A stretch of 13,677 nt of DNA from Promethearchaeota archaeon (lineage in GTDB: Archaea; Asgardarchaeota; Thorarchaeia; Thorarchaeales; Thorarchaeaceae), in the NCBI GenBank assembly GCA_027031765.1, contig JALVPN010000103.1, positions 1 through 13,677 of the forward strand, read 5' to 3'. The position numbers and the translations under genes were made by a program. The notes below the pieces were generated by a model. The model had not been told where the DNA came from and did no database searches. It saw only the letters and a program-made list of their open reading frames with translations. Below, piece by piece: positions 1 through 13,677 of this stretch. The number at the start of each line of letters is the position of its first letter. Within the stretch, counting starts at the first letter, position 1.

Positions 1-2168
1 GTTCGGTACGGTGTGGGTTCACCGGAGCCCTCCTGGGGACAGTGGGGACCTCATTGCTCCCTTCATGCACGTCGGCATTTAACCGACAAGGCATTTGGCT
101 ACCTTAAGAGACTCATAGTTAGTCCCGCCGTTAACCCGAGCTTAGGCCCCTTCCGGAGCTTTGACTGACGGGCACAGAGCAGGATTCAGCGAGTGTACAC
201 GCGGTTTCCCGTTCGCACTCACCTATGTTTGTATTAAACAGTTGGGCCCCCCTTGTTACTAAGACCTGGGAGAGCACCCGTGGGTACCAACCCAGGCACA
301 GCATATCCCGAAGTTACGCTGCTAATTGGCCGATTTCCCTCAGGAGGGGTGACTCCGATACACCTTGGCCTTCTCAGCCAGGGAACCTGTGTCAGTTCTG
401 GGTACGGACTCGGAGGATCCTTCCGGTCTCGCTTTTCAAGGTCACCAGGAATGGGCCGAACGGGTGTCCGACCACCCGCTATTCCACCTTTCGCCCGCCT
501 CTCACCATTACGGTACTCAGCGGGTTTATAGTGTTAAATGGAGCGGCGCTCCACTCGGCTTGTCCCGATGAGTCACAAGACCGGCTTAGCGTTGCCGCGT
601 AGCGTACCTCCGAGGTTCAGGAATATTAACCTGATTCCCTTTCGTGACGCTCGAGTTACGACGCCACTTAGGACCGACTAAGCTTCGGCTGACGACGCAT
701 CGCCGAAGAGCCCTTTCCCTTTCGGTGGCGTGGATTCTCACCACGCTTCGCTGTTACTACCGCCAGGATCATCAAACCCGGCCGGTCCACAGGAGTTCAC
801 ACCCCTGCTTCTCCCCAACCGGGTCGCTCCGCTACCGGATCACGCAGTGTTACCCGCGTGCCGTACGGTCTCGGTGGCCAGATTTAGCCCCGTCCATTTT
901 CAGGGCCGAGAGCCTCGGTCTGTGAGCTGTTACGCACTCGTTCGGGGATAGCTGCTTCTAGGCTCACCCCCAGACTGTCTTGGGCTCTCGACTCCCTTCT
1001 TCACCGCACTTATCTGGCACTTAGGGACCTTAACCGTACTCTCGGTTCTCCCCATCTCGGCCTGCCGGGCTTACCCCGGGCACCCGTCTCCTGCCGTCTA
1101 CGGTTCATGCAGCTTCGGAGTTTTCAGGATGGTGAAGGGCTTGTGGCCCCCCGCTCCAATCCGGAAGTGCTCTACACCACATGATACCTCAAGCAGGGCT
1201 TGGCTGCGACCAACTTCGCGGAGAACGAGCAATCACCAGTCTAGATAAGCCTTTTACCCCTACGCCCAGCTCAACGGAACGAGTTGCACGTCAGAACCCT
1301 TTCGGGCCTCCACCGAGCTTTCGCCCGGCTTCACCCTGGCCAGGCCTAGATCGACTGGCTTCTCGTGTCATGGGAGTGACTACGCGCGCTGTTCACACGC
1401 CGCCCCTCACCCTTGCGGGCTGCGGGCCTGTCGGTTCCCCTACGTTTACGGCTTGACGCCTTATCCTCGCCACGCCCATGAACTCCCTGGCCCGTGTTTC
1501 AAGACGGATGATGCTGACTCGATCCGCTCTGGTCCTAATACAGGATTGCTCCTGCCTCGTTCCCAGAGCATCTGCTCTTTTAGTCAGCATCCTTTGAGTA
1601 GACCAGTGGTTTCAGGTGCTTTGCACTCCGCTCCCGCGGTACTTTTCACCTTTCGCTCGCGCTACTAGTCTGCTATCGGTTTGGCTGAGTATTTAGGCTT
1701 GGCAGATTGTGACTGCCGGCTTCACGCGAGAAGACCAACCCGCGCTACTCGAGGACACACGGACATGCCCTTGCTTTACGCCTACGGGGGTATCACCCTC
1801 TACGCCACGTCGTTCCAGACGACTTCGGCTTAGGCAAGTCGGCAATAAGTCCGTGGCCTTCACACCACATCTCCCCCGACTCTTCGTCAAGGGATTCGGT
1901 TTGGCCTGTTCCGCTTTCGCTCGCTGTTACTCACGGAATCACTTTTGTTTTCTTTTCCTGCCCCTACTAAGATGCTTCAGTTCGGAGCGTTCCCCTTCGA
2001 GTTGCGACCCTCGAATCACACGGGGTATGGAGCCCGTGTGAGGAAGTCCCATTCGGGGATCTACGGATCAACAGCTTCATGCGCCTACCCGTAGCATATC
2101 GCTGCTCGTCACGCCCTTCATCGGCTAGCCAACCTAGGCATCCACCACTGGCCGTACAGCGAAACGCA
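1..2168 (-). rRNA. rrl: 23S ribosomal RNA, archaeal type; partial (3' part runs off the window start); 5' end approximate
   Basis: The reverse complement has universal LSU motifs in the correct order: GGTGGATGCC...GCCGATGAAGG (5' end), GAACTGAAGCATCTTAGTA, CCGATAGCAGACTAGTAGCGCGAGCGAAAGGTGAAAAG, CCGTCTTGAAACACGGGCCAGGGAG, GTCCGTACCCAGAACTGACACAGGT, and H69-H71 GGCGGGACTAACTATGAGTCTCTTAAGGTAGCCAAATGCC. The long H25 region and GTAGCCAAATGCC are archaeal/eukaryote-like. The 5' end was placed by analogy, ~22 nt before GGTGGATG at 2146. Confidence 0.98.
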
Positions 2169-2515
2169 GACCTACTCATGTGACCGGCACAGTATCACCC
2201 GTTGCTCGCGATGTGCGAGACTGATACCGGCTGATCAGTCCAAGGAGTCGCACACAACTATACAGTGTGTGTCGCCATCGTCCTCTGCAGTCCTGGCACA
2301 CGTCCCTTGGTGCACAGCACCGCATCGGGTCGCATCCCACAGACCGTCCCCCATCGGGAATGACGCCCTTCTCTCTGAGCAGTCGGCCCTGACGGGTGCC
2401 CATCTCCCGTCTGTCGACGCCCCGTCTGGTCCCGATGAGTCCCCACGGGGCCGGTGTGGGGAGCCTCCGGCTGGAGGTCTTTGGACAGCTTGCACACCTC
2501 ACGGGTGCGCGTCCC
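2169..2515 (-). other. 23S precursor 5' leader (external transcribed spacer), GC-rich and structured; probably contains the 5' strand of the processing stem
   Basis: Non-coding segment between a TATA box (2536-2542) and the 23S 5' end. Visible helices: CCTCC-GGCT-GGAGG (2464-2477), CACAC...GTGTG (~2251-2270), GTATCA/TGATAC enclosing TCTCGC...GCGAG (~2192-2227), and long-range 2238-2246 with 2478-2486. No tRNA T-loop and no 16S sequence seen. Confidence 0.7.
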
Positions 2516-2535
2516 GGCAGCCAGTTTGGCCCCGG

Positions 2536-2542
2536 TTTTAAA
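2536..2542 (-). promoter_or_regulatory. Archaeal TATA box (TTTAAAA) of the 23S rRNA promoter; possible extra upstream TATA-like sites near 2630-2637 and 2652-2659
   Basis: Minus strand reads gtaatgTTTAAAAccgggg, an AT-rich island in GC-rich DNA just upstream of the structured leader. TTTATT and CTTTATCT further upstream could be tandem promoters, as is common for archaeal rRNA genes. Confidence 0.65.
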
Positions 2543-2692
2543 CATTACTATGCGTCGAGGTTTGCCAGAACGGCTCCACGGCGACCTCCTGAAGCCGCCG
2601 AATAACACCGCCTCTACTCGACGAAAGCACAATAAAGAGGGCGCAATCTGAAGATAAAGCTTACGCAAGGCATCTGGCCATCATGACGCGGG

Positions 2693-3442
2693 TCACGGCC
2701 TGGACGGGGGGGCGGGTGGTGGGCATGTCCGATTGCGGTGAACCCCAAAACACTGGGCCTGTACGCTCACGAGTCTGGAGATGCCCCCTCTTGCGAAGTC
2801 CAGCATCTCGTCAAGGGTCGCCCGACTGAATGGGATGCCCTCAGCTGTACCCTGTATTTCCACGAACAGGTCGTCGAGCATGACCACATTCATGTCGACA
2901 TCAGCACGCACATCCTCCTCGTAACACAGGTCGAGCAAGACGACACCATCGACAACCCCGACACTCACCGCTGCGACATGTCCCCGGACAGGGAGTTCTC
3001 CCACCATGCCGTGGGACACGAGGTAGGAGAGGGCATCGTAGAGAGCGACAAAGCCGCCGGTGATGGACGCCGTCCTCGTGCCACCATCCGCCTGGATCAC
3101 GTCGCAGTCGACACGGACGGTGAACCCGTCCAGCTTGGTCAGGTCGACTGCGGCACGGAGGGAACGGCCGATGAGCCGCTGGATCTCATAGGTGCGCCCA
3201 CTGGTGGTGTGACGGTTGGTGCGCCCGCTGGTGGCACGCGGCAGCATCCCATACTCGGCAGTGACCCAGCCGCGCCCTTCACCGTTGAGCCATGCCGGGA
3301 CACCGGACTCCACGGTGGCGGTGCATATCACCTTTGTGTCGCCAGTGGATATCAGCACCGAGCCCTCGGGATACTTGAGATAGTTACGTACAATCCTCAC
3401 AGGTCTGAGCTCGTCGGGCTGTCGTCCGTCGTTCCTAATCAT
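2693..3442 (-). CDS. rph: Ribonuclease PH, bacterial type (phosphorolytic 3'-5' exoribonuclease), 249 aa
   Basis: Starting at ATG 3442 ([15 protein letters not shown]; GAGGT upstream), the protein has the Rph motifs [63 protein letters not shown] (phosphate site), [18 protein letters not shown] and [12 protein letters not shown]. The longer ORF-track start (3604) adds a low-complexity, non-homologous segment. Confidence 0.95.
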
Positions 3443-3577
3443 ATCCGTAGACCTCTGACTGGCTGTTGGCATCCCAACTGTCCGGACAGGGCCTGACGAC
3501 CTTGCTGACGGTGTGGGCCATGCCGGACTAGGTGGAGTGCAGGGTGCGCCCGCTGGCACTGAGGATGGGCGGAGCAG

Positions 3578-3585
3578 TACTAAAA
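3578..3585 (-). promoter_or_regulatory. Possible TATA box (TTTTAGTA) for rph
   Basis: AT-rich TATA-like octamer in the divergent intergenic region, ~135 nt upstream of the rph ATG. Confidence 0.3.
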
Positions 3586-3702
3586 GATTGGGACTCTGAA
3601 GCAACTGGACGCACCGTGTGTAGGACTAATACTGACGCACACGGACGGGGTGTGTTGCCAGACCCGGCAGACCACTACAGCATGGCATGTCTGTGCCAGA
3701 TA

Positions 3703-3710
3703 TTTTTATT
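3703..3710 (+). promoter_or_regulatory. Putative TATA box (TTTTTATT) for the nucleotidyltransferase gene
   Basis: Most AT-rich stretch in the intergenic region, ~60 nt upstream of ATG 3772. Confidence 0.5.
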
Positions 3711-3771
3711 GAGAGAACCGGTAATGGGTGGACATAGTTTGCGATGAGTCACCATTCGGAGACTGGGCCCC

Positions 3772-4791
3772 ATGATGAGCATTAGAGAGCGGTTCAATGC
3801 AGCACTGAGAGATACGGTTGAGGAATGGAAACGAAAAGACAATGTGAAGGGCATCTTTGTGTTCGGGTCGTATATCACCGGCACACTGACTGTGAACTCG
3901 GATCTTGACATCGGGATTGTGTGGGATGCACAGGACGCACCAGTCCCACTACTCGCAGAACATGGTGGCGTCAGGATAGACATGCACTTCCTCACACCAA
4001 GGTCGATAACGGATGTGGTCGAGGGCAGTTGCACAGACGAGGGGCGTATCTCGGAGGTAATCGGACAGCTGAGAGCAGCGGAGATACTGTATGATAGAGA
4101 TGGTGACCTGAAGAAGTGGCGCGAACAGGCCGGGAGATATGTGTGGCCGGCAGAGGTGATACGAAACGTAAAGGCGCGCGCCCTTGCCATGCTGGACGGC
4201 GCAGAGGAGTTTGCCATGAGTGACGACATGGTCGCGGCGGTCCACGAGTCACGGCGGGGAATGTTTGAACTGGGAAAGGCAATTCTGATGATGAACAACA
4301 TCTTCAAGACAGTCAGGCCCGCAGAGATACTGTCTGAGGTCAGGCTGCTTGACCCAATTGCCTACTCGCTGTTCCTGAGAGCATTCAAACTGAAGGGCCT
4401 CGGGGAAGAAGAACTCTTGGAGATCCTTGCAGACATTGAACACTGGCTTGGCCAGACCGAGGAGCGGATTGGGGAGTTAGAGTGTGACGAACAGACGCTC
4501 CAGATGTTCAACCAGGCACAGAAGGACTATCATGGAGCAATGAACCTGACCTACGCTGGAGACTATGAGCTGGCGGTGCTGGAAATGCGGCGGGCAACCA
4601 ACTCAATTGGGAAGACTCTCCTGCGCGCAGGAGGAACAGTGATAGAAGAGGGGAGGTTCGTGCCGCAACTCCGAGAGCACGAGCCCGAGTACTACAAGAA
4701 CGTATTTGTCAGATATGGGGCGTTCGAAATCCAACCGAAGGGGGTCCAGCGCAACATCGGAGAGGCACGTTTCATCGCCCAACGACTGTGA
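3772..4791 (+). CDS. Pol-beta-superfamily (MNT-like) nucleotidyltransferase with two C-terminal HEPN-like helical domains, 339 aa
   Basis: The N-terminal GIFVFGSYITGTLTVNSDLDIGIV is the GS...DxD NTase motif, with a third acidic residue in RIDMHF. Two helical repeats follow (ARALAMLDGAEEF...DDMVAAVHESRRGMFELGKAIL and QAQKDYHGAMNLTYAGDYELAVLEMRRATNSIGKTLL) that resemble HEPN N-terminal helices. Confidence 0.85.
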   Translation: MMSIRERFNAALRDTVEEWKRKDNVKGIFVFGSYITGTLTVNSDLDIGIVWDAQDAPVPLLAEHGGVRIDMHFLTPRSITDVVEGSCTDEGRISEVIGQLRAAEILYDRDGDLKKWREQAGRYVWPAEVIRNVKARALAMLDGAEEFAMSDDMVAAVHESRRGMFELGKAILMMNNIFKTVRPAEILSEVRLLDPIAYSLFLRAFKLKGLGEEELLEILADIEHWLGQTEERIGELECDEQTLQMFNQAQKDYHGAMNLTYAGDYELAVLEMRRATNSIGKTLLRAGGTVIEEGRFVPQLREHEPEYYKNVFVRYGAFEIQPKGVQRNIGEARFIAQRL

Positions 4792-4909
4792 GCGGGAACG
4801 CCACATGCAGCACATGGTCATGCAGGGACGACATCGGAGAGGCACGTTTCATCGCCCAACGACTGTGAGCGGGAACGCCACATGCAGCACATGGTCATGC
4901 AGGGACGAC
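4754..4909 (+). repeat. Perfect 77-bp tandem duplication (4754-4830 = 4831-4907, plus 2 nt 'ac' of microhomology)
   Basis: ACATCGGAGAGGCACGTTTCATCGCCCAACGACTGTGAGCGGGAACGCCACATGCAGCACATGGTCATGCAGGGACG occurs twice back to back with no mismatch. It spans the NTase stop codon (4789-4791). Confidence 0.97.
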
Positions 4910-5063
4910 GTGAGAGGAGGAGAGGGCAGATAGCATGAGCAAGATGATATGCCAGATGAATTAGTGACCAGCGACTTGCAACCGTGCGGTGGTGGCCAAC
5001 AGGTGGGGCCACAGGGGTCAGATTGATTAGAGCTGTGTGCAACACATGCCCCCGGTGGTGGCA

Positions 5064-5750
5064 ATGCCAGAGCCAGCCCGTATTGTGAGGCTCCAGACGG
5101 TTGCGCTCACACGCGAGAAGCAGACACTCATAGAGAGAGAAATAGACACATATTGCCAGGCCACGAACTTTGCAATCAAGAATATTATGAGGAGGAGGAT
5201 TGCTGGAGCGGGCAGGGCCGTGCAGCTGCTCCGGGACGAGATTGCAAGACACTTCATCCTCAGGAGCGTGGCAACAGGGCAAGAAGGTGTGTCCGACGCA
5301 GAGCTGCGGGACAGGCTCGCGGAGCGGCTGGACCTGGACATCATCAAGAAACGGATGCACGAGAGGTTTGACAGCCCGGAGATGTGGCGAAGGGAGTTCG
5401 CGCTCAGGTACGAGCTGCAGTACGTGAAGGATGTGGTCAAGACGGCCAGAGTAGAGATTGGCCGGCATAGGAGGCTTGCAAAGACCATCCGTTCAATCCG
5501 GGACAGGCCCCCGCACTTCAAGCGAGGACGTATGATTGTTTCAGGAGTGATAGTCGAGGTGTCCCAGAGGGCGCTCCTCCCCCTCCTCACTGATGGGACG
5601 GTCTTGCCGCTCGTCTTCGACAGACGGAGCAGGAGCCGGGCACGGGGAGTACTTGAGAGGATTGACAGGGGCGAGCAGCCCTATGGGCGCGTCAGACTGA
5701 CGTGGAACAGGGCCGGCTATGTTGATATTGACATTAGACTTGAGTCATGA
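5064..5750 (+). CDS. TnpB/Cas12f-like protein with only the N-terminal WED/REC portion (no RuvC, no Zn finger), ~228 aa
   Basis: Likely start ATG 5064 after GGTGGTGG (ORF track starts at 5037). TnpB-like features: RIVRLQTVALTREKQTLIEREIDTYCQATNFAIK (beta strand, then 'eQ..L...Y..A.N' helix), QYVKDVVKTAR, PPHFKRGRMIV, and the WED-closing LPLVFDRR...LERIDRGEQPYGRVRLTWNRAGYVDIDIRLE. The ORF ends where RuvC-I would begin. Recognised by eye, not by HMM. Confidence 0.7.
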   Translation: MPEPARIVRLQTVALTREKQTLIEREIDTYCQATNFAIKNIMRRRIAGAGRAVQLLRDEIARHFILRSVATGQEGVSDAELRDRLAERLDLDIIKKRMHERFDSPEMWRREFALRYELQYVKDVVKTARVEIGRHRRLAKTIRSIRDRPPHFKRGRMIVSGVIVEVSQRALLPLLTDGTVLPLVFDRRSRSRARGVLERIDRGEQPYGRVRLTWNRAGYVDIDIRLES

Positions 5751-5924
5751 CCTACAGGGATGTACGGACAAGTGGTGTGCTGCCGGGACACAACTGGACC
5801 GTTCTTGGAGAGTTGGACGGCCGACGATGGGACGACATGGTGTGTAGTGCTGTAACTGACTGGACGGGGCTGCGACCAGACGGGGCGGGCTGCACCAGAT
5901 GCAGGCACAGGTGGACCAACAGGA

Positions 5925-6818
5925 CTATGAGGGCATCCACAGCGTCAGTGCACCAGCAAAGTCCGTGGTGAGGAAAGCCCCGACCCTTTGTGCCCAAGTT
6001 GCTGCTGTCACACCAGTGTCGAGGCTATGACGCTCAAGACATTTGAGGGGGCGTGTAGACCACAGGCAGACCGTGCGATCCCAGCCACCAGACAGCAGTA
6101 GTCTGCCGTCGTCGCTCAGTGCCAACGCGCTGAGGACACTGGCATGGGCCTGTTCCGAACCGGTCACATGCAGGGAGTCCGGGTCTGCTGTAAGGAGTCG
6201 ACCGTCCTGCAGACCGACGAACAGTACCGAGTCGGAGGGATCCAGGGCCATGGCGCGGATCCGCGAGCTGGCAACATGTGCTGTAGCAAGTGGGGCCAGC
6301 CTTTCAGTCTTCAGGGCTACAACGTTGCCACTCCAGGATGCAACGTACGAGTGTGACCCGCTGCGGGACATTGCCATGGCAGTCACACTGGTCTGATGTG
6401 ACACCACCACGGTCTCCATAGTGAACGGTTCAATATGCAACAGACCGGCAGAACCATCACGACACCCTACAATAGCGGACTTCCCGGCACTGTCAACTGA
6501 GAGTGCCTTGACATCACTGTCACACCGGAGTGTTCCCAAGGGTCTACCGGAGCTCACATCCCAGAGCCTGAGAGTCGCGTCCCACGCCCCTGATACGACC
6601 TGACTCCCCGCCCCTATGAATGCGACCGATGACGTAAGAGACTCATGGCCGTGAATTGCCCGCTGCGGGCGGCCGTTCTTGGCTGACACTATGATTATGC
6701 GGCCGTCAGCAGTGCCACATACAGCTCTATTGCCACGGGGGTGGACACTCACACAGGTAAGGGGGACAGGCGTTTCTCCATGTGGGTGGAATATCACAGC
6801 CTTGTCCACTGGACTCAC
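5925..6818 (-). CDS. Stand-alone WD40-repeat beta-propeller protein (~7 blades), 297 aa
   Basis: Canonical repeats GHESLTSSVAFIGAGSQVVSGAWDATLRLWD and AHASVLSALALSDDGRLLLSGGWDRTVCLW, with ~40-aa periodicity (G.aDG turns) throughout. GTG start. Confidence 0.92.
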   Translation of the reverse strand: MSPVDKAVIFHPHGETPVPLTCVSVHPRGNRAVCGTADGRIIIVSAKNGRPQRAIHGHESLTSSVAFIGAGSQVVSGAWDATLRLWDVSSGRPLGTLRCDSDVKALSVDSAGKSAIVGCRDGSAGLLHIEPFTMETVVVSHQTSVTAMAMSRSGSHSYVASWSGNVVALKTERLAPLATAHVASSRIRAMALDPSDSVLFVGLQDGRLLTADPDSLHVTGSEQAHASVLSALALSDDGRLLLSGGWDRTVCLWSTRPLKCLERHSLDTGVTAATWAQRVGAFLTTDFAGALTLWMPS

Positions 6819-6865
6819 CTAGCAAAGGACTGCAGAGCGTCCAGCCATCCAATGGATGCCGCCCC

Positions 6866-6872
6866 ATTAAAA
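6866..6872 (-). promoter_or_regulatory. Putative TATA box (TTTTAAT) for the WD40 gene, followed by the palindrome CATCC-N3-GGATG (6846-6858)
   Basis: AT-rich heptamer in the 56-nt gap between the M28 stop and the WD40 start, with a perfect 5-bp inverted repeat between it and the start codon. Confidence 0.4.
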
Positions 6873-6874
6873 CA

Positions 6875-7909
6875 TCACTGCTGGAAAGAGGAGGTCTCCC
6901 GAGACCTCACACGACGCACCATCAGGAAAGTCACCAGCACAATCAGTGGTAGGCCTACCAAGGGCACGTAGAAGAGCAGTGGCGAAGTAGTGCTGGCTGG
7001 CGTAGCATCCGTTTCGTTGGTGGAACTCAACACGAACATCTCGACTACGCTGCCGACCCGTTCAAGGCTAGAAGCACTGCACTTATCGGGCGTGTCAGCC
7101 AGGGTGTGCCAGTAAGGTGGGAATGGGTTGTTCTGGATTATGTCTACGGCGGGCATCCCCGCGTCCAAGAAGGGAGTGTGGTCATCAATGACGTACGCAC
7201 CGAAGGAGTCGATGAATGTGGACGAGTAGCCAAGCTCTGCTGCAATTGACCACAAGTTGTCCTGCAGCGTTCTTGTGGAGCTCCGTTCCCGCAGGAACTG
7301 GGCCGATGAGTCACCGACCATGTCGAGGAGAATCATTGCATGGAGGCCGGCACGTCGTTCATCATCCAGTTGACCAACATAGTACGTCGAGCCAACAATC
7401 CACTCCCAACCATTGACCCCACCAGAGTCCTCCGCATCAAAGAACACAAGCTCTACATACTGGCGCGCAGCAACCGGGAGCACACGGGCCAACTCAAGCA
7501 GCACCGCCACACCGCTGGCACCATCATTGGCACCAAGTATTGGGTGTTGACGGTTGGCAGGGTCAGGGTCCTGGTCTGCAACTGGACGCGTGTCGTAGTG
7601 CGCCCCAAGCACTATACTGATGTTGGCCGCATCAGGTGAGCCACGGGCAATAATATTGGCGCAGGCCACGCCCCGGTAGGTGAAGTTCTGCAGCCGCACG
7701 TCCCATCCAAAGGACCCGAGTGTGCTCACGATATATTCGCGACATGAACTCAGGTTCGTAGAGCCAGGGGGGCGTGGGCCGAAGTCACACTGCTGCTGCA
7801 GGTACCCCATTGCTGTAGCACCATCAAATGACAACTGCACTGACCGCTGTGCCGGTTGTGCAAGTATCACAGACAACACGACTAACGAGAAGAGAAGACT
7901 CCTGTGCAA
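6875..7909 (-). CDS. Secreted, C-terminally membrane-anchored M28-family zinc protein, glutaminyl-peptide cyclotransferase (type II QC)-like, ~344 aa
   Basis: Motifs GPRPPGS, IVLGAHYDTR, GANDGASGVAVLLELAR, FFDAEDSG, LLDMVG, DDHTPF and PPYWHT.ADT. Hydrophobic signal-like N-terminus (TTG at 7909, GGAG 9 nt upstream; start uncertain). Ser/Thr linker, TM helix PLLFYVPLVGLPLIVLVTFLMV and basic tail RRVRSR at the C-terminus. Confidence 0.9.
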   Translation of the reverse strand: MHRSLLFSLVVLSVILAQPAQRSVQLSFDGATAMGYLQQQCDFGPRPPGSTNLSSCREYIVSTLGSFGWDVRLQNFTYRGVACANIIARGSPDAANISIVLGAHYDTRPVADQDPDPANRQHPILGANDGASGVAVLLELARVLPVAARQYVELVFFDAEDSGGVNGWEWIVGSTYYVGQLDDERRAGLHAMILLDMVGDSSAQFLRERSSTRTLQDNLWSIAAELGYSSTFIDSFGAYVIDDHTPFLDAGMPAVDIIQNNPFPPYWHTLADTPDKCSASSLERVGSVVEMFVLSSTNETDATPASTTSPLLFYVPLVGLPLIVLVTFLMVRRVRSRETSSFQQ

Positions 7910-7943
7910 CTGGATCAACTCCGGGAACGACTGTGCAGACCTA

Positions 7944-9170
7944 TCAAACTTTTGGATGCGCCGCGAGACGTTGCCGGACACTCGTGCGGACAAGAAATGG
8001 GATCTCACGGGGTAGCATCCGGAGGACTGTCACTGGGACTCTCGAGTAGTCGATTTCGCCCCGCGCCAACATTGCAAGGACTTCTGAGGACAGACGCAGC
8101 CGGGCGGCCCGCATGAGAACGGCCCTGACGAAACGTATGCCACGTCCTCCGACCCAGCCAGCCGTGCTGAAACCGGCGCCGAACTCCGCAGAGCAGAGCT
8201 CTTGGTACCGGGACAGGAATGCTGCATCGAACCGGCCAGCCTCAAAGGCGTCGGCTGCAACATGTGCAGCATGGACACCAGAACGCATGGCATATGCAAT
8301 TCCCTCCCCCATCATTGGGTCGACCCACCCAGCCGCATCACCGACCAAGATTATGTGGTCGGTCACGTTCGTGTTCTTGAGGCCCCAGCCACCAAGGAAG
8401 TGTGTACGTCTCTTCTCGGGGCGTAGTAACAGGCCACAGCGCCGTGCAGTCGTGGCCACAAACTCGTCAAAGACTGTCCGCAGTGGGTGCATATCGAGGG
8501 CGCCCCCGGCAACACCAATTGCCAGGTGCTCACGTTTTGGGAACACCCAACCGTAGCAGAGCCGGGTGGGGTGTGGTGCGACTTCGAGCACTGATGGGTC
8601 GTCCCCCATCGTCTTGAGGACACCAGACTCACCAACGTGGAAGTCGGCCTCCATGCCGATGCCTACACGCGTCAGGTCCTTACGTGGAGGACGCAGGCCC
8701 ACCGAGCGACCGACCGTGGTGTTGACGCCGTCTGCTGCAATCAGTAGTCGTGAGACGAACTCCCGTCCATCACTGAGACGCGCATGCACTGAGCCACCGG
8801 TGACCGACACATCGACCACTCGTGCCTGCTCCAAGAGTTCAGCCCCGGCACTCACCGCACGGCGGGCCAAGAACTCGTCAAACACAGACCGGAATACAGT
8901 GACCCCTAACAGACGTTGTGACCTGAACTCGGCGACCTCGTCGTCAGGGAACCTGAAGCGCATGCCGTAGATCTCGCGTTCCACAACTCGGCGGGGGAGT
9001 GTCCCGACCACCCTCAGACCACGATACATGACGGCGCCGCCACAGGGCTTGTCACGGGGCAGCGCAGCCTTCTCAAGCAGGAGCGTACGTAGACCAAGGC
9101 GTGCACAGTGGAATGCTGCGGCCGAGCCAGACGGGCCGGCCCCGACCACAACAACGTCGAAGTCGTGCAG
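7944..9170 (-). CDS. Geranylgeranyl reductase family FAD-dependent oxidoreductase (DGGGPL-reductase-like), ~408 aa
   Basis: FDVVVVGAGPSG (GxGxxG FAD motif), DKPCGG, LLIAADG, YGWVFPK and GDAAGWVDPMMGEGIAYAMRSG. The start is uncertain: CTG 9170 lies 6 nt after GAGGTG; alternatives are TTG 9176, GTG 9179 and ATG 9236. Confidence 0.92.
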   Translation of the reverse strand: MHDFDVVVVGAGPSGSAAAFHCARLGLRTLLLEKAALPRDKPCGGAVMYRGLRVVGTLPRRVVEREIYGMRFRFPDDEVAEFRSQRLLGVTVFRSVFDEFLARRAVSAGAELLEQARVVDVSVTGGSVHARLSDGREFVSRLLIAADGVNTTVGRSVGLRPPRKDLTRVGIGMEADFHVGESGVLKTMGDDPSVLEVAPHPTRLCYGWVFPKREHLAIGVAGGALDMHPLRTVFDEFVATTARRCGLLLRPEKRRTHFLGGWGLKNTNVTDHIILVGDAAGWVDPMMGEGIAYAMRSGVHAAHVAADAFEAGRFDAAFLSRYQELCSAEFGAGFSTAGWVGGRGIRFVRAVLMRAARLRLSSEVLAMLARGEIDYSRVPVTVLRMLPREIPFLVRTSVRQRLAAHPKV

Positions 9171-9270
9171 GATCAACACCTCAATTACACTGATACGTGG
9201 CGGACTGACGGCCGGATGACCGGTATCAGCGTACATAGGTCTGCCGGCTCAGAACCGAGTGGAAGTGCGA

Positions 9271-9912
9271 CTACATATCACGGCAGCCGGTACAACCGGC
9301 CCTGGGACGGACACCGACCCGTCGCATGAGCTTTCCCCCAGGCATCTCATCACGACCCCCATCAGGTACTGTGGACCCCTCAACCCGGATCTCGTGATGA
9401 CCAGTTACTTCGAACCCGTAGCTGAGAACTAGGAGCTTGGACGGTGTGTTCTCCTCGTAGACCTCGCAGTACACCTCTTCGACACCAGCATCTATGAAGA
9501 ACTCAGTGGCCCGCATTATCAGGGCGGTGGCAACACCACGTCTGCGCCGGGACGGGACGACGCACAGGGAAGTTATCTCACCATATACTGTATCACCTGT
9601 ATGTTCCACAAAACACGTGATGAAGCCGACGAGAGAGCCCCACATCTCAGCCACGAACATGCCCTCAAGGTCGAGCTCCTCGACCTGCTCCACTGTCACA
9701 GGACAGAAGGGGTCTGGTGAGGCGAGAAAGCACTGGTTATAGAGGGATACGAACTTGGGGATTTCATCACGCCGGAGACTGCGGACATGAATGTAGTCGG
9801 GGACGACCTTTCGGGCCCACCACTCCTCTGCAAGCCTCAGTGCTTCCTGTGCGTTGGCACGCATTATCAGATATGTGCGTACACGACCGCCCTCAGATTG
9901 TTGACGCTCCAA
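9271..9912 (-). CDS. GNAT-family N-acetyltransferase (RimI/MshD-like) with a C-terminal CxxC tail, ~213 aa
   Basis: Acetyl-CoA motif A (EITSLCVVPSRRRRGVATALI), motif B (VYCEVYEENTPSKLLVLSYGF) and FVAE..G.LVGF. TTG start at 9912 lies 7 nt after a perfect AGGAGGTG (9920-9927). Confidence 0.9.
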   Translation of the reverse strand: MERQQSEGGRVRTYLIMRANAQEALRLAEEWWARKVVPDYIHVRSLRRDEIPKFVSLYNQCFLASPDPFCPVTVEQVEELDLEGMFVAEMWGSLVGFITCFVEHTGDTVYGEITSLCVVPSRRRRGVATALIMRATEFFIDAGVEEVYCEVYEENTPSKLLVLSYGFEVTGHHEIRVEGSTVPDGGRDEMPGGKLMRRVGVRPRAGCTGCRDM

Positions 9913-9945
9913 ATGACAACACCTCCTCTTCACGGATGGCCCTGC

Positions 9946-10722
9946 TCACGGGCGCATGATGCGGTCAATGGCCCGAATGGCAGCCTCAATCTCAAGACCG
10001 ACAGCCTCGACCAGGCGCGGGTCCTGTTCGCCAGTCTGCTCGTCATCGACGCTCTGTTCGCCCTTCTGGTCGCTATGGAGGTTACCATCACACGCCAAGA
10101 TGGAAGCAGCATGGATGCCATGGGTGGTCGCGAATACAAAGAGGAGTGAGCTCTCCATCTCCACACACTTGACCCGTGCCCGTGTCCAGAGCCTGAGTGG
10201 GCCCTGCATGTCCCGCAGGTAGTACACATCGGTCGTCCAACAGACCCCCACATGTACACGATCCTCTGGGAGCAGTGCAGAGATCTCGTCGTGGAGCGCG
10301 GCACACCAGATGGGCGAGGCGACGGCGGGGTACTCGATGGGAGCATAGTTCAGACTCGTGCGCTCGTCACGGACGCAGGCGATGGGCACCACAACATCAC
10401 CAGTCTTGACAACCGGGTCGATGCCACCGCATGTGCCAATCCGGATAATGACCTCGGCCCCAAGACGCGCCAACTCCTCGATGCAGATGTGTGTCGAGGG
10501 GGAGCCGATGCCGGTACCAGAGACCGTGACCTGTATCCCACCGGGCGTGTGCCCCCGATAGGTGACAAACCCCCGGTAGCGGGCAACTTCCTCAGCATCT
10601 CTGAGGGCCGATGCAATCACCGGTACACGGTCGGGGTTCCCAGAGATGAGGACGATACGCTCAACATCACCCTCGCCAACTCTCAGGTGTGGTTGGACTC
10701 TACGTTTCAAGTATTCCACCAC
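9946..10722 (-). CDS. udp: Uridine phosphorylase-like nucleoside phosphorylase (NP-I / PNP_UDP_1 family), 258 aa
   Basis: GNPDRV, GTGIGSPS...IEEL, IIRIGTCGG, VRDERTSLNYAPIEYPAVA, TTDVYY and VEMESS match Udp-family motifs. Substrate specificity cannot be confirmed from sequence alone. Confidence 0.85.
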   Translation of the reverse strand: MVEYLKRRVQPHLRVGEGDVERIVLISGNPDRVPVIASALRDAEEVARYRGFVTYRGHTPGGIQVTVSGTGIGSPSTHICIEELARLGAEVIIRIGTCGGIDPVVKTGDVVVPIACVRDERTSLNYAPIEYPAVASPIWCAALHDEISALLPEDRVHVGVCWTTDVYYLRDMQGPLRLWTRARVKCVEMESSLLFVFATTHGIHAASILACDGNLHSDQKGEQSVDDEQTGEQDPRLVEAVGLEIEAAIRAIDRIMRP

Positions 10723-10755
10723 CAGCCAGACAACACTAGTAACGGGTCTACAGGG

Positions 10756-10763
10756 TAATAAAA
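10756..10763 (-). promoter_or_regulatory. Putative TATA box (TTTTATTA) for the udp-GNAT-GGR-M28 run
   Basis: Located 33 nt upstream of the GTG at 10722, which implies a very short leader, as is typical in archaea. Confidence 0.55.
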
Positions 10764-10869
10764 CGGCCGGCTTCTAGGCAGACAGGTGGACCAGCCACTG
10801 CTCATGCCATCTTGCCCCCGTACAGGGACGCAGAGTGGGCACAGGAGGACTTGGTGGGGGAACACAGTC

Positions 10870-12390
10870 CTAGTCTGGCATGAACCGTGTGAGGTCGAGA
10901 GCAACACGTGGCACAACCCATTTGCGCCTCTCACTGTTCCAGTAACGCACGATGTCGAGCATCGACTTGGAACCCTTTAGGCGGACAGTCATTATCGGCT
11001 GGACCGAATGGACTCCGGGCTCAGCCTCTAGTGAGCGGAACATCCGGTAGTACTCGACCTGCTGCTCACCGGGTACTTGAATCCAGACGACAAGACCCTT
11101 GTGGGACTCGAAGTGGACTGTTGAGGGGAGCAGTGGGAGTCTTTCTATGATGTGCCCACGCCAGTCGGGGTCACATATAATCTCGAAGCAGAAGTTTGTG
11201 GACAGGCCAAGTCCCCCGAATGACACGACAGGCGTCACGACCCGTTTCCGGTACAGCTTGTTGACCGACCGGGCTGCGCGTCGCTCTGAGACCTCAAGAC
11301 CACGCAGGCGAAGGAGGCGGTGTATCTCAACCGCTTGCATACGGGAGTTGACGCGCAGCTGCGAGGCCACAGCGAAGTCAATGACATCGAGGCCGCGCAG
11401 TGGGCCTGTACATGAGAGCCTGTGGACAGCAGTCACCTCAGCGGCTCCCGGGGGTGTGGCATCCATCAGGGCGGTCACATCACAGGGTAGTGCCCACTTG
11501 CCGTCTTCGAAGAGCTCCAGGTTCCAGCTTGCACCAAGTCCTCGTTGGAGGTGGAGAGTGTAGTTGTCGAAGACATCTGGCGCGAGAGAGTCGACCGACC
11601 GCATGAGCTCCGATACATTGACGACCGGGCCGGGGATGAGAAATGACACATAGCCAAGAGGGGAGAGGGATGTCTTTAGGATTCCCTTTGTGAACGGATA
11701 GTATGACAGCGCCTGTTCAAACCGCATCCACTGCTCCTCGTCTCGCACAGAGAAGAACAGGAGCACCGACTGCACATCGAAGCTTGACGTGTCAACAAGC
11801 GCTGTGAACCGCAGGGTATTCCGTTCGCGGAGGATATCCATGCGACGGCTCACGGCCTTGGCGCAGGCACCAACGGTCCGTCTAATCACCCCGGCGTGTA
11901 TGAGGGGCGCACGTACGAGTGCCTTCAACACTGCAAGAGTGAGCCTGTCGACCGGAGCCCCATCCGTCATGAACCCGAAGCTGTAGGCAGAACGGACAGA
12001 CTCTGTGGTAAAGAGGTCGTACTTCCTCAGTACACGGAGGTTCTCAAGGATGCGGTCACGGATGGACTCGCTGACCGGGTGAAGAGTGGGGTCTGTGGGG
12101 AAGCGTGAAAACTCAGGGTTGGACTTGAGGAGTTCAGCCTCACGCACAGCCTCCTCGAAAGTGAGCGTGCCAGCACACAGGGCAAGGTATATGCGTATTG
12201 CATCAAGGTAGAAACGGACGGAGGGCTCACTCACACAGGGGATCAGATTATCCCACGGTGTAGAGAATGCTGTATGGGAAGAACCTTCGCCCGCGCACAC
12301 GGCCTTGTCTCCCGGGTGGGAACATTCCCTCATTGAGGACTCTGCGTCGGACATCAGTCCGGCGTCTTGTAGACTGACTACACCCCCCAC
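10870..12390 (-). CDS. Double Lrp/AsnC-like regulator (unknown N-terminal domain + wHTH-RAM-wHTH-RAM), ~490-506 aa
   Basis: Two Lrp-type HTHs, VDRLTLAVLKALVRAPLIHAGVIRRTVGACAKAVSRRMDILRERNTLRFTALVDTSSFDV and LDVIDFAVASQLRVNSRMQAVEIHRLL...SERRAARSVNKLYRKRVV, each followed by a beta-alpha-beta-beta ferredoxin-like segment. The start may be ATG 12354 or 12333. Confidence 0.75.
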   Translation of the reverse strand: MGGVVSLQDAGLMSDAESSMRECSHPGDKAVCAGEGSSHTAFSTPWDNLIPCVSEPSVRFYLDAIRIYLALCAGTLTFEEAVREAELLKSNPEFSRFPTDPTLHPVSESIRDRILENLRVLRKYDLFTTESVRSAYSFGFMTDGAPVDRLTLAVLKALVRAPLIHAGVIRRTVGACAKAVSRRMDILRERNTLRFTALVDTSSFDVQSVLLFFSVRDEEQWMRFEQALSYYPFTKGILKTSLSPLGYVSFLIPGPVVNVSELMRSVDSLAPDVFDNYTLHLQRGLGASWNLELFEDGKWALPCDVTALMDATPPGAAEVTAVHRLSCTGPLRGLDVIDFAVASQLRVNSRMQAVEIHRLLRLRGLEVSERRAARSVNKLYRKRVVTPVVSFGGLGLSTNFCFEIICDPDWRGHIIERLPLLPSTVHFESHKGLVVWIQVPGEQQVEYYRMFRSLEAEPGVHSVQPIMTVRLKGSKSMLDIVRYWNSERRKWVVPRVALDLTRFMPD

Positions 12391-13436
12391 AAAACCTGCA
12401 CTAATCCTTTTCGCGTAAGGGACGGGTCAACGACCATTGTACAGTGAGGGATCCCCTTTCCAGCCAGTCGCCTCATGAGTCTGGACACTGTGAGCCAATT
12501 GGCCGTACTGGGGAGCGACAAGTCGAGGACTGTAAGGCCATCGCCAGAAACAATCCGGACCCGTGGCAGCAGCATTGCCTGGGCCTGCAGTGTACGTGAA
12601 ACAGGGGAGTCGGACGGCGCCCCCTCAAAGCATAACAGGAGCCTCTGAGTCAGACCGATACGACGAATGTCTGCAAATGGCTGTACTGCGACTGAACGGA
12701 GTCTGGCCAGGGCACGGCGCAAAGTGCGTTTCGACACTGGTGGAAGGCCAAGATGCACCAAGAGCCCGTGGACAGTCTTTGAACTGACGTGGTAGTCCGA
12801 CTCGAGCGCGGCCGCCGCAACAACCTCCTGTGGTTGTGGTTCTCGACAGCGGGTCTGTTCCACTGTGTTCGTCAGCATCGGGAGGACTTCGGCGTACCTG
12901 CCGGCGGCATCTGCCACAGCTTCCAGACGAAAACCATCATAGTGGGCCCAGCGAGTGCCGTCGAACCCACTGAGGTTGATGTGGTGACCGAGCAGGCGAG
13001 CAAGGTCGTACCTCAGACCAAAGCCATACGGCGGTTGTGAGAACCGTTCCAGCCGGGCAAGCCAAGTCTGGTGTTCAGAGCAAGGGACGACTGCCTCAAA
13101 GTAGACGCGGTCGTCACCGACTGAGGTCATCACCGACCTTGCGACCACGGTCGATGCAGGGACTGCGGATAGCCACCTCTCAAACTTTGTGAGCGTGGCG
13201 GAGGTGCCGGCAGAGAAGGCCCAGCCGAACACGAGCACGAAACCAACATGACCATAGTCGAGTGTGCTCGCCACGGCCAGTCTACCAGAACGCAGTAGTC
13301 TACGCCAGACCTGGTTGACCGCGGAACGGGTGACACGCAGCTCCCTGGCCAGTGCGCTCTGAGTGACCGATGGGTTGGCAGCCAGACGACGCAGAATCCT
13401 GAGCTCAAACTCTGAAACGGGACGTGGTGTGTTCAG
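12378..13436 (-). CDS. Double Lrp/AsnC-like regulator (wHTH-RAM-wHTH-RAM), ~352 aa, apparent CTG start
   Basis: The frame of the 12378-13274 ORF stays open upstream and encodes a clear HTH: LNTPRPVSEFELRILRRLAANPSVTQSALARELRVTRSAVNQVWRRLLRSGRLAVASTLDYGHVG. The second HTH is QEVVAAAALESDYHVSSKTVHGLL...VSKRTLRRALARLR. GAGGTG (13444-13449) sits 7 nt before CTG 13436. Confidence 0.75.
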   Translation of the reverse strand: MNTPRPVSEFELRILRRLAANPSVTQSALARELRVTRSAVNQVWRRLLRSGRLAVASTLDYGHVGFVLVFGWAFSAGTSATLTKFERWLSAVPASTVVARSVMTSVGDDRVYFEAVVPCSEHQTWLARLERFSQPPYGFGLRYDLARLLGHHINLSGFDGTRWAHYDGFRLEAVADAAGRYAEVLPMLTNTVEQTRCREPQPQEVVAAAALESDYHVSSKTVHGLLVHLGLPPVSKRTLRRALARLRSVAVQPFADIRRIGLTQRLLLCFEGAPSDSPVSRTLQAQAMLLPRVRIVSGDGLTVLDLSLPSTANWLTVSRLMRRLAGKGIPHCTMVVDPSLTRKGLVQVLWGV

Positions 13437-13443
13437 GAGTGTT

Positions 13444-13452
13444 CACCTCACC
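13444..13452 (-). promoter_or_regulatory. Strong Shine-Dalgarno site (GGTGAGGTG)
   Basis: Complementary to the usual archaeal 16S 3' tail. Its spacing to CTG 13436 matches that of the AGGAGGTG site to TTG 9912 in the GNAT gene. Confidence 0.7.
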
Positions 13453-13677
13453 TGTGGCCAGATGTTAAGCAGAGAGCAACGAAAAGGTCCATCGAGCACA
13501 ACCCCGGTTTCCATACGCACTCTTGTGGGCGCACAGGACATCAGGAGGGGCCCTACGGTGGCCCTCAGGCATGTTCGGATAGGCATCTACCTTATAATTG
13601 ACATCATCAGTATTGTCGTGAGGTAGAATCTGTGGCCTTCTGGTCCAGTCCCGGTTGACCGTTCACCGTTGCACGGT

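Follow-up and report, generated by a model that had tools for sequence, protein, structure and literature searches.

A stand-alone TnpB/Cas12f-type recognition lobe conserved as a single-copy gene in Thorarchaeaceae

Organization of the locus

The window analysed here, a 13,677-nt contig of a Thorarchaeaceae archaeon (JALVPN010000103.1 of assembly GCA_027031765.1), carries two co-directional genes on its plus strand: a nucleotidyltransferase (NTase) gene encoding 339 aa at 3772..4791 and, downstream of it, a gene for a stand-alone TnpB-type WED+REC protein of 228 aa at 5064..5750 (stop codon included), hereafter gene X. A WD40 gene is convergent with X, and a 23S rRNA gene occupies positions 1-2169 of the minus strand. 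A first, sequence-only reading of this DNA had placed an intact frame of about 228 aa with TnpB-type motifs in the span 5064-5924. The frame indeed reads through stop-free from 5064 to 5750 on the plus strand, ending in ...VDIDIRLES*, and it is this part of the span that constitutes the feature; the remainder (5751..5924) is a lineage-specific spacer between X and the WD40 gene that is unique in the genome and in which no feature was detected. An alternative GTG start exists at 5037, and the ATG at 5064 is favoured by the alignment of orthologues and by the Shine-Dalgarno-like GGTGGTGG (5054..5061, plus strand) located 3-10 nt before it, a position at which orthologous loci mostly display GTGG or GTGA.

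The gap of 272 nt upstream of X has two distinguishing features. The first is a perfect 2 x 77-nt tandem duplication across the NTase stop codon (4754..4907, plus strand; copies at 4754-4830 and 4831-4907), so that 77 nt of the gap are a perfect duplicate of the 3' end of the NTase gene. This duplication is peculiar to the genome under study, where it lengthens the NTase-X spacer, and the contigs of the sequencing run itself support it: one contig covers the junction (4803-4860), and the repeat forms a node of approximately double depth. Apart from it, no repeat array was found within 3500-6900. The second is a conserved, gene-specific box, CAGATTGATTAG (core ATTGATTAG), at 5019..5030 of the plus strand, which ends 33 nt before the ATG and recurs at the same distance in orthologous loci of nearly all genera.

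Gene X is laid out, on the plus strand, as an N-terminal WED strand (residues 1-14, 5064..5105; modelled strand E6-12) that aligns to the first strand of TnpB and Cas12f, a REC helical bundle (residues 15-149, 5106..5510; helices H17-146) bearing the LTREKQ, Y..A.N and DVVKTA..IGRHR motifs, and the C-terminal WED beta strands (residues 150-228, 5511..5747; strands E156-226) with P.FK, FDKRSRN and RVRLTWN..G..DIDIR. Within the REC bundle, the alignment and the protein lengths across genomes delineate a lineage-variable helical insert (residues ~66-118, 5259..5417) that is present in the long form of the family (~228-257 aa) and missing from a form of ~180 aa. The motifs that had been named from the sequence were all found and are conserved in an alignment of 43 sequences, whose top-conserved columns are LTREKQ, Y30..A33.N35, P150.F152-K153, FDKRSRN and RVRLTWN..GY.DIDIR, and in which D123, P150, S160, D186, R190, R209 and R211 are invariant. 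Family members are strongly basic, with a median pI of 9.9 and a net charge of +12: 16 columns consist of Lys or Arg in at least 85% of the sequences and cluster in the last REC helix (conserved basic REC columns being K126, R136, R143, R146 and R148) and in the C-terminal part and sheet of the WED domain. The strongly basic composition of this conserved surface is suggestive of nucleic-acid binding.

Gene X encodes the recognition lobe of TnpB/Cas12f and nothing else

Searches of Pfam, NCBIfam, PADLOC, PHROGs and the PDB with sequences and profiles returned no significant match to X, and its relationship to known proteins emerged from structure and from profile-profile comparison. An AlphaFold2 model computed from the family alignment (mean pLDDT 95.0, pTM 0.91) shows a single strand at the N-terminus, then a bundle of helices, and six strands at the C-terminus. 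In a Foldseek search of the PDB with this model, 23 of the 23 matches at E<=1e-3 were Cas12f, dCas12f or Cas12n chains, and the next was ISDra2 TnpB (8exa_A, E 1.8e-3). A Foldseek-independent wide search of 48,161 chains with VIA-align gave the same picture. Its best 32 rows were all Cas12, TnpB or Fanzor, ahead of a first unrelated row at Z 4.4, with dCas12f 9n9c_A at the top (Z 12.3, 165 residues aligned, rmsd 3.6, chain residues 3-212), AsCas12f 8dzj_A at Z 12.2 and TnpB 8h1j_A at Z 9.9 (chain residues 1-175). The matches from the two programs fall only on N-lobes of Cas12f, TnpB and Fanzor, and the aligned range of the VIA-align matches is always the N-terminal WED+REC lobe. A shape search of the Atlas with X likewise returned TnpB clusters. 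The structural comparison with TnpB and Cas12f that the sequence-only reading had proposed as a check thus matched both the WED and the REC domains.

At the profile level, hhalign of the X family against 22 Asgard TnpBs gave a probability of 95.2% (E 2.7e-8, 164 columns) and placed essentially all of X on TnpB positions 9-174, ending just before RuvC-I. The family profile also weakly matches genuine TnpBs in other Asgard genomes, one of which is a protein of 401 aa with both PF07282 and PF01385. Given these fold matches and a profile homology that ends at the WED/RuvC boundary, gene X is a homologue of the TnpB/Cas12f recognition lobe alone.

The nuclease half and the mobile context are missing

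The absence of a RuvC-I motif downstream of X, and that of tnpA or an IS end nearby, had both been read from the sequence and are borne out at the scale of the genome. The protein stops at the WED/RuvC boundary, and neither RuvC (PF01385) nor the Y1 transposase (PF01797) has a single match in the window or in the assembly, which comprises 229 contigs and 2.95 Mb at 95% completeness and 1.4% contamination. The TNB zinc ribbon (PF07282) is also absent above cut-off from both. The flanks of X show no IS ends and no repeats and are unique in their genome; no CRISPR array was found in the window region, and no CRISPR or tracr family was matched in Rfam. The family as a whole is devoid of a RuvC part, be it in its clusters or in a search for longer relatives.

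These observations bear on whether X might be the N-terminal half of a split TnpB partnering a separately encoded RuvC/TNB half. Short stand-alone clusters resembling the TnpB N-terminus ('Transposase (Fragment)', MJ0013-like) do occur in other prokaryotes, and TnpB genes are common among other Thorarchaeaceae (65 of 85 genomes). However, the TnpBs of these relatives are full-length, multi-copy and patchy, no single-copy RuvC/TNB-only gene was seen in the genome under study, and X is kept intact and under selection in a 95%-complete genome that lacks PF01385 and, above cut-off, PF07282, and so without a nuclease half in trans. We therefore consider a split TnpB highly improbable. A role of X in antagonizing TnpB was dismissed as well; it predicts an anticorrelation, and PF07282 is found in those same 65 of 85 Thorarchaeaceae and in 280 of 400 Asgard genomes.

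Conservation, synteny and selection across Thorarchaeaceae

Gene X is present in one copy in its own genome, in 79 of 85 other Thorarchaeaceae genomes and, counting its own genome, in 23 of the 24 high-quality genomes of the family; it occurs in 16 of 17 genera. Its relatives are all annotated as Thorarchaeota. Neither the one sister-family genome nor the other Asgard genomes included in the search gave a strong match. Among 1.84 billion representatives, searched without filters, only 17 clusters of X were found, none of which carries a RuvC part; the sole long member (377 aa) has a C-terminal helical-repeat extension in its place, and a search for longer homologues found none. This distribution contrasts with that of TnpB proper, which is multi-copy and patchy in Asgard genomes, Thorarchaeaceae included, where X is single-copy and near-universal.

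The position of X is equally constant. The NTase gene precedes it on the same strand in all 24 loci examined, usually in the order RNase PH (minus), NTase, X, WD40 (minus), M28 peptidase (minus) and FAD oxidoreductase (minus), and the NTase-X pair survives where the RNase PH or the WD40 neighbour has been lost. Identities across genera are 34-50%, with invariant motifs, and the pairwise dN/dS has a median of 0.14 (range 0.07-0.31; 23 pairs with dS between 0.05 and 1.5), compared to 0.046 for the NTase.

A sporadic truncation in neutral decay, or full-length orthologues, had been named as the outcomes that would speak against exaptation of this protein; the orthologues instead carry no RuvC part, share the synteny, and evolve under purifying selection. 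That X ends exactly where RuvC-I would be expected to start, and that one source labels a homologue 'predicted transposase', could be taken to indicate a TnpB pseudogene that was truncated recently or is decaying neutrally. Yet the frames are intact in all carriers but one, where a single internal stop interrupts the gene, and neither the fixed position, nor the motifs kept invariant at such identities, nor the dN/dS fits a fragment in decay. Independent insertions are excluded by synteny. We give the pseudogene reading next to no credence: gene X is a domesticated derivative of a TnpB-type (OMEGA, IS200/IS605/IS607) protein that has wholly lost RuvC and the TNB zinc ribbon, vertically inherited in a fixed chromosomal position throughout Thorarchaeaceae.

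The neighbouring nucleotidyltransferase and the origin of the pair

The NTase encoded upstream of X belongs to the ANT(4')/kanamycin-nucleotidyltransferase-like proteins according to Pfam (NTP_transf_2), its AlphaFold2 model (pLDDT 92.5) and Foldseek, whose best matches were 6p01, 1kan, 3c18 (a 'nucleotidyltransferase-like protein') and HalB of the Hailong defence system. As modelled, it is a minimal NTase with a helical, HEPN-like C-domain, different in type from CCA-adding enzymes and poly(A) polymerases. Like that of X, its family occurs in this lineage only. A bacterial-type RNase PH gene adjoins the pair in most loci.

In a sister-family genome (G001), the genes after a full-length NTase orthologue (31% identity) encode a small membrane protein and a profilin, with no X. 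Since this family has the NTase without X, the NTase gene appears to be the older of the two, X having joined it on its downstream side at the base of Thorarchaeaceae. A tnpB-bearing element may have inserted at this site in the ancestor of the family and been subsequently truncated and fixed.

Rather than DNA binding, the constant presence of the NTase next to X could point to a partner protein or to an RNA as substrate. In the first case, X would be a protein-protein adaptor or regulatory subunit of the NTase, its old fold having been reused as a docking module, as might be suggested by the adjacency and co-orientation of the two genes in 24 of 24 loci (including the most divergent ones, where other neighbours have changed) and by the restriction of both families to one lineage. 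Set against this are the existence of the NTase without X in the sister family, the apparent possession by X of a conserved promoter-position box and Shine-Dalgarno sequence of its own, a rate of evolution three times that of the NTase (omega 0.14 vs 0.046), and a conserved surface made up mostly of Arg and Lys, as is typical of nucleic-acid binding. On balance, we find a docking role quite unlikely. A predicted complex of NTase and X (ipSAE 0.00) has no bearing on the question either way.

The flanks of X and the question of a guide RNA

The WED and REC domains of TnpB and Cas12f read the TAM or PAM duplex and hold the scaffold RNA, and the channel for the guide-target hybrid needs the RuvC lobe. 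In Cas12f dimers, the WED/REC lobe of the second protomer binds guide RNA (8dzj_B, 7wju_B), making RNA binding equally compatible with the fold of X. The intervals 4910-5063 and 5751-5924 had been put forward as candidate RNA-encoding spaces. They did not hold up as such. Compared with shuffled sequences, the upstream interval gave fold z-scores of +1.57 and +0.77 on the two strands and the downstream interval +0.29 and +1.22; neither flank matched Rfam at E<=1, neither has a counterpart in orthologous loci, and RNAalifold found no consensus structure upstream of X on either strand. The 6-bp hairpin noted at 4992-5012 does exist, but the region that contains it folds worse than its shuffles (z +1.57). 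In orthologous loci, X is separated from the next gene downstream by 2-8 nt in four cases, the others lying between an overlap and 64 nt, and most upstream gaps are ~50-70 nt; these intergenic gaps are too short for an RNA gene beside X.

Two other candidate RNA elements were discarded. A short hairpin following the box, which looked covarying in one genus, had a mean z of -0.06 over 35 distinct sequences. An RNA overlapping the 3' coding end, hinted at by a lower dS in NG86 windows, was not supported by synonymous codon identity (0.59 vs 0.60, permutation p 0.69), and the last third of the frame displays no excess of synonymous constraint.

These results weigh on the reading in which X is an RNA-binding protein that has kept the scaffold-holding surface of WED/REC and binds a structured cellular RNA whose gene lies elsewhere, perhaps to regulate in a guide-dependent way or to lend specificity to RNA 3'-end metabolism alongside the NTase and RNase PH. 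Several points are consistent with it: WED/REC touch the omega or sgRNA scaffold in all solved TnpB/Cas12f complexes, second protomers that bind RNA only figure among the top Foldseek matches, the protein is very basic, and the NTase-X pair is invariant, with the bacterial-type RNase PH adjoining in most loci. Against it stand the absence of a conserved or structured non-coding RNA next to X (z of at least +0.29 on both strands, no Rfam match, no RNAalifold consensus), the unconstrained 3' third of the gene and the short gaps of the orthologues, as well as the fact that the TnpB guide/target channel does not exist without the RuvC lobe. The NTase fold is of the ANT(4')/KNTase kind, unlike that of CCA-adding enzymes or poly(A) polymerases, and the NTase is found without X in the sister family. 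We regard an RNA-binding role as rather unlikely overall, and the guide-dependent function proposed from the sequence is left unsupported by any RNA signal in either flank. With neither a RuvC lobe to form the guide/heteroduplex channel nor a conserved adjacent RNA, guide-independent binding is most likely.

A gene-specific box at the promoter position

In aligned NTase-X spacers, the box takes the form TAGATTGATTAG(G) around the core ATTGATTAG, with its end 31-36 nt from the ATG. Most genera share it exactly or almost so, and non-conserved sequence and a GTGG-type Shine-Dalgarno sequence come after it. Its variants are ATTGATTAA, ATTGATATG, ATTCATTAG and ACTGATTAA. The three most divergent loci lack it, as do a few more (L055-L057, G013, G023). 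Across the class, at least 23 further genomes have the exact 11-mer immediately before X; the 2.95-Mb genome under study has it twice against 0.5 occurrences expected, the second copy preceding a DUF3467 ORF of contig C174 by ~90 nt.

Several identities of the box were considered and set aside. It does not behave as a generic promoter motif, its 6-mers being unenriched upstream of 419 crude gene starts and its 9-mer occurring at chance level genome-wide; nor does it mark a regulon, the additional exact copies in three other genomes being mostly intragenic. TTGAT resembles the TAM of ISDra2. No similar box was present upstream of 21 sampled Asgard TnpB genes, and a fossil TAM or left end is accordingly not supported. 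The box is a gene-specific element at the promoter (TATA/BRE) position and a candidate promoter or operator. It may simply be the promoter, given that an archaeal TATA/BRE would be expected at this position if the leader of the transcript were ~12 nt long.

Taken together, we consider it moderately probable that the domesticated gene X encodes a non-catalytic protein that binds nucleic acid, probably without a guide, whose ligand is most likely duplex DNA and whose best candidate target is the box at its own promoter position. X would bind nucleic acid with the cleft that TnpB and Cas12f use for reading the TAM/PAM duplex and, more speculatively, would regulate its own expression by binding the ATTGATTAG box at its promoter position. 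X may be a regulator. It counts against this proposal that, if the box is an operator, the regulon of X would be almost X alone. That X represents a new transcription-factor or chromatin fold of Asgard archaea, a guide-independent, sequence-specific DNA-binding protein reading an own-promoter ATTGATTAG operator with the former TAM cleft, strikes us as unlikely. Among public runs, only a hydrothermal-vent DNA metagenome contains the locus, and no RNA run is listed for it.

Comparison with known systems and significance

To our knowledge, the exapted TnpB/Cas12 derivatives described so far (Cas12k, Cas12m, TldR and dCas12f) all keep a RuvC scaffold and a guide RNA. X has the same WED beta-barrel and REC bundle, in the same order, as TnpB (ISDra2 TnpB 8h1j/8exa) and Cas12f (8dzj, 7wju), shares with them the (P/L)T.E.Q, Y..A.N and P.FK motifs and the C-terminal WED strands, and is homologous at the profile level to TnpB ~9-174. 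It differs from TnpB in having no RuvC, TNB zinc ribbon, adjacent omega RNA, transposon ends, TnpA or multi-copy distribution; among the features that define TnpB, it displays WED and REC, and lacks the RuvC D-E-D triad, the TNB, the 3'-end omega RNA and the mobile context. The CRISPR array and tracrRNA that characterize Cas12f are likewise missing from the window region.

Close parallels are TldR and the natural dCas12f or sigma-factor-associated exapted Cas12f proteins (PDB 9n9c; bioRxiv 10.1101/2023.11.30.569447 and 10.1101/2025.06.10.658865), which, like X, are immobilised, retained by their host and no longer cleave. These proteins are bacterial and preserve the RuvC fold, mutated or trimmed at the C-terminus, next to an adjacent guide RNA, whereas X is archaeal and has neither the nuclease lobe nor an RNA beside it. 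The retained inactive RuvC fold and the adjacent guide RNA or CRISPR-like repeat by which TldR and dCas12f are recognized are thus both absent. The accessible part of the census of Altae-Tran et al. (2023; PMC10691335) includes inactivated and C-terminally truncated TnpBs and no form lacking the entire RuvC domain, and literature searches brought up no account of a WED/REC family that stands alone without RuvC and is conserved by its hosts. The X family is an undescribed way of recycling a TnpB/Cas12f-type nuclease.

A WED+REC-only protein selected across a lineage would establish that the lobe can function independently as a module, and X could serve as a natural minimal model for the reading of TAM/PAM-type duplexes or for the binding of scaffold RNA. 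Should X recognise a specific DNA motif unguided, it would constitute a new archaeal regulatory DNA-binding fold and a very small engineering scaffold of ~180 aa. It also adds a lineage-specific core gene to the Asgard archaea, the prokaryotes most closely related to eukaryotes.

In the Atlas, X lies nearest to three uncharacterised families of 165-260 aa in Pfam 38.1, PF27142 (Aq_aa04), PF27229 (SSO2105_N) and PF27234 (MJ0013), whose proteins resemble the N-terminal part of TnpB; many members are annotated as transposase fragments, and they are not known as core genes of fixed synteny. Their likeness to X is one of language-model features and predicted shape in the Atlas only (scores 0.94-0.95, TM by row 0.55-0.79), with no sequence-level match. 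The REC-less mini-TnpB 'GATase-TnpB' of Sulfolobales, a clade catalogued in PMC10691335, would be the mirror image of X, with RuvC/TNB kept and the recognition lobe lost.

Relatives of X and of its upstream box

The nearest sequence-level TnpB relative found for X, the 228-aa stand-alone TnpB-type WED and REC protein, is a 232-aa TnpB-like ORF from another Asgard family (L021:4232-4930, on G201:C3; E 5.5e-5 against the X profile). This ORF, which ends shortly past RuvC-I and has full-length multi-copy relatives, is a true truncated TnpB. A divergent, 377-aa member of the X family maps to the metagenome contig FWPU01004879.1 (L055:6001-7134); its C-terminal extension of approximately 180 aa consists of helical repeats (RPWE..L... 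units) and occupies the place of any nuclease domain. A WD40 neighbour is missing from L055 and from the related loci L056-L058.

Apart from the copy upstream of X, the conserved box AGATTGATTAG recurs exactly only once in the genome (G000:C174:96-106, locus L078). The ORF that follows it at a distance of approximately 90 nt encodes 135 aa and matches DUF3467 at a borderline level. This second copy may be due to chance.

Other genes in the window

The nucleotidyltransferase (NTase) encoded directly upstream of X (3772-4791, + strand; 339 aa) has an ANT(4')/kanamycin-NTase-like fold, also resembles Hailong HalB and is restricted to the lineage; purifying selection acts very strongly on its gene (omega ~0.05). 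The 3' end of the gene is covered by a perfect tandem duplication of 2 x 77 nt (4754-4907), which takes in the last 38 nt of the gene, its stop codon and 36 nt downstream. The protein is unchanged. In the contigs of the run, the duplication is backed by a junction contig (4803-4860) and by a roughly doubled depth of the repeat node.

Divergent from the NTase gene and adjoining the 23S rRNA gene is an RNase PH gene (2693-3604, - strand) whose product matches TIGR01966 with 329 bits, far exceeding the scores of the Rrp41/Rrp42 models. We note that this bacterial-type RNase PH is encoded in an archaeon. Its position beside the NTase gene is kept in most Thorarchaeaceae loci. At the sister-family locus L054 (G001:C23:89500-98500), RNase PH lies ~3 kb from the NTase orthologue, past a PmbA/TldD pair, and the place of X downstream of the orthologue is taken by two other genes, one for a membrane protein of 102 aa and one for a profilin.

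Two large minus-strand ORFs, of 506 aa (10870-12390) and 298 aa (12378-13274), retrieved nothing from Pfam and NCBIfam at E<=0.01 and adjoin each other.
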